Source of the DNA: Escherichia phage REP2
Reading direction: 5' to 3' (one strand)
Length of the DNA: 64,000 nt
Sequence record: OQ174501.1
Shown here: positions 1 through 64,000 of the stretch, piece after piece
How the letters are laid out: each line of letters begins with the position of its first letter
How positions within the stretch are numbered: position 1 is the stretch's first letter
The notes under the pieces: generated by a model
What the model was told of the DNA's origin: nothing
Databases searched by the model: none
What the model saw: the letters and a program-made list of their open reading frames with translations, nothing else
Translations under genes and position numbers: made by a program

Positions 1-27
1 AGCCCCGACCGAAAGGTTGGGGCTTTT
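1..27 (+). terminator. Rho-independent terminator hairpin
   Basis: agcccc..ggttggggc stem followed by a T-run; a near-identical copy recurs at 557-585. Confidence 0.55.
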
Positions 28-30
28 TAG

Positions 31-38
31 TATAAATA
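31..38 (+). promoter_or_regulatory. T4-type late promoter (TATAAATA)
   Basis: Exact TATAAATA about 40 nt upstream of the Ip gene start. Confidence 0.5.
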
Positions 39-74
39 AGTATATTAAAACCACGAATTAAAACAGGAAATAAG

Positions 75-548
75 ATGAAATCATATGCTCAATTTTTAAA
101 TGAAGCGGTGTTAAATGAAGCATCTAGCACTGAAATTCAAGCTGTTGCAAAAGCTGCCATTGCCGCGGGTAAATATTCCTATAAAGATGCTTCCGATGAA
201 TCACGATTCCAATTTGCTCGTGATATGAAAGCCGAAGGATTTACAGGGAATGCAGTTAGTATGGCTTGGAAAAGTTTAGTTGCTACTGGAGCTGCTTTTG
301 CAAAGGCTTCGGGTAAACCTGCTCCTAAAGCAGATCCTAAAGCTGCACAAGAAAAAAATATTGTTAAAGGAATTATCTCCAAATATGAAGCTATCCTTAA
401 AGAGCTTTTAGTAATCAAAACTGAAGGCCAAAAGCTAGCTCGTGCTTATAGTTTCAAAGATAACCCACATGCTCACTCTCTTGAGTATGTTGAAGACATC
501 CAAAAAATTATTAAAGACCGCATTTGGTCTGCTAAACAAATCAAATAA
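75..548 (+). CDS. Internal protein (Ip) with capsid-targeting N-terminus
   Basis: N-terminus MKSYAQFLNE|A resembles the T4 Ip capsid-targeting sequence with a gp21-type LxE cleavage site; 157 aa; Lys/Ala-rich. Confidence 0.65.
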   Translation: MKSYAQFLNEAVLNEASSTEIQAVAKAAIAAGKYSYKDASDESRFQFARDMKAEGFTGNAVSMAWKSLVATGAAFAKASGKPAPKADPKAAQEKNIVKGIISKYEAILKELLVIKTEGQKLARAYSFKDNPHAHSLEYVEDIQKIIKDRIWSAKQIK

Positions 549-556
549 CATTCTTA

Positions 557-585
557 GCCCTAGCCGAAAGGTTGGGGCTTTTTGG
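557..585 (+). terminator. Rho-independent terminator hairpin
   Basis: agccctagccgaaaggttggggc + T-run; direct repeat of 1-27. Confidence 0.55.
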
Positions 586-704
586 TATCTAGGCCTTTCC
601 AGGCCTCTCTAGACATCATTTAGTTTCTACCCTTTATAATATATTATCCTATCCTTTAATTGCCCCTCCCTGCCCTAGAATTCCCCAAAACTTTTTAAAT
701 TTTT

Positions 705-752
705 TTCACAAAACTGTTTACATCCCTGTTCTTCCATGGTACTATACAACTA
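705..752 (+). promoter_or_regulatory. T4 early promoter
   Basis: aaaactGTTTACa -35 (716-721) and TACTAT -10 (740-745), about 18-nt spacer; conserved leader ending ggagaatgaaATG. Confidence 0.6.
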
Positions 753-788
753 TCAACTACTGATACAGAAAACAACTTGGAGAATGAA

Positions 789-1052
789 ATGGATAATTAC
801 GGCGAACTGTTCAACTTCTTTATGAAATGTGTTTCAGAAGATTTTGGTCGTACAGTGAATGATATTAAAGTTATCGGTCCTGACCATCCGATGTTTGAAA
901 CTTATGCAGTAATGGGTAATGAAGACGGTCAGTGGTATACTGTAAAGGTTGTGATTAACATGTTCACTGCTGAAGGTTATGTTAAACTGTCTTCTAAAGT
1001 TTACCATGATAACGATGAAATCGCAGAAGAATATTTCAATAATATGAAATAA
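789..1052 (+). CDS. Hypothetical protein
   Basis: ORF with SD ggagaa 5 nt upstream of ATG 789; the ORF track extends it to a TTG at 777. Confidence 0.55.
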   Translation: MDNYGELFNFFMKCVSEDFGRTVNDIKVIGPDHPMFETYAVMGNEDGQWYTVKVVINMFTAEGYVKLSSKVYHDNDEIAEEYFNNMK

Positions 1053-1121
1053 TTGTGTACAAACACCAAGGACGGTGTTATTATAGACTTATCAAAACAA
1101 ATACAGAAAACGGAGAAATAA

Positions 1122-1298
1122 ATGACTACTTTAATTATTTGGTTTGACGAAAATGAAGAAACATACTGCGTGAACATTGGCGAAAGCCCAATGCCAGAAT
1201 TTGAATCTTCAGATAAAAACTCGGTTGTATCTTGGGCTGAAGGTTATAAAGCAGCAAAAGGCGATGTTGAAATAGTTTACAAACTATCCGGAGTATAA
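1122..1298 (+). CDS. Hypothetical small protein (58 aa)
   Basis: ATG preceded by cggagaaataa; fills the gap between flanking ORFs; below the ORF-track size cut-off. Confidence 0.4.
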   Translation: MTTLIIWFDENEETYCVNIGESPMPEFESSDKNSVVSWAEGYKAAKGDVEIVYKLSGV

Positions 1299-1341
1299 TA
1301 CTCTCGTGGATTTTAAATCTTAATTAACCTAAGGAAATACT

Positions 1342-1935
1342 ATGAACACACTGAAGAAAATTGTTGAGTTTATTCGCACTAAACTTGGTTCTGCTATGGC
1401 TAAAAATCTATCTGTTGAAGAGCAGTATACCGCTGCGGCAGCAAAACTACTTGATAAGATTAAAGATCTAAAAACTGCTTCTGTTAAATCTATTAATGAA
1501 GAAAAGCGTATTCGTGAACTTATTGTCGAAAAGAATAAGCAGGCCGAATCAAAAGAGCGTGAAATTCGCAAGCTTCTTTCGGAAGGTCAAGATGTAACAA
1601 TGCATGCTAAACTTGGTTTACTATATCGTCGAACAGCTGAGCAGTTGACTACTAAAGCTGATGGTTATGCTGAAATGCGAATTGAAATCGCCAAGAAAGT
1701 AGTTGAGTTAGATGATGCTCGTCAAGAACTTGCGGTTAAATTGGAATATATCCGTGAAACTCGTGCAGCAAATGCCCTTGGAATTAGTACTGCCGATGAT
1801 GTAGTTGAAATTGCAGCACTGACTAAGGTTGATATTGAAGATACCCTTGCTCGAGTTGAAACCTTTAACGGCAATATTTCTGGGGTTGAAACTACCTCTG
1901 CCGATGTTCAGGAATACATTAATTCTCTGAAATAA
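1342..1935 (+). CDS. Coiled-coil protein, possibly PspA/IM30-like
   Basis: 197 aa, heptad-rich helical sequence; SD aaggaaa upstream. Confidence 0.5.
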
Positions 1936-1976
1936 TGATAAGGGGCTTCGGCCCCTATTACTTGGAGTAAGTAGGA

Positions 1977-2582
1977 ATGAAAATGCAAAGTGATTTCAAT
2001 TCAATGTTTGAAGAGTTCCAAAGACAGGTTGATGTTCCAGACCAATTATTAAATGCTCTTAAACGTATGGCAGAAGGACGTAATTACTATTGGGGTTCTT
2101 CATATGAAACTGATGAAAGTCTTTCTGGATTTTATAAAGGTAAAAAGTCTTTAATACGTCCTGGAATACTTATTAACAGTATTGAATCAATTCATTCATT
2201 AACATGTGATTTTGATGTTGAATTTACTGATTTCATTTCTCCTGAATGGACAGTATGTTATTTAAACGACGATTATGATTATCTTGGCGTTTATAGTTTA
2301 AGTGATGCATGGTTTAAACGTAATTTACAAAAGTCAAATTTATTTTATATTGATACTACGGTAAAATTTCAGGGAAAGAAATATTTCTTTACTCTTATAG
2401 TTGATTCTGAAACAAAGCATGAAAATAAACGTATTCTTAGTAAAAAGAATATCTTAACTATTGTTGATGATCTTTTTGATAAATTCGTAGAAAATCCTAA
2501 TTTTGAAAGCGATTTATTATTAGAAAAATTTGTTAAGGAATGTAGAGAATATGTCAAAGCCATCACTATACCTTCCAAGTAA
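1977..2582 (+). CDS. Hypothetical protein
   Basis: 201 aa; C-terminus FVKECREY shares the junction motif seen in the next three genes. Confidence 0.55.
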   Translation: MKMQSDFNSMFEEFQRQVDVPDQLLNALKRMAEGRNYYWGSSYETDESLSGFYKGKKSLIRPGILINSIESIHSLTCDFDVEFTDFISPEWTVCYLNDDYDYLGVYSLSDAWFKRNLQKSNLFYIDTTVKFQGKKYFFTLIVDSETKHENKRILSKKNILTIVDDLFDKFVENPNFESDLLLEKFVKECREYVKAITIPSK

Positions 2583-2943
2583 ACCGTTGAAGTATGAATT
2601 AAAGCGTCAGATAATTTCTACTGATGTGTTAATAGGTCCTGTGGTAGCCGTATCATTTGTGATTCTGCTGATTGCTGGAATAGTTATAGACGTTATGACT
2701 GATATTGAATCTGGTGCAATATTTGGAGCAACACTAATTCTTCCATTGGTAGTTCCGCTTTTATTAGTACCTATAAATTGGATAGGATATTGGTATCAAG
2801 GAAGACACTATCGTAAACGTGTACGTGAATGGAAAGCTCAGTGTAAAAAGATTAAAAAGGAACACCAGCTTAAACTTGCTGCGCATGAATTTAATGAAAT
2901 TATGAAATTTGTTAAGGAATCACGATGCAAAAGCCAAAACTAA
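2551..2943 (+). CDS. Small membrane protein (2 TM), paralogue family
   Basis: Hydrophobic segments VVAVSFVILLIAGIVI and LILPLVVPLLLVPI; charged C-terminal tail ending KESRCK. Confidence 0.55.
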   Translation: MSKPSLYLPSKPLKYELKRQIISTDVLIGPVVAVSFVILLIAGIVIDVMTDIESGAIFGATLILPLVVPLLLVPINWIGYWYQGRHYRKRVREWKAQCKKIKKEHQLKLAAHEFNEIMKFVKESRCKSQN

Positions 2944-3287
2944 ATAAAGTCAAATATTCTCTTCCTGAGTCATTTTTAATTTTTGCTGTAGCGTTGGCTA
3001 CAGCTCTTGCGGGTAGTCTTTTTGGATTGTTAATTGACTGTCTTATTTTAAACATTGACGGCACAGTAAATATAATAGAAGTTTGGAGTGAACTTCGTTA
3101 TACTATAGCGATTTCATTATTTTCATTCTTTGGTACCATGTTATATTTTCATTATGATAATTTTAAAATAAATTGGCAAAGAAAAAAGGATTACAAAATA
3201 CAATTAAATGAATATAATAACTACATGTCTTATATTGAAAAAGAATCAATGGAAGAGTTTGTGAGTGATTGTAGGAAAATTAAATGA
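2925..3287 (+). CDS. Small membrane protein (2 TM), paralogue family
   Basis: 120 aa; TM segments; C-terminal SDCRKIK. Confidence 0.55.
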   Translation: MQKPKLNKVKYSLPESFLIFAVALATALAGSLFGLLIDCLILNIDGTVNIIEVWSELRYTIAISLFSFFGTMLYFHYDNFKINWQRKKDYKIQLNEYNNYMSYIEKESMEEFVSDCRKIK

Positions 3288-3772
3288 TTTTAAAAACTCG
3301 CTGGTATGATTTAGATGATGGGGACGATGGCATTTCAGTTGATAGAGTTGACTGGAGTGGCTGTTCCGAAGATATGAAAAAATTGTTAATTAGGGAGTTT
3401 AGAATGGGATATCAAGCAGCTAAGCCATCTACTGTAACAGATGATAAATTCGTGTGTATTCAAAATGGTCGTGCTAAGTTAACGAACGCTGATTGGTTCA
3501 CAGATAAGAAGGTTATTCTGTGGTATATTATTAGTTTTCCTGTGACATCATTTGTATTTTGCTTCTTTGGAGAAAGTCCAGTAGGCAGAACGGAAGATTG
3601 GATTCTTTTAATTATACTTGTTAATATTTTTACAGCAGCAGTACTATCAGGAATATGGTGCGTGTTCATTGAAATGCCATGGCGGTTACGTAGGCAGCAA
3701 AAGATTTTTGATGAAAAGAAATATACTCAAAATTTAAATAATTTTATCACTGAATGCAGGAAATTAAAATGA
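3284..3772 (+). CDS. Small membrane protein, paralogue family
   Basis: 162 aa; TM segments; C-terminal TECRKLK; its stop overlaps the nudE start (ATGA). Confidence 0.55.
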   Translation: MILKTRWYDLDDGDDGISVDRVDWSGCSEDMKKLLIREFRMGYQAAKPSTVTDDKFVCIQNGRAKLTNADWFTDKKVILWYIISFPVTSFVFCFFGESPVGRTEDWILLIILVNIFTAAVLSGIWCVFIEMPWRLRRQQKIFDEKKYTQNLNNFITECRKLK

Positions 3773-4208
3773 AAACATTATCAGCTGGTATTATCTTTAT
3801 GACAGAAGATAAAGATTTATTTATGGGACGAGTTACTGGTTCTCGTAAGCCTGGAATGATGGCACATCGCTGGATATTCCAAAGGGGCGTGTAGAAAATT
3901 CTGATTTAAGCGCATTAGATGCAGCACGAAGAGAATGCTCAGAAGAGACTGGTTTTAACAATTATAATCCAGACCTTCTAGAAGACCTAGGTGTATTTAA
4001 ATATTCTAGTAATAAAGACTTACAGTTATTTTATTATACGATTCCAGTAGAGCATGAGATGTTCAGAAATTGCCGTTGTGAGTCTTATTTTGAAAATAAA
4101 GATGGCGTTATGATTCCAGAGATGGATGCTTTTGCTCTTATTCCTCGTACTCAGTGGCAATATGTGATGGGTCCTTCACTTTACCGAATAATGAACAGCC
4201 TCTTTTAA
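3769..4208 (+). pseudogene. nudE: Nudix hydrolase NudE (e.1) with apparent 1-nt deletion frameshift
   Basis: N-terminal 41 codons (MKTLSAGIIFMTED...MMAHRW) stop at 3892-3894; the rest, including the Nudix box GRVENSDLSALDAARRECSEETGF, continues in the -1 frame to 4208. The break is at tgg(g)atattcc. Confidence 0.6.
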
Positions 4209-4778
<570 letters not shown>

Positions 4779-4798
4779 CAGTTACTTGGAGGGATAAA

Positions 4799-5215
4799 AT
4801 GACTCGTATTAATTTGACTTTAGTATCTGAACTTGCTGATCAACATTTAATCGCAGAATACCGTGAATTGCCACGCGTTTTTGGTATAATTCGTAAGCAT
4901 GTGGCAAACGGTAAGCGCGTTAAAGATTTTAAAATATCTTCCGAGTTTATTTTAGGTTCTGGTCATGTTACGTTCTTTTACGATAAGTTAGAATTTTTGC
5001 GAAAGCGTCAATTAGACATTATAACGGAATGCTTAAAACGCGGGTTCAGTATAAAAGATACTGAAGTTCCTGACATCAGCGATATTCCAATAGAATGGAA
5101 AAATGATTATAATCCATGCAAATCAGCTATTAAATTGAGTCAACAACGACTTGATGAAAAAATTTTAATGAAACCACACTGGTATAAGTATTACGGTAAA
5201 AATATTTACATTTAA
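4799..5215 (+). CDS. denV: Endonuclease V (pyrimidine dimer DNA glycosylase)
   Basis: 138 aa; [17 protein letters not shown]...YRELPRVFG matches T4 DenV as I recall it. Confidence 0.93.
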
Positions 5216-5224
5216 AGGAAACAT

Positions 5225-5698
5225 ATGAAAACATATCAAGAATTTATCACTGAAGCAGCTATTAATTCTCAAATTATTGCTGAATCTTTTACCGATCTTT
5301 TGAAATTTAAAAAAGGTCAAAAAATCACTGCTGTATTGGATGATGGTACAGAAGTTGAGATGGATGTACAGGGATATAATTATGCAGTAGATGGAAAACT
5401 GTATAATAAATCTCATGCTAAATTTGATTCATTTGACGACTTTGTTAATACAGTTGAAGATGAAAAAACTCGTAGATCCATTGCAACTGGCGACGCTAAG
5501 GTTCTTATGGCACATGGCCATGAACGCATCCGCGCTAAACAGAATAAAATGGGCGAAGATAATTTTGCATTAGTTGGTTATCAATCTGGTAAACAAACTT
5601 ATGGCTATCAACGTACTGCTACCATGTATAATAAAAATGGTAAAATCGCTTTCGTGAATAGTAAAGGTTCTATTCAGTACGTTAAATCGTTCAAATAA
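5225..5698 (+). CDS. Internal protein (Ip) with capsid-targeting N-terminus
   Basis: MKTYQEFITE|A capsid-targeting sequence; 157 aa. Confidence 0.7.
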   Translation: MKTYQEFITEAAINSQIIAESFTDLLKFKKGQKITAVLDDGTEVEMDVQGYNYAVDGKLYNKSHAKFDSFDDFVNTVEDEKTRRSIATGDAKVLMAHGHERIRAKQNKMGEDNFALVGYQSGKQTYGYQRTATMYNKNGKIAFVNSKGSIQYVKSFK

Positions 5699-5837
5699 TA
5701 TGGGAACAACCTGGACCTCATGATTCTATGAGGGATTCCCGCCAACCTGTAATAAGGTCGAGCCTGAGTGCGGTAATGGGTAAATACAGAAATGGACAAT
5801 TCATGCGCCACGGAATGGCCCAAATTTAGAGAGAATA

Positions 5838-6379
5838 AAATGAGAACATTTTTAACTGGTCCTTATCTATCCCTGATGAATGCTTTTACACACCATTCTG
5901 ACGCTAGAGTAGAAGAAATTTGTAAAAACGAATATATCCCGCCATTTGAAGAATTACTTAAACAGTACTGCACACTTCGACTAGATGGTGGACGTCAATC
6001 TGGTAAATCAACTGCAGTAACTAATTTTGCCGCTAATTGGTTGTATGACGGTGGAACAGTTATTGTTCTTTCTAATACTTCAGCTTACGCTAAAATTTCT
6101 GCAAATAACATTAAAAAGGAATTTTCGCGTTATTCTAATGATGATATACGTTTTCGTTTATTTACTGATTCTGTACGCAGTTTTATTGGTAATAAAGGAA
6201 GTAAGTTCAGAGGTTTATCGCTTTCGCGAATTTTGTATATAATTGACGAGCCTGTCAAATCTCCTGATATGGATAAGATTTATAGTGTCCATATTGACAC
6301 TGTACACTGCTGCTGTAATATTAAATGTTGTATTGGTGGTATTACTCGTCCACAGTTTTTCGTAATCGGAATGCAATGA
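5838..6379 (+). CDS. P-loop (Walker A) protein
   Basis: GGRQSGKST Walker A motif; start placed at the ATG after ggagagaataaa (ORF track starts at 5792); Cys-rich C-terminus. Confidence 0.5.
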
Positions 6380-6705
6380 TGACAGACACACAGCTTTTCG
6401 AATATCTCTATTTTTCGCCAAAAACTATTAAAAATAAATTGGTAAATCATTTTGAAATTTTGGCAAATAACAACATTTTAAGCGAATTTTATCCCAAGCA
6501 ATACAAATTACAAAAAGGCGTATTCAAAGGATGCAGAGTTTTGTGCACGGCTCCTAATGCACGGCTAATGAATAAAATTCCATATTTTACCATGGAATTT
6601 ATTGATGGGCCTTTTAAAGGACTAATCACACAGAGTTTAATGGCATATGATTCTGAGCCATTTTTAATTAAAGAACAATCTTGGATAAATTTATTTTCTA
6701 ATTGA
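6376..6705 (+). CDS. Hypothetical protein
   Basis: ATGA start/stop overlap with the previous gene; 109 aa. Confidence 0.5.
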   Translation: MMTDTQLFEYLYFSPKTIKNKLVNHFEILANNNILSEFYPKQYKLQKGVFKGCRVLCTAPNARLMNKIPYFTMEFIDGPFKGLITQSLMAYDSEPFLIKEQSWINLFSN

Positions 6706-6711
6706 GGTTAT

Positions 6712-7074
6712 ATGAAAGCATATCAAATTCTTGAAGGCACACATAAAGGTACTATTTATTTTGAAGATGGTATTCAAGCACGAATTATTGTCTCTAAAAC
6801 CTTTAAAGAGGACTCTTTTGTAGACCCAGAAATTTTCTATGGTTTGCATGCCCGTGAAATTGAAATTGAGCAACAGCCTACAGTTAAAATTGAAGGTGGT
6901 CAACACCTGAACGTTAACGTTCTGCGTCGTGAAACTCTGGAAGATGCAGTTAAGCATCCGGAAAAATATCCGCAGCTGACCATCCGTGTATCCGGTTATG
7001 CAGTTCGCTTTAACTCTCTGACTCCGGAACAGCAGCGCGACGTTATCGCTCGTACCTTCACCGAGAGTTTGTAA
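6712..7074 (+). CDS. Autonomous glycyl radical cofactor (GrcA/YfiD-like)
   Basis: C-terminal ~60 aa ([59 protein letters not shown]) matches E. coli GrcA with the glycyl-radical RVSGY motif; this half has host-like codon usage (ctg, cgt, ccg). Confidence 0.85.
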
Positions 7075-7295
7075 TGGCAAAGATAATTATTGAAGGTTCT
7101 GAAGATGTGCTAAATGCTTTCGCCGAGTGGTTTAGTAATTCAGGCGAACAGCAATTTAACGAAGCATGGAACATGGGTGATATTAATGGAATTTATCCTA
7201 CGACAGAAATTTCTGTTCAAGGATATGGCATTCATGAACCTATTCGTTTAGTTGAATATGATTTGGGAACAGGTGAGGAAGTAAAATATGATTGA
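7074..7295 (+). CDS. Hypothetical small acidic protein
   Basis: TAATG overlap with the upstream gene; 73 aa. Confidence 0.5.
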   Translation: MAKIIIEGSEDVLNAFAEWFSNSGEQQFNEAWNMGDINGIYPTTEISVQGYGIHEPIRLVEYDLGTGEEVKYD

Positions 7296-7554
7296 AGACA
7301 TTAAAGGTTATAAACCACATACTGACGATAAAATCAGTAAAGTGAATGCTATCAAAGATGCTGAAGTTCGTTTAGGGCTTATCTTTGATGCTTTATATGA
7401 TGAATTCTGGGAAGCATTTGATAGCTGTGAAGATGATGAACTCGCGAAGAATTACGCCGAAAGCCTCGATCAGTTAACTATTGCTAAAACGAAACTCAAA
7501 GAATCCAGTATGTGGGCTTGTCGTGCAGTGTTCCAACCAGAGGAAAAATACTAA
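7288..7554 (+). CDS. Hypothetical small helical protein
   Basis: 88 aa; SD upstream. Confidence 0.5.
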
Positions 7555-7832
7555 TGGCTCAATTAAGCGCAGGGTTTGGTTATGAGTATTATACTGCCCC
7601 TCGTCGTGTATCTGTTGCTCCTAAGAAAATTCAAAGTCTTGATGATTTCCAGGAAGTAGTTCGTAACGCTTTCCAGGACTATGCACGTTATCTTAAAGAA
7701 GATTCACAGGACTGTCTCGAAGAAGATGAAATTGCTTACTATGAGCAGCGTCTTGAACAGCTCAAAAATCTACATGAGGTTCGTGCAGAAGTTTCAAAGT
7801 CTATGAATAAATTGATTAGATTTAAAGAATAA
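7554..7832 (+). CDS. Hypothetical small helical protein (vs.3/vs.4 position)
   Basis: ATG 7554 after SD gagga (ORF track starts at 7512); 92 aa; immediately upstream of regB. Confidence 0.5.
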
Positions 7833-7866
7833 CTGTTTACTTTTCCTCTTGACTGTGGTATAATTT
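7830..7866 (+). promoter_or_regulatory. T4 early promoter (regB)
   Basis: GTTTAC 7835-7840, TATAAT 7859-7864. Confidence 0.65.
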
Positions 7867-7891
7867 TTCTATCAGTTAAGAGGAGAATAAC

Positions 7892-8353
7892 ATGACTATC
7901 AATACAGAAGTTTTTATCCGTCGAAATAAGCTTCGTCGTCACTTTGAGTCGGAGTTTCGTCAAATTAACAATGAGATTCGTGAGGCATCAAAAGCAGCAG
8001 GAGTCTCATCGTTTCATCTAAAATATTCTCAACATCTTCTTGATCGTGCAATTCAACGGGAGATTGATGAGACATATGTTTTTGAATTATTCCATAAAAT
8101 AAAAGACCATGTTTTAGAAGTTAATGAATTCCTGAGTATGCCTCCGCGTCCTGACATTGACGAGGATTTTATTGATGGGGTTGAATATCGTCCTGGACGT
8201 TTAGAAATCACAGATGGAAATCTTTGGCTTGGATTTACAGTTTGTAAACCTAACGCGAAGTTCAAAGACCCGTCACTTCAATGTAGGATGGCAATTATCA
8301 ACAGTCGTCGTTTACCAGGAAAGGCTTCTAAAGCAGTAATTAAAACTCAATGA
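7892..8353 (+). CDS. regB: RegB site-specific endoribonuclease
   Basis: 153 aa; MTINTEVFIRRNKLRRHFESEFRQINNEIREASK matches T4 RegB as I recall it. Confidence 0.93.
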   Translation: MTINTEVFIRRNKLRRHFESEFRQINNEIREASKAAGVSSFHLKYSQHLLDRAIQREIDETYVFELFHKIKDHVLEVNEFLSMPPRPDIDEDFIDGVEYRPGRLEITDGNLWLGFTVCKPNAKFKDPSLQCRMAIINSRRLPGKASKAVIKTQ

Positions 8354-8360
8354 GGTAAGC

Positions 8361-8906
8361 ATGAGAAAAGCACTACTCGCTGGTCTATTGGCCATTTCAA
8401 TGATGGCACATAGCTCCGAGCATACTTTCAGTAATGTCCAACTCGATAACATGCGTTACGCGTATCAATTCGGGGAACAATTTTCTAAGGATGGAAAATA
8501 TAAAACACACAAAAATATCCACAAGAGCGGATTAGGTCATATAATGGCTGCTATTTTATGGCAAGAAAGCTCTGCCGGAGTTAATTTAAAATCTAAACCA
8601 AAGCATCATGCCTATGGAATGTTCCAAAATTATTTGCCTACTATGCGAGCAAGAGTTAAGGAACTTGGTTATAATATGACCGATGCTGAAATAAAAAGAA
8701 TGTTGAATAAACGGTCCAATTCAGCTTCCTGGGCGTACATTGAACTTTCTTATTGGTTAAATATACATAAGGGCGATATAAGAAAGGCGATATCCTCTTA
8801 TAATTCGGGATGGAATGTTAAAGCAGGTTCTAAATATGCTTCTGAAGTCCTAGAAAAGGCTAATTACCTTAAAAATAATAAACTTTTGGAAATAGTAAAT
8901 GACTAA
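8361..8906 (+). CDS. Periplasmic lytic transglycosylase-like protein
   Basis: Signal peptide MRKALLAGLLAISMMAHS; family-1 LT motifs WQESSAG, GMFQ, SYNSGW. Confidence 0.65.
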   Translation: MRKALLAGLLAISMMAHSSEHTFSNVQLDNMRYAYQFGEQFSKDGKYKTHKNIHKSGLGHIMAAILWQESSAGVNLKSKPKHHAYGMFQNYLPTMRARVKELGYNMTDAEIKRMLNKRSNSASWAYIELSYWLNIHKGDIRKAISSYNSGWNVKAGSKYASEVLEKANYLKNNKLLEIVND

Positions 8907-9240
8907 AATTTTGGTTTTATGTATAGGATTAATTTCATTTTCTGTGTTAGCAGATACATCATATACTGAAATTAGAGAGTATGTAAACCGTACTGCCGCG
9001 GATTATTGTGGGAAAAATAAAGCATGCCAAGCTGAATTTGCGCAGAAATTAATATATGCATATAAAGACGGAGAAAGAGATAAATCAAGCAGATATAAAA
9101 ATGATACATTGTTAAAACGATATGCTAAAAAGTGGAATACTTTAGAATGTTCAGTTGCGGAGGAGAAAGATAAAGCCGCTTGTCATTCAATGGTTGACCG
9201 TTTAGTAGATTCTTATAATCGAGGATTGAGTACTAGATGA
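8899..9240 (+). CDS. Secreted Cys-containing small protein
   Basis: Signal peptide MTKILVLCIGLISFSVLA; four Cys; 113 aa. Confidence 0.5.
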   Translation: MTKILVLCIGLISFSVLADTSYTEIREYVNRTAADYCGKNKACQAEFAQKLIYAYKDGERDKSSRYKNDTLLKRYAKKWNTLECSVAEEKDKAACHSMVDRLVDSYNRGLSTR

Positions 9241-9716
9241 TTGTAAAATATATCAAGGGCGATATTGTCGCCCTATTTCTTCAAGGTAATATTATTGCGC
9301 ACGGGTGCAATTGCTTCCACACAATGGGCTCTGGCGTAGCGGGTCAATTAGCAAGAGCCTATCCCAAAATTTTAGAAATAGATAAAACCACTACCGAGTA
9401 CGGTTCTCGTGATAAATTAGGCGATATGTCTATTGTTTTTAAACATAGTCCTACGGGATTTGGTATATGCTATAACCTGTATACACAATACGAACCGGGT
9501 CCTAATCTTGATTATGGTGCTTTAGTAAACTGCATGATAGAATTAAATCTACAGGCAGAAACCCTTTTGTTTAAACCAGTAATTTACATTCCACGCATAG
9601 GTTGCGGTATTGCTGGCGGCGATTGGGATAAGGTTTCTAAATTAATCGACATGTTTACTCCTGATATTGATTTAATAGTGGTGGATTATGAAAGTACATT
9701 ACCCGCATCCGTTTGA
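9237..9716 (+). CDS. Macro-domain protein (ADP-ribose binding/processing)
   Basis: Macro motifs IIAHGCNCFHTMGSGVAGQLARA and IPRIGCGIAGGDW; 159 aa. Confidence 0.7.
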   Translation: MIVKYIKGDIVALFLQGNIIAHGCNCFHTMGSGVAGQLARAYPKILEIDKTTTEYGSRDKLGDMSIVFKHSPTGFGICYNLYTQYEPGPNLDYGALVNCMIELNLQAETLLFKPVIYIPRIGCGIAGGDWDKVSKLIDMFTPDIDLIVVDYESTLPASV

Positions 9717-9900
9717 TCCTAAAAACAAAGTGGAAATTATTCGTCAATGGGAACGCATTTGCCGTACTAAATGCCCAATTAATAGTCCACATGATGTAGA
9801 TAAAGACTATATTGGAACATTCGTTGAATATACCTTTATTGATAGGAAAGGTCGTAAACAACATGTAGAAGAATATTGTTTAAAGGTTACATGGTTATGA
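9688..9900 (+). CDS. Hypothetical protein
   Basis: 70-aa ORF, 3' end overlaps the next gene. Confidence 0.4.
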   Translation: MKVHYPHPFDPKNKVEIIRQWERICRTKCPINSPHDVDKDYIGTFVEYTFIDRKGRKQHVEEYCLKVTWL

Positions 9901-10103
9901 GCCAAACTAGTATTCTTAAAAATGCCCACTGCGAAAAGTGTGAATGGCCAGTTGTTTTTGCTTTATGTAATGATGAAATGGCTTGTGATTTCGATTATTG
10001 GTGCTATTGTTCTAATAAAGGATGCATCAATCATAAAGGTGAAGGATTTTATTCGGGATTTTATCCTTATCCAGATTTCGTTAAAGAAGGTAAACCGAAA
10101 TGA
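9897..10103 (+). CDS. Cys-rich small protein
   Basis: ATGA overlap start; 11 Cys in 68 aa. Confidence 0.45.
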   Translation: MSQTSILKNAHCEKCEWPVVFALCNDEMACDFDYWCYCSNKGCINHKGEGFYSGFYPYPDFVKEGKPK

Positions 10104-10273
10104 ATAGTTCTGAGTTACAATATGAAGTGTTACGTGAACTTGATAATTTAATTGAACTCGCTGTTAATAAAGGTTTTGCCATTGGAATTGGTCAAAAAGA
10201 TACTGGTCATTTAACTATGGAAATATTTAAGCAAAAGCGAATTATTTTAAAACTCCTGGAAATTAATATATGA
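10100..10273 (+). CDS. Hypothetical small protein (57 aa)
   Basis: ATGA overlap with both neighbours. Confidence 0.4.
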   Translation: MNSSELQYEVLRELDNLIELAVNKGFAIGIGQKDTGHLTMEIFKQKRIILKLLEINI

Positions 10274-10455
10274 GTCTGAGTAAAGAACAAAAAGATAAAT
10301 TGTTTGAGCTTATCCATGAACTTCTAGATGAGCATACAGAAGCAAACACCTTTTATGATGAATACGGCCCGCTATCTCCCGAACAGCAAGAAGAATTTGC
10401 TGATCGGTTTGATAAGAAAGAAAACGAATTAATAGCTTATGTGAATATGCTTTAA
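10270..10455 (+). CDS. Hypothetical small acidic protein
   Basis: 61 aa. Confidence 0.5.
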   Translation: MSLSKEQKDKLFELIHELLDEHTEANTFYDEYGPLSPEQQEEFADRFDKKENELIAYVNML

Positions 10456-10464
10456 GAAGGTGAT

Positions 10465-11046
10465 ATGGCGAGTTTAATTTTTACTTACGCAGCAATGAAT
10501 GCTGGAAAATCTGCTTCTCTTTTGACTGCTGCACATAATTATAAAGAACGCGGAATGGGTGTATTAGTTCTTAAGCCTGCTATTGATACTCGCGATTCTG
10601 TCTGTGAAGTCGTTTCTCGCATTGGAATTAAGCAGGAAGCGAATATTATTACGGATGATATGGATATTTTTGAGTTCTATAAATGGGCTGAAGCACAAAA
10701 AGATATTCATTGTGTATTTGTAGATGAAGCTCAGTTTTTAAAAACTGAACAGGTGCATCAATTAAGTCGAATTGTTGATACATATAATGTTCCTGTTATG
10801 GCTTATGGGCTAAGGACTGATTTCGCTGGAAAATTATTTGAAGGTTCTAAAGAACTTTTGGCGATTGCAGATAAACTTATTGAACTAAAGGCAGTTTGTC
10901 ATTGTGGTAAAAAAGCTATTATGACAGCTCGATTAATGGAAGATGGAACACCAGTTAAAGAAGGTAATCAAATCTGTATTGGTGATGAAATTTATGTTTC
11001 TTTGTGTAGAAAACATTGGAACGAATTAACTAAAAAGCTCGGTTAG
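10465..11046 (+). CDS. tk: Thymidine kinase
   Basis: 193 aa; P-loop AAMNAGKS; C-terminal Cys zinc motif CHCGKKA...C typical of TK1-type enzymes. Confidence 0.9.
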   Translation: MASLIFTYAAMNAGKSASLLTAAHNYKERGMGVLVLKPAIDTRDSVCEVVSRIGIKQEANIITDDMDIFEFYKWAEAQKDIHCVFVDEAQFLKTEQVHQLSRIVDTYNVPVMAYGLRTDFAGKLFEGSKELLAIADKLIELKAVCHCGKKAIMTARLMEDGTPVKEGNQICIGDEIYVSLCRKHWNELTKKLG

Positions 11047-11055
11047 TGCAAAAGT

Positions 11056-11063
11056 TATAAATA
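11056..11063 (+). promoter_or_regulatory. T4-type late promoter (TATAAATA)
   Basis: Exact TATAAATA upstream of the rI-region genes. Confidence 0.45.
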
Positions 11064-11088
11064 GGTTTATCTAACTAAAGGGGTATAT

Positions 11089-11301
11089 ATGCTACAATTA
11101 ACTGAAAAGCAACTTCGCAATCTTACTGTTCTTCAATTAGATGAAATTCGTAGGGAAGTTGGAAATATCATTTCAGCTTTGCGTCGAGAAGTATCACTCA
11201 ACCAATCTCCGGCAGACTATACTAGATTGCGAAATTTTGAAAAATACCTTGATAAAGTTAAGGCCGTGCATCGGCATAAAGTAAATACAGGACAAAAATG
11301 A
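11089..11301 (+). CDS. Hypothetical protein (rI.1 position)
   Basis: 70 aa; SD aaagggg. Confidence 0.5.
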
Positions 11302-11313
11302 TAGGAGGCCTTT

Positions 11314-11607
11314 ATGGCCTTAAAAGCAACGGCACTATTTGCCATGCTAGGATTAGCGTTTGCCTTATCTCCACCAATTGAAGCGAATGTCGATCCTCAT
11401 TTTGATAAATTTATGGAATCTGGTATTAGACACGTTTATATGCTTTTTGAAAATAAAAGCGTAGAATCATCTGAACAGTTCTATAGTTTTATGCGAACGA
11501 CTTATAAAAATGACCCGTGCTCTTCCGATTTTGAATGTATAGAGCGAGGCGCGGAGATGGCACAATCATACGCTAGAATTATGAACATTAAATTGGAGAC
11601 TGAATGA
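11314..11607 (+). CDS. rI: Lysis inhibition regulator RI (periplasmic antiholin-type)
   Basis: 97 aa with N-terminal signal/anchor MALKATALFAMLGLAFALS; located next to tk as in T4. Confidence 0.75.
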   Translation: MALKATALFAMLGLAFALSPPIEANVDPHFDKFMESGIRHVYMLFENKSVESSEQFYSFMRTTYKNDPCSSDFECIERGAEMAQSYARIMNIKLETE

Positions 11608-11990
11608 AATTCAGCGACTTTTCACAAAGTGGAAAACCTTCAAAGGCAGATGAATACTTAGGTTTATTAATGGCTGCACAAGCTTATTTTCATTCTGCGC
11701 ATTTTGAAACTAAAAGTTATGCTAGACACAAAGCATACGATTTTATTTTCTCTGAGTTGCCAGATTTGATTGATAAATTTGGTGAGCAATATTTGGGGTA
11801 TTCTGGTAGAAAATACACGCCTTCTATTCCAGATGCCAGTAAACTTCCTACCGACACAATTAAAATGATTGATCGCATACTAGACCAATCTAACAGCATT
11901 TATAAAGAAATGCCTCCAGCCATTCAAAGCACGATAGATGATATTACTGGGATGTTTTACCAGAGTAAATATCTTCTTTCCCTCGAATAA
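11604..11990 (+). CDS. Hypothetical protein (rI.-1 position)
   Basis: 128 aa; ATGA overlap with rI. Confidence 0.55.
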
Positions 11991-11994
11991 CATT

Positions 11995-12017
11995 AGTCTC
12001 CTTCGGGAGACTTTTTT
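11995..12017 (+). terminator. Rho-independent terminator
   Basis: agtctcc-ttcg-ggagact hairpin + T6. Confidence 0.7.
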
Positions 12018-12019
12018 CA

Positions 12020-12062
12020 TTTTACCGGTTTACTTTCCATTTGAGCTGTGATACTATACAAC
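12020..12062 (+). promoter_or_regulatory. T4 early promoter
   Basis: GTTTAC 12028-12033; -10-like gatactat. Confidence 0.5.
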
Positions 12063-12085
12063 TATCGGATAAAGAGGAGAACATC

Positions 12086-12274
12086 ATGAAAATTGAAGCA
12101 CTTAATCAAGAAGGAAATATCTACGTCATCATTAATGGTGATTTTTTCGTCGACATGGATGAAGTTACTAGTGAAGAACTTGTAGAACTTCTTAAGAAAC
12201 GTTATGATATGTGTGATGAAGCTGCAACTCATATGGCGTGTGCAATATTCTCTCTTTCATATGTGGTGGAATAA
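12086..12274 (+). CDS. Hypothetical small protein
   Basis: ATG after SD aaagaggag (ORF track starts at 12041). Confidence 0.5.
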
Positions 12275-12477
12275 TGACTAGAATTGAACAAGCAGATAAA
12301 ATCAAGGAATTAGTGGCTTCAATTCGTAAAGCAGATGAAGAGCTGATTGACTTTGCTTGGTATTCATCGGGTATTTCGAATAAAGGCATTAAAGACTTTG
12401 AAACTAAAGTGGATAATGCTATAGAAGCGTTAGATATGTTTCTTGATGAAATTATTGATCATAATACGAGAGTTTAA
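12274..12477 (+). CDS. Hypothetical small protein
   Basis: TAATG overlap start. Confidence 0.45.
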   Translation: MTRIEQADKIKELVASIRKADEELIDFAWYSSGISNKGIKDFETKVDNAIEALDMFLDEIIDHNTRV

Positions 12478-12479
12478 GT

Positions 12480-12674
12480 ATGCTAACACGTGAACAGTTT
12501 GAAAAAATCATTAAATTAGCACGTGATATTGAAATAGATTCATATCAATTAGCAGTTGAGCATTGTGAAGGATACTCATACGATGGTATAGAAGCAGCTA
12601 AAAAGGATTTGGATAAATCCAAAGCTAAGTTAGTTCAATATCTTGAAATGATTAGGTGGAATAATGAAAACTGA
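12480..12674 (+). CDS. Hypothetical small protein
   Basis: 64 aa. Confidence 0.5.
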   Translation: MLTREQFEKIIKLARDIEIDSYQLAVEHCEGYSYDGIEAAKKDLDKSKAKLVQYLEMIRWNNEN

Positions 12675-12837
12675 AAAGCAGATGTTTTTAATGAAGCTAA
12701 TTGAAGAATATGCTAATGCAGTTTCTGACTATGAGTATTCTGCTAGGGAAAGAGGTACAGCTTTCGCAAAGGAAGAAATGAAAATCATGGTTGATGCTCA
12801 CACAAAGCTTCAGAATTTTATTGAAAACGTCATTTAA
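12664..12837 (+). CDS. Hypothetical small protein (57 aa)
   Basis: Overlapping start; below the ORF-track cut-off. Confidence 0.35.
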   Translation: MKTEKQMFLMKLIEEYANAVSDYEYSARERGTAFAKEEMKIMVDAHTKLQNFIENVI

Positions 12838-12872
12838 TGGTTTACAAGTTGGCAAGGTTATGATATAGTAAT
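12835..12872 (+). promoter_or_regulatory. T4 early promoter with flanking inverted repeat
   Basis: GTTTACA 12840-12846, TATAGT 12864-12869; caagttggcaagg ... cttgtcaactgccaagg arms around the -10. Confidence 0.55.
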
Positions 12873-13004
12873 CTTGTCAACTGCCAAGGAGAAGAGAATG
12901 AAAGTTTTGTTTGTTGTGTATGTGATGATTCAATATAATTATCCAATGTTTACTTATAATCTGGTGAACAACATTATTGATATTATTCAAAGGAGTGTGT
13001 AATT

Positions 13005-13562
13005 GTGGGTGAGTCGAAGAGAATCAATATGAAACGATTAGTATTAGAAGTTAGTCCGCTTTTTGGTGAATTAGCTATAGAAAAAGTAAATAATATGTAT
13101 CGTTTGACACAAGAAGACGATATGCTATATTTTACGCCTAGTGAAATCATTCATTTAACCCAAATTGAATATCCTTATACTGATAAAATAGTAAGCATCA
13201 ATGATGAGCACAAAATTCATTTTTATTCTTCATGCCCAGGATTTAATATTAAAAGTGAGTCAATGTGTTTATCAGTTATCCATTGGGATAGTTTTATAGA
13301 TAAGATTAAATATTTTTATTATTCTAATGAAAGAAAACATAGTTTAAAATGGCTCAAAAATTGCAATGCTATTATTACTAACGCTTGCAATCAGAATGAT
13401 GAAACTGTTTTAAACGTATCAAAATGCTATGAAGATGGTGATGTCTTAACTATTCGTCAAATTGATGATTTTCGATCGTATATTGTCACATTTACCAAAG
13501 ACGAAGCTATTGCGCTAAAGACTTATCTCGATTCTGTCATTCCAACTATGATTTCAAAGTGA
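13005..13562 (+). CDS. Hypothetical protein, paralogue A
   Basis: GTG start 7 nt after aaaggagtg; C-terminus DEAIALKTYLDSVIPTM resembles that of the next gene. Confidence 0.55.
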   Translation: MGESKRINMKRLVLEVSPLFGELAIEKVNNMYRLTQEDDMLYFTPSEIIHLTQIEYPYTDKIVSINDEHKIHFYSSCPGFNIKSESMCLSVIHWDSFIDKIKYFYYSNERKHSLKWLKNCNAIITNACNQNDETVLNVSKCYEDGDVLTIRQIDDFRSYIVTFTKDEAIALKTYLDSVIPTMISK

Positions 13563-13568
13563 GGAAAT

Positions 13569-14090
13569 ATGTTTATTTCAAGTGGAAGTGGTTTAATTCG
13601 TGTTGAATTTAAAAATGACATCTTCCTTATTCAAGGAGATGATATTATTAAAATGAGTTATGATGAAATTAAGAAAATTTGTAATGCTCTTGAAAGTCAT
13701 GGAAAAGTGAACGCTGTTATTGATATTGGTGATTTATGGGTGACACTTTATGAAGTATCCGAAGGATTTAATATTGAAGATGAAAACAACATCTTAGCTA
13801 TTGATAAAAGAAGCGATTTGTTTGATGTGTTAAAAGTTTATGAACAGTCAAACGGTGGAAGAAAAGCTGTATTGATTTATCAAAAACCACATTCATGTGG
13901 AACTGCTTCAATCATTTCAGATATTGAAGATGAAACTGATACTTATATGTGTGTTTTAAAAGCTGGTGGTGACCGTCATCCGGATTTTATTTCTATTCGT
14001 CAAAACAATGGAGAAATTTCATTATCAAAATCAGAAGCTGAAGCTATGATTAAGTATTTAACAACTGTTACACCTTCAATGAAAGGATAA
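13569..14090 (+). CDS. Hypothetical protein, paralogue B
   Basis: C-terminus SEAEAMIKYLTTVTPSM; 173 aa. Confidence 0.55.
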   Translation: MFISSGSGLIRVEFKNDIFLIQGDDIIKMSYDEIKKICNALESHGKVNAVIDIGDLWVTLYEVSEGFNIEDENNILAIDKRSDLFDVLKVYEQSNGGRKAVLIYQKPHSCGTASIISDIEDETDTYMCVLKAGGDRHPDFISIRQNNGEISLSKSEAEAMIKYLTTVTPSMKG

Positions 14091-14092
14091 TT

Positions 14093-14554
14093 ATGATTAT
14101 TAATGAAAACTCTTGGCACTATAAATTATTCAAACTGTTTAACGACGAATGGAAACGACCTAAGACACTGTGTGCATACTTTTGGTCTATTGTTATCCCT
14201 ACATTTTTCGTTTCTTTTTTCGGATGTACTATACTCGCAGGTCTAACTATTATCTGTGCAGAAATCATACAGAAATGGCTTATTTTTGGTAGTTTATGGA
14301 CTCTTCTTCCATCGGCATTTATACTTGCACTTTTGGTTGTTTTACTTATTATCGGTTCATTTGTTATTCCTGCACATTTGCGTGAAAAATATAAAGATTA
14401 TAAATGGAAAAAGGATTATGCTTTACACGTAGAAAATATTGATAGGGCGTATAAAGGTTTACCTCCTATTCAACCAAAGAAATCGGTTATCGTTGAATTT
14501 TTAAAAGCTCGTAAAGCTAAAGTATGTCCTGTTATTGAATATAAGGCTGAATGA
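14093..14554 (+). CDS. Membrane protein (3 predicted TM)
   Basis: Hydrophobic segments; ATGATG overlap with the downstream NTase gene. Confidence 0.55.
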   Translation: MIINENSWHYKLFKLFNDEWKRPKTLCAYFWSIVIPTFFVSFFGCTILAGLTIICAEIIQKWLIFGSLWTLLPSAFILALLVVLLIIGSFVIPAHLREKYKDYKWKKDYALHVENIDRAYKGLPPIQPKKSVIVEFLKARKAKVCPVIEYKAE

Positions 14555-15564
14555 TGAAAACAGTAATGAAAAGCTATTTTGGTAGTCATCTTTATGGAAC
14601 TTCTACCCCAGAATCTGATGTAGATTTTAAAGAAATCTTTGTTCCTCCTGCTCGCGATATTCTTATCGGAAATGTTAAAGAGCATATGAGTAAAAACACT
14701 AACAACACATCATCTAAAAACACTAAAGATGATATTGACCATGAACTATACAGTCTTAAATATTTCTTTAAATTAGCAGCAGATGGTGAAACTGTAGCGT
14801 TAGATATGCTTCACACTCCACCTGAACTAGTGGTTAAATCTGATTTGCCTGATGTGTGGAAGTTTATTCAAGACAACCGTTCTCGTTTTTATACGACTAA
14901 CATGAAATCCTATTTAGGATATGTTCGCAAGCAAGCTTCTAAATACGGTGTCAAGGGTTCTCGTTTGGCTGCATTACGCGATGTATTGAAAGTAGTTAAT
15001 CAAATCCCCGAGCAATGGGTTGATTACCAAGAAGACGGTTCCATTAAGCAGCGTCGTACTAAAGTTGAAGATATTAAGCATCGTCTTCCAGAAAACGAAT
15101 TCTGTGAATGGGTGTTCCATAATCATGAGAAAACAGGTCCACAAACGTTCTACACAGTGTTGGGTCGTAAATATCAGACAACGCTTTCTCTTATTGAGCT
15201 TAAGCAGTCACTGAACAAATTAGATGCTGAATATGGTGAACGTGCTCGTAAGGCCGAAGCCAATGAAGGTATTGACTGGAAAGCTCTGAGTCATGCTTGT
15301 CGTGGTGGACTTCAACTATTGGAAATTTACAAAACTGGTGACTTGGTTTATCCACTCCAAGATGCTCCATTTATTCTCGACGTGAAGTTGGGTAAACATC
15401 CATTTAAAACAGTTCAAGAGTTTTTGGAAGATGTGGTCGATCAAGTAGAAGCAGCATCTACTGAAGCTTCTAAGAATGGTATGCCTAAAACAGTAGATAT
15501 GAGCTTTTGGAATAATTTCCTCGAACAGGTTTATCTTGAAAACCACCGAAGTTATTATAAATGA
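14551..15564 (+). CDS. Pol-beta-superfamily nucleotidyltransferase-like protein
   Basis: FGSHLYGTSTPESDVDF (GS-x11-DxD) and downstream DDIDHE acidic motif; 337 aa. Confidence 0.6.
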   Translation: MMKTVMKSYFGSHLYGTSTPESDVDFKEIFVPPARDILIGNVKEHMSKNTNNTSSKNTKDDIDHELYSLKYFFKLAADGETVALDMLHTPPELVVKSDLPDVWKFIQDNRSRFYTTNMKSYLGYVRKQASKYGVKGSRLAALRDVLKVVNQIPEQWVDYQEDGSIKQRRTKVEDIKHRLPENEFCEWVFHNHEKTGPQTFYTVLGRKYQTTLSLIELKQSLNKLDAEYGERARKAEANEGIDWKALSHACRGGLQLLEIYKTGDLVYPLQDAPFILDVKLGKHPFKTVQEFLEDVVDQVEAASTEASKNGMPKTVDMSFWNNFLEQVYLENHRSYYK

Positions 15565-15566
15565 TA

Positions 15567-15591
15567 GGGAGCCTTCGGGCTCCCTTTTTTT
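15567..15591 (+). terminator. Rho-independent terminator
   Basis: gggagcc-ttcg-ggctccc + T7. Confidence 0.75.
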
Positions 15592-15604
15592 ATTTCAAAA
15601 ATTT

Positions 15605-15652
15605 TTTCACAAAATTGTTTACAAGCATAAAGCTTTATGGTACTATACAACT
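15605..15652 (+). promoter_or_regulatory. T4 early promoter
   Basis: GTTTAC 15617-15622, TACTAT 15641-15646; leader tatacaactatcaact...ggagaataaaATG shared with 705-790 and 43380-43458. Confidence 0.6.
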
Positions 15653-15680
15653 ATCAACTGATACGGATTTGGAGAATAAA

Positions 15681-16649
15681 ATGAAAACTGTAACTATCAA
15701 TAAGGGTATCTACTTCGGTAAAGAAATCTCTGGAACTTTTGAGCTCTTAGGCGAATGGTTCCCAGATAATGCTCCAGTAGATGCACAAGGAGATGGTAAA
15801 GTTTTTGTTGAAATTGACGGTAAACGTCGCGGTGTTTGGGTTTACAAATCAGACATTTCATATGATGGTGTAAAAGTTGAAGAAGTTAAAGAAACGTATG
15901 AAGATATGAAAACCCGCATTAATAAAAGATTTAATGTTATGGGAATGATGACGAATGGTATTATTAACGGAAACATTCGTTCATTAATTATCTCTGGTGC
16001 GGCAGGCATTGGTAAAACGTATTCTTTAGATAAAGCTTTAAATAAAGCAAATGATATTGGATACATTGAATATAAAAGCATTAATGGTAAAATCTCTGGT
16101 ATTGGTCTTTATGAACAGCTTTGGAATAATCGTGAAGAGAATTCTGTCCTTTTGATTGATGATGTGGATGTTTTCTCTGATATGGACATTCTTAATCTTC
16201 TGAAAGCTGCTCTGGACACCGGAGAGACCCGTAAAGTCTGCTGGAGCACTGCGTCTTCTTACTTAGAAGAAAAAGGCATTGAGCGTGAGTTTGAATTTAA
16301 AGGAACGATTGTTTTTATCACAAACGTTGACATTGACCGCGAATTAGACCGTGGTACTAAACTTGCTCCACATTTACAAGCATTAGTGTCCCGCTCGGTT
16401 TATTTGGATTTGGGTGTTCACACTAATGAAGAAATTATGGTCAGGGTTGAAGATGTTATTCTTTCAACTGACATGATGCAAAAGCGCGGTCTTTCTGATG
16501 AAGAAACTTATAAAGCATTATCATGGATGAAAGTTAATGTTAATCGTTTACGCAATGTTTCACTGCGTACTGCTCTTTATCTTGCTGACTTTATTATGAC
16601 CGACAAAAACGGTTGGGAAGAAATTGCTGAGGTTACTCTTCTGAAATAA
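15681..16649 (+). CDS. AAA+ family ATPase
   Basis: Walker A GAAGIGKT, Walker B VLLIDDVD; start at ATG after ggagaataaa (ORF track starts at 15561). Confidence 0.65.
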   Translation: MKTVTINKGIYFGKEISGTFELLGEWFPDNAPVDAQGDGKVFVEIDGKRRGVWVYKSDISYDGVKVEEVKETYEDMKTRINKRFNVMGMMTNGIINGNIRSLIISGAAGIGKTYSLDKALNKANDIGYIEYKSINGKISGIGLYEQLWNNREENSVLLIDDVDVFSDMDILNLLKAALDTGETRKVCWSTASSYLEEKGIEREFEFKGTIVFITNVDIDRELDRGTKLAPHLQALVSRSVYLDLGVHTNEEIMVRVEDVILSTDMMQKRGLSDEETYKALSWMKVNVNRLRNVSLRTALYLADFIMTDKNGWEEIAEVTLLK

Positions 16650-16747
16650 TTCATAAGAGGACTTCTATGACAAAAAGGCAGTTCAGAAATAGATTATATG
16701 GACTGCCATTAAAAAGATGACTAGAATTAAACTGGTAAATGGAGGTA

Positions 16748-17053
16748 ATGATGTTATACTCAAAGGCTCGTGAAATTTACGAAACTAAAATTAAAGAAGC
16801 AGTATTTCAGTTCGCAACAACGATGCGATGGACAAATGATTGGGAGTATTCAAAAAATCATAAGAAGCCCATGGTGACAAGAAAGGCTCATATGTTAGTG
16901 TTAATAGACCGTGAGCAGATTAAAGCCCGAGAAGCCCTCCAGAATCATAAAAAGGCTGCCTTTGAATGGTTTATGGATAACACCGCTCCTGAGACTAAGA
17001 AAGCAGTGAGCGCGTGGTTCAGTGGAAAAAATTGTGAAAGAAGTTTCTTTTAG
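16748..17053 (+). CDS. Hypothetical protein
   Basis: SD tggagg; start ambiguous among 16739, 16748 and 16751. Confidence 0.5.
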   Translation: MMLYSKAREIYETKIKEAVFQFATTMRWTNDWEYSKNHKKPMVTRKAHMLVLIDREQIKAREALQNHKKAAFEWFMDNTAPETKKAVSAWFSGKNCERSFF

Positions 17054-17092
17054 TGGTTTACAAGACCGTTCCTCTGTGGTACTATACAACTA
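17045..17092 (+). promoter_or_regulatory. T4 early promoter with flanking inverted repeat
   Basis: GTTTAC 17056-17061, TACTAT 17080-17085; ccgttcctctg ... cggaggaacag arms. Confidence 0.6.
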
Positions 17093-17113
17093 TCAACTAC
17101 GGAGGAACAGAAA

Positions 17114-17641
17114 ATGAACGCTAAAGATATTTTCAACTTGGTAAATTACAACGATGGTAAATTTAAATCTGAAGCACAAAGCAAGTTCTTTAATGACATC
17201 TCAATCGGAGGTGAAATCACTGTTGATGGAGGACAAATTTACAAATCCCGTTGGAATTGGATCGTTATTATCGATGAGATTGGTATTGTAGAAATTTACA
17301 AGAATACGAATAAAAATCGTACATTACACTGGTCTCGTGATACTAACGAACAGTACAAAAAGGATAAAGCATCTAAATTATCTCGTGTAACTCAAGAAGA
17401 TATTGAGTTCATCAAGAAAGATATTTTGATGTATGATAACTTAATTGCTGAAGAGCAAGTTGTTATTGATAAATTTGACGAGATTAAAGCTTCTCGTGAA
17501 ATTCCTGATTTTATGAAAGAATCAGTAAATGAACGATATACTCTCATTTCAGAGCGTATTGAAACTTACAAAAAGCAAAGAGCTGAACGCCAAAATACTC
17601 TTCGGAAGTTTGAAGAACGGTTAAAGACGGTACTCGCATAA
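17114..17641 (+). CDS. Hypothetical protein
   Basis: 175 aa; SD ggagg. Confidence 0.55.
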   Translation: MNAKDIFNLVNYNDGKFKSEAQSKFFNDISIGGEITVDGGQIYKSRWNWIVIIDEIGIVEIYKNTNKNRTLHWSRDTNEQYKKDKASKLSRVTQEDIEFIKKDILMYDNLIAEEQVVIDKFDEIKASREIPDFMKESVNERYTLISERIETYKKQRAERQNTLRKFEERLKTVLA

Positions 17642-17696
17642 CCGCTTTATACCAAGGATGGTATAATGGTTCTAAGCCCTTTTAATTGAGATTATT

Positions 17697-18101
17697 ATGA
17701 AACAGTTGATAATTAAAAGATTGAATTTATTGATATGTTGTTTATGCGTAGTAATTGCATATGGTTATTACGCAATTAATGATTATATGCATTATAAAGA
17801 TTATGATGTTACTGTAGTTAATACCTTTACAGGAACTCAAGGAAAGGGGTCTAGTTTATCGTTTATTGCTGTATATGAACTTAAAGACGGTTATAGATTT
17901 AGCGAATATATTTCACCAGAGATGTATTCATCAATAGAAAAAGGCGATAATATTACTGTAAGTTTACGTCCTTTCGACGTAAAACAGACATGGTTTGATA
18001 ATATTGTTTGGTTCTTTGGAATGGTATTAGTTCAATCTGTATGCGGTGCTTATATAGTTTTTTCCATCATATTCTGCGTATTTAGTAAAATTGAAAATTG
18101 A
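17697..18101 (+). CDS. Membrane protein
   Basis: N- and C-terminal hydrophobic helices; 134 aa. Confidence 0.5.
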   Translation: MKQLIIKRLNLLICCLCVVIAYGYYAINDYMHYKDYDVTVVNTFTGTQGKGSSLSFIAVYELKDGYRFSEYISPEMYSSIEKGDNITVSLRPFDVKQTWFDNIVWFFGMVLVQSVCGAYIVFSIIFCVFSKIEN

Positions 18102-18112
18102 GTGAGGAAAAT

Positions 18113-19000
18113 ATGTCAGTAGTAATTAATAATGTCAATGCAGTAATTAAATCTTTAGTTAATAAAAAATTGAATGAATGGACTGTACTTCGTCGTGGAG
18201 AGCCAGATAAATTTTTTCATAGATTTAACCCAACTTTAGATTTGAATGTTATTGACAGAGATGTTCATGCAGAAATTTTAGATAAGTTTAAAGTTGATAT
18301 TGGATTTGGATTAGAAAAACATTTACAGCGAACAAACGGGTCTGGAATGGGTTTATCTAATCGCATTATGAAAGCCCTTAATAAAATTGGAGCATTGTCT
18401 CGTATTAATGCAAGTGAAATTCTTCGCAATTATAATAAAGGCTATGATCTTTACGGTCGACTAATGCCGAAATTATCATTTGACCAAATGATCGCAGATT
18501 TGTGGGAAAATCAACGACGATTATTAGCATTAGGCGCTCGATTAGCTAAAGGTCTAGATAAACAAATGATTTTTAAGACCAATAATACAGAAGACCTTAA
18601 ATGCTTTAAATTTAGTATTCGCGGCGATGATTATTATATCAGAGCTCGCTCTACTGATTATGTTAATATGGGGCATCATCTCTGTTTAGCTTTTGAAGTT
18701 TTAAAAGAAGCCGGAACATTAGAATATGTGTCTGGTGCAAAATGCCCTATTGGTTCAAGTTGTATTTTAATTTATCGCCCGGATGAATCCAGTTCAACTA
18801 CATTGCCTACGAAACCTGTACCAGTTCGTAGTAACGAAAAACATTCTGAACAAATTGATTATTTTAATAAACAGATTGAAGAACTGAATATTTCTATTCA
18901 ACAATATGATGATGAAATTTTCAGACTATCTGGACTGAGTAGTAAAGCTAAATCTGAGCGTGAAAAGTTAATTAAAATTGTCGATTTACTTAAATCTTAA
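18113..19000 (+). CDS. Hypothetical protein with C-terminal coiled coil (tandem family, member 1)
   Basis: ATG after gaggaaaat (ORF track starts at 18098); C-terminal heptad-rich tail. Confidence 0.55.
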   Translation: MSVVINNVNAVIKSLVNKKLNEWTVLRRGEPDKFFHRFNPTLDLNVIDRDVHAEILDKFKVDIGFGLEKHLQRTNGSGMGLSNRIMKALNKIGALSRINASEILRNYNKGYDLYGRLMPKLSFDQMIADLWENQRRLLALGARLAKGLDKQMIFKTNNTEDLKCFKFSIRGDDYYIRARSTDYVNMGHHLCLAFEVLKEAGTLEYVSGAKCPIGSSCILIYRPDESSSTTLPTKPVPVRSNEKHSEQIDYFNKQIEELNISIQQYDDEIFRLSGLSSKAKSEREKLIKIVDLLKS

Positions 19001-19008
19001 GGAACACC

Positions 19009-20028
19009 ATGAAAACTCGTTCTCAAATTGAAGATATGGTTCGTAATGCCAGCTATACTCGTGATGTTATGACATTTTTGTGCCAAAATAATTTAGACCC
19101 TGATAAAGTTAATCGTGATATTCACTTTAAGTATATGAATAGCAGTGAATGGTTACGTCATTTTAATGAAGCAGGGTATATTACTCAAATGACTGCTCGT
19201 GAGCAGCTCACCGATTTCTGTAAAACTATTGATTATAAAAATCCTCTATTTGTTCAAGGCGTTGGTCAAAGTAAGGTCGATTTATCATCTGGATTTTTCA
19301 ATCCAAATCATTATCGTATTGAATGGAGATTTATTGCTCTATTCCGTAGACAATTAAAGCAAATTTTGTCTACTGCTAGTCGATTAAAAGGTTCTGATAT
19401 TAACTTAAAGAATCTTAAATTTGATGGTTATACTCTTCAGATGGAAGTAAGACCATTAAAAGAAAATAATAGAACTGCACGAATTAGCTTTAAACCTAAT
19501 ACAAAAAATTCTCTTTCAATTTGTGAATGCCTTAAATCGCAGTTGACAGAAGCATTTAAGTATATGGATGTTGTTGCTGCTGTTCAGTCTAAGATTTCAC
19601 AGCATTTCGAACGATTTAAATTAGACACAACAGCGTATGAACTTGATATGATCGTTTCATTTAAATATGAATTTTTGAGAAAAGATGAAGTCCCGCAAGA
19701 GAAAAAGCAGGAAGTGCAAGATAACTTAAATTTATCCAATTACTTATCAAACGATCCTAAATTTTGGATGTATAGTTCAGGTAATAAAGATGCATGGAAA
19801 TTTAATAAAGTGAATTTTCTTCCTATTGAAAATCCGAGTCTTAAACCTGTTGAAAAATGGCATGCAGATGCGATTGAGAAGTCTATCAAGGCAGTAGATG
19901 ATGAACTCGTTAAAGCAACTAATGAAGTGCTAGAAGCTGAAAAGATGTTGGAAAAAGCTCAAGAAAAAGTCAAAAATCTTACGAAGCAACGTTCTAAACT
20001 GAACAATGCACTAAATGCACTGAACTAG
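19009..20028 (+). CDS. Hypothetical protein with C-terminal coiled coil (member 2)
   Basis: 339 aa; C-terminal ~50 aa coiled coil. Confidence 0.55.
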   Translation: MKTRSQIEDMVRNASYTRDVMTFLCQNNLDPDKVNRDIHFKYMNSSEWLRHFNEAGYITQMTAREQLTDFCKTIDYKNPLFVQGVGQSKVDLSSGFFNPNHYRIEWRFIALFRRQLKQILSTASRLKGSDINLKNLKFDGYTLQMEVRPLKENNRTARISFKPNTKNSLSICECLKSQLTEAFKYMDVVAAVQSKISQHFERFKLDTTAYELDMIVSFKYEFLRKDEVPQEKKQEVQDNLNLSNYLSNDPKFWMYSSGNKDAWKFNKVNFLPIENPSLKPVEKWHADAIEKSIKAVDDELVKATNEVLEAEKMLEKAQEKVKNLTKQRSKLNNALNALN

Positions 20029-20060
20029 TTTACATTGCCACAAGGATGTGGTATAATGTT
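20020..20060 (+). promoter_or_regulatory. T4 early promoter
   Basis: GTTTAC 20028-20033, TATAAT 20052-20057. Confidence 0.6.
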
Positions 20061-20085
20061 CTTACTTTCTACTGAGGAGATTATT

Positions 20086-21087
20086 ATGACTCGTAACGAA
20101 TATATCAAATCATTCAATAGCGTTATTGATGATAAAGCTATACCGATGTTTGGTCAAAATATCGTTCTTTCTATTATCAATCAATGGCTCAATAGTGTTG
20201 ATGCAAGTATTGTTTCTTCTACTAAATTTATTCATGAAATTCGTAAAATTTCTAGCCGTGTAGATAAAGATGTTATCAAGAAAACCTTTAAAGAGTCTCG
20301 TCTTCTTTCATATTTGGTTAATCGGGATATTCTTGGTAATTTTGGGAAAGAAATTAAACGAACCAAAGATGTAGTAGGATATAATTGGTTCGGTGATGTT
20401 AATTCTTATCATCTTAATAATAAAGAAGACCCTGAGAATATTTTTACTCGTCGTTGGATTAGTAATTTCAGACTTTTCAAAGGACAGATTCTAAAATCAG
20501 CTTCTAAATTATGTTATGGCGATTATCGTCAAATTCATCCTTTGGCTTCTGATATGATTATCATAAAAGAATATGAACTTGATAAAAATAAAGTATCTAT
20601 TTTTGTGAATTATGGATTTTTTACACCAAACGCTAACCAAAAGAACATTAATAAATTTTTCTCAATTGCTAGCACTATAACTCGTCAGTTAGAGACTGCA
20701 TTACTTTGTATGGAAACAGTAGAAAATATTCATACATATCCTTTTAAGAATATATGCGGATGGGAAGGATATAAAATTGTAATTAGTCTTCGTGAAGTGA
20801 AATGTGCTTATTCACCTACTGATAAAGAAATTTATCAACAAAAATGTGAGGAAATTGTGAATACTCCTAAAGAAGAAACTACCCTTGAGGAACTAATGGA
20901 TAATCTTGATGATTCGCCTGAACCGGCAGAAATTCGTCCAGAAGTTATTGCACTAGAAAAAGCTTATAAAGAAGTTCTAGAAATTTCTAATAAAGCGCAG
21001 AAAGAATATGAGCAGGCTAAAAGGATTTGGGAAGAATCTGTTAATCGTCTTGATCGTTTGGAACAAGCTTTACAGTTAATTAAGTAA
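20086..21087 (+). CDS. Hypothetical protein with C-terminal coiled coil (member 3)
   Basis: ATG after gaggag (ORF track starts at 20035). Confidence 0.55.
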   Translation: MTRNEYIKSFNSVIDDKAIPMFGQNIVLSIINQWLNSVDASIVSSTKFIHEIRKISSRVDKDVIKKTFKESRLLSYLVNRDILGNFGKEIKRTKDVVGYNWFGDVNSYHLNNKEDPENIFTRRWISNFRLFKGQILKSASKLCYGDYRQIHPLASDMIIIKEYELDKNKVSIFVNYGFFTPNANQKNINKFFSIASTITRQLETALLCMETVENIHTYPFKNICGWEGYKIVISLREVKCAYSPTDKEIYQQKCEEIVNTPKEETTLEELMDNLDDSPEPAEIRPEVIALEKAYKEVLEISNKAQKEYEQAKRIWEESVNRLDRLEQALQLIK

Positions 21088-21139
21088 TTTAAAGCCAAGG
21101 ATGGCTCGGAGTATAAACCATTAACCAAGTGAGAAGAAT

Positions 21140-22063
21140 ATGAAAACTCGTAAACATTATATTGATTATTTTGACAGTCTTATTACTAAACACCGTAATT
21201 ATCAGATCGGACACAGAGCAGTAATCAATAATATTCTTCGTGATTTTTTAGACTATATTGGATGGGAAAACCATATTTGTAAAGATACACAAAATGCGTA
21301 TTCACATTCTCTTGGTTCTTTGCTCGAGTGGTTCAAACGTTCCCGATTACTATCTTCTGTGATAGCTGTTAATAATGTTAAAAAATTTATGTATCCAAGC
21401 TACATTGAGACTAATGTATCAAATGCTAATGTTGTTACATTTAATATTATTAATGACGTGAAAAGAACTTATTTAGAAGAATGGTTTTCTAAAAATAGTA
21501 AAGAAAAATTTGCTAGTGAGTTTTCACACGAATTTAATAATAATGTGAATATGCTTTTTAAGCATTCTCGTAGACTGTTTTGTCATGGCGATGACCGTAC
21601 TATTAATGTAAATGTAAAAGATTGGGTTACGGCTAAATTCATTCCATCGCAGAATGGACCAGTTGAATTGTCAATTATTGTTTGTGCTCCACATGAAATA
21701 TATAAAAATCTTCCATATATGAAACCATGCGAAGCTAATAAACATAATAAAACGATTCGTTCTTTGACTTATAATCTTCGTACGTTATTGTCTAAAATGG
21801 ACGTAGTTGAATCCTTTGATGATAATACGAATTATGGTCTTTCACTGTTTGAAACTAAAATTGTTATTAAGTTAAAGGACCCTAGTAAATTTAAACCTAC
21901 ACCAAAGCCCAATCATGGGAATGATACTATGAAAGAAGAACGCGAATATCTCAGTGCTCGTTTGATTGAAGTTGAAAAACAGATTGAAGAGCATACTAAA
22001 GTTCTTAAGGCTTTAACAGCCAAAGCAAATGGTTTACGTGATGCTATTGAGGTACTGAAATGA
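21140..22063 (+). CDS. Hypothetical protein with C-terminal coiled coil (member 4)
   Basis: 307 aa. Confidence 0.55.
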   Translation: MKTRKHYIDYFDSLITKHRNYQIGHRAVINNILRDFLDYIGWENHICKDTQNAYSHSLGSLLEWFKRSRLLSSVIAVNNVKKFMYPSYIETNVSNANVVTFNIINDVKRTYLEEWFSKNSKEKFASEFSHEFNNNVNMLFKHSRRLFCHGDDRTINVNVKDWVTAKFIPSQNGPVELSIIVCAPHEIYKNLPYMKPCEANKHNKTIRSLTYNLRTLLSKMDVVESFDDNTNYGLSLFETKIVIKLKDPSKFKPTPKPNHGNDTMKEEREYLSARLIEVEKQIEEHTKVLKALTAKANGLRDAIEVLK

Positions 22064-22377
22064 AAAAGCGTTTATTAGAAGATATTGCAGCTTCAAGTAA
22101 TTCCAGTCTAATTAAAATTATTATGGCTGGTGAGGAAGATGATATGGAAATGCGTGGAAAGATTCACGGCTGCGACGATTTAGATTTTAAACCTCCAGCA
22201 TGGGATGCTATTATGGCTATGGTTGAACGACGTGAAAGAGCTTCTAAAAACGTTCCTAATTGCCCTGAGTGTGGAACTGAACAGGTGCAATTGGTCCATT
22301 GGCAGACTAATAATCTTCGTTATAAATGTCGTCATTGTAAACGCCGATTTGACCGAGAAGAAAATGACAAAGCGTAA
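22060..22377 (+). CDS. Zinc-ribbon protein
   Basis: CPECG...CRHC motif; 105 aa. Confidence 0.5.
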
Positions 22378-22606
22378 AGAATATATGGAGGCTGCTGAAA
22401 AGGCAGTCCGTGAATTAGCAATAGCTTATTATAATGAACATGGTAAATTTCCTGATAGATACAGCGTGCTTAAATCAGCTTTAACTCGTTCATATAAAAA
22501 TATGCTATCAGAAGTAAGTGATATTATATACAAACATAAAGAACAAACGGGCCAAAGTCTTGATTACGACGAGACTTTTAAACAAGTACTAGGAATTAAG
22601 GAATAA
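22364..22606 (+). CDS. Hypothetical protein
   Basis: 80 aa; ORF track merges it into a longer overlapping frame from 22205. Confidence 0.45.
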
Positions 22607-22607
22607 T

Positions 22608-22871
22608 ATGTTTAAAGTATATGGTTATGATAGCAACATTCATAAATGTGTGTATTGCGATAATGCAAAACGTCTTTTGACCGTGAAGAAACAGCCGTTT
22701 GAATTTATCAACATTATGCCGGAAAAAGGTGTTTTTGATGATGAGAAAATCGCTGAGCTTCTGACTAAACTAGGTCGTGATACTCAAATCGGCTTGACAA
22801 TGCCCCAGGTATTTGCTCCTGATGGAAGTCATATTGGTGGATTTGACCAACTGCGAGAATATTTTAAATGA
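22608..22871 (+). CDS. nrdC: Thioredoxin/glutaredoxin NrdC
   Basis: 87 aa; CVYC active-site motif; position relative to tk and gene 49. Confidence 0.85.
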   Translation: MFKVYGYDSNIHKCVYCDNAKRLLTVKKQPFEFINIMPEKGVFDDEKIAELLTKLGRDTQIGLTMPQVFAPDGSHIGGFDQLREYFK

Positions 22872-23083
22872 TGCTCGAAGGAACTGACTATATTCACGAT
22901 TACCGCGGAAGCGCGGTATATGTAGGTGATGAAGTTGCAGTTTATTATGGGTATGGAACTTTGATGACAGCCAAGGTTATTCAAATTAAAAATAATCGTG
23001 CTAAACTCGAAGTTTATTATTCTAATGGCGAAAAGTCTATTTCTAAGTGGAAATACGGCGATTGCATGGTCAAACTGGGGTAA
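22868..23083 (+). CDS. Hypothetical small protein
   Basis: 71 aa. Confidence 0.5.
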   Translation: MMLEGTDYIHDYRGSAVYVGDEVAVYYGYGTLMTAKVIQIKNNRAKLEVYYSNGEKSISKWKYGDCMVKLG

Positions 23084-23085
23084 AT

Positions 23086-23256
23086 ATGATTTACGATATT
23101 AATGTAGCAAGAGCTCCGTCAATGGTTACTATTCCTGCTGAAGAACTAGATCGTCTTCAGAAAATTGAAGAACTTCTTTGGGAAATTGAATGTGACCTGC
23201 CATCAGGACTAGAATCCTGGATTGATGATGAAGAACTTAATAAATTGCGAAATTAA
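23086..23256 (+). CDS. Hypothetical small acidic protein
   Basis: 57 aa; ATG after ggggtaaat. Confidence 0.4.
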   Translation: MIYDINVARAPSMVTIPAEELDRLQKIEELLWEIECDLPSGLESWIDDEELNKLRN

Positions 23257-23266
23257 TTGGTGAAAA

Positions 23267-23587
23267 ATGACTATTGAAAATAAATTAGATGTTGATGCAG
23301 TTCTGAGCGAAATCATTGAAGACCATGATGCATTTTCGGAAAACTATGATTTCGATTTTTCCGACTATCTTAAACCTATCGAAATAGAAGACTGGGTGCA
23401 AGATGGTAAATGCCAATATCGTCAGTGTGTTTACTTTAGTCCAAAACATAATGTACATGTAGCGGTAAATGAATCTCGGTCAGGTTCTTATCATTCTGAT
23501 TGGTATTATGCAGTTCCGACTGTTGAACTAGTCGAGCCCCATGAACGTGTAGTAACTCAGACAGTACGAGAATGGATTACGCTATAA
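23267..23587 (+). CDS. Hypothetical protein
   Basis: 106 aa. Confidence 0.5.
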   Translation: MTIENKLDVDAVLSEIIEDHDAFSENYDFDFSDYLKPIEIEDWVQDGKCQYRQCVYFSPKHNVHVAVNESRSGSYHSDWYYAVPTVELVEPHERVVTQTVREWITL

Positions 23588-23710
23588 AACCTTGGTGGGC
23601 GGCTAGATGGGAAACTGTAGAGCCAGAGCCGGAAGAACCGGTTTACACTGATGAAGAAACAATATATAATGAACCAACGATAAATGACTTAATTGATATG
23701 GAGATGGGAC

Positions 23711-24196
23711 ATGATTACAGTAGATAAGTGGTTTAGAATTAATCGTGCTGATACAGGGCTGTGTAATTACTGGCCGGAACTTAGTGCAGGTACTGTCTTT
23801 AAAGTTCGTGAACTTGCAAAAGAATGTGAAGATGATATAGAGCCTGATACTGGAATTATTGAAATTGAACTTTCTGATGGAAAGATTATTAACATCTACG
23901 ATAAGCCAATTACGTATTGGTGCTTGTGGAATACTGAATCAGTAGAAAATGGCGAAATTGAAGAAGTTGTAGATAGAACTAATCAAGTTGTTCAGAAGCC
24001 TAAAGCTGATTTTCAAGGTGAACGTATTTCATACGCATTAGCTAAATTAGCTGCACAAGAAAATAACGATGGCTATGAAGGAAATTTGATGCAAGCTGCG
24101 GCAGAATATATTGAATGGCTTGAAACCCAAATTTCTTTTTCTGACCAAAAGATTCGGCAATATAAGCGATTGAATCAAATGTTTTTCAATACTTGA
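23711..24196 (+). CDS. pin: Pin (inhibitor of host Lon protease), tentative
   Basis: 161 aa from ATG 23711; sits immediately upstream of gene 49 as in T4. Confidence 0.6.
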   Translation: MITVDKWFRINRADTGLCNYWPELSAGTVFKVRELAKECEDDIEPDTGIIEIELSDGKIINIYDKPITYWCLWNTESVENGEIEEVVDRTNQVVQKPKADFQGERISYALAKLAAQENNDGYEGNLMQAAAEYIEWLETQISFSDQKIRQYKRLNQMFFNT

Positions 24197-24238
24197 AAAT
24201 AATAAATACCCTTATCTATTTAAGGTAAGGGTTTTATT

Positions 24239-24712
24239 ATGTTATTGACTGGCAAATTATACAAAGAAGAAAAACAAAAATTTTATAATGCACAAAACGG
24301 TAAATGCTTAATTTGCCAACGAGAACTAAATCCTGATGTTCAAGCTAATCATCTTGATCATGACCATGAATTAAATGGACCAAAAGCAGGAAAGGTACGT
24401 GGATTGCTTTGTAATCTCTGCAATGCCACAGAAGGTCAAATGAAACATAAATTTAATCGTTCTGGCTTAAAGGGGCAAGGTGTTGATTATCTTGAATGGT
24501 TAGAAAATTTACTTACTTATTTAAAATCCGATTACACCCAAAATAATATTCACCCTAACTTTGTTGGAGATAAATCAAAGGAATTTTCTCGTTTAGGAAA
24601 AGAGGAAATGATGGCTGAGATGCTTCAAAGAGGATTTGAATATAATGAATCTGACACTAAAACACAATTAATAGCTTCATTTAAGAAGCAGCTTAGAAAG
24701 AGTTTAAAATGA
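24239..24712 (+). CDS. 49: Endonuclease VII (Holliday junction resolvase)
   Basis: 157 aa; zinc motif CLICQ...CNLCN and HxH; matches T4 gp49 as I recall it. Confidence 0.9.
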   Translation: MLLTGKLYKEEKQKFYNAQNGKCLICQRELNPDVQANHLDHDHELNGPKAGKVRGLLCNLCNATEGQMKHKFNRSGLKGQGVDYLEWLENLLTYLKSDYTQNNIHPNFVGDKSKEFSRLGKEEMMAEMLQRGFEYNESDTKTQLIASFKKQLRKSLK

Positions 24713-26526
24713 CAATTGAAAAAGAAATTGAAGGATTGATTCATAAAACTAATAAAGACCTTTTAAACGAGAATGCTAATAAAGATTCTCGTGTTTTTCC
24801 AACTCAACGGGACCTTATGGCTGGTATTGTGTCTAAACACATTGCCAAAAATATGGTCCCGTCTTTTATTATGAAAGCGCATGAAAGCGGAATTATTCAT
24901 TTCCATGATATTGATTATTCCCCTGCTCTTCCATTTACTAATTGCTGTTTAGTAGATTTAAAAGGAATGCTTGAGAACGGATTTAAGCTTGGTAATGCAC
25001 AGATTGAAACTCCTAAATCAATTGGCGTTGCTACTGCAATTATGGCACAAATTACTGCGCAAGTTGCTTCCCATCAATATGGCGGAACGACTTTTGCTAA
25101 TGTAGATAAAGTACTTTCTCCTTATGTTAAACGCACCTATGCAAAACATATTGAGGATGCAGAAAAATGGCAAATCGCTGATGCGTTAAATTATGCTCAA
25201 TCTAAAACAGAAAAAGATGTATACGATGCATTCCAAGCTTATGAATATGAAGTAAATACTCTCTTTAGTTCAAACGGACAAACACCTTTTGTAACAATTA
25301 CATTTGGTACAGGAACTGACTGGACTGAACGAATGATTCAGAAAGCAATTCTGAAAAATCGTATTAAAGGTCTCGGTCGTGATGGGATAACTCCTATTTT
25401 CCCTAAGCTTGTTATGTTCGTTGAAGAAGGTGTTAATCTTTATAAAGACGATCCGAACTATGATATTAAACTGCTTGCTCTAGAGTGCGCAAGCAAAAGA
25501 ATGTATCCTGATATTATTTCAGCTAAGAACAATAAAGCTATCACTGGCTCATCTATTCCTGTTTCTCCAATGGGTTGTCGTAGTTTCTTGAGCGTATGGA
25601 AAGATTCGACTGGCAATGAAATTCTTGATGGACGTAATAATCTCGGTGTTGTAACACTGAATCTTCCTCGTATCGCATTAGATTCTTATATTGGAACACA
25701 GTTCAATGAACAGAAATTTATCGAATTGTTCAATGAACGAATGGATTTATGTTTTGAAGCTTTGATGTGTAGAATTAGTTCCTTAAAAGGAGTTAAAGCG
25801 ACTGTTGCTCCTATTCTTTACCAAGAAGGTGCATTCGGGGTTCGTCTTAAACCTGATGACGACATAATTGAGTTATTTAAAAACGGTAGAAGTTCAGTGT
25901 CTTTAGGATACATTGGTATTCATGAATTGAATATTCTTGTCGGTCGTGATATTGGACAAGAAATTTTAACTAAAATGAATGCTCGTCTTAAACAGTGGAC
26001 TGAAAGAACTGGGTTTGCTTTTAGTTTATATTCGACTCCTGCTGAAAACCTTTGTTATCGCTTCTGTAAACTCGATACAGAAAAATATGGAAGCGTAAAA
26101 GATGTTACTGATAAAGGCTGGTACACTAACAGTTTCCACGTTTCAGTAGAAGAAAATGTTACTCCGTTTGAAAAGATTTCTCGTGAAGCGCCATATCATT
26201 TCATTGCGACAGGTGGTCACATTTCTTATGTTGAACTTCCTGATATGAAAAATAACTTAAAAGGTCTTGAGGCTGTATGGGATTATGCCGCACAACATTT
26301 AGATTATTTTGGTGTTAATATGCCAGTAGATAAATGTTTTACATGTGGAAGTACCCATGAAATGACTCCTACTGAAAACGGATTTGTTTGTTCTATTTGT
26401 GGAGAAACTGATCCTAAAAAGATGAATACAATAAGAAGAACATGTGGTTATTTGGGAAATCCGAACGAGCGCGGATTTAATCTCGGTAAAAATAAAGAAA
26501 TCATGCATAGGGTTAAACACCAATGA
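24709..26526 (+). CDS. nrdD: Anaerobic ribonucleoside-triphosphate reductase
   Basis: 605 aa; C-terminal glycyl radical motif RRTCGYLG and Cys zinc motif; uninterrupted ORF with no intron. Confidence 0.93.
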   Translation: MTIEKEIEGLIHKTNKDLLNENANKDSRVFPTQRDLMAGIVSKHIAKNMVPSFIMKAHESGIIHFHDIDYSPALPFTNCCLVDLKGMLENGFKLGNAQIETPKSIGVATAIMAQITAQVASHQYGGTTFANVDKVLSPYVKRTYAKHIEDAEKWQIADALNYAQSKTEKDVYDAFQAYEYEVNTLFSSNGQTPFVTITFGTGTDWTERMIQKAILKNRIKGLGRDGITPIFPKLVMFVEEGVNLYKDDPNYDIKLLALECASKRMYPDIISAKNNKAITGSSIPVSPMGCRSFLSVWKDSTGNEILDGRNNLGVVTLNLPRIALDSYIGTQFNEQKFIELFNERMDLCFEALMCRISSLKGVKATVAPILYQEGAFGVRLKPDDDIIELFKNGRSSVSLGYIGIHELNILVGRDIGQEILTKMNARLKQWTERTGFAFSLYSTPAENLCYRFCKLDTEKYGSVKDVTDKGWYTNSFHVSVEENVTPFEKISREAPYHFIATGGHISYVELPDMKNNLKGLEAVWDYAAQHLDYFGVNMPVDKCFTCGSTHEMTPTENGFVCSICGETDPKKMNTIRRTCGYLGNPNERGFNLGKNKEIMHRVKHQ

Positions 26527-26993
26527 ATTACGATAGATTTTATCCCTGTGATTTTGTGAATGGCCCTGGATGCAGGGTCGTTCTTTTCGTTACAGGTTGT
26601 TTGCATAAATGTGAAGGGTGTTATAATAAATCAACATGGAATGCTAGAAATGGTGTTCCATTCACTGGTGAAACACTAGAACAATTAATTGAATGTTTGA
26701 ATAATGATTATATAGAAGGATTGACTATAACCGGAGGTGACCCTCTCTATCCTGATAACAGAGACGTGATTCACTCTGTGGTTCAAACTATTAAAAATCT
26801 TTATCCCAATAAAAGCATTTGGTTGTGGACAGGATATAAGTTTGAAGATATTAAACAACTAGAAATGCTTAAATATGTTGATGTTATTATTGATGGGAAG
26901 TATGAGAAAAATCTTCCGACCAAAAAGCTGTGGCGAGGATCAGATAATCAGCGACTTTGGTCAAATACCGATGGGGTGTGGAAACATGATTAA
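26523..26993 (+). CDS. nrdG: Anaerobic RNR activating enzyme (radical SAM)
   Basis: CLHKCEGC radical-SAM cluster motif; 156 aa. Confidence 0.9.
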   Translation: MNYDRFYPCDFVNGPGCRVVLFVTGCLHKCEGCYNKSTWNARNGVPFTGETLEQLIECLNNDYIEGLTITGGDPLYPDNRDVIHSVVQTIKNLYPNKSIWLWTGYKFEDIKQLEMLKYVDVIIDGKYEKNLPTKKLWRGSDNQRLWSNTDGVWKHD

Positions 26994-27107
26994 ATTGAAT
27001 TACATTATGGATACTATAAATGATATGATTTTCATTTTGGTCCAGAATTTTATTCGCAATATAGTTTAGTGCTTATCAATGCTTGGTTAATCAATTAAGG
27101 GTAAAAT

Positions 27108-27323
27108 ATGTATAAATTTCGTAAAGGTTTAGCTGATTTTCTTACAACTGTAACATTCTTTCTGTTTATGGCAGTTGGAGCTATTTTCCTTATTCCTTTT
27201 ATTGTTGTATTTTTCGTGATTAGCTTAATTTCTCCAGAAAAAGGCTTATCTTCTAGTGAGTTCAATGAGCGTCTGGATAAAATTACTAACAAGCTGAATG
27301 CTGTTCTTGATAAAAAGGCTTAA
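27108..27323 (+). CDS. Small membrane protein
   Basis: TM helix FFLFMAVGAIFLIPFIVVFFVISLI. Confidence 0.5.
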   Translation: MYKFRKGLADFLTTVTFFLFMAVGAIFLIPFIVVFFVISLISPEKGLSSSEFNERLDKITNKLNAVLDKKA

Positions 27324-27325
27324 TT

Positions 27326-27637
27326 ATGATTAGTTTTGAGCGGTATGTAGTAGAGAGTTGGAATGGTTTTGATATGTTCGGTAATGACTATTATTTCTAT
27401 GAATGTAGTCTGAACCCAAGCTTCTGGGCTGGACGTGAACAAGACCTCGAAGAAATCAACGCTCGTGCTGATTTGTTAGGTGAACTGCCTACTACTTATT
27501 TCACCTTTGATGAATCCGGCTTCGTTATCCAGGTTTATTTTCCTGAAGAAAACTCTGGTGAGGATTCTGTTAACCCGCCATACTGGGCTTATCAAGGAAT
27601 TATTTCTCGTGGAACAAAACTCGAACTTAAAGAATAA
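27326..27637 (+). CDS. Hypothetical protein
   Basis: 103 aa. Confidence 0.5.
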   Translation: MISFERYVVESWNGFDMFGNDYYFYECSLNPSFWAGREQDLEEINARADLLGELPTTYFTFDESGFVIQVYFPEENSGEDSVNPPYWAYQGIISRGTKLELKE

Positions 27638-27638
27638 G

Positions 27639-27932
27639 ATTGAAGTCTATGGAATTCCAGATGAAGTAGGTCGTTGTCCTGGATGTCAATCAGTTACAAA
27701 ACTTCTAAAGGAGCTCAATGCTCCTTTTACTTTCTATAAAGTTCTTACAAATAACGGTAAGATTGAGTATGATCGTCCGCTGATTGTATCTCTTGCTAAA
27801 CGCGCTGGATTCACATCTCTTAACATTCGTTATCCAGTCATTTTCATTAATGATTCTAGACAAAAGAACATTAAACACTTCAAAGAAACTCTCATTTCAC
27901 TTGGATATGATAGAGATATCATAGAAGACTAA
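27639..27932 (+). CDS. Glutaredoxin-like protein (nrdH position), start codon uncertain
   Basis: CPGC redox motif in KIEVYGIPDEVGRCPGCQ; no in-frame ATG in the non-overlapping part, so a non-ATG start is implied. Confidence 0.5.
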   Translation: MEVYGIPDEVGRCPGCQSVTKLLKELNAPFTFYKVLTNNGKIEYDRPLIVSLAKRAGFTSLNIRYPVIFINDSRQKNIKHFKETLISLGYDRDIIED

Positions 27933-27933
27933 G

Positions 27934-27956
27934 ACGGGCCCTCTGGGCCTTTCTTT
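27934..27956 (+). terminator. Terminator-like hairpin
   Basis: gggccc-tct-gggcc stem followed by a T-rich run. Confidence 0.5.
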
Positions 27957-28021
27957 CTCACATTCTGTATATTACCATTCTAAGCTATCGTTCCCTTCTT
28001 ATCATTCCCTAAAATAATTTT

Positions 28022-28062
28022 CACAAAGTTGTTTACAAGAAGTTCAAACCGTGGTATTATTA
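28022..28062 (+). promoter_or_regulatory. T4 early promoter
   Basis: GTTTAC 28031-28036, TATTAT 28055-28060. Confidence 0.55.
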
Positions 28063-28090
28063 ACATATGAATTACCTTTGAGGAATTGAT

Positions 28091-28267
28091 ATGGTTGATA
28101 AAGAGATTAAAATTGACCAGTACTATCGTGTTAACGGACATATCGTTATTGTTACAGCAGTCGATGATTTAGATGTTCATTATACTGTGATTAAATGGAA
28201 CAAACATATGATTTGTGATCGTGCTGTATTTAGTTCAGTTGCTAAGGAAATTAAACTCCATGGGTAA
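28091..28267 (+). CDS. Hypothetical small protein (58 aa)
   Basis: ATG after gaggaattgat. Confidence 0.4.
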   Translation: MVDKEIKIDQYYRVNGHIVIVTAVDDLDVHYTVIKWNKHMICDRAVFSSVAKEIKLHG

Positions 28268-28553
28268 AACGTATCGTCGTAAAGACTTAAAAGTGCGTGA
28301 TTATGACTATTTTGGAAAGCGTAAAGCTCCAGACGGTGTAAGTCATAAAGATATGGTTGAAAACATTTTTCGCTCAGATAAATGGCGTAGAATGAAAGGT
28401 ATTGATTCAGAAGTTAAAGATGAGCTAAATCGCCAATTACGTGGTGAAGTAAGAAAGTTGAAAAAATCAGTTTACATTGACGATGATTTTGATTATAATA
28501 CTTCTCAACTAGTTGCTAAGCGTAAATCAAACGAGTGCTATCGTTACAGCTGA
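28260..28553 (+). CDS. Hypothetical basic protein
   Basis: Start at ATG 28260 (ORF track starts at 28215); Lys/Arg-rich. Confidence 0.5.
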   Translation: MGKTYRRKDLKVRDYDYFGKRKAPDGVSHKDMVENIFRSDKWRRMKGIDSEVKDELNRQLRGEVRKLKKSVYIDDDFDYNTSQLVAKRKSNECYRYS

Positions 28554-28560
28554 GGAAAAT

Positions 28561-28695
28561 ATGAATATCAAACGAATGCTTTTTAAGCAAGGGCTATATA
28601 CTTTAAATGTTACTCCAAAAGGCGATACAACTAAGTGGTCAGTAAATGACGGATTAAATTTATTGATGAAAACGGTAACTGGAAAATTTAAATGA
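28561..28695 (+). CDS. Hypothetical small protein (44 aa)
   Basis: ATG after gaggaaaat. Confidence 0.35.
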   Translation: MNIKRMLFKQGLYTLNVTPKGDTTKWSVNDGLNLLMKTVTGKFK

Positions 28696-28892
28696 ATCCT
28701 GAATCTATGTTATCGCAAAAGCTTCGTGAAGAACGCGCCAAATTTTTCCAGAACATGAAACACAATGGTATTGAGGATGAAGTTTTTCTAAATTGGTTCT
28801 GGAATAATAAGTACACAGCATGCGAAGGAGCTTTGTCATTGTCAGTCGCAATGATGTACGAAGGCTGGAAGGGTGCCAAACAGTTTAGCTAA
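28692..28892 (+). CDS. Hypothetical small protein
   Basis: 66 aa. Confidence 0.5.
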   Translation: MNPESMLSQKLREERAKFFQNMKHNGIEDEVFLNWFWNNKYTACEGALSLSVAMMYEGWKGAKQFS

Positions 28893-28910
28893 GGGCTTCG
28901 GCCCTTTTTT
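28892..28910 (+). terminator. Rho-independent terminator
   Basis: gggc-ttcg-gccc + T6. Confidence 0.7.
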
Positions 28911-28945
28911 GGATAATAAAATTTTAATGCAATTGAGGATAATGT

Positions 28946-29272
28946 ATGACTATTCAAATTAAAAACGCCATCAATTCTTACGCATATGATAAAGTAGTTT
29001 CTTTGCTAGAAAAAGGCGATATTGTAACTCCTCAAATTTTGGATAAATGGGAAAAAGAGCTTCATCAAATGATGAAACAGAATGATCAGAAGATTGGACG
29101 CAATACTGTCCGTGAATTGTTGGTTCAATATATCTTGTCGGAATTTGATGTTAAAGCTTTTGGTGTAGAATCTAAAGCTTATCAAAAGCATGAAATTTCC
29201 GATAAAACTATTCGTCGCATGAAAAATCAACGCAAGAAAAAATTTGCAGACCTGAAAATTACTAAGGTATAA
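28946..29272 (+). CDS. Hypothetical protein
   Basis: 108 aa. Confidence 0.5.
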   Translation: MTIQIKNAINSYAYDKVVSLLEKGDIVTPQILDKWEKELHQMMKQNDQKIGRNTVRELLVQYILSEFDVKAFGVESKAYQKHEISDKTIRRMKNQRKKKFADLKITKV

Positions 29273-29274
29273 TT

Positions 29275-29490
29275 ATGAACGAAGCTCTTATTAACGATTT
29301 ACGTCTTGCCGGATATGAAGTAAATACAAATGGCATTGGTTTAACTCAAATTGAAGGAAACGGATTCATCCTTGAGTATGAATTTAGCCAATGGTGGTTA
29401 TACGCTAATTACGGCGAATTGATTGAATACGTTGACCAATTTGATTCACTAGATGCAGCTCTTGAAGCGGCTAAGTTGATGAATGTATGA
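29275..29490 (+). CDS. Hypothetical small acidic protein
   Basis: 71 aa. Confidence 0.5.
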   Translation: MNEALINDLRLAGYEVNTNGIGLTQIEGNGFILEYEFSQWWLYANYGELIEYVDQFDSLDAALEAAKLMNV

Positions 29491-29756
29491 AATTTAGTAA
29501 TATTTCTATTACTATTGAAAATTATGGCATTTTCTATGTTGACCAATACATGAAAATTTCATTTTTCCCAAATAAGACTGGTGTTGGATATTGGGAAAGC
29601 CATGTTTCTGAATTAAATGAAAGTGAATATGTTAGTACACATGAAAAGTTTTTAGACTTTTTATATCATGCTGATCTAACTAGTCATTATATAGATATTC
29701 ATGAATTTAAAAAGATGATGGAAAAAGTATTCCAAGCATACTGTTTACTTAGATAA
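29487..29756 (+). CDS. Hypothetical protein
   Basis: 89 aa. Confidence 0.5.
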   Translation: MKFSNISITIENYGIFYVDQYMKISFFPNKTGVGYWESHVSELNESEYVSTHEKFLDFLYHADLTSHYIDIHEFKKMMEKVFQAYCLLR

Positions 29757-29834
29757 CTGATATCCTCTATGCTTTAAGATAGATCTTCAAATATTATGAT
29801 ATAATAGATCTATGAATTGAGCTAAGAGGTGAAA

Positions 29835-30392
29835 ATGTCAGAAACTAAGCCTAAATATAATTACGTAAACAATAAAGAGCTTTTACAAGCTATTATTGAT
29901 TGGAAAACAGAATTAGCAAATAATAAAGACCCAAATAAAGTAGTTCGTCAGAATGATACTATCGGATTAGCCATTATGCTTATTGCAGAAGGCTTATCTA
30001 AACGTTTCAACTTTTCAGGATACACCCAGTCTTGGAAACAAGAAATGATTGCAGATGGTATAGAAGCTTCTATTAAGGGGCTTCACAATTTTGATGAAAC
30101 GAAATATAAAAACCCACATGCATATATAACTCAAGCTTGTTTTAATGCATTCGTCCAACGTATTAAAAAAGAACGTAAGGAAGTTGCAAAGAAATATAGT
30201 TACTTCGTTCACAATGTCTATGACAGCCGTGACGACGATATGGTTGCGTTAGTAGATGAAACTTTTATTCAAGACATCTATGATAAAATGACGCATTACG
30301 AAGAATCAACTTATAGAACACCGGGGGCTGAAAAGAAAAGTGTTGTAGACGATTCTCCTAGTTTGGATTTTTTATATGAGGCTAACGATTAA
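29835..30392 (+). CDS. 55: Late-transcription sigma factor gp55
   Basis: 185 aa from ATG 29835; [24 protein letters not shown] matches T4 gp55 as I recall it. Confidence 0.9.
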
Positions 30393-30594
30393 CCTCTCCG
30401 GATTCTTGGAAGAAATACCTGAAGTTGAAGCTATTCCCTATTTACTTAAAATGTATCTCAGGGAAGTTTTAGCTCTTGACATTGATATTGATCCAGAAAA
30501 TCCGTATGATACCGCTTTTAAATCTAATGGTGTAGAATTAAACTATCGGTATCATTTAACAGATGATGATTTTTATTTTATATTAGAGAAATAA
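30376..30594 (+). CDS. Hypothetical small acidic protein
   Basis: 72 aa. Confidence 0.45.
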
Positions 30595-30595
30595 T

Positions 30596-30913
30596 ATGAC
30601 TGATAAACCCGAAATTAATGATGAAGTGGAAAAGCTTATTTCTTCTATTGAAGAAAAGAACCGTCTTGAAGCAGAAAGAAAAGCAAATAAGTTATTGTCT
30701 AAAAACAAACGCGAACTGAATCGTCTTTATAAGCACGCTCAGATCGCAGCTGAAAATAATAATTTTGCTCAATACGAATATGCTATCAAGAAAAGTCGGG
30801 ATATTCTAAAACAGCCATATAACGATGAACTCATCAGTATTCTTTGGAAGACTACTAGATCGCAAATTGAGGATATGATTGATGCTTACACACGTAAAAT
30901 TCAAGCGTCTTAA
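30596..30913 (+). CDS. Hypothetical protein
   Basis: 105 aa, helical. Confidence 0.5.
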   Translation: MTDKPEINDEVEKLISSIEEKNRLEAERKANKLLSKNKRELNRLYKHAQIAAENNNFAQYEYAIKKSRDILKQPYNDELISILWKTTRSQIEDMIDAYTRKIQAS

Positions 30914-31085
30914 AATTAATGCAGGATTTACTGAATCTTTGAATGGTCATCTTTGTGTGAAAATTTCTGAAAAAGAATACCATGATAGTTCAATTAAAGA
31001 AGTTAATCCTCCTATTGTAAGAGCAGACCCTAATATGAAAGTGTGGGTTGATTCTTATCAAGTCAAAAAATGGTGGCAGTTATGA
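30879..31085 (+). CDS. Hypothetical small protein
   Basis: 68 aa. Confidence 0.4.
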   Translation: MMLTHVKFKRLKINAGFTESLNGHLCVKISEKEYHDSSIKEVNPPIVRADPNMKVWVDSYQVKKWWQL

Positions 31086-31328
31086 AAGATGAACACCCAG
31101 ACTTCTGAAATAGATTATAATAAAATTCGTTCCTCTAAAGAGGAAATGATGAGACTCTTTAAAGCGTCTCATGATAAAGCTAAAGCAGAAGGAACTATAA
31201 AATATAAGCGCATAAAATTTAAAAGTTCTAATGAGCCTCTGTATGGCGTATTATGTGGATAGGAGCTTCGGCTCCTATATTGCTTTATAAATTTTTGGTA
31301 AAATAAACCAAAACAAAGAGGATATTAA

Positions 31329-32531
31329 ATGAAAGTATGTATTTTTATGGCTCGAGGTCTTGAAGGTTGTGGTGTAACTAAATTTTCTCTTGAGCAACGT
31401 GATTGGTTTATTAAGAATGGTCATGAAGTAACTTTGGTTTATGCTAAAGATAAATCATTTACTCGTAATTGCGCGCATGATTATAAATCATTTTCAATTC
31501 CGGTTTTATTGGCAAAAGAATATGATAAAACACTTAAGCTGGTAAATGATTGTGATATTCTAATTATCAATTCAGTTCCTGCTACTTCGGTTGAAGAAGA
31601 CACTATTAATAACTATAAAAAAATTATTGATAACATTAAACCTTCTGTTCGTGTTGTAGTTTATCAACATGACCATTCTTCTCTTTCTTTGCGCCGAAAT
31701 TTGGGATTAGAAGAAACTGTTCGTCGAGCTGATGTTATTTTTAGCCATTCTGATAATGGTGATTTTAATAAAGTTCTGATGAAAGAATGGTATCCAGAAA
31801 CAGTTTCTCTGTTTGATGATATTGAAGAAGCACCGACCGTATATAACTTTCAGCCTCCGATGGATATTGCGAAGGTTCGATCAACCTACTGGAAAGATGT
31901 TTCTGAAATTAACATGAATATCAACCGTTGGATTGGTCGTACGACTACATGGAAAGGTTTTTATCAGATGTTTGATTTCCATGAAAAACATCTTAAACCT
32001 GCAGGACTAAGTACTATTATGGAAGGTCTGGAACGTTCTCCAGCGTTCATTCCTATTAAAGAAAAAGGAATTCCATACGAGTATTATCGTCTTCATCAAG
32101 TAGACCAAATTAAAATTGCTCCTAATTTGCCAACGCAAATTCTTGACCGTTATGTAAATAGCGAAATGCTTGAACGCATGAGTAAATCCGGATTTGGTTA
32201 TCAGCTGAGTAAGTTGGACAAAAAATATCTACAACGTTCTTTAGAATATACTCATCTCGAGCTTGGTGCATGTGGAACAATTCCGGTATTTTGGAAATCT
32301 ACTGGCGAAAATTTAAAATTCCGTGTTGATAATACTCCTTTGACCTCGCATGATAGCGGTATCATTTGGTTTGATGAAAATGACATGGAATCAACATTTG
32401 AGCGTATTAAAGAACTGTCATCTGACCGAACTCTTTATGACCGTGAACGCGAAAAAGCTTATGAATTTTTGTATCAGCATCAAGATTCAAGCTTCTGCTT
32501 TAAAGAACAGTTTGACATTATTACAAAATAA
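31329..32531 (+). CDS. agt: DNA alpha-glucosyltransferase
   Basis: 400 aa; ICIFMARGLEGCGVTKFSLEQRDWFIKNGHEVTLVYAKDKSF matches T4 alpha-gt as I recall it. Confidence 0.9.
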   Translation: MKVCIFMARGLEGCGVTKFSLEQRDWFIKNGHEVTLVYAKDKSFTRNCAHDYKSFSIPVLLAKEYDKTLKLVNDCDILIINSVPATSVEEDTINNYKKIIDNIKPSVRVVVYQHDHSSLSLRRNLGLEETVRRADVIFSHSDNGDFNKVLMKEWYPETVSLFDDIEEAPTVYNFQPPMDIAKVRSTYWKDVSEINMNINRWIGRTTTWKGFYQMFDFHEKHLKPAGLSTIMEGLERSPAFIPIKEKGIPYEYYRLHQVDQIKIAPNLPTQILDRYVNSEMLERMSKSGFGYQLSKLDKKYLQRSLEYTHLELGACGTIPVFWKSTGENLKFRVDNTPLTSHDSGIIWFDENDMESTFERIKELSSDRTLYDREREKAYEFLYQHQDSSFCFKEQFDIITK

Positions 32532-32547
32532 AGGGCTTCGGCCCTTT
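32532..32547 (+). terminator. UUCG-tetraloop hairpin (weak terminator / RNA stability element)
   Basis: gggc-ttcg-gccc + ttt. Confidence 0.45.
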
Positions 32548-32570
32548 AGCTTTATACGGAGTTTGATATA

Positions 32571-32711
32571 ATGATATTTCTTGGATATGTGATACTTTTT
32601 CTCGCATTTTATCTATTCGCTAGAGCATGTTGGATTGGGTTCTTTAGCACTCCAGATGGATTTATTTCAATAATTTTATTTTGCATTTCAATGACGGTTC
32701 TTGATATATGA
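32571..32711 (+). CDS. Small hydrophobic peptide (46 aa)
   Basis: MIFLGYVILFLAFYLF...; ATGA overlap with the downstream endonuclease gene. Confidence 0.35.
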   Translation: MIFLGYVILFLAFYLFARACWIGFFSTPDGFISIILFCISMTVLDI

Positions 32712-33331
32712 AAAAATATATAACTTATTTAACAATATATAGTGGAGATAAACTTCCTCCTTTTTATATTGGATCTACGTCTTTAGATAGGCATTTAGCT
32801 GGATATCATGGTTCAGTTTTATCTAAAAAGTATAAGAAAATTTATAATAAAGAGCTTTCAGATAATCCTCACTTATTTGATTCATGTATTTTAGCTGAAT
32901 TTGATACGCGTGAAGAAGCTATTAAATGCGAGTTATATTATCAACGATTGCATGATGCAGTTAAAAATCCATTATTCTTTAATATGTCATATGCTGCTCC
33001 AAAAGGTTCATTTGGAAGAGATAATAAAGGACAAAATCATCCATTATATGGTTCTCATAATTGTAAAGGAAATATACATTCACATGATCCATTAACAGGA
33101 AAATCTGCCTTTTTGCCTTATATTCCAGAAGGTTATGTAAAAGGAAGGTCAAATAAATTTAAAGCTTCATCACATAATAAAGGTAAAAAATGGTATAATA
33201 ACGGAGTTAAGCAAATGTTATGTCATGAACCTCCTGGTCCTGAATGGACAAAAGGAAAAATTAAAGAACTGGTTTCAAAAGCAGCTAAATTAGGATGGAA
33301 AAGACACCATGAAAATACTAAACTTGGGTGA
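32708..33331 (+). CDS. GIY-YIG (Seg-like) homing endonuclease
   Basis: N-terminal YITYLTIY...FYIGSTS GIY-YIG-like motifs; NUMOD3-like GQNHPLYGSHN; lies between alpha-gt and 47, the T4 mobB position. Confidence 0.6.
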   Translation: MKKYITYLTIYSGDKLPPFYIGSTSLDRHLAGYHGSVLSKKYKKIYNKELSDNPHLFDSCILAEFDTREEAIKCELYYQRLHDAVKNPLFFNMSYAAPKGSFGRDNKGQNHPLYGSHNCKGNIHSHDPLTGKSAFLPYIPEGYVKGRSNKFKASSHNKGKKWYNNGVKQMLCHEPPGPEWTKGKIKELVSKAAKLGWKRHHENTKLG

Positions 33332-34328
33332 TTGGCATTTAGGCGTTAAAGCTGATGATGAGTGGATTCGCGGTATTCAAATTGATGGAATTAAGCAAGC
33401 GATAGAATATTCTAAGAAAAATGGAATTACTGTATGGATTCAATATGGTGATATTTTTGATGTGCGAAAAGCAATCACACATAAAACTATGGAGTTTGCC
33501 CGTGAAATAGTTCAAATGCTTGATGACGCTGGAATCACATTACATACTATTGTAGGAAATCACGATCTCCACTACAAAAATGTAATGCATCCAAATGCCT
33601 CTACTGAGCTTTTGGCTAAATATCCTAATGTTAAAGTATATGATAAGCCTACTACAGTAGATTTTGACGGATGTTTAATTGATTTAATTCCTTGGATGTG
33701 TGAAGAAAATACTGGTGAAATTCTTGAACACATCAAAACTTCATCTGCTTCTTTTTGTGTTGGTCACTGGGAGCTGAATGGATTTTATTTTTATAAAGGA
33801 ATGAAATCTCATGGTCTTGAACCTGATTTCCTTAAGACTTATAAAGAGGTGTGGTCTGGTCACTTCCATACTATCTCTGAGGCTGCTAACGTCAGATATA
33901 TTGGGACACCATGGACACTAACTGCAGGTGACGAGAATGACCCTCGTGGGTTCTGGATGTTTGATACAGAAACAGAACGAATGGAATTTATTCCAAACAA
34001 TACTACCTGGCATCGTAGAATTCATTATCCATTTAAAGGAAAAATTGACTATAAAGATTTTACAAATTTATCAGTACGTGTTATAGTAACTGAAGTAGAC
34101 AAAAATCTGACGAAGTTCGAATCTGAACTAGAAAAAGTTGTGCATTCATTACGAGTTGTGTCAAAGATTGATAACTCTGTCGAGTCAGATGATAGTGAAG
34201 AAGTTGAAGTTCAATCTCTTCAGACGTTGATGGAAGAATACATTAATGCAATTCCAGACATCACTGATTCTGACCGCGAAGCACTTATTCAATATGCAAA
34301 TCAGTTATATGTAGAGGCAACACAATGA
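33309..34328 (+). CDS. 47: Recombination endonuclease subunit gp47 (Mre11-like)
   Basis: 339 aa; phosphoesterase motifs LGDWH, GDIFD, GNHD. Confidence 0.9.
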   Translation: MKILNLGDWHLGVKADDEWIRGIQIDGIKQAIEYSKKNGITVWIQYGDIFDVRKAITHKTMEFAREIVQMLDDAGITLHTIVGNHDLHYKNVMHPNASTELLAKYPNVKVYDKPTTVDFDGCLIDLIPWMCEENTGEILEHIKTSSASFCVGHWELNGFYFYKGMKSHGLEPDFLKTYKEVWSGHFHTISEAANVRYIGTPWTLTAGDENDPRGFWMFDTETERMEFIPNNTTWHRRIHYPFKGKIDYKDFTNLSVRVIVTEVDKNLTKFESELEKVVHSLRVVSKIDNSVESDDSEEVEVQSLQTLMEEYINAIPDITDSDREALIQYANQLYVEATQ

Positions 34329-34588
34329 CTTTTGATGAATTTAAAAATGTTATGATGAGTCAGCATTTTGAATGCGAAGTAAAAGATGATATTGGGCATA
34401 AAGAAATTATTGAATATTGGTTTGAACCGCTAGAGGTTGAAGATAATTGTATTAAAAAGGTTACAGTCTGCACTGACTGGGCTGTATCTTTTAACTTCAA
34501 CATTTTAGATAATGACACACCTAAATCATTACGAGATATGGCTGTATCTTGTATTAAGGATGCATACTGTGAAGTTTTCGACATTTGA
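34325..34588 (+). CDS. Hypothetical protein (46.2 position)
   Basis: 87 aa. Confidence 0.5.
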   Translation: MTFDEFKNVMMSQHFECEVKDDIGHKEIIEYWFEPLEVEDNCIKKVTVCTDWAVSFNFNILDNDTPKSLRDMAVSCIKDAYCEVFDI

Positions 34589-34775
34589 CATTAATGATGA
34601 ATTCATAGCAAACATTGATTATACCGAAGAAGATTCTAGATATGTTGGAATAATTTATATTACATCAAAAACAGCACAAGGTGTTGTTTGCATGGCTGAA
34701 TTTGATGAATACTTTTTAGATTATGATGATATGATAGAATGGTCTAAAAGATACATTAAAAGGAATCTTTTGTGA
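34569..34775 (+). CDS. Hypothetical protein (46.1 position), start uncertain
   Basis: Putative GTG start after aagga; ORF track starts at 34512. Confidence 0.4.
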   Translation: MKFSTFDINDEFIANIDYTEEDSRYVGIIYITSKTAQGVVCMAEFDEYFLDYDDMIEWSKRYIKRNLL

Positions 34776-36460
34776 AGAATTTTAAACTAAACCGAGTTAG
34801 GTATCAAAATATAATGTCAGTAGGTGGAAATCCTATTGACATTCAATTAGATAAGGTTCAAAAAACTCTTATTACTGGACGAAATGGCGGTGGTAAGTCT
34901 ACTATGTTAGAAGCCATCACATTTGGGCTTTTTGGCAAGCCATTTCGTGATGTAAAGAAAGGTCAATTAATAAACAGCACAAATAAGAAAGAACTTTTAG
35001 TTGAACTGTGGATGGAATATGATGAGAAAAAGTACTATATCAAAAGAGGACAAAAACCAAACGTTTTCGAAATCACCGTTAACGGTACACGTCTTAATGA
35101 ATCTGCCAGCAGTAAAGATTTCCAAGCAGAATTTGAACAGCTTATCGGAATGTCATATGCCAGTTTCAAGCAGATTGTTGTCCTTGGTACAGCAGGGTAT
35201 ACCCCTTTCATGGGTTTGTCGACCCCTGCGCGAAGAAAGCTTGTGGAAGACCTGCTTGAGGTAGGAACATTAGCTGAAATGGATAAGCTTAATAAAGCAC
35301 TAATACGTGAATTAAATTCGCAGAACCAAGTGCTTGATGTTAAAAAAGATAGTATTATCCAACAAATTAAAATATATAATGATAACGTTGAACGCCAGAA
35401 AAAATTAACGGGTGACAACCTTACACGTCTACAAAATATGTATGATGATTTGGCAAAAGAAGCTAGAACGCTAAAATCGGAAATAGAAGAAGCTAACGAA
35501 AGATTAGTTAATATTGTTTTGGATGAAGACCCGACTGATGCATTTAATAAAATCGGTCAAGAAGCAGTTTTAATTAAATCAAAAATTGACTCGTATAATA
35601 AAGTCATTAATATGTATCACGAAGGTGGATTATGTCCAACCTGTTTGTCACAATTAAGTTCCGGTGATAAAGTTGTTTCTAAAATTAAAGATAAAGTTTC
35701 TGAATGTACGCATTCGTTTGAACAGCTTTCAACACACCGTGATAATTTAAAAGTTCTTGTTGATGAATACCGAGATAATATTAAAACTCAGCAGTCGTTG
35801 GCAAATGATATTCGCAATAAAAAGCAATCTCTAATCACGACGGTAGATAAAGCTAAAAAAGTTAAAGCAGCTATAGAAAAAGCATCTTCTGAGTTTATTG
35901 ACCATGCTGATGAAATAGCACTGCTTCAAGAAGAACTTGATAAAATTGTTAAGACAAAAACTAATTTAGTAATGGAAAAATACCACCGAGGAATTTTGAC
36001 TGATATGCTCAAAGATTCTGGTATTAAAGGTGCTATTATTAAAAAGTACATTCCATTATTTAATAAGCAGATTAACCATTATCTTAAAATAATGGAAGCG
36101 GATTATGTGTTTACATTAGATGAAGAATTTAATGAGACAATTAAATCCCGTGGTCGTGAAGATTTTAGTTATGCTTCATTCAGTCAAGGTGAAAAAGCAC
36201 GAATTGATATTGCTCTTTTATTTACTTGGCGTGATATTGCTGAAAAAGTTTCAGGTGTTAAAATAAGTTGTTTATTTCTTGATGAAGTGTATGACGGTGC
36301 ATTTGATGCTGAAGGCATTAAAAATGTAGCTAAAATTTTAGATGGTTTGAAGGATACCAACTTCTTCATAATTTCGCATAAAGACCATGATCCGCAGGAT
36401 TATGGACAGCATATTAAAATGGAAAAAGTTGGTAGATTTAGTGTTGCCACTATTAATTAA
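34772..36460 (+). CDS. 46: Recombination endonuclease subunit gp46 (Rad50/SbcC-like ATPase)
   Basis: 562 aa; Walker A GRNGGGKST, long coiled coil with CPTC zinc hook, C-terminal signature/Walker B LFLDEV; GTG start. Confidence 0.9.
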   Translation: MKNFKLNRVRYQNIMSVGGNPIDIQLDKVQKTLITGRNGGGKSTMLEAITFGLFGKPFRDVKKGQLINSTNKKELLVELWMEYDEKKYYIKRGQKPNVFEITVNGTRLNESASSKDFQAEFEQLIGMSYASFKQIVVLGTAGYTPFMGLSTPARRKLVEDLLEVGTLAEMDKLNKALIRELNSQNQVLDVKKDSIIQQIKIYNDNVERQKKLTGDNLTRLQNMYDDLAKEARTLKSEIEEANERLVNIVLDEDPTDAFNKIGQEAVLIKSKIDSYNKVINMYHEGGLCPTCLSQLSSGDKVVSKIKDKVSECTHSFEQLSTHRDNLKVLVDEYRDNIKTQQSLANDIRNKKQSLITTVDKAKKVKAAIEKASSEFIDHADEIALLQEELDKIVKTKTNLVMEKYHRGILTDMLKDSGIKGAIIKKYIPLFNKQINHYLKIMEADYVFTLDEEFNETIKSRGREDFSYASFSQGEKARIDIALLFTWRDIAEKVSGVKISCLFLDEVYDGAFDAEGIKNVAKILDGLKDTNFFIISHKDHDPQDYGQHIKMEKVGRFSVATIN

Positions 36461-37170
36461 TGTTTGTGCTTACAGTTATCATTATGCCACCTTGATAAAT
36501 TTCCGAAAGTGGTAACTTTACCGCAATGGACGCAAGTACCAGTCTTTTCAGTTTTCTTGCGTCCATTTGGATTTTTCTTGCAGAAATTTCTATGCGCTGC
36601 GATAACGCATTTCTTGCCTATCATTCCGCAGAATTCGCAGGATGTTTCTTCAAGAACGATTGCTTTAAGCCCGTTTGAGATATTATTTCTGTGTTCTTTA
36701 GACATTGGTGGTCTAACTTTAGGATTAGGGTGATTTGGGCAGTTATCAAAATGCCAACGATTCATATTCCCGCTTAATCCAGACTTACCGCAATGAGGAC
36801 AAGTTAGTCTTGCTTTATTAGCTACTGCATCAGACATTTTCTTTCGTGTCTCTTGGGAGAATTCTTTGTTCTTTTCTATTTCCCAGAGTTTACGACGAAT
36901 CCAACCGAAAGTTTTATTGTTGCGTTTAGCGTATTTCGTAGAAACTGTCATCATGTTAGCAGCATAGACTAATTTTGGTTCAGAAGGATAAATTTTTACT
37001 AAAAGTTGATGAGCTACATAGTGCTCTTCTGGTGTTAAATCTACTAAGTTTGAAGCATCATCACTTCCATTTAAACAGCGCGGTATAATGTGATGAGATT
37101 CAGTATAACAATCAAGTTTTCGAGATTTAGCATTAGAGATTAACTTTTCATAAATTAGTTTATAATTCAT
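36457..37170 (-). CDS. HNH homing endonuclease with C-terminal zinc-finger repeats
   Basis: HNH motif ESHHIIPRCLNGSDDASNLVDLTPEEH; three CxxC...H...C repeats; own SD aagga; convergent with gene 46, 4-nt overlap. Confidence 0.8.
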   Translation of the reverse strand: MNYKLIYEKLISNAKSRKLDCYTESHHIIPRCLNGSDDASNLVDLTPEEHYVAHQLLVKIYPSEPKLVYAANMMTVSTKYAKRNNKTFGWIRRKLWEIEKNKEFSQETRKKMSDAVANKARLTCPHCGKSGLSGNMNRWHFDNCPNHPNPKVRPPMSKEHRNNISNGLKAIVLEETSCEFCGMIGKKCVIAAHRNFCKKNPNGRKKTEKTGTCVHCGKVTTFGNLSRWHNDNCKHKH

Positions 37171-37221
37171 AATATATCCTTTTGATACAGCGAGTGATAA
37201 ACATATTTATACGGAGGAACT

Positions 37222-37413
37222 GTGGCAGAATATTCAACTGGACAGCATCTATTAACTATTCCTGAAATAAAACGATATATTCTGAGAAATAATTTTTCTA
37301 ATGAAGAGCATATAGTTACTGAATCTATGCTTAGGAATGCATTTAAAGCAGAATATACAAAAATAATGTCCAATAGAAATGAAGCTTGGACTGTTACTGA
37401 TTATTATGACTAA
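37222..37413 (+). CDS. Hypothetical protein (45.2 position)
   Basis: GTG start after ggagg; 63 aa. Confidence 0.5.
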   Translation: MAEYSTGQHLLTIPEIKRYILRNNFSNEEHIVTESMLRNAFKAEYTKIMSNRNEAWTVTDYYD

Positions 37414-37422
37414 AGGTGTATT

Positions 37423-37812
37423 ATGACTAAAATTACTGTGAATTATACTGTTGATGTAAAAGATATTCAGCCAAAACACGTGCGTTCTGACTCAAATCCG
37501 CAAAACCAAAATAAAATTCGTCGAGCATGGGTTTTGTCTCTTTCTGATAACGCAATGGAAGTTATTCAGAATAAAATTAAATCTGCACCTGCTCGTCATG
37601 CGTATTATGAAGCTATCGATCGTGAAGTAAGTAATAAATGGATTGAACTAATGCGCAAACATACTACAGAATCCCTAAACGCCGGTGCTAAATTTATTAT
37701 GACTTCATGTGGTGAACGCCTTGAAGATGAATATTGCGGTAATGCAGATGAACGTCTAATTGTTGCTGCTCAAATTGTTGCCGAAACAATCGCAGCTGAT
37801 TTTAATCGTTAA
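37423..37812 (+). CDS. rpbA: RNA polymerase binding protein RpbA
   Basis: 129 aa; located between 46 and 45 as in T4. Confidence 0.7.
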
Positions 37813-37867
37813 TTGCTTTATTTAATTAGTTATAAAATTAAATCTCATTTGAATTGAAGGAAATTAC

Positions 37868-38554
37868 ATGAAACTGTCTAAAGATACTACTGCTCTGCTG
37901 AAAAATTTCGCTACTATTAACTCTGGTATTATGCTTAAATCCGGTCAATTTATTATGACTCGTGCGGTTAATGGTACAACTTATGCAGAAGCGAATATTT
38001 CTGACGTTATTGATTTTGATGTAGCAATTTACGATTTGAACGGTTTTCTCGGTATTCTGTCTCTAGTTAATGATGATGCAGAAATTTCCCAGTCAGAAGA
38101 TGGTAATATTAAAATTGCTGATGCTCGTTCAACAATTTTTTGGCCAGCAGCCGATCCGAGTACAGTAGTTGCTCCTAATAAACCAATTCCATTCCCGGTA
38201 GCATCTGTTGTTACTGAAATTAAAGCTGAAGACCTTCAACAACTGTTGCGTGTATCTCGTGGTCTGCAAATTGATACAATTGCTATCACGGTAAAAGAAG
38301 GTAAAATCGTAATTAACGGTTTTAATAAAGTAGAAGATTCTGCTCTGACCCGTGTTAAATATTCTTTGACTCTTGGTGATTATGATGGTGAAAATACATT
38401 TAATTTTATTATCAATATGGCAAATATGAAAATGCAACCAGGAAATTATAAACTTCTGCTCTGGGCAAAAGGTAAACAAGGTGCTGCTAAATTTGAAGGT
38501 GAACACGCGAATTATGTAGTAGCTCTTGAAGCTGATTCTACCCACGATTTTTAA
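37868..38554 (+). CDS. 45: Sliding clamp gp45
   Basis: 228 aa; MKLSKDTTALLKNFATINSGIMLKSGQFIMTRAVNGTTYAEANISD matches T4 gp45 as I recall it. Confidence 0.95.
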   Translation: MKLSKDTTALLKNFATINSGIMLKSGQFIMTRAVNGTTYAEANISDVIDFDVAIYDLNGFLGILSLVNDDAEISQSEDGNIKIADARSTIFWPAADPSTVVAPNKPIPFPVASVVTEIKAEDLQQLLRVSRGLQIDTIAITVKEGKIVINGFNKVEDSALTRVKYSLTLGDYDGENTFNFIINMANMKMQPGNYKLLLWAKGKQGAAKFEGEHANYVVALEADSTHDF

Positions 38555-38557
38555 TAG

Positions 38558-38574
38558 AGGGCTTCGGCCCTTTA
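38558..38574 (+). terminator. UUCG-tetraloop hairpin
   Basis: gggc-ttcg-gccc + ttt. Confidence 0.45.
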
Positions 38575-38605
38575 TAATTTACACTAAAACTTGAATGAGG
38601 AAATT

Positions 38606-39565
38606 ATGATTACCGTAAATGAAAAAGAACACATTCTTGAACAGAAATATCGTCCATCTACTATCGATGAATGTATTCTTCCCGCCTTTGATAAAGAAAC
38701 CTTTAAATCTATTACAAGTAAAGGTAAGATTCCACATATTATTCTTCATTCTCCTTCTCCAGGAACAGGTAAAACAACTGTAGCAAAAGCATTGTGTCAT
38801 GATGTAAATGCTGATATGATGTTTGTGAATGGGTCAGATTGTAAAATTGATTTCGTTCGCGGTCCTTTGACTAATTTTGCCAGCGCAGCTTCATTTGATG
38901 GTCGTCAAAAAGTAATCGTTATTGATGAATTTGACCGTTCAGGGCTAGCAGAGTCTCAGCGACATCTTCGTTCCTTTATGGAAGCTTATAGTTCAAACTG
39001 TAGTATTATTATTACTGCTAACAATATTGATGGTATTATTAAACCACTTCAGTCACGCTGCCGAGTTATTACATTCGGTCAACCGACCGATGAAGATAAA
39101 ATTGAAATGATGAAGCAGATGATTCGTCGATTGACTGAAATCTGCAAGCATGAAGGAATTGCTATAGCTGATATGAAAGTTGTAGCAGCTTTGGTTAAAA
39201 AGAATTTTCCTGATTTTCGTAAAACTATTGGCGAGCTCGATAGTTATTCATCTAAAGGTGTTTTGGATGCTGGTATTTTATCACTGGTTACTAACGATCG
39301 TGGTGCTATTGATGATGTTCTTGAGTCTCTCAAAAATAAAGATGTTAAACAGCTCAGAGCTTTAGCACCAAAATATGCAGCTGATTATTCGTGGTTCGTA
39401 GGTAAACTTGCCGAAGAAATCTATACACGCGTAACTCCGCAAAGTATTATTCGTATGTATGAAATTGTTGGTGAAAATAACCAGTATCATGGAATTGCGG
39501 CTAATACTGAATTACATTTAGCATATCTTTTCATTCAATTGGCATGTGAAATGCAGTGGAAGTGA
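38606..39565 (+). CDS. 44: Clamp loader large subunit gp44
   Basis: 319 aa; Walker A SPGTGKTT; ATG 38606 after gaggaaatt. Confidence 0.93.
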
Positions 39566-39566
39566 T

Positions 39567-40130
39567 ATGAGCTTATTTGAAGATGATATTCAATTAAACG
39601 AGCATCAAGTTGCTTGGTATTCAAAAGATTGGACAGCTGTCCAATCCGCTGCTGATTCTTTTAAAGAAAAAGCTGAAAATGAGTTTTTTGAAATAATTGG
39701 AGCTATTAATAATAAAACTAAATGCTCTATTGCTCAAAAAGATTATTCAAAATTCATGGTTGAAAATGCATTATCACAATTTCCAGAGTGCATGCCAGCT
39801 GTATATGCTATGAATTTAATTGGATCAGGCTTAAGTGATGAAGCCCATTTTAATTATCTAATGGCTGCAGTTCCTCGTGGTAAAAGATATGGTAAATGGG
39901 CAAAACTGGTTGAAGATTCTACCGAAGTATTGATTATTAAGTTACTTGCTAAACAGTATCAAGTTAATACAAATGATGCAATTAACTATAAATCAATTCT
40001 TACTAAAAATGGAAAACTACCTTTAGTATTAAAAGAACTTAAAGGATTAGTCACGGATGATTTTTTGAAAGAAGTGACTAAGAACGTAAAAGAACAGAAA
40101 CAACTCAAAAAACTAGCATTGGAATGGTAA
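39567..40130 (+). CDS. 62: Clamp loader small subunit gp62
   Basis: 187 aa; ATG 39567 directly after the gp44 stop. Confidence 0.85.
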
Positions 40131-40131
40131 A

Positions 40132-40500
40132 ATGATTGAAATTACTATTAAAAAACCTGAAGATTTTCTGAAAGTAAAAGAAACTTTGACTCGTATGGGA
40201 ATTGCTAATAATAAAGATAAAGTTCTGTATCAGTCCTGTCATATTCTTCAGAAAAAAGGACTATACTATATCGTTCATTTTAAAGAAATGCTTCGTATGG
40301 ATGGCCGTCAAGTTGAAATGACAGAAGAAGATGAAGTTCGTCGTGATTCGATTGCATGGCTGTTAGAAGATTGGGGACTGATTGAAATCGTTCCTGGACA
40401 AAGAACTTTTATGAAAGATTTAACTAATAACTTCCGAGTTATTTCTTTTAAACAAAAACATGAATGGAAACTCGTTCCTAAATATACGATTGGTAATTAA
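40132..40500 (+). CDS. regA: Translational repressor RegA
   Basis: 122 aa; conserved position between 62 and 43. Confidence 0.85.
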   Translation: MIEITIKKPEDFLKVKETLTRMGIANNKDKVLYQSCHILQKKGLYYIVHFKEMLRMDGRQVEMTEEDEVRRDSIAWLLEDWGLIEIVPGQRTFMKDLTNNFRVISFKQKHEWKLVPKYTIGN

Positions 40501-40503
40501 GCA

Positions 40504-40524
40504 AGGGGCTTCGGCCCCTTATTT
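40504..40524 (+). terminator. UUCG-tetraloop hairpin
   Basis: ggggc-ttcg-gcccc + ttattt. Confidence 0.5.
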
Positions 40525-40578
40525 GGAGTATAATATATCAAGAGCCTAATAACTCGGGCTATAAACTAAGGAATATCT

Positions 40579-43275
40579 ATGAAAGAATTTTATATCTCTA
40601 TCGAAACAGTCGGAAATAACATTGTTGAACGTTATATTGATGAAAATGGAAAGGAACGTACTCGCGAAGTAGAATATCTTCCAACTATGTTTAGACATTG
40701 TAAGGAAGAGTCAAAGTACAAAGACATCTATGGTAAAAATTGCGCTCCTCAAAAATTTCCATCAATGAAAGATGCTCGAGATTGGATGAAGCGAATGGAA
40801 GACATCGGTCTCGAAGCTCTCGGTATGAACGATTTTAAACTCGCTTATATCAGTGATACGTATGGTTCAGAAATTGTTTATGACCGAAAATTTGTTCGTG
40901 TAGCTAACTGTGACATTGAGGTTACTGGTGATAAATTTCCTGACCCAATGAAAGCTGAATATGAAATTGATGCTATCACTCATTACGATTCAATTGATGA
41001 TCGTTTTTATGTTTTCGACCTTTTGAATTCAATGTACGGTTCAGTATCAAAATGGGATGCAAAGTTAGCTGCTAAGCTTGACTGTGAAGGTGGTGATGAA
41101 GTTCCTCAAGAAATTCTTGACCGAGTAATTTATATGCCATTTGATAATGAGCGTGATATGCTCATGGAATATATTAATCTCTGGGAACAGAAACGACCTG
41201 CTATTTTTACCGGTTGGAATATTGAGGGATTTGACGTTCCGTATATCATGAATCGTGTTAAAATGGTTCTCGGTGAACGTAGTATGAAACGCTTCTCTCC
41301 AATCGGTCGAGTAAAATCTAAACTAATTCAAAATATGTATGGTAGCAAAGAAATTTATTCTATTGATGGCGTATCTATTCTTGATTATTTAGATTTGTAC
41401 AAGAAATTCGCTTTTACTAATTTGCCGTCATTCTCTTTGGAATCAGTTGCTCAACATGAAACCAAAAAAGGTAAATTACCGTATGATGGTCCTATTAATA
41501 AACTTCGTGAGACTAATCATCAACGATACATTAGTTATAACATCATTGACGTAGAATCAGTTCAAGCAATTGATAAAATTCGCGGGTTTATCGATCTAGT
41601 TTTAAGTATGTCTTATTATGCTAAAATGCCTTTTTCCGGTGTAATGAGTCCTATTAAAACCTGGGATGCCATTATTTTTAACTCATTGAAAGGTGAACAT
41701 AAGGTTATTCCTCAACAAGGTTCGCATGTTAAACAGAGTTTTCCGGGTGCATTTGTGTTTGAACCTAAACCAATTGCTCGTCGATATATTATGAGTTTTG
41801 ACTTGACGTCTCTGTATCCGAGCATTATTCGTCAGGTTAACATTAGTCCTGAGACTATTCGTGGTCAGTTTAAAGTTCATCCAATTCATGAATATATCGC
41901 AGGAACAGCTCCTAAACCAAGTGATGAATATTCTTGTTCTCCGAATGGATGGATGTATGATAAGCATCAAGAAGGTATCATTCCAAAGGAAATCGCTAAA
42001 GTATTTTTCCAGCGTAAAGATTGGAAAAAGAAAATGTTCGCTGAAGAAATGAATGCCGAAGCTATTAAAAAGATTATTATGAAAGGCGCAGGGTCTTGTT
42101 CAACTAAACCTGAAGTTGAACGATATGTTAAGTTCAGTGATGATTTCTTAAATGAATTATCGAATTACACTGAATCTGTTCTTAATAGTCTGATCGAAGA
42201 ATGTGAAAAAGCAGCTACACTTGCTAACACAAATCAGCTGAACCGTAAAATTCTTATTAACAGTCTTTATGGTGCTCTTGGTAATATTCATTTCCGTTAC
42301 TATGATTTGCGAAATGCTACTGCTATCACAATTTTCGGCCAAGTTGGTATTCAGTGGATTGCTCGTAAAATTAATGAATATCTGAATAAAGTATGCGGAA
42401 CTAATGGCGAAGATTTCATTGCAGCAGGTGATACTGATTCGGTATATGTTTGTGTAGATAAAGTTATTGAAAAAGTTGGTCTTGACCGATTCAAAGAGCA
42501 GAACGATTTAGTTGAATTCATGAATCAGTTCGGTAAGAAAAAGATGGAACCTATGATTGATGTTGCATATCGTGAGTTATGTGATTATATGAATAACCGC
42601 GAGCATCTGATGCATATGGACCGTGAAGCTATTTCTTGCCCTCCACTTGGTTCAAAGGGCGTTGGTGGATTTTGGAAAGCGAAAAAGCGTTATGCTCTGA
42701 ACGTTTATGATATGGAAGATAAGCGTTTTGCTGAACCACATCTAAAAATCATGGGTATGGAAACTCAGCAGAGTTCAACGCCTAAAGCGGTCCAAGAAGC
42801 TCTCGAAGAAAGTATTCGTCGTATTCTTCAGGAAGGTGAAGAGTCTGTCCAAGAATATTACAAGAACTTCGAGAAAGAATATCGTCAACTTGACTATAAA
42901 GTTATTGCTGAAGTAAAAACTGCGAACGATATAGCGAAATATGATGATAAAGGTTGGCCAGGATTTAAATGTCCGTTCCATATTCGTGGTGTGCTAACTT
43001 ATCGTCGAGCTGTTAGCGGTTTAGGTGTAGCTCCAATTTTGGATGGAAATAAAGTAATGGTTCTTCCATTGCGTGAAGGAAATCCATTTGGTGACAAATG
43101 CATTGCTTGGCCGTCGGGTACAGAACTTCCAAAAGAAATTCGTTCTGACGTACTGTCTTGGATTGACTACTCAACTTTGTTCCAAAAATCGTTTGTTAAA
43201 CCGCTTGCGGGTATGTGTGAATCGGCTGGCATGGACTATGAAGAAAAAGCTTCGTTAGACTTCCTGTTTGGCTGA
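40579..43275 (+). CDS. 43: DNA polymerase gp43 (family B)
   Basis: 898 aa; exonuclease and polymerase motifs (YGDTDS, KILINSLYGALG). Confidence 0.97.
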   Translation: MKEFYISIETVGNNIVERYIDENGKERTREVEYLPTMFRHCKEESKYKDIYGKNCAPQKFPSMKDARDWMKRMEDIGLEALGMNDFKLAYISDTYGSEIVYDRKFVRVANCDIEVTGDKFPDPMKAEYEIDAITHYDSIDDRFYVFDLLNSMYGSVSKWDAKLAAKLDCEGGDEVPQEILDRVIYMPFDNERDMLMEYINLWEQKRPAIFTGWNIEGFDVPYIMNRVKMVLGERSMKRFSPIGRVKSKLIQNMYGSKEIYSIDGVSILDYLDLYKKFAFTNLPSFSLESVAQHETKKGKLPYDGPINKLRETNHQRYISYNIIDVESVQAIDKIRGFIDLVLSMSYYAKMPFSGVMSPIKTWDAIIFNSLKGEHKVIPQQGSHVKQSFPGAFVFEPKPIARRYIMSFDLTSLYPSIIRQVNISPETIRGQFKVHPIHEYIAGTAPKPSDEYSCSPNGWMYDKHQEGIIPKEIAKVFFQRKDWKKKMFAEEMNAEAIKKIIMKGAGSCSTKPEVERYVKFSDDFLNELSNYTESVLNSLIEECEKAATLANTNQLNRKILINSLYGALGNIHFRYYDLRNATAITIFGQVGIQWIARKINEYLNKVCGTNGEDFIAAGDTDSVYVCVDKVIEKVGLDRFKEQNDLVEFMNQFGKKKMEPMIDVAYRELCDYMNNREHLMHMDREAISCPPLGSKGVGGFWKAKKRYALNVYDMEDKRFAEPHLKIMGMETQQSSTPKAVQEALEESIRRILQEGEESVQEYYKNFEKEYRQLDYKVIAEVKTANDIAKYDDKGWPGFKCPFHIRGVLTYRRAVSGLGVAPILDGNKVMVLPLREGNPFGDKCIAWPSGTELPKEIRSDVLSWIDYSTLFQKSFVKPLAGMCESAGMDYEEKASLDFLFG

Positions 43276-43288
43276 TAGAATAAATCTA

Positions 43289-43309
43289 GGGACCTCCGGG
43301 TCCCTTTTT
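43289..43309 (+). terminator. Rho-independent terminator
   Basis: gggacc-tccg-ggtccc + T5. Confidence 0.75.
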
Positions 43310-43379
43310 CATACAAGTAATATAAATCTATACTTATGAAAAACAGATGATTCTGGACCTTTAGAATTCCCTAAAAAAT

Positions 43380-43427
43380 TTTCACAAAACTGTTTACAAG
43401 ACTGTTCTTCCATGGTACTATACAACT
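43380..43427 (+). promoter_or_regulatory. T4 early promoter
   Basis: GTTTAC 43392-43397, TACTAT 43416-43421; shared leader ...ggagaataaaATG. Confidence 0.6.
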
Positions 43428-43455
43428 ATCAACTAATACGGATTTGGAGAATAAA

Positions 43456-43692
43456 ATGAAAATTATTATGGGATGCTTAGCAGTTTGTTTAGTTGCATTA
43501 GCAGCAGTTCCATTTGTTAGTGTTGAAAATGATACTCAACCTGTGATTGAATCTAGCACCGTTATTCACACTAATGGTAAAATATCAGTTAAAATTGATG
43601 ATAATCTTCATGTGAATACAAATGGATCTTTAGGTGTGCAAATGGGTAATACCTGCATAAGCACTACTGGAGTAATTACTACTTGCATTTGA
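43456..43692 (+). CDS. Secreted small protein
   Basis: Signal peptide MKIIMGCLAVCLVALAAVPFVSV; ORF track starts at 43444. Confidence 0.5.
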   Translation: MKIIMGCLAVCLVALAAVPFVSVENDTQPVIESSTVIHTNGKISVKIDDNLHVNTNGSLGVQMGNTCISTTGVITTCI

Positions 43693-43702
43693 GGAAATTA
43701 TT

Positions 43703-44083
43703 ATGAAAATCGCTATTTTGGTTATTGCATTAGGTCTTACTGGTTGTGTAGCTCAAGGACCGGTAGTAAATCAGTCTGATGTAGGAAAAATTGTAAATTG
43801 TTCAAGCAAATTTTATAATCCTAATGTCAAGTGTTATAAAGAAGCTCCAAAACAGACAGTAGAACAAATGCAGGCGAATTTTGACGAAGCTATTCGTCCA
43901 GATGAATCTGCTCAAGCATATCGTAATTCTGATGTAATTACACGCGAAGAAAAAATTGAAAACTACTGCGCCGAAATTTGGGCTAATTGGGCTAATAATT
44001 ACCAATGGCGTACCGGTAAAAATGCTCCGATGGAGTATGTAGTGAATTCTTATAATTCATGTGTAAAAAATTTGACTAAGTGA
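43703..44083 (+). CDS. Lipoprotein
   Basis: Lipobox LTGC after MKIAILVIALG; 126 aa. Confidence 0.6.
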   Translation: MKIAILVIALGLTGCVAQGPVVNQSDVGKIVNCSSKFYNPNVKCYKEAPKQTVEQMQANFDEAIRPDESAQAYRNSDVITREEKIENYCAEIWANWANNYQWRTGKNAPMEYVVNSYNSCVKNLTK

Positions 44084-44090
44084 GGAAAAC

Positions 44091-44342
44091 ATGGAAACTT
44101 TAGTAGCAGGTTCAATTTTTATGGTTTTAGTTTCAGGTGTGTTGGCTATTATTATATACATGCTTCCATGGTTTATCGCCTTGATGCGTGGGTCAAAATC
44201 GACAGTAGGAATCTTTTTCACATCTTTACTGTTTAACTGGTCAATTATTGGTTGGTTTATTACATTTATTTGGTCAATTGCGGGTGAAACTAAAAAGTCT
44301 GCACAACCAAATCAGGTAATTATCATCAGAGAGAAGGAATGA
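44091..44342 (+). CDS. imm: Immunity (superinfection exclusion) membrane protein Imm
   Basis: 83 aa, two TM helices; between 43 and 42. Confidence 0.85.
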   Translation: METLVAGSIFMVLVSGVLAIIIYMLPWFIALMRGSKSTVGIFFTSLLFNWSIIGWFITFIWSIAGETKKSAQPNQVIIIREKE

Positions 44343-44488
44343 AAAGCAAAATTATAGCAGTGTTGCTTTTAATCTTGATGATTATAATAAGTATATACTA
44401 TAGTGTAACGGTTCCTCTTATGATTCCAACTATTATTTTAGGCTGGGGTTTATTACTGTTACAAGTTAAATATGAATGTATCAATTGA
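44339..44488 (+). CDS. Small membrane protein (49 aa)
   Basis: ATGA overlap with imm; strongly hydrophobic. Confidence 0.4.
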   Translation: MKSKIIAVLLLILMIIISIYYSVTVPLMIPTIILGWGLLLLQVKYECIN

Positions 44489-44495
44489 GGTTTAA

Positions 44496-45236
44496 ATGAT
44501 TAGTGACTCTATGACAGTTGAAGAAATCCGTCTTCATTTGGGGCTTGCATTAAAAGAAAAAGATTTCGTAGTTGATAAAACTGGCGTTAAAACTATTGAA
44601 ATTATTGGCGCATCATTTATAGCAGATGAACCGTTTATTTTTGGCGCTCTTAATGATGAATACATTCAGCGTGAACTTGAATGGTATAAATCTAAGAGCT
44701 TGTTCGTTAAAGATATTCCGGGTGAAACACCGAAGATTTGGCAACAAGTAGCATCTTCTAAAGGTGAAATTAACTCGAATTATGGCTGGGCTATCTGGTC
44801 AGAAGATAACTATGCCCAGTATGATATGTGTTTAGCTGAACTTGGTCAAAATCCTGATTCTCGACGTGGTATCATGATTTATACTCGTCCATCCATGCAA
44901 TTTGACTACAATAAAGATGGTATGTCAGATTTCATGTGTACTAATACAGTACAGTACCTGATTCGTGATAAGAAAGTCAATGCGGTTGTTAGCATGAGAA
45001 GCAATGATTGCTGGGCAGGCTATCGTAATGATTATGCTTGGCAAAAATACGTACTAGATAAATTAGTATCTGATTTGAATGCAGGCGACCCATCGCGGCA
45101 ATATAAAGCAGGTTCTATTATATGGAACGTTGGAAGTCTTCATGTGTACGAAAATCAGTTTTATTTAGTTGACCATTGGTGGAACACCGGTGAGACTCAT
45201 ATTGCTAAAAAGGATTATACTGGAAAATGGAAGTAA
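44496..45236 (+). CDS. 42: dCMP hydroxymethylase gp42
   Basis: 246 aa; thymidylate-synthase-like fold; conserved position. Confidence 0.88.
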   Translation: MISDSMTVEEIRLHLGLALKEKDFVVDKTGVKTIEIIGASFIADEPFIFGALNDEYIQRELEWYKSKSLFVKDIPGETPKIWQQVASSKGEINSNYGWAIWSEDNYAQYDMCLAELGQNPDSRRGIMIYTRPSMQFDYNKDGMSDFMCTNTVQYLIRDKKVNAVVSMRSNDCWAGYRNDYAWQKYVLDKLVSDLNAGDPSRQYKAGSIIWNVGSLHVYENQFYLVDHWWNTGETHIAKKDYTGKWK

Positions 45237-45867
45237 ATGTGCCACATGTTTATAAGTATAAACATCCTAAAACTAAAAAGTGGTATATAGGAAGTCATGA
45301 TGGTCACAACCCGAATTATGATGGTTCGGGTGTAGTTTGGCAACATGCTAAAAAGAAATATGGAATAAAATCCTTTAATAAAGAAATATTATATGAAGGA
45401 CCAATGTTTAGACAGGTTGAAGAAATTATTTTAACTTGTTTAGATGCTGCTAATTGTCCGGATTCATATAATTTAAAGAATGAAGCATGGGGAGGAAGTT
45501 TTCCAGGCAAATTAAATGGAATGTACGGTAAAAACTATCTCCAGAAGAAAGATATAAGTGCGGAAATGCCTTTCGTGGAATCAAGCGTCCTGATCATTCT
45601 AAAAGAATGAAAGGCGAAGGTAATCCAATGTATGGTAAAAATGAGCAGGCATATGGAATTATAAATCGAGCCAAGGAAAATTCTGGTAAAACTTATGAAG
45701 AAATTTTTGGCGTAGAAAAAGCTAAAATAATTAAAGAAACGATGTCTAAAAATCGTAAAGGAAAACCTCATAATTTGATAGAAAAAATATGTCCGCATTG
45801 CGGACTAAAAGGACGTGGGCCAAATATGACAAGATACCATTTTGACAAATGTAAGGCACTTAAATGA
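45227..45867 (+). pseudogene. GIY-YIG (Seg-like) homing endonuclease gene split by a frameshift
   Basis: ORF 45227-45610 carries VYKYKHPKTKKWYIGSHDG (GIY-YIG) and NUMOD-like GKLNGMYGKN; the second frame, open from 45559 to 45867, carries GNAFRGIKRPDHSKRMKGEGNPMYGK repeats and the zinc finger CPHCGLKGRGPNMTRYHFDKC. Confidence 0.6.
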
Positions 45868-46706
45868 TTCAATTCGTAATTCCAAGTTATCAGCGTGTAG
45901 GGGCAGTTTCTGCCCTTAATATGTTTCCGACTGATTATGAACCCCATATTGTAGTGCGTGAACACGAAGAAAAAGCTTATTATGATGCTTATGGGTCTAG
46001 AGCTAAAATTATAACTATTCCTGATGATGTAAACGGAATTGCCGGTACTCGTAAAGCAATTACTGATATGTATGCAGGCCAACGAATCTGGATGATTGAC
46101 GATGATACTACTATTCGTATGAGTTCAATGCGAAAAAGAGATGACCGTCGTTGCGTGGATAAAGTCAATCAATTGACTCATGAACAGTTCTATGAATTGA
46201 TTCAATACGTCGAAGATGCCATGGATTGCGGGTATTATCACGGTCATGCTCGCCTACCAATTTTTAAAATTACTTCATCTTGGGGTAATTATCGTGAAAA
46301 TTCATATGGATTCACGAATACATGGTATGACCTTGGAAAACTTACGACAGAACAAATTGGGTATGGAAAAATTGATTTGTGCGAAGATATGTATGCATTT
46401 CTTAATTTAATTAATCAAGGTTATCCGCATTTGGCCTTGTTCAAATATCTGGTTGTATCTGGAAAAGCGCAAGCTCCTGGTGGGTGTAGTTCAATTCGTA
46501 GTAATTCTAAACATAATAGAGCGCTTGAGCAAATCAATAGAGAGTTTCCAGAGCAAGCTCGTTGGAAAACTTCTAATATCGAAAAACGAAAATCGTTGGG
46601 TGAAGAAGACGAGCCATTAAAGGTTCTTCGCATGTGTGTTTCGCGTAAAGAAAAATCAGAAGCATTTCATAAGTTTAATGCTATTCATCCAATAGCAGTT
46701 GATTAA
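45864..46706 (+). CDS. GT-A-type glycosyltransferase (possible T2/T6-type beta-alpha glucosyltransferase)
   Basis: 280 aa; IPSYQR...DDD motif; occupies the T4 beta-gt position between 42 and uvsX but does not match T4 beta-gt. Confidence 0.55.
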   Translation: MIQFVIPSYQRVGAVSALNMFPTDYEPHIVVREHEEKAYYDAYGSRAKIITIPDDVNGIAGTRKAITDMYAGQRIWMIDDDTTIRMSSMRKRDDRRCVDKVNQLTHEQFYELIQYVEDAMDCGYYHGHARLPIFKITSSWGNYRENSYGFTNTWYDLGKLTTEQIGYGKIDLCEDMYAFLNLINQGYPHLALFKYLVVSGKAQAPGGCSSIRSNSKHNRALEQINREFPEQARWKTSNIEKRKSLGEEDEPLKVLRMCVSRKEKSEAFHKFNAIHPIAVD

Positions 46707-46783
46707 TGCCTAAATTTATTGTGTTATAATTACTCTATCTTTAACCAGTGAGGAAAATATAATGATGCCTATGGAAAAAATGA

Positions 46784-47965
46784 ATGTCTATTGCAGATTT
46801 AAAATCCCGTTTGATTAAAGCTTCCACTTCTAAAATGACTGCTGAACTGACTACATCTAAATTCTTTAATGAAAAGGATGTAATTCGTACAAAAATTCCA
46901 ATGCTTAATATTGCTATTTCTGGTGCAATTGATGGCGGTATGCAGTCTGGTTTAACTATTTTCGCAGGGCCTTCTAAACACTTTAAATCAAATATGTCTT
47001 TGACTATGGTTGCGGCATATTTGAACAAATATCCTGACGCGGTTTGTCTATTCTATGATAGCGAATTTGGTATTACTCCAGCTTATTTGCGATCCATGGG
47101 AGTTGACCCGGAACGTGTAATTCATACGCCAATTCAGTCAGTTGAACAACTGAAAATTGATATGGTGAACCAGCTTGAAGCTATTGAGCGTGGTGAAAAG
47201 GTTATTGTATTCATCGACTCAATCGGTAATATGGCTTCTAAGAAAGAAACGGAAGATGCCTTGAATGAAAAATCTGTGGCAGATATGACTCGTGCTAAAT
47301 CACTGAAGTCATTATTCCGTATTGTTACTCCTTACTTTAGCATTAAAAATATTCCATGTGTTGCGGTTAACCATACAATTGAAACAATTGAAATGTTTAG
47401 TAAAACCGTGATGACAGGTGGTACAGGCGTAATGTATTCGGCTGATACTGTATTCATTATCGGTAAGCGTCAGATTAAAGATGGTTCTGATCTTCAGGGG
47501 TATCAATTTGTTCTAAATGTAGAAAAATCTCGTACCGTTAAAGAAAAAAGTAAATTCTTTATTGATGTTAAATTTGACGGTGGTATCGATCCTTATTCTG
47601 GATTGTTAGATATGGCTCTAGAATTAGGATTTGTAGTAAAACCTAAGAATGGTTGGTATGCTCGTGAATTTCTTGACGAAGAAACCGGCGAGATGATTCG
47701 CGAAGAAAAATCTTGGCGTGCAAAAGATACCAACTGCACTACATTCTGGGGTCCTTTATTTAAGCATCAACCATTCCGAGATGCTATTAAACGCGCTTAT
47801 CAGTTAGGTGCTATTGATAGTAATGAAATTGTTGAAGCTGAAGTTGATGAATTGATTAACTCAAAGGTTGAAAAATTTAAATCTCCAGAAAGTAAAAGTA
47901 AACCAGCAGCTGATTTAGAAACTGACCTCGAGCAGTTAAGTGATATGGAAGAATTTAATGAATAA
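46784..47965 (+). CDS. uvsX: Recombinase UvsX (RecA-like)
   Basis: 393 aa; Walker A GPSKHFKS; RecA-like core. Confidence 0.93.
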   Translation: MSIADLKSRLIKASTSKMTAELTTSKFFNEKDVIRTKIPMLNIAISGAIDGGMQSGLTIFAGPSKHFKSNMSLTMVAAYLNKYPDAVCLFYDSEFGITPAYLRSMGVDPERVIHTPIQSVEQLKIDMVNQLEAIERGEKVIVFIDSIGNMASKKETEDALNEKSVADMTRAKSLKSLFRIVTPYFSIKNIPCVAVNHTIETIEMFSKTVMTGGTGVMYSADTVFIIGKRQIKDGSDLQGYQFVLNVEKSRTVKEKSKFFIDVKFDGGIDPYSGLLDMALELGFVVKPKNGWYAREFLDEETGEMIREEKSWRAKDTNCTTFWGPLFKHQPFRDAIKRAYQLGAIDSNEIVEAEVDELINSKVEKFKSPESKSKPAADLETDLEQLSDMEEFNE

Positions 47966-48302
47966 AGATGATTTAGATTTAGATCTAGAAATTATCGATG
48001 AATCCCCCTCTTCGGAGGGGGAAGAAGAAAGAAAAGAACGTCTTTTTAATGAATCTCTTAAGATAATTAAATCTGCCATGGAAAATGTTATCCAGGAGAT
48101 TGTCATTAAACTAGAAGATGGTTCTACACACATTGTGTATGTGACAAAATTAGATTGGGTTGATGGAAAGGTTGTAATGGACTTTGCTGTTCTTGACCAA
48201 GAAAGAAAAGCTGAGTTAGCTCCTCATGTAGAAAAATGTATTACAATGCAACTACAAGATGCATTTAATAAAAGGTCAAAGAAAAAATTTAAATTCTTTT
48301 AA
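47940..48302 (+). CDS. 40: gene 40-position protein (tentative)
   Basis: 120 aa; between uvsX and 41. Confidence 0.55.
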   Translation: MIWKNLMNKDDLDLDLEIIDESPSSEGEEERKERLFNESLKIIKSAMENVIQEIVIKLEDGSTHIVYVTKLDWVDGKVVMDFAVLDQERKAELAPHVEKCITMQLQDAFNKRSKKKFKFF

Positions 48303-48311
48303 GGAGTAAGT

Positions 48312-49739
48312 GTGGTAGAAATTATTCTTTCTCATCTTATATTTGATCAAGCTTATTTTTCAAAAGTTTGGCCATATATGGATTCAGAATATTTTGAAAG
48401 TGGTCCAGCTAAAAATACATTCAAATTAATTAAATCTCATGTTAATGAGTACCATAGCGTTCCATCTATTAATGCGCTAAATGTTGCATTAGAAAATAGT
48501 TCATTTACTGAAACAGAATATTCTGGTGTAAAAACACTTATTTCAAAACTGGCTGATTCTCCAGAAGACCACAGCTGGTTAATAAAAGAAACAGAAAAAT
48601 ATGTTCAGCAAAGGGCGATGTTTAATGCTACGTCTAAAATAATCGAAATTCAAACCAATGCTGAGCTTCCTCCAGAAAAACGAAATAAGAAAATGCCAGA
48701 TGTAGGTGCTATTCCTGACATCATGCGCCAAGCATTATCAATTTCATTTGATAGCTACGTTGGCCATGATTGGATGGATGACTATGAAGCACGTTGGCTA
48801 TCTTATATGAATAAAGCTCGTAAGGTTCCATTTAGACTCAAAATTCTAAATAAAATTACAAAAGGCGGAGCTGAAACAGGAACACTGAACGTTTTAATGG
48901 CTGGCGTTAACGTTGGTAAATCATTAGGACTTTGTTCATTAGCAGCAGATTATTTGCAGCTTGGTCATAACGTTCTTTATATCTCCATGGAAATGGCAGA
49001 AGAAGTCTGTGCTAAACGTATTGATGCTAATATGCTTGATGTTTCTCTTGATGACATTGATGATGGACATATTTCTTACGCTGAGTATAAAGGAAAAATG
49101 GAAAAATGGCGTGAGAAATCTACTCTCGGTCGTTTAATCGTTAAGCAATATCCTACTGGTGGAGCAGACGCTAATACATTTCGATCACTTTTAAATGAAT
49201 TGAAGCTCAAAAAGAATTTTGTTCCAACAATCATTATTGTCGACTATCTAGGTATTTGTAAATCTTGCCGCATCAGAGTTTATTCAGAAAATAGTTACAC
49301 AACTGTTAAAGCTATTGCAGAGGAATTACGTGCTCTGGCTGTTGAAACAGAAACTGTTCTTTGGACTGCAGCACAGGTTGGTAAACAAGCTTGGGACTCT
49401 TCTGATGTTAACATGAGTGATATCGCAGAATCTGCTGGTCTTCCAGCAACAGCTGATTTTATGCTTGCAGTCATTGAAACCGAGGAGCTAGCAGCTGCTG
49501 AACAACAACTCATTAAGCAAATCAAATCACGATATGGTGATAAGAATAAGTGGAATAAGTTTTTGATGGGTGTTCAAAAAGGAAATCAAAAATGGGTAGA
49601 AATTGAACAAGATTCTACTCCAACAGAAGTGAGTGAAGTAGCGGGTTCACAACAGATTCAGGCTGAACAGAATCGCTATCAAAGAAACGAATCAGCTCGA
49701 GCTCAGTTAGATGCTTTGGCAAATGAATTAAAATTTTAG
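48312..49739 (+). CDS. 41: Replicative DNA helicase gp41 (DnaB-like)
   Basis: 475 aa; Walker A GVNVGKS; GTG start; matches T4 gp41 as I recall it. Confidence 0.95.
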   Translation: MVEIILSHLIFDQAYFSKVWPYMDSEYFESGPAKNTFKLIKSHVNEYHSVPSINALNVALENSSFTETEYSGVKTLISKLADSPEDHSWLIKETEKYVQQRAMFNATSKIIEIQTNAELPPEKRNKKMPDVGAIPDIMRQALSISFDSYVGHDWMDDYEARWLSYMNKARKVPFRLKILNKITKGGAETGTLNVLMAGVNVGKSLGLCSLAADYLQLGHNVLYISMEMAEEVCAKRIDANMLDVSLDDIDDGHISYAEYKGKMEKWREKSTLGRLIVKQYPTGGADANTFRSLLNELKLKKNFVPTIIIVDYLGICKSCRIRVYSENSYTTVKAIAEELRALAVETETVLWTAAQVGKQAWDSSDVNMSDIAESAGLPATADFMLAVIETEELAAAEQQLIKQIKSRYGDKNKWNKFLMGVQKGNQKWVEIEQDSTPTEVSEVAGSQQIQAEQNRYQRNESARAQLDALANELKF

Positions 49740-49770
49740 TTTACAAGCTGACAAGACTATGGTATAGTAG
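49730..49770 (+). promoter_or_regulatory. T4 early promoter with flanking inverted repeat
   Basis: GTTTAC 49739-49744, TATAGT 49763-49768; caagact / agtcttg arms. Confidence 0.6.
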
Positions 49771-49797
49771 TCTTGTTGGTTAAATGAGGAGATTGTT

Positions 49798-49980
49798 ATG
49801 GAATTGGTAAAGGTAGTTTTTATGGGGTGGTTTAAGAATGAAAGCATGTTTACTAAAGAAACCACAATGATGAAAGATGACGTTCAATGGGCTACTACTC
49901 AATATGCTGAAGTTAATAAAGCATTAGTTAAAGCTTTCATTGATGACAAGAAAGTATGTGAAGTAGATTGCCGAGGATAA
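49798..49980 (+). CDS. dmd: Dmd antitoxin (inhibitor of host RnlA/LsoA RNases)
   Basis: 60 aa; MELVKVVFMGWFKNESMFTKE...VCEVDCRG matches T4 Dmd as I recall it. Confidence 0.88.
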   Translation: MELVKVVFMGWFKNESMFTKETTMMKDDVQWATTQYAEVNKALVKAFIDDKKVCEVDCRG

Positions 49981-49981
49981 T

Positions 49982-50239
49982 ATGCATATTGTTTTATTTA
50001 AACCTACTCCATATAACGTCAGGAAAAATACGCAATTCAAAGCACTTATTGCAGATACATGGGAATTGGTGCTAGATATTCCAGCAGAAGAAAGTCCTCC
50101 ATTTGGTCGAGTGGAATTTATTAAGTTTGCTGTACGTCCTACGAAGAGGCAGATTCGTCAATGCAAAAGATATTTTCGTAAGATCGTTAAGTTAGAGAAA
50201 CAGTTTGTAACATGTGATTATGCAGAAGTTTTAAAATAA
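49982..50239 (+). CDS. 61.4-position small basic protein (possible TifA-like anti-ToxIN factor)
   Basis: 85 aa, basic C-terminus; position between dmd and sp. Confidence 0.45.
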   Translation: MHIVLFKPTPYNVRKNTQFKALIADTWELVLDIPAEESPPFGRVEFIKFAVRPTKRQIRQCKRYFRKIVKLEKQFVTCDYAEVLK

Positions 50240-50299
50240 CTATTTACTTTTGTTGGAAATTGAGATACTATATAAACATAAACTACTGAGGAGATTATC

Positions 50300-50593
50300 A
50301 TGAAAAAATTTATTTTTGCTACAATTTTTGCTTTAGCTTCTTGTGCTGCTCAGCCTGCTATGGCAGGTTATGATAAAGATTTGTGTGAATGGTCTATGAC
50401 TGCGGATCAGACTGAAGTTGAAACTCAAATTGAAGCAGATATTATGAATATCGTTGAGCGCGATCGCCCTGAAATGAAAGCTGAAGTGCAAAAACAGCTT
50501 AAGTCTGGCGGTATCATGCAGTACAATTATGTTTTGTATTGCGATAAAAACTTCAATAATAAAAATATCGTAACCGAAATCACAGGTGAATAA
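50300..50593 (+). CDS. sp: Spackle (periplasmic lysozyme inhibitor / superinfection exclusion)
   Basis: 97 aa with signal peptide MKKFIFATIFALASCAAQPAMA. Confidence 0.8.
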   Translation: MKKFIFATIFALASCAAQPAMAGYDKDLCEWSMTADQTEVETQIEADIMNIVERDRPEMKAEVQKQLKSGGIMQYNYVLYCDKNFNNKNIVTEITGE

Positions 50594-51230
50594 TATGATT
50601 TATTATATGCACAAAAATCCACCGTTTAAATACGGTAAATTTCCTGATGCACAATGTTATAATATAACGCCGAATGAAAATAATAACGGATATCATATTG
50701 GTGTAATTTTTGTAATTGTTAAAGATAACGAAATCGTTGCCTGGGCAGATTTTAAAGGTACAACATATGATGTTAATCCTGTGCCTTTCACATATTACAA
50801 TATAATGGATTTGGCATATGATTATAATTGGTTTAATCATGACGCGTTGGCTCATATTGAAGGTGTAGGATTTGACATCTCTTATTCTAGCTATTCATTA
50901 TGTCCTATGAGCCGAGCTCACGGTAAAGATGTATCATATCTTTCAATTCGGAAACGTGTAATCTTCAAACGTAGTACAGAGTATGTTGGCGGGCTCTTTG
51001 TTAAAGATAATAAAATAACCCGCATTAGTTATCCTTTAAGTGTAGATCAAAAAGATGTTGATGTTGATTTAGACTTAACTGAAAATAACATTAATCGTAT
51101 TGCTTCTGTGTATTTTGATATCGATGAAAAAATTGTAGTGTGTGGATACGAATTACCAGCAGAAAAACAGTCTAAAGTAAATGTTTCTATTGATGACCAA
51201 ATTTTTAATGCTTTTATGAATAGAGGTTAA
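50586..51230 (+). CDS. 61.2-position protein (AdfA-like anti-DarT candidate)
   Basis: 214 aa; position between sp and 61. Confidence 0.5.
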   Translation: MNNMIYYMHKNPPFKYGKFPDAQCYNITPNENNNGYHIGVIFVIVKDNEIVAWADFKGTTYDVNPVPFTYYNIMDLAYDYNWFNHDALAHIEGVGFDISYSSYSLCPMSRAHGKDVSYLSIRKRVIFKRSTEYVGGLFVKDNKITRISYPLSVDQKDVDVDLDLTENNINRIASVYFDIDEKIVVCGYELPAEKQSKVNVSIDDQIFNAFMNRG

Positions 51231-51231
51231 T

Positions 51232-51396
51232 ATGAAAACATATAAAGAATTTATTAAAGAAGATATGGTTGCTGGAGATTCAGGTGGTAATCTTGAAAAT
51301 ATCTCTACTGGAACAACATCAGGTGCTGTAGTAAATAAAGGTCCTGAACAAATTCCTAAAAAGAAAAAAGAGGAATCTAAAGAAAAAGAAGAGTAA
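51232..51396 (+). CDS. Small protein with Ip-like capsid-targeting N-terminus
   Basis: MKTYKEFIKE|D mirrors the Ip capsid-targeting sequence MKTYQEFITE|A; 54 aa; Lys/Glu-rich tail. Confidence 0.5.
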   Translation: MKTYKEFIKEDMVAGDSGGNLENISTGTTSGAVVNKGPEQIPKKKKEESKEKEE

Positions 51397-51398
51397 AA

Positions 51399-52427
51399 AT
51401 GTCATCAATACCTTGGATTGATAATGAGTTTGCATACCGTGCATTAGCTCATTTACCTAAATTCACACAAGTAAATAATAGTTCAACTTTTAAATTGCGG
51501 TTTAGATGCCCTGTTTGTGGAGATTCAAAAACCGACCAAAATAAAGCTCGTGGATGGTATTATGGTGATAATAATGAAGGAAATATTCATTGTTATAACT
51601 GTAACTATCATGCACCAATCGGAATATATTTAAAGGAGTTTGAACCCGATTTATATCGTGAGTATATCTTTGAAATAAGAAAAGAAAAAGGTAAAAGTCG
51701 TCCAGTAGAAAAACCTAAAGAACTTCCTAAACAACCTGAGAAGAAAATAATTAAATCTCTTCCGTCATGTGTTAGATTAGATAAACTGGCGGAAGACCAT
51801 CCAATTATAAAATACGTAAAAGCTCGTTGTATTCCAAAGGATAAATGGAAATATCTTTGGTTTACAACCGAATGGCCTAAATTAGTTAATAGCATAGCAC
51901 CAGGAACATACAAAAAGGAAATTTCTGAGCCTCGTCTTGTTATTCCAATTTATAATGCTAATGGAAAAGCTGAGTCTTTTCAAGGGCGTGCATTAAAGAA
52001 AGATGCTCCTCAAAAATATATCACCATTAAAGCTTATCCTGAGGCAACAAAAATATATGGAGTCGAACGAGTTAAAGATGGTGATGTATATGTTCTAGAA
52101 GGACCTATAGATTCACTTTTTATTGAAAATGGTATAGCTATTACGGGTGGTCAATTAGACCTAGAAGTTGTTCCATTTAAAGATAGACGAGTGTGGGTTT
52201 TAGATAATGAACCTCGTCACCCTGACACTATCAAGCGAATGACTAAATTAGTTGATGCAGGAGAAAGGGTTATGTTTTGGGATAAATCTCCCTGGAAATC
52301 AAAAGATGTCAATGATATGATTAGAAAGGAAGGTGCAACCCCTGAACAAATTATGGAATATATGAAAAATAATATTGCCCAGGGGTTGATGGCTAAAATG
52401 CGGCTATCTAAATATGCTAAGATTTAA
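51399..52427 (+). CDS. 61: DNA primase gp61
   Basis: 342 aa; zinc-binding CPVCGDS...CYNC, TOPRIM-type core. Confidence 0.93.
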   Translation: MSSIPWIDNEFAYRALAHLPKFTQVNNSSTFKLRFRCPVCGDSKTDQNKARGWYYGDNNEGNIHCYNCNYHAPIGIYLKEFEPDLYREYIFEIRKEKGKSRPVEKPKELPKQPEKKIIKSLPSCVRLDKLAEDHPIIKYVKARCIPKDKWKYLWFTTEWPKLVNSIAPGTYKKEISEPRLVIPIYNANGKAESFQGRALKKDAPQKYITIKAYPEATKIYGVERVKDGDVYVLEGPIDSLFIENGIAITGGQLDLEVVPFKDRRVWVLDNEPRHPDTIKRMTKLVDAGERVMFWDKSPWKSKDVNDMIRKEGATPEQIMEYMKNNIAQGLMAKMRLSKYAKI

Positions 52428-52624
52428 ATTAACCCAACTAAAGCAAATGCTAAATCTACAAATGTATCAAGAGTAACTACTGGAATATTAACACCATGCG
52501 CAATTGCAATTGGTGATAAAATAAAGTTCCAGAGTAAAATTCCTACCATAGCAGAAATAGTAAAAGCTATACGTTTCTTATTACCTTTGATGGCATTAAC
52601 AAGTGCCATTAATTTTTGTACCAT
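52424..52624 (-). CDS. Small membrane protein (66 aa)
   Basis: Minus-strand ORF with AGGAGG 5 nt upstream of its ATG; hydrophobic helices; convergent with gene 61. Confidence 0.5.
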   Translation of the reverse strand: MVQKLMALVNAIKGNKKRIAFTISAMVGILLWNFILSPIAIAHGVNIPVVTLDTFVDLAFALVGLI

Positions 52625-52695
52625 ATGTCCTCCTTATTGCTTTATATATTTATTGTATAATTAATCTACTAACCCATGAATTGAAAGGAAAAATA

Positions 52696-53214
52696 ATGGC
52701 TTACTTTAACGAATGTAGTCAACTGATTGAAGGCGCTGATAAAGCTCAAAATGAATATTGGGATATTCTCGGTGATGAAAAAGACCCGCTACAGGTTATG
52801 CTTGATATGCAGAAATCTTTACAGATTCGTTTAGCTAAAGATAAACCTGAATATAATCGTCATCCTGATGATTTGGCTACTGCCGGTGAAGTTGTTGATT
52901 GGTTGCGTAATCAGAAAGATTATATTGATGATGAATTCCGTGAACTTCTGACTTCTCTTGGTGGTATGAGTAATGGTGAAAAAGACGCATCTGCTGTATG
53001 GAAACCTTGGAAGTCGCAGCATGGTGAACGTCGTGAAACTCTGATTACTGATTTGTCTCCGCAAGACCAACTGGAAATTAAGTTTGAAATGATTGATATT
53101 CTCCATTTCGTTCTGAACATGTTCCAAGGTCTTGGTCTTACAGCAGAAGAAATCTTTAAACTTTATTACCTGAAAAATGCTGAAAATTTCGCACGTCAAG
53201 ACCGAGGTTATTAA
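52696..53214 (+). CDS. 56: dCTPase/dCDPase gp56
   Basis: 172 aa from ATG 52696; MAYFNECSQLIEGADKAQNEYWDILGDEKDPLQVMLD matches T4 gp56 as I recall it. Confidence 0.88.
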   Translation: MAYFNECSQLIEGADKAQNEYWDILGDEKDPLQVMLDMQKSLQIRLAKDKPEYNRHPDDLATAGEVVDWLRNQKDYIDDEFRELLTSLGGMSNGEKDASAVWKPWKSQHGERRETLITDLSPQDQLEIKFEMIDILHFVLNMFQGLGLTAEEIFKLYYLKNAENFARQDRGY

Positions 53215-53244
53215 CAGCTCGTCTTAAAAGCCGCGAGAATTTAT

Positions 53245-53252
53245 TATAAATA
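53245..53252 (+). promoter_or_regulatory. T4-type late promoter (TATAAATA)
   Basis: Exact TATAAATA about 30 nt upstream of soc. Confidence 0.6.
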
Positions 53253-53282
53253 ATCATGTAATTTAAATAAAAGGAGAATTAC

Positions 53283-53540
53283 ATGGCTAGTACTCGCGGT
53301 TATGTTAATATTAAAACATTTGATCAAACAGTTGATGGTGGTACAATTCAGGGTAAAGAAATTTCTGTAGCTTTCCCTCTTTATTCTGATGTTCACAAAA
53401 TTTCTGGTGCTCATTATCAGACATTCCCTTCTGAAAAAGCAGCATATTCTACAGTATATGAAGAAAATCAGCGTACTGAATGGATCACTGCTAATGAAGG
53501 TCTTTGGACTGTTACACCTACACCAGGTGTAGGTGGTTAA
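53283..53540 (+). CDS. soc: Small outer capsid protein Soc
   Basis: MASTRGYVNIKTF...ISVAFPLYSDVHKISGAHYQTFPSEKAAYSTVYEENQRTEW matches T4 Soc as I recall it. Confidence 0.9.
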   Translation: MASTRGYVNIKTFDQTVDGGTIQGKEISVAFPLYSDVHKISGAHYQTFPSEKAAYSTVYEENQRTEWITANEGLWTVTPTPGVGG

Positions 53541-53548
53541 ATAATTTA

Positions 53549-53573
53549 AGGAATCCTTCGGGATTCCTTTTTT
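53549..53573 (+). terminator. Rho-independent terminator
   Basis: aggaatcc-ttcg-ggattcct + T6. Confidence 0.75.
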
Positions 53574-53577
53574 CATT

Positions 53578-53615
53578 TTATGGTTTACATGTCAAAATGA
53601 GTGTGGTATAATAAA
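53578..53615 (+). promoter_or_regulatory. T4 early promoter
   Basis: GTTTAC 53584-53589, TATAAT 53607-53612. Confidence 0.6.
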
Positions 53616-53638
53616 AATATCTTATAGAGGAGAACACT

Positions 53639-53851
53639 ATGTTAAATCGTTGGATTAAACCAAATGAAGACCTTCAGAAGGTTCTTGATAAAGCTATCTC
53701 TGATAAATGGGGTATGAAAAGCTGGGATTGTGATGTCGTCACGCATTCATTCATGATGCATGTGGATGGTTCAGTCGAGTTCAATGCTGAAATGCGATAT
53801 ACTGACTGGGATGGATTTCAAAGAGTCGAATTTCAAAGAGGATTTTTGTGA
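53639..53851 (+). CDS. Hypothetical small protein
   Basis: 70 aa; SD gaggag. Confidence 0.5.
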   Translation: MLNRWIKPNEDLQKVLDKAISDKWGMKSWDCDVVTHSFMMHVDGSVEFNAEMRYTDWDGFQRVEFQRGFL

Positions 53852-54192
53852 TGTTTATCTTTAAATGGTTTAAAAATTTCTTTACGGATTTTTTCTCTAC
53901 GACTCCTGGAGAAGGTGTAGTTCCTATTTCAAATGACTATCTTCCTTTAACTGTAGTTGAGTATGTTTATATGGGAGATGGAACAGTAGAAGCAGTTACT
54001 ATGACTTATGAAGAAGCCCAAGAATATTATAAAAATCCTTGGCGCTGGTCAGTACCTACTACATCATCTAATGCACAGAATACACAGTCTAGTTCTGATT
54101 TATATGATACTAATGTTCCTGTTCATGTATGGACGGGCGATTCATGTGGAAGTTCTTGTGATTCTAGTTGTTCATCTACATCTTGTGATTGA
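53848..54192 (+). CDS. Hypothetical protein with Cys/Ser-rich C-terminal tail
   Basis: C-terminus [18 protein letters not shown]. Confidence 0.5.
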
Positions 54193-54200
54193 GGAAAATT

Positions 54201-54695
54201 ATGGAAGCAATTTTGTTTGAAATGTTTATCAATAGTATTAGTACGGTGTTTGTCAAGGATGTTCCAATTACTGTAGCAGTAATGATTGACAAAAGATATG
54301 ACAATAGCATGTATCTAGTAGAAGATTTTATTTCAATGCCAGTTCCAGAAGATGTTGAAATAAAACTTAAAAAGATCGGAATTATTGAAACTGTACAAAA
54401 TTCTCCGTTTACGTCAATTCAAGCATTTACTAAATCTAACTATATTGATGCTGGTGAAGCATTTTATAACAATAAACCGTTGTCCTTCTATTCATATGAT
54501 TCAGTACATGACTGGAAAATAGATAAGGGAGATAAGGGAAATAAATTCATAATTGCGGAAGAAATTGCGCTATCATATTTTATTACTTCTTTATGGAATA
54601 AATTAACTCCAAATTTGCTAAAAATTCATAAATTTGACGATGCTCCTACTGTTGTTTTAGGTAAAACAAATGAAAGCTCTGAAGAAGATGCTTGA
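54201..54695 (+). CDS. Hypothetical protein (mrh region)
   Basis: ATG after gaggaaaatt (ORF track starts at 54189); 164 aa. Confidence 0.5.
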
Positions 54696-54873
54696 ATGGT
54701 TCAATAGACCAAACTCAATGTATATTGATGATGGTTGGGTTGAACAGGCAAATAAAGAAATGCAGAACGAATCAGAAGAATGGATGAAATCAATGATTAG
54801 TGCTGAGAAAGAAAAGAAATTAGAACGCTCAGCGCTTAAATTAATGAGAGACATCTATGGGGATAAATCGTGA
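54670..54873 (+). CDS. Hypothetical small protein (srh-position candidate)
   Basis: 67 aa. Confidence 0.45.
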
Positions 54874-54881
54874 ACAGAGAT

Positions 54882-55034
54882 ATGATATTAGAAGAGGCTA
54901 AAGCTAAAGCAAATGAAGCAATGGATTTGCTTCTTAAAATTGGCAGTAAAATGATGGAAGAAAATGAGAAATATATCCAGGAAAACAAAATTCCTGACGG
55001 TCCATTAGTAGGCAAGAGGAAATCGCATGATTGA
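54882..55034 (+). CDS. Hypothetical small protein (50 aa)
   Basis: Short ORF filling the gap; alternative GTG start at 54870. Confidence 0.3.
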
Positions 55035-55497
55035 AGTAGCAAAACATTATTCAATAGAATTTATGTCTAAAGAAGGTAAATCAGTAAATGCACTTGATAA
55101 AAAATGCTCATTAATTATTCCTTTAGCAGAAAATCCGGATCTTTTAATTAAAGATATAAAAGAAAGAAAATATCCAGAAAATGTTATTCTAATTATAAAG
55201 CATACTGAAGATATTTTACAGAATACTGATTCACCGTTTTCTTCTTCTGAAGCTTTAACTATTAAAGGCTATAAAAGAGCCCATGAATATGGTCTTTTTG
55301 ACCTGTTTGAAGACGATAAAGTTAAATTAGCGAGTCAACCTTCTAAAAGTAAATCATTCATTATTGAAGATATTAAAGATATAAATGCATTTGTTAAGAT
55401 GGTCTGGGCTCATTTTGATGTTGGACTACGCTGGAGAATGTCTGAAGAAGAAAGAAAGATTATTGAAGCTAATCGTTATTTTGGTTTTTATCGCTAG
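55027..55497 (+). CDS. Hypothetical protein
   Basis: 156 aa. Confidence 0.5.
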
Positions 55498-55505
55498 GAA
55501 TTAAT

Positions 55506-55688
55506 ATGGATTTATTTGAGATGTTAGAAGATAATCATTCTACGAATATCCAGAATGATTCTAGTGATTATAAGAAAGAGTACCGTATAGTATTACAGAA
55601 TTATGGAATTGAAGCCCCAGATGCTCTTCTAGAAGAACTAGCTTCATACCATCTTGACCCTCCGCCTTGGGCTCCCTGGGCAAAATAA
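55506..55688 (+). CDS. Hypothetical small acidic protein
   Basis: 60 aa. Confidence 0.45.
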   Translation: MDLFEMLEDNHSTNIQNDSSDYKKEYRIVLQNYGIEAPDALLEELASYHLDPPPWAPWAK

Positions 55689-55691
55689 TTC

Positions 55692-55732
55692 AAAAAGTTG
55701 TTTACTTTCCTTCCTAACAATGATATGATAGC
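55692..55732 (+). promoter_or_regulatory. T4 early promoter
   Basis: GTTTAC 55700-55705, TATGAT 55724-55729. Confidence 0.5.
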
Positions 55733-55755
55733 TTCTGAAGTATATGGAGGCTATC

Positions 55756-56379
55756 ATGATTATTAATCTCACAGATGTTGAACAGTTATCTATAAAAGCT
55801 GAAAGTGTCGATTTTCAATATGATATGTACAAAAAGGTCTGTGAAAAATTTACTGACTTTGAACAGTCAGTTCTTTGGCAGTGTATGGAAGCCAAAAAGA
55901 ATGAAGCTCTTCATCGGCAGTTGAATAAAATCGTTAAAAAGCATTTAACTAAATCGCCTTATCAGCTATATCGTGGTATATCAAAATCGACAAAAGAACT
56001 CATTAAAGATTTACAAGTTGGAGAAGTGTTTTCAACGAACAGAGTAGATTCATTTACTACTAGTTTGCACATAGCATGTGGTTTTTCTTATGTTGAGTAT
56101 TTCACTGAAATAATATTTCGCTTAAAAACTGATAAAGCTTTTAATTATTCTGACCATATCAGCGATATTATACTTTCTTCTCCTAATACTGAATTTAAGT
56201 ATACATATGAAGATACTGATGGATTAGATTCAGAACGTACTGATAACTTAATGATGATTGTACGTGAACAAGAATGGATGATTCCAATTGGAAAGTATAA
56301 AATAACTTCTATTTCAAAAGAAAAATTACACGATTCATTTGGAACATTTAAAGTGTATGATATTGAGGTAGTTGAATGA
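55756..56379 (+). CDS. modB: ADP-ribosyltransferase ModB
   Basis: 207 aa; ART R-S-E motifs (YRGI, FSTN, EQEWMIP); first of a tandem ART pair upstream of dda. Confidence 0.75.
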   Translation: MIINLTDVEQLSIKAESVDFQYDMYKKVCEKFTDFEQSVLWQCMEAKKNEALHRQLNKIVKKHLTKSPYQLYRGISKSTKELIKDLQVGEVFSTNRVDSFTTSLHIACGFSYVEYFTEIIFRLKTDKAFNYSDHISDIILSSPNTEFKYTYEDTDGLDSERTDNLMMIVREQEWMIPIGKYKITSISKEKLHDSFGTFKVYDIEVVE

Positions 56380-56978
56380 AATACTCAGTAATGCAACTAA
56401 AAGATTTTAAAATAAAATCAATGGATGCATCGGTGCGTGCTTCTATTCGTGAAGAATTACTTTCCGAAGGATTTAATTTATCTGAAATTGAACTTTTAAT
56501 TCATTGTATTACTAATAAACCAGACGATCATTCTTGGTTAAATGAAATAGTCAAATCTCGTTTGGTTCCAAACGATAAACCTCTTTGGAGAGGTGTTCCA
56601 GTTGAGACTAAACAGGTGTTAAATCAAGGAATTGATATTATTACATTTGATAAAGTAGTATCAGCTTCATATGATAAAAATATAGCTCTACATTTTGCTT
56701 CTGGATTAGAATACAACACACAAGTTATTTTTGAATTCAAAGCTCCTATGGTGTTTAATTTCCAGGAGTATGCTATAAAAGCTTTACGTTGTAAAGAATA
56801 TAGTCCGAGTTTTAAGTTTCCGGATAGCCATCGCTATCGTAATATGGAATTAGTTTCAGATGAACAAGAAGTAATGATACCAGCTGGAAGTGTATTTAGA
56901 ATTGCGGATAGATACGAGTATAAAAAGTATTCAACATACACTATCTATACTCTTGATTTTGAAGGATTTAATCTATAA
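56376..56978 (+). CDS. modA: ADP-ribosyltransferase ModA
   Basis: 200 aa; ART motifs (WRGV, VSASYD, EQEVMIP). Confidence 0.75.
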   Translation: MKYSVMQLKDFKIKSMDASVRASIREELLSEGFNLSEIELLIHCITNKPDDHSWLNEIVKSRLVPNDKPLWRGVPVETKQVLNQGIDIITFDKVVSASYDKNIALHFASGLEYNTQVIFEFKAPMVFNFQEYAIKALRCKEYSPSFKFPDSHRYRNMELVSDEQEVMIPAGSVFRIADRYEYKKYSTYTIYTLDFEGFNL

Positions 56979-57027
56979 TGGAAGGACTTAGATTCATTAT
57001 ACCATGAAAGTTTTAAAGCATTTTTCA

Positions 57028-57066
57028 TAAAGTTGTTTACAAGCTGAAGTAAAAATGTTATAGTAT
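57028..57066 (+). promoter_or_regulatory. T4 early promoter
   Basis: GTTTAC 57035-57040, TATAGT 57059-57064. Confidence 0.6.
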
Positions 57067-57094
57067 AAGTAGTTAACCCGTCCGTGAGAAAAAT

Positions 57095-57841
57095 ATGAAA
57101 CTGTCTAAAAATCAAATTCGTAAAATTACACGTCGTCTAGAGCACACTCAGGCATCTGCTAAAAGACGTTCTAAAGATTTTAACTTAGACTTCAATTACA
57201 TTAAGAACATTTTAGATCAGAAAGTTTGCGCTTACTCAGGAGAACCTTTTGATAATCGTATTGAAGGAGAGAAATTATCATTAGAACGTTTTGATAATAA
57301 CGTTGGATACATTAAAGGGAATGTTATTGCAGTAAAGAAAAAGTACAATACATTTCGTTCTGATTATACTTTAGAAGAGTTGATTGAAAAGCGTGATTTA
57401 TTTGCTTTGCGAATTGGTCGTTCATCTGCGAAAAAAGTTTATAAACTAAATTTAGATGAAAAGAAATGGGCTAAAATCAAAAAGACTTATAATCAAATTA
57501 AAGCTATACAGAAAAAACGTGAAAACCGAATTGAGCACATTTCTCAGCTTTCTAAATCAAAACAGACCTCTGACGTTAAGCTAACGATTGTAGCACTCAA
57601 AGCTCGTATTGATGGTTCTCGTATAGCAGAAGGAACTGAAGTTGTTAAATTGAACGTTCTTCTTAAAGGCTCGGATTGGAAAACTGTGAAAAAGTTGTCA
57701 GAAGCAGAAATGCAATATGATATGTGTGATAAAATTATTCAAGGTGTAGAGCGGTATCAAAACTTGTCTTTTATTGATAAACTTAAACTGAAAAGAGGAT
57801 ACCCGCTAAATTGTTCAATTTTTAAACTTATCCGAGGATAA
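57095..57841 (+). CDS. Hypothetical protein (srd position)
   Basis: 248 aa; between modA and dda.1; identity as Srd not verified. Confidence 0.5.
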   Translation: MKLSKNQIRKITRRLEHTQASAKRRSKDFNLDFNYIKNILDQKVCAYSGEPFDNRIEGEKLSLERFDNNVGYIKGNVIAVKKKYNTFRSDYTLEELIEKRDLFALRIGRSSAKKVYKLNLDEKKWAKIKKTYNQIKAIQKKRENRIEHISQLSKSKQTSDVKLTIVALKARIDGSRIAEGTEVVKLNVLLKGSDWKTVKKLSEAEMQYDMCDKIIQGVERYQNLSFIDKLKLKRGYPLNCSIFKLIRG

Positions 57842-57842
57842 T

Positions 57843-58154
57843 ATGGTTTATGTATATGCGATAGTTTACCGAGACAAAGACGGATTTACGGCGCCAGTTC
57901 CACTTGATGAACATCGTCCTGCTGTATTTTTTGAAAGGGAGATTGCTGATAAAGTATTTACTACTCTTAAAGAGCAGTATCGACTAGCTTTAGGTATGGG
58001 AATTCCGAGATTAGTTGAGACTCCACGCAAGTTTTGGTTTAATAAAATAGAAGTTAAACATGTTAAGCCTGATGTAGACACACAAAGATTATATCGGCGA
58101 ATTTTAGATACTGGGCGTATTGTTAGTATACCAATTGCAGGGAATTTACGATGA
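57843..58154 (+). CDS. Hypothetical protein (dda.1 position)
   Basis: 103 aa; overlaps the dda start. Confidence 0.55.
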   Translation: MVYVYAIVYRDKDGFTAPVPLDEHRPAVFFEREIADKVFTTLKEQYRLALGMGIPRLVETPRKFWFNKIEVKHVKPDVDTQRLYRRILDTGRIVSIPIAGNLR

Positions 58155-59470
58155 CATTTGATGATTTGACCGAAGGTCAGAAAAATGCCTTTAACATTGT
58201 TATGAGGGCTATCAAAGAAAAGAAACATCATGTGACTATTAATGGACCTGCCGGTACTGGTAAGACTACTCTTACCAAGTTCATCATTGAAGCCTTAATA
58301 TCTACAGGCGAAACTGGCATTATTTTAGCAGCTCCTACACATGCAGCTAAAAAGATTCTTTCAAAACTATCAGGGAAAGAAGCGAGTACTATTCACAGTA
58401 TTCTTAAAATTAACCCAGTAACATATGAAGAAAACGTTCTTTTTGAACAAAAAGAAGTACCGGATTTAGCTAAATGCAGAGTATTAATCTGCGACGAAGT
58501 GTCAATGTATGATAGAAAGCTATTCAAAATTCTACTTTCAACTATCCCGCCATGGTGTACTATAATTGGAATAGGGGATAATAAGCAAATTAGACCTGTT
58601 GACCCAGGAGAAAACACTGCTTATATCAGTCCATTCTTTACACATAAAGATTTTTATCAGTGTGAACTCACTGAAGTTAAACGCAGTAATGCTCCTATTA
58701 TTGATGTAGCTACTGATGTTCGCAACGGTAAGTGGATTTATGATAAAGTTGTTGACGGCCATGGAGTACGTGGATTTACTGGTGATACCGCTTTACGCGA
58801 TTTTATGGTAAATTATTTTTCAATCGTAAAATCACTAGACGATTTGTTTGAAAATCGCGTAATGGCATTTACAAATAAATCTGTTGATAAGTTAAATAGC
58901 ATTATTCGCAAAAAGATTTTTGAAACTGATAAAGATTTTATCGTTGGTGAAATTATTGTAATGCAGGAACCATTAATTAAAACATATAAAATTGATGGAA
59001 AGCCTGTGTCAGAAATTATTTTTAATAACGGACAATTAGTTCGTATTATAGAAGCAGAGTATACATCAACATTTGTTAAAGCTCGCGGTGTTTCTGGAGA
59101 ATATCTAATTCGTCATTGGGATTTAACAGTAGAAACTTACGGCGATGATGAATATTATCGTGAAAAGATTAAAATAATTTCATCTGATGAAGAGCTGTAT
59201 AAGTTTAACTTATTTTTAGGTAAAACGGCAGAAACTTATAAAAATTGGAATAAAGGTGGAAAAGCTCCGTGGAGTGATTTTTGGGATGCTAAATCACAGT
59301 TTAGTAAAGTGAAAGCACTTCCCGCATCAACATTCCACAAAGCTCAGGGCATGTCTGTAGACCGTGCTTTCATTTATACGCCTTGTATTCATTATGCAGA
59401 CGCTGAACTAGCTCAGCAGCTTCTTTATGTTGGTGTTACTCGTGGTCGTTATGATGTGTTTTATGTGTGA
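58151..59470 (+). CDS. dda: Dda DNA helicase (SF1B)
   Basis: 439 aa; Walker A GPAGTGKTT; matches T4 Dda as I recall it. Confidence 0.93.
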   Translation: MTFDDLTEGQKNAFNIVMRAIKEKKHHVTINGPAGTGKTTLTKFIIEALISTGETGIILAAPTHAAKKILSKLSGKEASTIHSILKINPVTYEENVLFEQKEVPDLAKCRVLICDEVSMYDRKLFKILLSTIPPWCTIIGIGDNKQIRPVDPGENTAYISPFFTHKDFYQCELTEVKRSNAPIIDVATDVRNGKWIYDKVVDGHGVRGFTGDTALRDFMVNYFSIVKSLDDLFENRVMAFTNKSVDKLNSIIRKKIFETDKDFIVGEIIVMQEPLIKTYKIDGKPVSEIIFNNGQLVRIIEAEYTSTFVKARGVSGEYLIRHWDLTVETYGDDEYYREKIKIISSDEELYKFNLFLGKTAETYKNWNKGGKAPWSDFWDAKSQFSKVKALPASTFHKAQGMSVDRAFIYTPCIHYADAELAQQLLYVGVTRGRYDVFYV

Positions 59471-59476
59471 GGATAT

Positions 59477-59737
59477 ATGATTAACATCAATTCAAAATAT
59501 TTAAATCGTCTAATAGATGGTATAAAGAAGCATACTGATAAGCAAGATAACCTCAGTGTTATGGTAACAGGAGCTGAGCTCCTTTATAAACTTAATCTTA
59601 TAAGTGATACTATACTAGCAATTAAACGAATTGAAAAACAATCATATCATAGTAATACAGACACGGTAATTACATTAGATGAAAGTGTCTGTAAGCTGCT
59701 GATTAAATTTGAGGAAGCTATTCGTGGAAATAACTAA
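59477..59737 (+). CDS. Hypothetical small protein
   Basis: 86 aa. Confidence 0.45.
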   Translation: MININSKYLNRLIDGIKKHTDKQDNLSVMVTGAELLYKLNLISDTILAIKRIEKQSYHSNTDTVITLDESVCKLLIKFEEAIRGNN

Positions 59738-59969
59738 AGACCAGTTTTATCTGCTTCAAGATAAAGTGAGCGAAATTTATGAAATTGCTTATAGCAAAAA
59801 TCGTGAAACTGTAAAAATAGAATCTAGTAAGTTGAGGCTTCAATTAGAAGAAATTGAACGAGATTTAATTGCGTTAGAATTCTTTTGTGGTGAAGTGAAA
59901 ACTGTTACAATCAATGATTATATTTTAGGCGAAATTAGCTATCTTTATAAGGCGATTATTAATGATTGA
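59709..59969 (+). CDS. Hypothetical small protein, paralogue of the next ORF
   Basis: 86 aa; shares a ...TINDYILGEI / ...IQDYTVGQI motif with 59962-60204. Confidence 0.45.
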   Translation: MRKLFVEITKDQFYLLQDKVSEIYEIAYSKNRETVKIESSKLRLQLEEIERDLIALEFFCGEVKTVTINDYILGEISYLYKAIIND

Positions 59970-60204
59970 ATTGAGTTGGTACCAGTTTAAATCTCTTATG
60001 ACAAATGTTAAAGCTGTCATTGAAGAAAATCCGGGTCCTGAAAATATTACTATTCGCGAAAAAGCTTCAAAGATAGTATACAGTCTTGAAGAGATACAAA
60101 AAGACATTGAATCTATGGCAAAATTTATTGATGAGCCTATTAATAAAGTTTATATTCAAGACTATACTGTAGGTCAAATTCGCGATTTAGCAAGGAAAAT
60201 TTAA
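59962..60204 (+). CDS. Hypothetical small protein
   Basis: 80 aa. Confidence 0.45.
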   Translation: MIELSWYQFKSLMTNVKAVIEENPGPENITIREKASKIVYSLEEIQKDIESMAKFIDEPINKVYIQDYTVGQIRDLARKI

Positions 60205-60887
60205 TGTTTGATTTTATTATAGATTTTGAAACAATGGGAAGCGGCGAAAAGGCAGCTGTTATTGATTTAGCTGTAATTGCTTTTGACCCTAATCCAGAAG
60301 TCGTTGAAACATTTGATGAATTAGTTTCACGTGGCATTAAAATCAAGTTTGATTTAAAAAGCCAAAAAGGACATCGTCTTTTTACTAAAAGTACTATCGA
60401 ATGGTGGAAGAATCAATCCCCTGAAGCTCGAAAAAATATTGCACCATCAGATGAAGATGTAAGCACCATCGATGGTATTGCAAAATTTAATGATTACATC
60501 AATGCACATAATATCGATCCTTGGAAATCTCAAGGCTGGTGCCGTGGAATGTCGTTTGATTTTCCAATTTTAGTCGATCTCATTCGTGATATTCAACGTC
60601 TTAATGGTGTTTCTGAGAATGAGCTTGACACATTTAAGTTAGAACCGTGTAAATTCTGGAATCAGCGTGATATTCGTACCAGAATTGAAGCACTTCTGCT
60701 TGTTCGTGATATGACCACATGTCCTCTTCCAAAGGGAACTTTAGATGGATTCGTTGCACATGATTCTATTCATGACTGTGCGAAAGACATCCTGATGATG
60801 AAGTATGCTTTGCGATATGCTATGGGTCTTGAAGATGCTCCGTCAGAGGAAGAGTGCGATCCTCTGTCTCTTCCAACAAAACGATAA
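60204..60887 (+). CDS. dexA: Exonuclease A (DnaQ-like 3'-5' exonuclease)
   Basis: 227 aa; N-terminal DFETMG exonuclease motif; position downstream of dda. Confidence 0.85.
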   Translation: MFDFIIDFETMGSGEKAAVIDLAVIAFDPNPEVVETFDELVSRGIKIKFDLKSQKGHRLFTKSTIEWWKNQSPEARKNIAPSDEDVSTIDGIAKFNDYINAHNIDPWKSQGWCRGMSFDFPILVDLIRDIQRLNGVSENELDTFKLEPCKFWNQRDIRTRIEALLLVRDMTTCPLPKGTLDGFVAHDSIHDCAKDILMMKYALRYAMGLEDAPSEEECDPLSLPTKR

Positions 60888-60925
60888 AAAGTTGTTTACT
60901 TCCTCGGTTAGTTGTGGTATTATAA
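60885..60925 (+). promoter_or_regulatory. T4 early promoter
   Basis: GTTTAC 60894-60899, TATTAT 60918-60923. Confidence 0.6.
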
Positions 60926-60950
60926 CACCATAGCTACTGAGGATAATAAA

Positions 60951-61451
60951 ATGAAAATTTATCGTGTTGAATCATCGTTTAGTATTCTTGATTATGAAGA
61001 TGCTATAACAATACGTCGAAATCTTTGTGTTCAAATAACGCCGTACAGGAGTATAATAGATTCATGGAGCGAAGAGTGGCTATTACACGTAGGTTATGAC
61101 AGACCTAATTTTATGCATCATAGCGATAATAATAAAAGAATTCCTTTACCACACGAAGATAAACTATTAGTTAAAAACGCTAATATAGTAATTAATACTA
61201 AGTTCAAGAAAGATTATGTTGGAGTAGAATATCATATTCCCGGATGGTTTATAGCTCTTTATCATTTTGCTTTTGCTAGCGAATATGATATGATGAGATG
61301 GTTCACACGAGAAGAGCGTGAAGAATTATCTTCGAAAGGATTTTATCTTGCTGTATACGAAGTACCAGATGACCAAGTTATCGTTGGCGGGCATCAAGTA
61401 ATGTTCCGCAAATCTCATGCCGAACTAAAAGGCTTTATTACCTTAGATTAA
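60951..61451 (+). CDS. Hypothetical protein
   Basis: 166 aa from the ATG after gaggataataaa (ORF track starts at 60912). Confidence 0.5.
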   Translation: MKIYRVESSFSILDYEDAITIRRNLCVQITPYRSIIDSWSEEWLLHVGYDRPNFMHHSDNNKRIPLPHEDKLLVKNANIVINTKFKKDYVGVEYHIPGWFIALYHFAFASEYDMMRWFTREEREELSSKGFYLAVYEVPDDQVIVGGHQVMFRKSHAELKGFITLD

Positions 61452-61461
61452 AGAGAAAATT

Positions 61462-61965
61462 ATGATTAAAAATAATGCTGTTTATCAATTGAAAAAATTT
61501 GATGAAATTAAGAATTTTCCGGTACTGTCTAATACAGCTCATAATAAGTTTTGTGAACTTCTTGCTTTAACTGGCGGATATCCTTTTACTGTTATTAGTG
61601 TTAATAGCGGAATTCTTATCGGCATGATGTATATTGAAATTAGAAACTATTATGGAATGGTGTCATCGCTTATTATTTATGAAAAAGATTTTAGTCTATT
61701 GACAGAAATTGAAAAAGAAGAACAGGAAAAATCCCATATTGATATGGATTTAGTTTCTATGTATGTGGCACCAGTTGAAAAAATTGAAGACCCGACTGAT
61801 TTGTTGTGTAAGGCAGTTTACATTCGTCGTCCATTCGCGAATCCGGTCGGTGGTTGGGTAACTGACCAGTGGATTGAAGATGGCGTTGAACTTCTGAACG
61901 TAGTTCATGCTGGAGAATACTCTGTAGTTCCTCGTAGCGCAGTGATTAATGTTCGTGTAAGCTAG
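61462..61965 (+). CDS. Hypothetical protein sharing a C-terminal domain with the next gene
   Basis: C-terminal GGWVTDQWIEDGVELLNVVHAGEYSVVP resembles TDQWVEDGVKLYNAVFLGTYKVIP in 62039-62530. Confidence 0.5.
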   Translation: MIKNNAVYQLKKFDEIKNFPVLSNTAHNKFCELLALTGGYPFTVISVNSGILIGMMYIEIRNYYGMVSSLIIYEKDFSLLTEIEKEEQEKSHIDMDLVSMYVAPVEKIEDPTDLLCKAVYIRRPFANPVGGWVTDQWIEDGVELLNVVHAGEYSVVPRSAVINVRVS

Positions 61966-61996
61966 TTTACAAACTCTTGGGACCAGAGTATAATGG
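61958..61996 (+). promoter_or_regulatory. T4 early promoter with flanking inverted repeat
   Basis: GTTTAC 61965-61970, TATAAT 61989-61994; gggacca / tggtcc arms. Confidence 0.6.
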
Positions 61997-62038
61997 TCCT
62001 GTGGAGTATAAAATCTTTTTAACAAGTGAGAGATAATT

Positions 62039-62530
62039 ATGAATATTAATATCGGCGAAATTGCTCGTGTATCTGATAAATCCCGTTCTAAAGCAGCAGG
62101 AAAATTGGTCGAAGTTGTAAGCATTCAGCTTAAACACGGTGTTAAAGATGAAGATTCTGAAGTAAAAGTACGTATCATTGCTAAAGATGGAATGTCTAAG
62201 CCCCAGTTTGGTTATGTTCGATGGAAATTTCTTGAGCCTGCGTTTTTGAAAGCTGTTCCTGCTAAAGGAATTGAAACGATTGATACTTCGCATGTAGGTG
62301 TAGACTTTAAGTGGAAACTTGGTCAAGCTATCAAGTTCATTGCTCCTTATGAGTTTGAATTTATCGAAGGTGGACAACCACTTCCTCGGCGTACTCGCGC
62401 TATGTGTGCATACATTACTGATCAATGGGTAGAAGATGGCGTTAAGTTATACAACGCGGTATTTTTAGGAACATACAAAGTCATTCCTGAAAGTTGGATT
62501 AAACACTATAGCAAAGCTCGCTATGCATAA
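62039..62530 (+). CDS. MotB-position protein (tentative)
   Basis: 163 aa; position downstream of dexA. Confidence 0.45.
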   Translation: MNINIGEIARVSDKSRSKAAGKLVEVVSIQLKHGVKDEDSEVKVRIIAKDGMSKPQFGYVRWKFLEPAFLKAVPAKGIETIDTSHVGVDFKWKLGQAIKFIAPYEFEFIEGGQPLPRRTRAMCAYITDQWVEDGVKLYNAVFLGTYKVIPESWIKHYSKARYA

Positions 62531-62702
62531 AGTTTAAAATTTTTTCATAAAACTATATACATCAGTAGTTGATTATGGTACTATATCAATATCAACTACT
62601 GATATAGAAAATAATTTGGAGAATAAAATGGAAAATTTGCTAAAGGTGCTGCTACTCTTCTGAAACGCATCGCTCCAATGTTCAATTAACGAGGAAATTG
62701 TA

Positions 62703-62918
62703 ATGAAACGTAAAATTGTTCAGAACTGCACTAATGACGAATTTGAAGATGTGTTATTCGATCCAGATTTGGTAGTAGTTCAAAAGGAACACACTGCTAA
62801 GTTTACTCACTTGACTTCGGTTTATGTGTATGAAAAGGTTGGGGATAAACAACCAATTTACGGTGTATTTCGTGAAATCACTGAAGATGGTACAACTTAC
62901 TGGAAGGAAATTTATTAA
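62703..62918 (+). CDS. Hypothetical small protein
   Basis: 71 aa. Confidence 0.5.
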
Positions 62919-63337
62919 TGGCTATTAAATTTGAAGTTAATAAATGGTATCAATTTAAAAATAAACAAGCTCAAGAAAATTTTATTAAAGACCATACTGA
63001 TAACGGAATCTATGCGCGGCGTTTAGGTATGGAACCTTTTAAAGTTATAGATATTGACCATCTTGGTCGTCCTACTAAAATTGTGACATCTACTGGAAGA
63101 TTGGCGTTATCCTCCGGTAAAGATATTTTGGATGAAGATTTTATTTGGCTTTCAACGAGCGAAGCTGAGTTCTTTAATGAAGTGGAAAATCCATATCAGG
63201 CAGCTGAAGAACAAGAGCAGGAAGAGCAAGAACAAATAGAAGATTTCACAGAATTCCCGATCATGAAAGTTACTATTGAAAATAATGAACAAGCATGGTC
63301 CTTGTATCAGATGTTGAAAGCACACTTTAAGGAATAA
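62918..63337 (+). CDS. Hypothetical protein with acidic EQ-rich segment
   Basis: 139 aa. Confidence 0.5.
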
Positions 63338-63339
63338 TT

Positions 63340-63516
63340 ATGCCAATGTATGATTATAAATGCCAATCCGAAGATTGCGGGCATGAATATGAAAAAATTA
63401 AAAAGATTTCTGAACGAGAAAATGATGTTTGCCCTAAATGTCATCGTCTGTCTACTCGTCGGCCTTCTGCTCCTAAGCATGTGAATGGTGGATTTTACGA
63501 CTTACTTAAAGGGTAA
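63340..63516 (+). CDS. Zinc-ribbon small protein (FmdB-like)
   Basis: MPMYDYKCQSEDCGHEY...CPKCH, two CxxC pairs; 58 aa. Confidence 0.5.
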   Translation: MPMYDYKCQSEDCGHEYEKIKKISERENDVCPKCHRLSTRRPSAPKHVNGGFYDLLKG

Positions 63517-63518
63517 TT

Positions 63519-63890
63519 ATGTTTAAAATCGGTAAGAAATATCGCATTCGTGAAGGTGAAGAACAGAAATATCTACTTTCTGCTAGTAATAGGAATAGTT
63601 CTATTAATGCTGTAATATTGACTAGTGAATTTATCGTTGAAGATATGAAAGGTCATAATGTTACAATGATTAGTACAGCATCTGGAAATGATGGAAAAAT
63701 TCTTCACAGTTTTCAGAGTAATGTTCTAATATATGATGAAGAATTTGACCTATTCGAAGAAGTCCCCGAAGGTTTTGATTTTGAATGCACTATCACTATG
63801 AAATCTGGTGACCCTCTTTCATTTACGGTTAAAGATGAAAGAAGTCGCTTGAGAATTATTAGTCTCCTTCAAGCCATTAAATTTGAGTGA
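63519..63890 (+). CDS. Hypothetical protein
   Basis: 123 aa. Confidence 0.5.
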   Translation: MFKIGKKYRIREGEEQKYLLSASNRNSSINAVILTSEFIVEDMKGHNVTMISTASGNDGKILHSFQSNVLIYDEEFDLFEEVPEGFDFECTITMKSGDPLSFTVKDERSRLRIISLLQAIKFE

Positions 63891-63894
63891 AATT

Positions 63895-64000
63895 ATGAAA
63901 TATATTAATCGTTCTATCGCAGCATTAGTATTAGCAGTGTCTTTAGCAGGATGTACTGATACTGATAATGCAACCAAAATTTTGTCATCAAGCGGTTTTA
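63895..64000 (+). CDS. Lipoprotein (partial, runs off the window end)
   Basis: MKYINRSIAALVLAVSLAGC lipobox; truncated by the window edge. Confidence 0.45.
   Translation, partial: MKYINRSIAALVLAVSLAGCTDTDNATKILSSSGF

Follow-up and report, generated by a model that had tools for sequence, protein, structure and literature searches.

[quoted passage not shown] They carry a capsid-targeting sequence (CTS) of 10 to 19 residues (PMC9026906, PMC3012670), with the decapeptide pattern MKTY.EFI.E and a gp21-type cut after Glu10. For packaging, the N-terminal 10 residues of IPIII are sufficient, according to a review of Black's work (PMC9026906), which also relates the finding of Mullaney and Black that, within the CTS, targeting depends mainly on residues 4 and 7 and processing on residues 8 and 10. 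The cargo that follows the CTS is hypervariable and confined to certain lineages (PMC3012670); the mature internal proteins are basic and present in the virion.

Other proteins cut by gp21 include gp67 and gp68, small components of the T4 prohead core that are encoded in the late head-gene cluster and influence head shape, and the major capsid protein gp23. Residues 66-91 of mature gp23 (gp23*) form the N-fist, a 25-residue element that contacts four neighbouring subunits (PMC7136217). The N-terminal region of gp23 is inside the prohead before expansion, and the mutations A66D, A94V and G97S alter head length, which has been taken to imply contact with the scaffold (PMC9546572). In SPN3US-type giant phages, head and ejection proteins are preceded by propeptides of more than 100 residues (PMC5694885).

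The product of gene 61.1 shares features with each of these systems. Like the internal proteins, it is small, starts with the CTS decapeptide and a gp21-type site after Glu10, has a Lys cluster and is dispensable in the laboratory. Unlike them, it is encoded next to the primase gene rather than in the Ip loci, lacks a late promoter and has a conserved, capsid-like cargo; in addition, its mature form in the DNA analysed here would be acidic overall, and its packaging is predicted from sequence. Like gp67 and gp68 it is a small protein, its own prohead entry and cutting being predicted, and a mimic of the gp23 N terminus may, like them, influence head shape. However, those two are documented core components from a late cluster, whereas 61.1 is transcribed early, lies beside primase and has no documented structural role. 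As in gp23, a maturation site is followed by N-fist sequence and then, at the same place, by a basic pair or cluster, but each protein keeps its own stable signatures (GDHGY in gp23 versus GD[SA]GG in 61.1, and Q/N-I/V-GP versus NKGP) and 61.1 has neither the HK97-fold body nor the Pfam Gp23 match. Finally, long members of the 61.1 family, with an N-domain of about 100 residues and a conserved x-x-Glu site ahead of the peptide, are analogous to the long propeptides of SPN3US type, which the prohead protease removes. There is no sequence relationship between the two, packaging of the long form is a prediction, and most members of the N-domain family have other C termini and are encoded in early or nucleotide-metabolism regions, unlike the SPN3US-type propeptide genes.

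Gene 61.1 and its surroundings

We analysed a stretch of 64,000 nucleotides from Escherichia phage REP2 (OQ174501.1), referred to as the window. An initial annotation, made from the sequence, had drawn attention to an ORF for 54 residues at 51232-51396, outside the Ip loci, with a start resembling that of the internal proteins. The coordinates, the start (ATG at 51232), the stop (TAA at 51394-51396) and the translation (MKTYKEFIKEDMVAGDSGGNLENISTGTTSGAVVNKGPEQIPKKKKEESKEKEE) were confirmed. Its neighbours are 61.2 and the primase gene 61. As had been stated, it is outside the variable Ip loci (near e/denV or 57B). The relevant features of the window are as follows.

51232..51396, + strand: gene 61.1 allele, 54 codons plus TAA, matching WCA46080.1 and PHROG 1823
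51223..51226, + strand: Shine-Dalgarno GAGG read from the sequence, 5 nt before the 61.1 ATG and overlapping the end of gene 61.2
51232..51261, + strand: CTS-like leader, codons 1-10, MKTYKEFIKE, ending in an I-K-E gp21-type site and resembling the Ip leader at 5225
51262..51357, + strand: gp23-like core, codons 11-42, DMVAGDSGGNLENISTGTTSGAVVNKGPEQIP, paralogue by sequence of gp23 residues 66-97 (N-fist and start of the N-arm)
51358..51393, + strand: Lys cluster and acidic tail, codons 43-54, KKKKEESKEKEE, with an A6 run at 51364-51369 and a pN/pS of 0.55
51399..52427, + strand: gene 61 (DNA primase), starting 2 nt past the 61.1 stop; conserved downstream neighbour across Straboviridae
5225..5698, + strand: internal virion protein, annotated WCA46167.1, used as the CTS reference (MKTYQEFITE, then A after the cut)
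75..548, + strand: second Ip-like ORF (MKSYAQFLNE, then A after the cut), with a late-promoter motif TATAAATA at 31-38

The 54-residue product is 100% identical to WCA46080.1 of Escherichia phage REP3 (OQ174502.1, Tequatrovirus), and so is the DNA of the queried stretch, 50900-51700, to the REP3 record. The orthologue is annotated gp61.1 in the T2 record, and the short-form profile PHROG 1823 matched the product over positions 1-54 of 54 (E = 1.5e-32). The ORF is the conserved T4-family gene 61.1, a known annotated gene with no assigned function. It is tightly packed in its operon, since the stop codon of 61.2 occupies 51228-51230, the 61.1 ATG comes one base later and the ATG of gene 61 follows at 51399. 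The upstream genes in the window are 41, dmd, 61.4, sp and 61.2; downstream are 61, a small reverse-strand ORF, 56 and soc. The description of this region as an anti-defence island was borne out in part. The genes dmd and sp are indeed found upstream, but 61.1 is anchored beside primase throughout the family, and in Proteus phage PM2 the order is a bare 41 - 61.1 - 61.

Variation was observed around the gene. The size of gene 61.2 (50586-51230) differs among close relatives, with 211-214 aa in REP3 and 108 aa in T2. For many Tequatroviruses, the match to the 801-bp query is split in two and extends over about 1155 bp, indicating some 350 bp of extra sequence across the 61.2/61.1 stretch. On the - strand, between primase gene 61 and dCTPase gene 56, a hydrophobic ORF of 66 aa (52424-52624) occupies the position of the T4 dam methyltransferase gene; the window and REP3 thus have no dam at the 61-56 locus.

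The leader, the predicted cleavage site and the gp23-like core

The 61.1 leader and that of the Ip at 5225 share 8 of 10 residues and 27 of 33 nucleotides. We compared the latter with the starts of 345 ATG-initiated ORFs (30 aa or longer) from the two strands of the window. After 61.1, the closest was the Ip-like ORF at 75 (5 of 10), and the remaining ORFs reached 4 at most. The near-identity of MKTYKEFIKE to MKTYQEFITE noticed in the initial annotation, with its gp21-type cleavage context, therefore makes the leader an outlier among the 345 ORFs. Only three real ORFs in the window start with MK[TS][YF]..F. The leaders of the RB69 Ip cluster include MKTYQEFIAE, MKMYQEFIIE, MKTYAEFLTE and MKTYKEFIAE. 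The last, that of RB69p124, is identical to the 61.1 leader at 9 of 10 positions, and by this comparison the latter falls inside the normal range of CTS variation. The targeting determinants Y4 and F7 are the same in 61.1, the Ip at 5225 and RB69p124, and the processing site L/I-x-E at positions 8-10 is present as I8-K9-E10, so that all four CTS-critical residues (4, 7, 8 and 10) are conserved. Ip-like PHROG families gave weak N-terminal matches to 61.1, as expected because the matched stretch is so short. AF2 predicted a helix at leader residues 4-11 (pLDDT about 72). Identification of the leader as a CTS is thus supported at the sequence level. In the Krischvirus W115, the 61.1 leader is MIGFKQFVEENKLKE, and no other CTS-like ORF was found in the first 100 kb of its genome.

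Judged by its sequence, the segment that follows the predicted cut is a paralogue of the N terminus of the mature major capsid protein gp23*, a relationship that the initial annotation had missed. BLASTP against REP3 gp23 aligned residues 2-38 of 61.1 with gp23 residues 57-93 (16 of 37 identical, E = 1e-8). When the long-form family profile was run against 177,635 PDB sequences, only T4 gp23 was matched (E = 6e-6, gp23 residues 49-101), and with the single 54-residue sequence it was again the only hit below E = 0.01 (E = 0.0097). The mature gp23* chains in the PDB have 456 aa (521 minus 65). Because the alignment starts at residue 3 of gp23*, the Glu10-Asp11 bond of 61.1 is in register with the gp23 maturation site, Glu65-Ala66, where L-T-E65 is the counterpart of I-K-E10. 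The invariant columns of the 61.1 core that are common to gp23 are G, D, G, N, I, G, T/S, G and GP, and the invariant residues of the core are kept from the Vibrio, Acinetobacter and Proteus phages to those of Escherichia. After the cut, 61.1 has Asp, Glu or Ser, and Ala is found at the gp23 and Ip sites examined. The predicted gp21 site is very likely real, because it is in register with the gp23 maturation site and is conserved in 192 of 198 family members.

The likeness of the 54-residue product is confined to gp23 residues 49-101, and the HK97-fold capsid body is absent. A Pfam scan gave no match even at E values up to 10. Some database entries give this ORF the name 'major capsid (domain) protein' or 'head morphogenesis protein'. 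The 'major capsid' names stem from the partial gp23 likeness; 61.1 is not a capsid protein, and the automated name is misleading. In nine phages, the 61.1 core and the gp23 N-fist are identical at 13-17 of 28 residues, whether or not the gp23 is the cognate one; one divergent gut lineage reaches 20 of 28. Ongoing gene conversion, or mimicry that tracks the cognate gp23, was rejected for lack of a diagonal co-variation signal in these nine phages. The distinct and stable signatures of the two proteins, with no co-variation except in the one lineage, suggest old paralogy or a long-standing shared constraint rather than recent copying. A connection with Gol and Lit was also considered: the Gol peptide of gp23 is located immediately C-terminal of the stretch in common with 61.1, and where the two overlap by a few residues, these are not conserved.

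Cutting after Glu10 would leave a peptide of 44 residues (G6, S4, T3, K7, E7) with a mass of 4.6 kDa and a pI of 5.0, whose tail is KKKKEESKEKEE. Its earlier description as a Gly/Ser-rich peptide of about 44 aa with a Lys/Glu tail was thus roughly right. The predicted semi-tryptic peptide that starts at Asp11 is DMVAGDSGGN(P/L)ENISTGTTSGAVVNK. The Lys/Arg cluster aligns with R100-R101 of gp23 in the HMM alignment. The mature window peptide is acidic overall yet contains a K4 cluster, and T6-type and most other alleles carry basic tails. The T6-type alleles (P0002 and P0004), of 62 aa, fit an A-run one base shorter than the A6 at 51364-51369, which would convert the tail KKKKEESKEKEE to the basic KKKKRNLKKKKSKNVINTLD in a frame that reads into the start of gene 61. 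Since these alleles lose the acidic tail and keep the Lys cluster, the former looks dispensable or slippage-prone. AF2 gave no confident fold for the 61.1 peptide beyond the leader helix, in short or long forms, as expected if the peptide would become ordered only when bound.

Conservation and long forms of the 61.1 family

Relatives of 61.1 were found by tblastn in 1413 phage records, with hosts that include Escherichia, Klebsiella, Shigella, Acinetobacter, Aeromonas, Enterobacter, Vibrio and Proteus, among others. Over 14 distinct short-form alleles, pN/pS was 0.12 in core codons 11-42 (pS 0.60), 0.33 in the leader and 0.55 in the tail. The constraint on the core, the Shine-Dalgarno sequence and the packing between 61.2 and the primase gene show that 61.1 is a real gene under purifying selection. 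The initial annotation had made conservation in related phages a check on its proposal, and the gene is conserved there. In the phages examined, the family always adjoins primase, with the gene 41 helicase upstream and gene 61 downstream.

Outside the T-even group and its near relatives, a long form of 121-177 residues, commonly 154-166 (PHROG 2086), is encoded directly upstream of primase. It is found in Acinetobacter, Cronobacter, Vibrio KVP40-like, Proteus, Salmonella and other phages, and the KVP40-type and Acj9 records already name it gp61.1. A conserved helical N-domain of about 100 residues is followed by the C-terminal 61.1 motif and a Lys/Arg tail. The PHROG 2086 profile matched 61.1 (E = 6.4e-16) only through its C-terminal positions 109-154, and a profile search of the window for the N-domain returned 61.1 alone, by that C-terminal part, showing that the T-even form lost the N-domain and has a 10-residue CTS-like leader instead. 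Short leaders of other lineages are MKTFKDFINE, MKSFKEVMNE, MKTYKEFVKLNE, MTLLEKYKQSLSE, MIGFKQFVEENKLKE and MKQLVEE, the last with a probable TTG start.

A hydrophobic-x-Glu tripeptide is located 1-3 residues before the motif xGD in 192 of 198 distinct motif-bearing proteins, against a background of about 3% (0.03) per position. The hydrophobic residue is L in 126, I in 26, M in 25 and V in 11. This pattern matches the gp21 consensus, L/I-x-E (PMC12991175, PMC9026906). Thus, what is constant across the family is a protease site, an N-fist-like peptide and a basic patch.

An exhaustive profile search collected 1918 clusters at 50% identity, most of which share only the N-domain and have other C termini. 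The N-domain (e.g., L004 2165-2480; columns 1-100 of alignment A3) has invariant D, Y, R, W, H and R residues. Pfam holds no family for it, and a Foldseek search against viral models returned only uncharacterised relatives. Outside T4-like phages, its relatives are found on short contigs near ribonucleotide reductase and DUF7207 genes.

Two variants of the family were seen among the contigs. In five IMG/VR T4-like contigs of about 151 kb (L048 and L058-L061), a 61.1 homologue around 1480-1660 has no ATG and probably starts at a TTG, reading MKQLVEE/VVAGDAGG..., where the slash marks the predicted cut. L058 has an in-frame TAG at the position of a Gln codon of L048, which could reflect stop-codon recoding or a pseudogene. 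It is in this lineage that the 61.1 core comes unusually close to the N-fist of its cognate gp23 (20 of 28). The other variant, of 245-251 aa, occupies the 41-61.1-61 position in P0142, P0157, L057 (1210-1947) and L103 (6001-6756). It consists, in order, of the N-domain, the cleavable 61.1 peptide with its Lys tail, an internal second CTS-like element (e.g., DFKQFVESLE/AD) and a domain of about 100 residues, and looks like a fusion of 61.1 to an Ip-like cargo.

Expression and candidate functions of gp61.1

No consensus late promoter TATAAATA was found within 40 kb upstream of 61.1 on the + strand, the nearest + strand copies being at 11056-11063 and 53245-53252. The latter precedes soc. Further + strand copies precede the Ip-like ORF at 75 (31-38) and, at 4211 and 4224 (4211-4231), gene e followed by denV and the Ip at 5225. 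Late-promoter motifs are rarer in the window than by chance, with 6 versus about 11 expected. A one-mismatch motif, TATGAATA at 51215, was rejected, being too close to the 61.1 ATG to serve. The T4 61.1 RNA is classed as early, and the protein was not detected in a time-resolved whole-cell proteome; the ipI-III RNAs are also classed as early, with late accumulation of the proteins (PMC9697503 supplement). Early transcription of 61.1 thus does not exclude packaging. In a CRISPRi-ART screen, knock-down of T4 61.1 was scored 'Not Fit' (score -0.84, p 0.93), i.e., no measurable contribution to fitness in the laboratory (PMC11879866 supplement).

As for the virion, the name '61.1' does not occur in the main text, or in the supplementary files covered, of one T4 head mass-spectrometry paper. 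The cryo-EM papers on the T4 capsid describe no extra N-fist-like density. In the expanded capsid, the sole unassigned density is helical and lies under the gp24* P domains, and the authors of that structure suggest a possible leftover of gp24 or of a digested core protein (PMC9546572); no link between this gp24*-associated density and gp61.1 was established. In the literature searched, 'gp61.1' appears only in gene tables, the review of T4-relative genomes is silent on it, and no discussion was found of the leader, the gp23 paralogy or the family-wide protease site, the automated 'major capsid' names being the one trace of these features.

From the observed sequence relationships, conservation, synteny and purifying selection, we infer packaging, cleavage and a later role for gp61.1. 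The protein comprises a leader matching the T-even Ip CTS, a 32-residue gp23*-like core and a Lys-rich tail. It would be made early and persist until head assembly, when the leader, and possibly also the gp23-like segment, whose counterpart in gp23 sits inside the prohead beside the scaffold, would take it into the assembling prohead core. There, gp21 would cut after Glu10 and free a flexible 44-residue mimic of the gp23* N terminus. In phages with the long form, the helical N-domain of about 100 residues replaces the leader and would be the part removed. The released peptide might be retained on DNA by its Lys cluster, bind the shell as an N-fist does or escape through the capsomer pores. A flexible peptide of 4.6 kDa could leave by these 14-17 Å pores as other core fragments do (PMC9546572). 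Prohead entry and gp21 cleavage are suggested by two independent sequence arguments, a leader that follows the experimentally defined CTS rules and a body homologous to the core-shell segment of gp23 that gp21 cuts, with the cut sites in register. Against this account stand the missing late promoter, the failure to detect the protein in the T4 proteome, its lack of mention in the parts of the head mass-spectrometry paper covered, the capsid structures without extra N-fist-like density, possible escape by the pores, the neutral knock-down in the laboratory and the Asp, Glu or Ser after the cut. We hold this account of uptake, cleavage after Glu10 and release tentatively, at close to but somewhat below an even chance.

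The same leader and cleavage site were read in the initial annotation as those of an additional internal protein that enters the head by its CTS, is trimmed by gp21, stays with the DNA and is injected, whereupon its 44-residue peptide would counter host defence. The sequence-level CTS and the very likely gp21 site agree with this interpretation; the slow evolution, the primase synteny and the lack of a late promoter do not. The Lys cluster could hold the peptide on DNA, dmd and sp are nearby, 61.1 is dispensable in the laboratory like the Ip genes, and in the fused forms of P0142, P0157 and L057 the 61.1 peptide is followed by a second, Ip-like leader and a cargo domain. However, Ip cargo is hypervariable, whereas few small proteins of the family are as conserved as the 61.1 peptide (pN/pS 0.12), and its likeness is to the capsid protein of the phage itself, not to an effector. 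In addition, 61.1 is encoded away from the Ip loci and lacks a late promoter, the mature window peptide is acidic (pI 5.0), and 61.1 was not found in virions, as far as the T4 proteome and the portions of the T4 head mass-spectrometry paper referred to above go. We thus consider an injected defence-countering peptide unlikely. Because this is an old family that evolves slowly and resembles the capsid protein, a head-assembly or capsid-associated role seems more plausible than the injection of an effector against host defence. Activity in the cytoplasm would fit the early class of the T4 RNA and the location among early host-takeover genes: gp61.1 could be a decoy that soaks up free gp21 and so blunts host sensors tripped by the protease, or that occupies a capsid sensor as a gp23 mimic. 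A 2026 preprint reports that CBASS CD-NTases are activated when gp21 cuts their I/LxE loops (PMC12991175), which makes the idea topical. Moreover, family members have both the conserved protease site and a segment that copies the N terminus of the capsid protein. Nevertheless, a competing substrate would need to greatly outnumber the sensor, we know of no system that senses gp23 residues 57-101, and the decoy leaves unexplained why T-even alleles have a complete CTS-like leader and not just a cleavage site. It appears quite improbable.

The order 41 (helicase) - 61.1 - 61 (primase) across Straboviridae, bare in Proteus phage PM2, raises the question of an accessory role in replication, in which gp61.1 would work with the primosome and its gp23 and CTS likeness would be incidental. 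Early expression, the N-domain relatives near nucleotide-metabolism genes outside T4-like phages and the 61.1 stop 2 nt before the ATG of gene 61, suggestive of translational coupling, are in line with this role. Yet in the T-even form the N-domain has gone altogether and the gp23-like peptide is what is left, no known protein other than gp23 shows significant likeness, and knock-down caused no fitness defect. Location in the early cluster does not imply a replication function either, because gene 40, for a head-assembly chaperone, sits there too. A role as a primosome partner is slightly less probable still. That the ORF has no peptide function at all and is a spacer or coupling frame for gene 61, its leader being CTS-like by chance, might be supposed from its very short length, its abutment on gene 61 and the lack of a laboratory phenotype. 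The conservation data already contradict this supposition: the amino acid sequence is constrained (pN/pS 0.12 at pS 0.60), residues are invariant from Vibrio to Escherichia phages, and the leader is a clear statistical outlier. We regard it as barely credible.

Within the prohead account, a more specific possibility, and an unlikely one, is that gp61.1 is a free-standing copy of the gp23 N-fist that is delivered to the prohead by a detachable module, released by gp21 and acts on the shell. The module would be the 10-residue CTS in T-even phages and the N-domain of about 100 residues elsewhere. The peptide could fill N-fist sites that are empty beside gp24 vertices or the portal, or it could compete with gp23 N termini for scaffold contacts and thereby tune head size or expansion. 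If this were true, it would follow that the widespread N-domain (approximately 1900 clusters at 50% identity) serves generally, and hitherto unnoticed, to load proheads with cleavable cargo.

Few assembly pathways have been studied as thoroughly as that of the T4 head, yet gene 61.1 is still without an assigned function. What is new here is 61.1 as a candidate prohead-protease substrate that bears a CTS or propeptide and whose cargo is a conserved gp23 fragment, not a variable effector. The combination of leader, protease site and N-fist copy makes it a testable candidate component or regulator of the prohead. This reading also touches on newly reported defences in which the host detects the activity of the prohead protease. 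It further suggests that a peptide may be presented to that protease in interchangeable ways, by the 10-residue CTS, by the last part of the gp23 propeptide or by the much larger N-domain, and such modules are relevant to the engineering of T4 heads for cargo delivery.

Follow-up and report, generated by a model that had tools for sequence, protein, structure and literature searches.

A predicted late membrane-protein gene conserved beside primase gene 61, and an optional dam cassette, in T4-like phages

The window analyzed here is a 64,000-nucleotide stretch of the genome of Escherichia phage REP2 (GenBank accession number OQ174501.1), which shares 99.93% identity across all 64,000 bases with Escherichia phage REP3 (OQ174502.1, positions 88855 to 152854, reverse complement). 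The phage is a T4-like coliphage, and the window covers its early/middle region. On the plus strand, genes 41, dmd, 61.4, sp, 61.2, 61.1, and 61 are followed by a small minus-strand open reading frame (ORF) and then by genes 56 and soc. Gene 61 (51399 to 52427, plus strand) encodes the DNA primase, gene 56 (52696 to 53214, plus strand) encodes dCTPase/dUTPase, and soc lies at 53283 to 53540 on the same strand. The homing-endonuclease gene segF, which is found between genes 56 and soc in T4, is absent from the window at 53215 to 53282; soc is located directly 3' of gene 56 and is preceded by a perfect late box, TATAAATA, at 53245 to 53252. In phage RB51 (locus 2575 to 2931), an additional 61.2-like ORF, RB32ORF033c, lies between 61.2 and 61.1, and the window (50586 to 51396) is without it, which represents another small indel in the accessory-gene block from dmd to 61.

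The small ORF (52424 to 52624, minus strand) encodes a 66-amino-acid (aa) product, MVQKLMALVNAIKGNKKRIAFTISAMVGILLWNFILSPIAIAHGVNIPVVTLDTFVDLAFALVGLI, with a GRAVY value of +1.25. It converges on gene 61 with a 4-nt overlap, and the TAA stop codons of the two genes overlap inside the palindrome TTTAAA. A Shine-Dalgarno sequence, AGGAGG (52634 to 52629, minus strand), is located 4 nt (ACAT) 5' of the ATG, the start region reading TAAGGAGG-ACAT-ATG on the minus strand. These features agree with the original prediction of a hydrophobic 66-aa minus-strand ORF convergent with gene 61 in a gap of about 270 bp between genes 61 and 56, which measures 268 bp with gene 56 starting at 52696; the perfect AGGAGG described there was also recovered, although its spacing to the ATG had been put at 5 nt. 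The length of the ORF is by itself weak evidence, since longer antisense ORFs occur frequently by chance in the AT-rich DNA of the window, and the reality of the ORF was judged from its conservation instead. On this ground, the proposal that a small hydrophobic protein is genuinely encoded here holds, with homologs in 692 phage records and with signs of purifying selection.

Of these 692 records, which were matched in a tblastn search with the 66-aa protein, 686 cover at least 80% of the ORF. The identical protein has been deposited many times, including in RB51 (ACP30950.1), as RB68_032, and in REP3 (WCA46078.1); it is annotated in RB51 as "RB32ORF030w, similar to RB69ORF029w" and in REP3 as a hypothetical protein. 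The ORF matches the profile of PHROG 2024, a family of conserved hypothetical proteins of T4-like phages, with an E value of 1.5e-31 (ORF residues 2 to 66 against profile positions 1 to 65 of 65). It is a member of the family that includes RB32ORF030w and RB69ORF029w, with the same position and strand and no distinguishing difference. Neither the T4 nor the T2 reference annotation lists the family. When 1.84 billion representative proteins were searched with a profile (threshold E value of ≤0.001), only nine matches of 60 to 72 aa were retrieved; a few are partial or variant copies of the Tequatrovirus protein, and the four distant full-length matches also belong to PHROG 2024 and to no other PHROG. 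Both the small ORF, as a conserved hypothetical gene, and the lack of dam next to it are already on record. In the literature on ORF names, T4 small proteins, ribosome profiling, and maps of antisense and late start sites, no mention of the ORF was found.

The placement of the ORF is shared by at least six genera of Tevenvirinae, in all of which it lies on the strand opposite to its neighbors, on the gene 56 side of the primase gene and convergent with it. This arrangement was observed in Mosigvirus G53, Gaprivervirus DK-13, TH40, and SP18, Karamvirus CkP1, Jiaodavirus KP1, Kanagawavirus KLB31, and metagenomic T4-like contigs, and the homologs all match PHROG 2024. The stretch between the ORF and gene 56 varies in content; it may be empty or hold dam, either alone or with a further ORF, and in other phages it holds a mazG-like gene or a group of two to three small ORFs. 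Judged from this synteny, the stretch acts as a cargo slot, and the small ORF is the fixed neighbor of the 3' end of gene 61. In phage DK-13 (locus 2762 to 2871), the region immediately 3' of the intact small ORF retains part of a second, divergent member of the family (..SLWNLLVVPIAATQGVHLPQVTTEHIH..) that lacks a start codon and adjoins a homing-endonuclease gene inserted before the primase gene; in the same region of TH40, the remnant is more decayed. The two remnants suggest that alleles may have been replaced at this locus.

The substitution pattern among the homologs indicates that the small ORF is protein-coding and under purifying selection. Between genera, synonymous sites are near saturation (pS, 0.56 to 0.74), pN is approximately 0.34 to 0.40, and dN/dS ranges from 0.13 to 0.48; within Tequatrovirus, dN/dS is ≤0.15. 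Differences at codon positions 1, 2, and 3 number 30, 13, and 41, respectively. The frame and a length of 60 to 69 aa are retained, and the motif WN(F/Y)...P.A..HG..P..(D/E) persists at approximately 30% identity. In its general layout, a basic cluster is followed by a hydrophobic helix with an invariant W-(N/D)-(F/Y) and, five residues on, by a proline, after which come A-x-x-(H/N/Y/K)-G, (L/I/V)-P, and an acidic residue.

A T4-type late promoter box, AATAAATA, which is the A(-13) variant of TATAAATA, lies at 52654 to 52647 on the minus strand, 22 nt 5' of the ATG, so that the ORF carries a TATAAATA-type box at -13 to -6 as do the gp55/gp33/gp45-dependent late genes of T4. According to Geiduschek and Kassavetis, A(-13) is the commonest variant, found in 9 of 50 listed T4 late promoters (PMC2988020), and Nolan et al. 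reported that position -13 is poorly conserved across T4-like phages (PMC1524935). In 12 homologous loci that were compared, GGAG(G) precedes the ATG in every one, and an exact ATAAATA, belonging to the late-promoter box NATAAATA, is found 12 to 33 nt (usually 14 to 22 nt) upstream of the ATG in 11; the twelfth locus, that of CkP1, has ATTAAATA instead. Because ATAAATA is short and AT-rich, its significance comes from its conserved position rather than from its mere occurrence. The full arrangement ATAAATA-N8-16-GGAG-N3-9-ATG occurs once in the 64-kb window, at the small ORF, against 0.08 occurrences expected. In addition, early and middle transcripts of T4 share one polarity, and late transcripts may have either (PMC2988020); the small ORF, with a polarity opposite to that of all early and middle transcripts, could therefore only be a late gene. 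We infer that it is expressed late, from its own gp55-type promoter. The late transcript would start approximately 6 nt downstream of the box (GATAAATA in T4), near position 52641 of the minus strand in the window.

A junction of 71 bp (52625 to 52695) lies between the small ORF and gene 56, measured from start codon to start codon. On its plus strand lies a predicted MotA-dependent middle promoter of gene 56 (52636 to 52661), composed of ATTGCTTTA, which we take to be a MotA box from its likeness to the MotA-box consensus, an 11-nt spacer, and TATAAT. This promoter is homologous to T4 P(M)16.53 (annotated in X01416), the transcript of which primes oriA (note in NC_000866). The late box of the small ORF lies on the opposite strand within the spacer of the middle promoter, and the junction thus consists of two divergent, temporally distinct promoters. 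A sigma-70 promoter for the small ORF was also considered; the one candidate, a 9/12 match at 52722 to 52693, lies inside gene 56 and was set aside because dam separates the ORF from gene 56 in T4, where the upstream sequence is consequently different.

The basic cluster of the protein consists of K13, K16, K17, and R18 and, by the positive-inside rule, would place the N terminus in the cytoplasm. An AlphaFold2 model built on a 23-sequence alignment (mean pLDDT of 75.5, moderate confidence) contains helices at residues 2 to 12, 16 to 42, and 52 to 63 and a loop at 43 to 51. Most likely, the product is a single-pass inner-membrane protein with a transmembrane helix at about residues 19 to 42, which carries the invariant W-(N/D)-(F/Y) and the proline kink, and with a short acidic amphipathic C-terminal helix in the periplasm. 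Residues 46 to 66 of the Tequatrovirus protein are hydrophobic enough for a second membrane span, with a Kyte-Doolittle mean of 1.7 to 1.9 in the C-terminal segment, and a two-span hairpin is a less likely alternative. The single-pass topology is preferred over the hairpin because distant homologs have a short C-terminal tail of charged, amphipathic character (for example, LEKAIQYIMLGGF and IEQLRAVMLFVVGI) and because the C-terminal helix in the model has only 12 residues. The T4 product would yield peptides such as IAFTISTMVGILLWNFILSPVAIAHGVNIPVVTLDTFVDLAFALVGLI and is hard to detect by tryptic digestion.

The same N-terminal features could be read as a cleavable signal peptide of 42 residues, releasing a secreted acidic amphipathic peptide of 24 aa (HGVNIP...GLI). 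The layout resembles the n, h, and c regions of a signal peptide, with the basic cluster and a hydrophobic core, a proline at -5, and A-x-A at -3/-1 before H43, and most homologs have a small residue at -1. However, with approximately 24 residues, the hydrophobic stretch is longer than expected of a cleaved signal and has the length typical of a signal anchor. One homolog has phenylalanine at -1, and Mosigvirus has leucine at -3. Cleavage is therefore considered improbable.

Searches for a function returned little beyond the family itself. Pfam and NCBIfam gave no match even at E values up to 10, the sole result of a sequence-profile search of PDB was a match to NqrE attributable to chance (E value of 2.5), and Foldseek searches against PDB and BFVD found only PHROG 2024 proteins or insignificant helical matches. 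Other small membrane proteins encoded by phages include the T4 antiholin RI, Imm, Sp, and the class II holins and pinholins, with none of which a similarity in sequence or fold was found. In RI, a signal-anchor-type N-terminal helix precedes a periplasmic part. The genes for Imm and Sp are early, in contrast to the small ORF with its late signals. Holins carry a charged C-terminal domain, which the small-ORF protein lacks.

A holin or pinholin, that is, a late small membrane protein that permeabilizes the inner membrane, would fit the late promoter, the small size, the hydrophobicity, and the presence of one or more transmembrane domains, as judged from hydropathy and from the helix modeled by AlphaFold2 at 16 to 42, and the homolog in phage OE5505 bears the label "Holin," the single such label. 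However, the C terminus (...DLAFALVGLI) is hydrophobic and uncharged rather than a hydrophilic, highly charged cytoplasmic domain, and the charges are N-terminal, with the basic cluster at 13 to 18. The ORF is not placed in a lysis cassette either; in REP3, it lies at 100231, not adjacent to holin gene t (74864), the spanin genes (approximately 50.7 to 51.3 kb), and the endolysin gene (148116). REP3 already possesses holin T, RI, RIII, and spanins, and Foldseek matches to holin-labeled proteins have nonsignificant E values above 3. A hole-forming function is thus very improbable. The strong Shine-Dalgarno sequence and the predicted late promoter would argue for programmed expression rather than for repression by a cis- or trans-encoded antisense RNA, as known for the small hydrophobic toxic peptides of type I systems.

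The region could alternatively be maintained as regulatory DNA or RNA, with the ORF itself being untranslated, either as a terminator for gene 61 or as a late promoter of transcripts antisense to the primase mRNA. On the plus strand, a hairpin followed by a U-run (52587 to 52617) lies within codons 3 to 13 of the small ORF, approximately 160 nt downstream of gene 61, and is a candidate intrinsic terminator of gene 61 transcripts; it has an 11-pair stem followed by TTTTTG, with a dG of -12.4 kcal/mol and a z score of -3.9, and a terminator is annotated at the corresponding spot in Yersinia phage fPS-65. On the minus strand, a search after the small ORF found no terminator, so the late transcript would be expected to continue antisense into gene 61, and some T4 sites are known to be transcribed from both strands (PMC2988020). 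However, visual inspection of the Mosigvirus and Gaprivervirus sequences did not reveal the hairpin, which thus cannot explain the wider conservation of the ORF, and an Rfam search returned only noise. Furthermore, the dN/dS values of 0.13 to 0.45, the codon-periodic substitutions, and the endurance of the frame, length, Shine-Dalgarno sequence, and amino acid motif in DNA saturated with change leave only a slim chance that the ORF is untranslated. An antisense role could exist alongside the coding function.

According to the original prediction, dam lies between genes 61 and 56 in T4 and is missing from the present phage, and both points are confirmed, the former by the T4 record and the latter by searches of the window and the whole REP3 genome. 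With T4 Dam as the tblastn query, the best E values were 0.12 for the window and 0.31 when the complete REP3 genome was searched, and no methyltransferase is listed in the REP3 annotation. The methyltransferase motif [DNS]PP[YFW] was present only in stop-to-stop segments of 88 to 309 aa, none of them methyltransferase-like and some identifiable as genes for other products. The accompanying idea that the ORF occupies the place of dam or is special to dam-less phages is contradicted by T4 and T2, which have the ORF and dam together. The order in T4 is 61, small ORF, dam, and 56, whereas that in the window is 61, small ORF, and 56. In the T4 genome (AF158101), the small ORF is found at 17738 to 17935 (plus strand), gene 61 at 17935 to 18963, and dam at 16846 to 17625, the ORF sitting in the 309-bp stretch that separates gene 61 from dam. 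Its product is 97% identical to the window protein in T4 and 95.5% identical in T2 (LC348380, 16642 to 16839). The stretch is left blank in AF158101, NC_000866, and the 1984 entry X01416, and likewise in the T2 reference. The protein variant exactly as encoded by T4 was found only in Logan assemblies and is without an NCBI protein accession. In Yersinia phage fPS-65, the small ORF is followed by a 186-aa ORF and then by dam. In the replacement reading, dam gave way to the ORF as new cargo, a toxin-like, holin-like, or exclusion factor confined to genomes without dam. This reading draws on the location of the ORF in the gap where T4 has dam, on its small and hydrophobic product, and on the "Holin" label of a 91%-identical protein in one UniProt entry. 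It is hardly credible, since T4, T2, and fPS-65 each have both the ORF and dam, which already refutes it, and it is opposed by the synteny of the ORF in genera with other or no cargo in the slot; the toxin, holin, and exclusion-factor labels that had been offered found no support beyond hydrophobicity.

The arrangement in the window is common among related phages. The 61/56 junction was matched by 504 records, 322 of which are contiguous and dam-less like the window, and a Dam at least 90% identical to that of T4 was found in 182 records; the two numbers sum to 504 but come from separate searches, and their complementarity is presumed. On these counts, approximately 64% of Tequatrovirus-type records appear to be without dam, and the lack is the majority state and no anomaly. 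From the start codon of the small ORF to that of gene 56, T4 has 952 nt and the window 71 nt. When junction sequences were compared, the ATATTTAT box and the promoter of gene 56 were the only elements common to T4-type and dam-less junctions. The T4 cassette, encoding a GATC N6-adenine methyltransferase, has the same flanks, with the small ORF and gene 61 at one end and the middle promoter of gene 56 at the other, and its approximately 0.9 kb is what the window lacks. We read dam as an optional cassette of approximately 0.9 kb in a variable slot between the small ORF and gene 56.

The best explanation of the locus, to which we assign a probability of roughly 0.85, a figure that excludes any specific function, is that the small ORF is a real, conserved gene for a late membrane protein next to an optional dam slot. 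Under this explanation, the ORF would be transcribed late, on the strand opposite to all neighboring early and middle genes, and abundantly translated into a 60- to 69-aa single-pass inner-membrane protein. The conserved buried asparagine and the adjacent loop may mediate helix-helix association in the membrane, and such association might modulate an envelope process, for instance the timing or inhibition of lysis, which is a weakly supported guess; the protein would not form holes itself. The slot holds the dam cassette of approximately 0.9 kb in T4 and T2, and in the window, as in most Tequatroviruses, it is empty and reduced to the 71-bp two-promoter region. A more far-reaching combination, in which the ORF is at once a late gene that is nearly universal in enterobacterial T-even phages but has been overlooked, a missing component of an envelope process, and the source of an antisense transcript to gene 61, is unlikely as a whole. 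If it were true, studies that rely on the canonical T4 and T2 annotations, in which the gene is not listed, would have passed it over, and the envelope process could be, for example, lysis-inhibition or superinfection signaling or membrane-associated assembly.

The main outcome is a correction, in that nothing unusual took the place of dam in this phage. The locus also exposes an annotation gap, as the T4 and T2 references omit a conserved gene under purifying selection, with late signals, that is found in at least six genera, and studies built on these references would not have addressed it. A small late membrane protein so widely conserved probably has a real role in the envelope of the infected cell.

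What the first reader, a model, noticed from the sequence alone, without database searches (positions are those of the whole stretch)
61462..62530. Adjacent genes share a C-terminal domain
The 167-aa protein at 61462-61965 and the MotB-position protein at 62039-62530 share a C-terminal block (TDQWIEDGVELLNVV...VVP versus TDQWVEDGVKLYNAV...VIP) with unrelated N-termini. This points to domain duplication or module exchange in the region downstream of dexA.
Basis: seen in the sequence. Interest (0 to 1): 0.35.

Follow-up and report, generated by a model that had tools for sequence, protein, structure and literature searches.

The report
MotB and MotB.1 share a domain
Two neighbouring early genes of a T4-like phage, motB.1 and motB, do share a homologous C-terminal domain behind different N-terminal domains, but this was published in 2021, so the finding is real and ordinary.

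Summary
The 167-aa protein (61462-61965) and MotB (62039-62530) share a C-terminal block: BLASTP E=8e-10, 16/31 identical; family profiles 99.3% probability, E=2.5e-20. AlphaFold2 predicts the same five-stranded small beta-barrel for both C-termini.

The window is a Tequatrovirus, 100% identical to phage REP3 over the 3 kb searched. The 167-aa gene is the full-length orthologue of T4 motB.1. The second gene is motB, 87% identical to T4 MotB, a characterised non-specific DNA-binding, H-NS-modulating protein.

The shared C-terminal domain with different N-terminal domains is already published (Patterson-West et al. 2021, PMC7827196). So is the LSm-like MotB.1 N-terminal domain shared with GoF and Frd.2 (Kim et al. 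2025, PMC12152347).

Three points found here are not mentioned in the papers I read:
- The 119-aa MotB.1 of the T4 reference comes from one extra G inside the shared block. Three re-sequenced T4 genomes aligned here lack it and encode 143 aa.
- The motB.1 slot is a cassette. Near-identical phages swap the N-terminal part, with the right-hand junction inside the C-terminal-domain coding sequence.
- The shared domain is acidic to neutral, so it is probably not MotB's DNA-binding part.

Novelty: already known. Interest: low.

The parts
61462..61965 (+). motB.1, full-length form (167 aa): LSm-like/SH3-like N-terminal barrel, linker, MotB-type C-terminal barrel
   Evidence: ORF. PHROG 2333 at 276 bits. 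It is 65% identical to T4 MotB.1 over the part T4 retains. It lies between motB.2 and motB, as in T4 and Sf21. P0001 is 98% identical and 167 aa.
61462..61725 (+). MotB.1 N-terminal domain (res 1-88), GoF/Frd.2-type five-stranded barrel
   Evidence: AF2 strands 7-10, 42-49, 55-61, 67-73 and 80-83, pLDDT 70-89. The barrel profile of the 180-aa alleles hits it at E=1e-3 and hits the ORF at 63519-63890 at E=7e-7. Published as an LSm-like fold (PMC12152347).
61726..61794 (+). Acidic flexible linker (res 89-111) carrying the motif HIDMDLVSMYVAPVEKI. It includes a 66-nt segment (61709-61774) that T4 lacks, bounded by TTGAAAAA direct repeats at 61709-61716 and 61775-61782.
   Evidence: pLDDT 51-54. 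Indel seen in the alignment with T4. Repeats. The position of the motif varies across the family.
61795..61962 (+).
   Evidence: AF2 strands 118-123, 126-139, 142-149, 152-157 and 161-163, pLDDT 81-89. Pfam PF17613 at 33.3 bits. hhalign E=2.5e-20.
61966..61994 (+). Early-promoter-like site TTTACA-17-TATAAT for motB, starting one base after the motB.1 stop
   Evidence: Best site in the scan, 11 of 12 matches. It is identical in T4. The function is inferred, not shown.
62039..62530 (+). motB (163 aa): basic KOW-like N-terminal barrel (res 1-68, 62039-62242), disordered linker (62243-62320), C-terminal barrel (res 95-163, 62321-62527). The shared block is 62408-62500.
   Evidence: Pfam PF17613 at 315 bits, full length. 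87% identical to T4 MotB. AF2 N-terminal strands 8-11, 23-30, 41-46, 56-61 and 65-67; linker 70-86 with pLDDT below 50; C-terminal strands 97-108, 117-132, 135-142, 145-150 and 154-157. pI 9.4.
62918..63337 (+). goF: a neighbour whose N-terminal barrel is of the same fold family as the MotB.1 N-terminal domain
   Evidence: PHROG 622 and goF PHROGs. Sf21 annotation. Weak hit by the barrel profile, E=0.19. PMC12152347.
63519..63890 (+). 123-aa GoF/Frd.2-like paralogue (absent from T4) with the same N-terminal barrel type
   Evidence: PHROG 622 at E=1.6e-28 and PHROG 2333 (the MotB.1 family) at E=7e-4. The barrel profile of the 180-aa MotB.1 alleles hits it at E=7e-7.

Best explanation
The two genes are motB.1 and motB of a T4-like phage (Tequatrovirus). 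Each encodes a small two-domain early protein: an N-terminal five-stranded beta-barrel, a flexible linker, and a C-terminal five-stranded beta-barrel of about 55-65 residues.

The C-terminal barrels are homologous and come from an ancient duplication. The N-terminal barrels belong to different sequence families. MotB has a basic KOW-like barrel. MotB.1 has an acidic LSm-like barrel of the GoF/Frd.2 type, a type also present in two neighbouring genes.

The motB.1 slot keeps evolving by cassette exchange. Closely related phages carry different N-terminal modules, and one or two copies of them, fused to the same nearly invariant C-terminal domain. Recombination uses motB.2 on the left and the C-terminal-domain coding sequence, promoter and motB on the right as homologous flanks.

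Function, shown for T4 MotB in the literature: tight non-specific DNA binding, co-purification with H-NS and StpA, an altered H-NS footprint, and a two-fold larger burst.

Function, inferred here: MotB's DNA affinity comes mainly from its basic N-terminal barrel. The shared C-terminal domain is a common anchor or association module, either binding one shared partner or mediating self- or hetero-association, onto which different N-terminal modules are mounted. Acidic MotB.1 would then not be a MotB-like DNA coater. It would bring a different activity (RNA or protein binding) to the same place.
For: Identity of the genes:
- REP3 is 100% and Sf21 99.8% identical over the 3 kb searched.
- Gene order matches T4 and Sf21.
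- MotB is 87% identical to T4 MotB. MotB.1 aligns with T4 MotB.1 at E=7e-62.

Homology of the C-terminal domains:
-.
- Both AF2 models show the same strand pattern, with a short helical turn before the last strand.
- A BFVD search with the MotB.1 model returns MotB entries (ranks 9-10).

Old duplication: 56% nucleotide identity and 42% at third codon positions.

N-terminal families:
- hhalign of the MotB against the MotB.1 N-terminal domain gives 1% probability.
- The barrel profile of the alternative alleles hits the 63519-63890 ORF at E=7e-7 and the MotB.1 N-terminal domain at E=1e-3.
- PMC12152347 reports the same grouping.

Cassette exchange:
- Proteins of 143 to 252 aa share a nearly invariant C-terminal core.
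- The 180-182-aa alleles sit in the same slot.
- The DNA identity profile is mosaic.

Charge:
- MotB has pI 9.4 with an N-terminal domain of +4. MotB.1 has pI 4.95.
- All 118 MotB.1-type proteins have pI 4.3-6.1.
- In a sample of 18 MotB-type proteins the N-terminal domain is mostly +4 to +9 (two exceptions, 0 and -2), while the C-terminal domain is -6 to +2.

MotB biochemistry: PMC6070864 and PMC7827196.
Against: - No experiment assigns DNA binding to either MotB domain. The authors of PMC7827196 state that either could do it.
- Net charge is a crude proxy, and a local basic patch on the C-terminal domain is not excluded.
- The partner or association role of the C-terminal domain is pure inference. 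No multimer prediction or interaction data were available here.
- The fold assignment is weak. Foldseek E-values against the PDB are only 1e-3 to 3e-3, with TM about 0.3-0.4 on two-domain models. The published HHpred assignment is an OB-fold.
- A T4 motB.1 deletion has no phenotype under laboratory conditions.
Confidence: 0.8

Rival explanations
1. The shared C-terminal domain is an OB-fold nucleic-acid-binding domain. This is the published HHpred-based reading. Under it both MotB and MotB.1 are DNA- or RNA-binding proteins through this domain, and the N-terminal domains only modulate.
For: PMC7827196 assigns MotB residues 69-149 to the cold-shock/OB family b.40.4.5, with archaeal eIF5A as the closest hits, and notes that the motif is shared with MotB.1. 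The domain is an all-beta five-stranded barrel in my models, which is compatible with either OB or SH3-like topology at the level of a strand list.
Against: - The domain is acidic to neutral in both families, with mean net charge about -3. The range in the MotB-type sample is -6 to +2.
- MotB.1-type proteins are uniformly acidic, pI 4.3-6.1.
- The invariant core TDQWxEDGVxL is itself acidic.
- For both models the top 50 PDB matches are mostly tandem Tudor, tandem KOW, SAWADEE and Agenet proteins, all SH3-like. No eIF5A or cold-shock OB entry appears.
- The short helical turn sits before the last strand, as in SH3-like barrels.
Confidence: 0.25
2. The shared block is a recent intragenomic copy, either a gene conversion or a partial tandem duplication between neighbouring genes, specific to this phage lineage.
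For: The genes are adjacent and on the same strand. There is a 12-nt identical run, GAAGATGGCGTT, and the two start regions resemble each other at 83% over 23 nt.
Against: DNA identity in the block is only 56%, and 42% at third positions. The same MotB and MotB.1 pair, with two distinct C-terminal subfamilies, is found across several Tevenvirinae genera.
Confidence: 0.02
3. The resemblance is a chance short motif with no common ancestry.
For: The pairwise alignment covers only 31 residues. The region upstream of the core is not significant on its own (hhalign probability 7.6%).
Against: BLASTP E=8e-10. z=14.9 against shuffles. Pfam score above the gathering cut-off. Profile-profile E=2.5e-20. 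The predicted strand patterns match.
Confidence: 0.01

Closest known systems
T4 MotB (Pfam PF17613; PHROG 1671), a non-specific DNA-binding early protein that alters H-NS binding
   Same: The window's 62039-62530 product is 87% identical over its full length. It has the same position, the same upstream early-promoter-like site and the same two-domain layout.
   Different: Only small differences: one extra residue and a changed tip of the first C-terminal hairpin (EGGQPLPRRT against DDGRVVYT).
T4 MotB.1 (PHROG 2333; UniProt P39415, '13.8 kDa protein in motB-dexA intergenic region'), Category 2 of Patterson-West et al. 2021 and an LSm-like family member in Kim et al. 2025
   Same: It occupies the same slot between motB.2 and motB, with the same N-terminal barrel and the same C-terminal core.
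   Different: - The window protein is 167 aa, with a complete C-terminal domain and a 22-residue linker segment that T4 lacks.
- The reference T4 entry is 119 aa because of one extra G. Re-sequenced T4 encodes 143 aa.
The 180-183-aa and 244-252-aa 'MotB domain-containing' proteins of other Tequatroviruses (probably Category 4 of Patterson-West et al. 2021)
   Same: For the 180-182-aa alleles the genomic slot is the same. All share the nearly invariant C-terminal core. NBG2's C-terminal tail is identical to the window's (...SVVPRSAVINVRVS).
   Different: - The N-terminal barrel differs. It is closer to the window's 123-aa GoF/Frd.2-like ORF.
- Some carry two barrels, or a further N-terminal extension.
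- The IDxDxxSxYVxPVxPL motif lies before the barrel rather than in the linker.
Tandem SH3-like barrel proteins (tandem Tudor of 53BP1 and UHRF1; Spt5 KOW pairs)
   Same: These are the best PDB structural neighbours of both models: two small five-stranded barrels in tandem.
   Different: There is no sequence similarity (about 10% identity). Scores are weak (E 1e-3 to 3e-3, TM 0.3-0.4). There is no evidence of a methyl-lysine cage or any shared function. This is a fold-level resemblance only.

Membership tests
Pfam PF17613 motB / MotB orthologue (62039-62530) | Full-length match above the gathering score | tested here: met
   315.3 bits against a cut-off of 25, covering residues 1-163 on profile positions 1-162. 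87% identical to T4 MotB.
Pfam PF17613 motB / MotB orthologue (62039-62530) | Position downstream of motB.1 and upstream of cef in the dda-gene 39 early region | tested here: met
   The gene order dda, dexA.2, dexA.1, dexA, motB.2, motB.1, motB, cef, goF, 39.2 matches T4 and Sf21.
Pfam PF17613 motB / MotB orthologue (62039-62530) | Non-specific DNA binding and an effect on H-NS | not testable with these tools
   Known for T4 MotB (PMC6070864, PMC7827196). Here only pI 9.4 and 87% identity support it.
MotB.1 (PHROG 2333) orthologue (61462-61965) | Full-length profile match and the slot between motB.2 and motB | tested here: met
   PHROG 2333 at 276 bits, residues 1-166. BLASTP to T4 MotB.1 at E=7e-62. 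Synteny.
MotB.1 (PHROG 2333) orthologue (61462-61965) | MotB-type C-terminal domain (the C-terminal part of PF17613) | tested here: met
   33.3 bits, above the cut-off of 25, on profile positions 114-153. hhalign 99.3%.
GoF / MotB.1 / Frd.2 LSm-like N-terminal family (Kim et al. 2025) | N-terminal five-stranded antiparallel barrel, related to the GoF/Frd.2 N-terminal domains | tested here: met
   Five strands in the AF2 model. GoF of phage VR7 is among the BFVD matches at rank 31. A bridging profile hits the window's GoF-like ORF at E=7e-7, the MotB.1 N-terminal domain at E=1e-3 and goF only at E=0.19.
GoF / MotB.1 / Frd.2 LSm-like N-terminal family (Kim et al. 2025) | RNA-related activity | not testable with these tools
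   In the published reporter assay only GoF(D25Y) had a clear effect. The MotB.1 tested there was the 119-aa reference form.
OB-fold (SCOPe b.40.4.5) for the shared C-terminal domain, as published | OB topology and structural neighbours among cold-shock or eIF5A C-terminal domains | tested here: inconclusive
   The Foldseek top 50 for both models are mostly SH3-like tandem barrels, with no OB entries, but E is only about 1e-3 and the domains were not searched separately. The helical turn before the last strand favours SH3-like topology.
KOW domain for the MotB N-terminal domain, as published | Match to a KOW profile or structure | tested here: inconclusive
   No Pfam KOW hit at E<=1. Spt5 KOW pairs (5ohq, 8ram_Z) appear among weak Foldseek matches. 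A 'KOW domain-containing protein' of Serratia phage PS2 appears in BFVD.
Nucleoid-associated, DNA-coating protein (a MotB-like function) for the 167-aa MotB.1 | Basic protein with non-specific DNA affinity | tested here: not met
   pI 4.95 and net charge -7. All 118 MotB.1-type proteins have pI 4.3-6.1. Binding itself was not measured.

The most novel reading that the evidence does not exclude
The motB.1 slot is a diversification cassette of host-takeover or counter-defence proteins. A constant, nearly invariant C-terminal domain anchors the protein to one conserved target, the same one that MotB's C-terminal domain contacts, such as the H-NS/StpA-DNA complex or MotB itself. Exchangeable LSm/SH3-like N-terminal modules, with a movable short motif (IDxDxxSxYVxPVxPL), supply variable specificity and are swapped between phages by recombination inside the C-terminal-domain coding sequence. 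As a corollary, the published null results for T4 'MotB.1' were obtained with a C-terminally truncated artefact of the reference sequence and do not describe the real protein.
Probability: 0.2. Interest if true: 0.5.

Novelty: already known. Interest (0 to 1): 0.2.

Why it matters
The finding itself adds nothing new. The shared MotB/MotB.1 C-terminal domain and the different N-terminal domains were described in 2021 and 2025.

Two practical points may matter to people working on T4 early genes.

1. The reference T4 MotB.1 (NC_000866/AF158101, UniProt P39415, 119 aa) is cut in the middle of the conserved domain by a single extra G.
   - Three re-sequenced T4 genomes aligned here lack it, and eleven further near-identical records align with a single 1-nt gap.
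   - The 2025 paper states that gene synthesis, plasmid construction and sequencing were done by a vendor unless otherwise indicated, names NC_000866.4 for the amber constructs, and reports a 13.8 kDa product.
   - Its negative result for MotB.1 may therefore concern a truncated protein.
2. The slot is a natural domain-swap series with a constant C-terminal domain. This is a ready-made resource for finding out what that domain does.

Tried and rejected
- **PDB sequence search.** Searches with both proteins found nothing significant (best E=0.18-0.19).
- **Extending the homology upstream.** I tested whether it reaches into the linker and the IDxD motif region. That piece alone is not significant (hhalign probability 7.6%), and AF2 gives it low confidence in both proteins. 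I therefore do not count it as part of the shared domain.
- **Sequence relationship between the two N-terminal domains.** None found (probability 1%).
- **A third, unannotated C-terminal-domain copy in the 64-kb window.** None found.
- **The C-terminal domain outside the family.** A two-sequence profile against 1.84 billion representatives gave 38 hits at E<=1e-3.
  - Ten short new hits (126-199 aa) tested against Pfam are all PF17613 members. The other short hits were not checked individually.
  - The hits of 625-2732 aa match in 3 to 20 stretches each. Those inspected are an artefactual tandem-repeat translation and Ig-like or InlB B-repeat proteins, whose many weak repeat matches add up. 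I rejected the long hits as false positives.
- **Pfam on the dexA.1, dexA.2 and motB.2 ORFs.** No families in this copy of the library.
- **Literature search for reports of errors in AF158101.** It failed on a formatting limit and was not repeated.

Full report
**What is there**

The region holds a row of short same-strand ORFs. A 3-kb stretch around the finding is 100% identical to Escherichia phage REP3 and 99.8% to Shigella phage Sf21. It matches about 700 T4-like phage records in all.

Comparison with the annotated T4 and Sf21 genomes gives this gene order:
- dda (58151-59470)
- dexA.2 and dexA.1
- dexA (60204-60887)
- motB.2 (ending at 61451)
- the 167-aa ORF (61462-61965)
- motB (62039-62530)
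- cef, goF, 39.2, and a 123-aa ORF that T4 lacks

The 167-aa ORF sits where T4 has motB.1. It matches T4 MotB.1 at E=7e-62 and PHROG 2333 over its whole length. The second ORF is motB: Pfam PF17613 at 315 bits and 87% identity to T4 MotB.

**Check of the observation**

The shared block is real and far beyond chance.
- BLASTP aligns residues 131-161 with 124-154, 16/31 identical, E=8e-10.
- The local alignment score is 14.9 standard deviations above shuffles.
- Pfam's motB model hits the 167-aa protein above its gathering score, on its C-terminal part only.
- Profiles built from 59 and 57 distinct C-terminal sequences of the two families align at 99.3% probability, E=2.5e-20.
- Only these two ORFs in the 64-kb window carry the domain.
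- The N-termini have no detectable sequence similarity.

**Extent and shape of the shared domain**

AlphaFold2 models were built on alignments of 73 and 65 sequences. Mean pLDDT was 79.5 and 77.8. Both proteins show the same plan.

| Part | MotB.1 (167 aa) | MotB (163 aa) |
|---|---|---|
| N-terminal barrel | five strands between residues 7 and 83 | five strands between residues 8 and 67 |
| Linker | 90-110, pLDDT 51-54 | 70-86, pLDDT below 50 |
| C-terminal strands | 118-123, 126-139, 142-149, 152-157, 161-163 | 97-108, 117-132, 135-142, 145-150, 154-157 |

- In both C-terminal barrels a short helical turn precedes the last strand.
- MotB's first C-terminal hairpin is longer.
- Sequence similarity upstream of the core is not significant on its own.

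Foldseek against the PDB gives only weak matches for both models (E 1e-3 to 3e-3). Most are tandem Tudor, tandem KOW, SAWADEE or Agenet proteins, that is, pairs of SH3-like barrels. No OB-fold protein appears in the top 50. This leans against the published HHpred assignment of the C-terminal domain as an OB-fold, but it does not settle the question.

**Evolution**

The two C-terminal domains are old paralogues. The block is 56% identical in DNA and 42% at third codon positions.

Within the MotB.1 branch the C-terminal core is nearly invariant across proteins of 143 to 252 aa:

DPTDLLCKAVxIRRPFxNPICGWVTDQWIEDGVELLNVVHAGDFSVVPRSAV

These proteins have different N-terminal barrels, one or two copies of them, and a short motif (IDxDxxSxYVxPVxPL). 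The motif lies either in the linker, as here, or before the barrel.

The 180-182-aa forms occupy the same slot between motB.2 and motB in other Tequatroviruses. Against phage NBG2, DNA identity runs as follows:

| Window interval | Identity to NBG2 |
|---|---|
| up to about 61300 | 96-100% |
| about 61310-61430 | 83-90% |
| 61430-61800 | 36-50% |
| about 61800-61860 | 75% |
| from about 61860 | 98-100% |

The N-terminal part is therefore a swapped cassette, and the right-hand junction lies inside the C-terminal-domain coding sequence.

**Function**

T4 MotB binds DNA tightly without sequence specificity, whether the DNA is modified or not. It co-purifies with H-NS and StpA, changes the H-NS footprint, is toxic when overproduced and doubles burst size (PMC6070864; PMC7827196). 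Which domain binds DNA is not known.

The charge pattern points to the N-terminal barrel.
- The window's MotB has pI 9.4, with an N-terminal domain of +4.
- In a sample of 18 MotB-type proteins the N-terminal domain is mostly +4 to +9 (two exceptions, 0 and -2), while the C-terminal domain is -6 to +2.
- The 167-aa MotB.1 has pI 4.95, and all 118 MotB.1-type proteins have pI 4.3-6.1.

From this I infer that the shared domain is not the DNA-binding part. It is more likely a common partner-binding or association module carrying different N-terminal modules. This step is inference only.

A strong early-promoter-like site (TTTACA-17-TATAAT, 61966-61994) starts one base after the motB.1 stop and is identical in T4. 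The conserved right flank of the cassette therefore includes the C-terminal-domain coding sequence, this promoter and motB.

**Comparison with the literature**

Patterson-West et al. 2021 (PMC7827196) state that T4 MotB and MotB.1 share a conserved C-terminal domain with different N-terminal domains. They suggest that one gene arose by duplication of the other, and they sort 102 homologues into four categories by N-terminal type. Kim et al. 2025 (PMC12152347) show that the N-terminal domains of MotB.1, GoF and Frd.2 are similar LSm-like/SH3-like barrels. The finding is therefore already known.

**An addition: the T4 reference sequence**

The T4 reference (AF158101/NC_000866) has GGATTGGAAGAT where the window has GGATTGAAGAT, at window position 61875/61876 inside the shared block. 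The extra G ends T4 MotB.1 at 119 aa (...DQWIGRWR). The downstream T4 DNA still encodes EDGVELLNVVHAGEYSVVPRSAV in the other frame.

- Thirteen other near-identical records (T4 isolates, T4T, RB55, RB59) align 521 query bases to 520, and one more T4-named record (T4_ev151, 94% identical) does the same.
- Three of the near-identical records, checked base by base, lack exactly this G.
- Two records annotate motB.1 as 143 aa.
- The 143-aa protein is seen on 256 contigs, against 2 for the 119-aa form.
- Neither paper mentions a truncation or frameshift.
- The 2025 paper states that gene synthesis, plasmid construction and sequencing were done by a vendor unless otherwise indicated. It names NC_000866.4 as the source of its amber constructs and reports a 13.8 kDa product.

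Whether the extra G is a sequencing error or a mutation of the originally sequenced stock cannot be decided here.

**Verdict**

Interest is low. The T4 reference frameshift and the cassette behaviour of the slot are small extras that could be useful.

Noticed in passing
window 61875/61876 (corresponds to NC_000866.4 motB.1, record 7291-7650): The T4 reference genome carries one extra G here. It truncates MotB.1 to 119 aa in the middle of the conserved C-terminal domain. Three re-sequenced T4 genomes aligned base by base lack it and encode a 143-aa protein, and eleven further records (ten near-identical, plus T4_ev151 at 94%) align 521 query bases to 520. The published MotB.1 product is reported at 13.8 kDa, the size of the 119-aa form.
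   Followed up: yes
window 61430-61860; L006 2501-3049; L007 and L008 2501-3043: The motB.1 slot is polymorphic among near-identical Tequatroviruses. A different N-terminal cassette (180-182-aa alleles) sits between highly identical flanks, and the right breakpoint lies inside the C-terminal-domain coding sequence.
   Followed up: partly
window 61735-61785 (residues 92-108, HIDMDLVSMYVAPVEKI): A short conserved motif, IDxDxxSxYVxPVxPL, changes position within the family. It lies in the linker here and in RB68-type proteins, at the extreme N-terminus before the barrel in the 162-183-aa alleles, and is absent from the 143-145-aa T4 type. AF2 gives it low confidence, so it may be a docking peptide. 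Its role is unexplained.
   Followed up: partly
window 61709-61782: The 66-nt segment present here but absent from T4 is bounded by 8-nt direct repeats, TTGAAAAA at 61709-61716 and 61775-61782. This fits a microhomology-mediated deletion in the T4 lineage.
   Followed up: yes
window 62558-62606 (between motB and cef): A strong hairpin with a 13-bp stem, CATCAGTAGTTGA/TCAACTACTGATA. The surrounding 95 nt fold at -24.2 kcal/mol, z=-5.2 against shuffles. No T-run follows, so it is not a classic intrinsic terminator. Its function is unknown.
   Followed up: partly
window 59709-59969 and 59962-60204 (dexA.2 and dexA.1): This is another adjacent paralogue pair in the same early region, 30% identical over 80 aa, E=1e-8. 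An extra 86-aa ORF at 59477-59737, between dda and dexA.2, has no counterpart in T4 or Sf21 and no detectable relative among its neighbours.
   Followed up: partly
window 63519-63890: A 123-aa ORF absent from T4 is a GoF/Frd.2-like paralogue (PHROG 622, E=1.6e-28). Its N-terminal barrel is closest to the barrel of the alternative 180-aa MotB.1 alleles (E=7e-7). The window therefore holds three genes with this barrel type within 2.5 kb.
   Followed up: partly
window 61452-61474 and 62029-62051: The translation start regions of motB.1 and motB are 83% identical over 23 nt (AGAGAAAATTATGATTAAAAATA against AGAGATAATTATGAATATTAATA). This may simply reflect the usual T4 start context.
   Followed up: no
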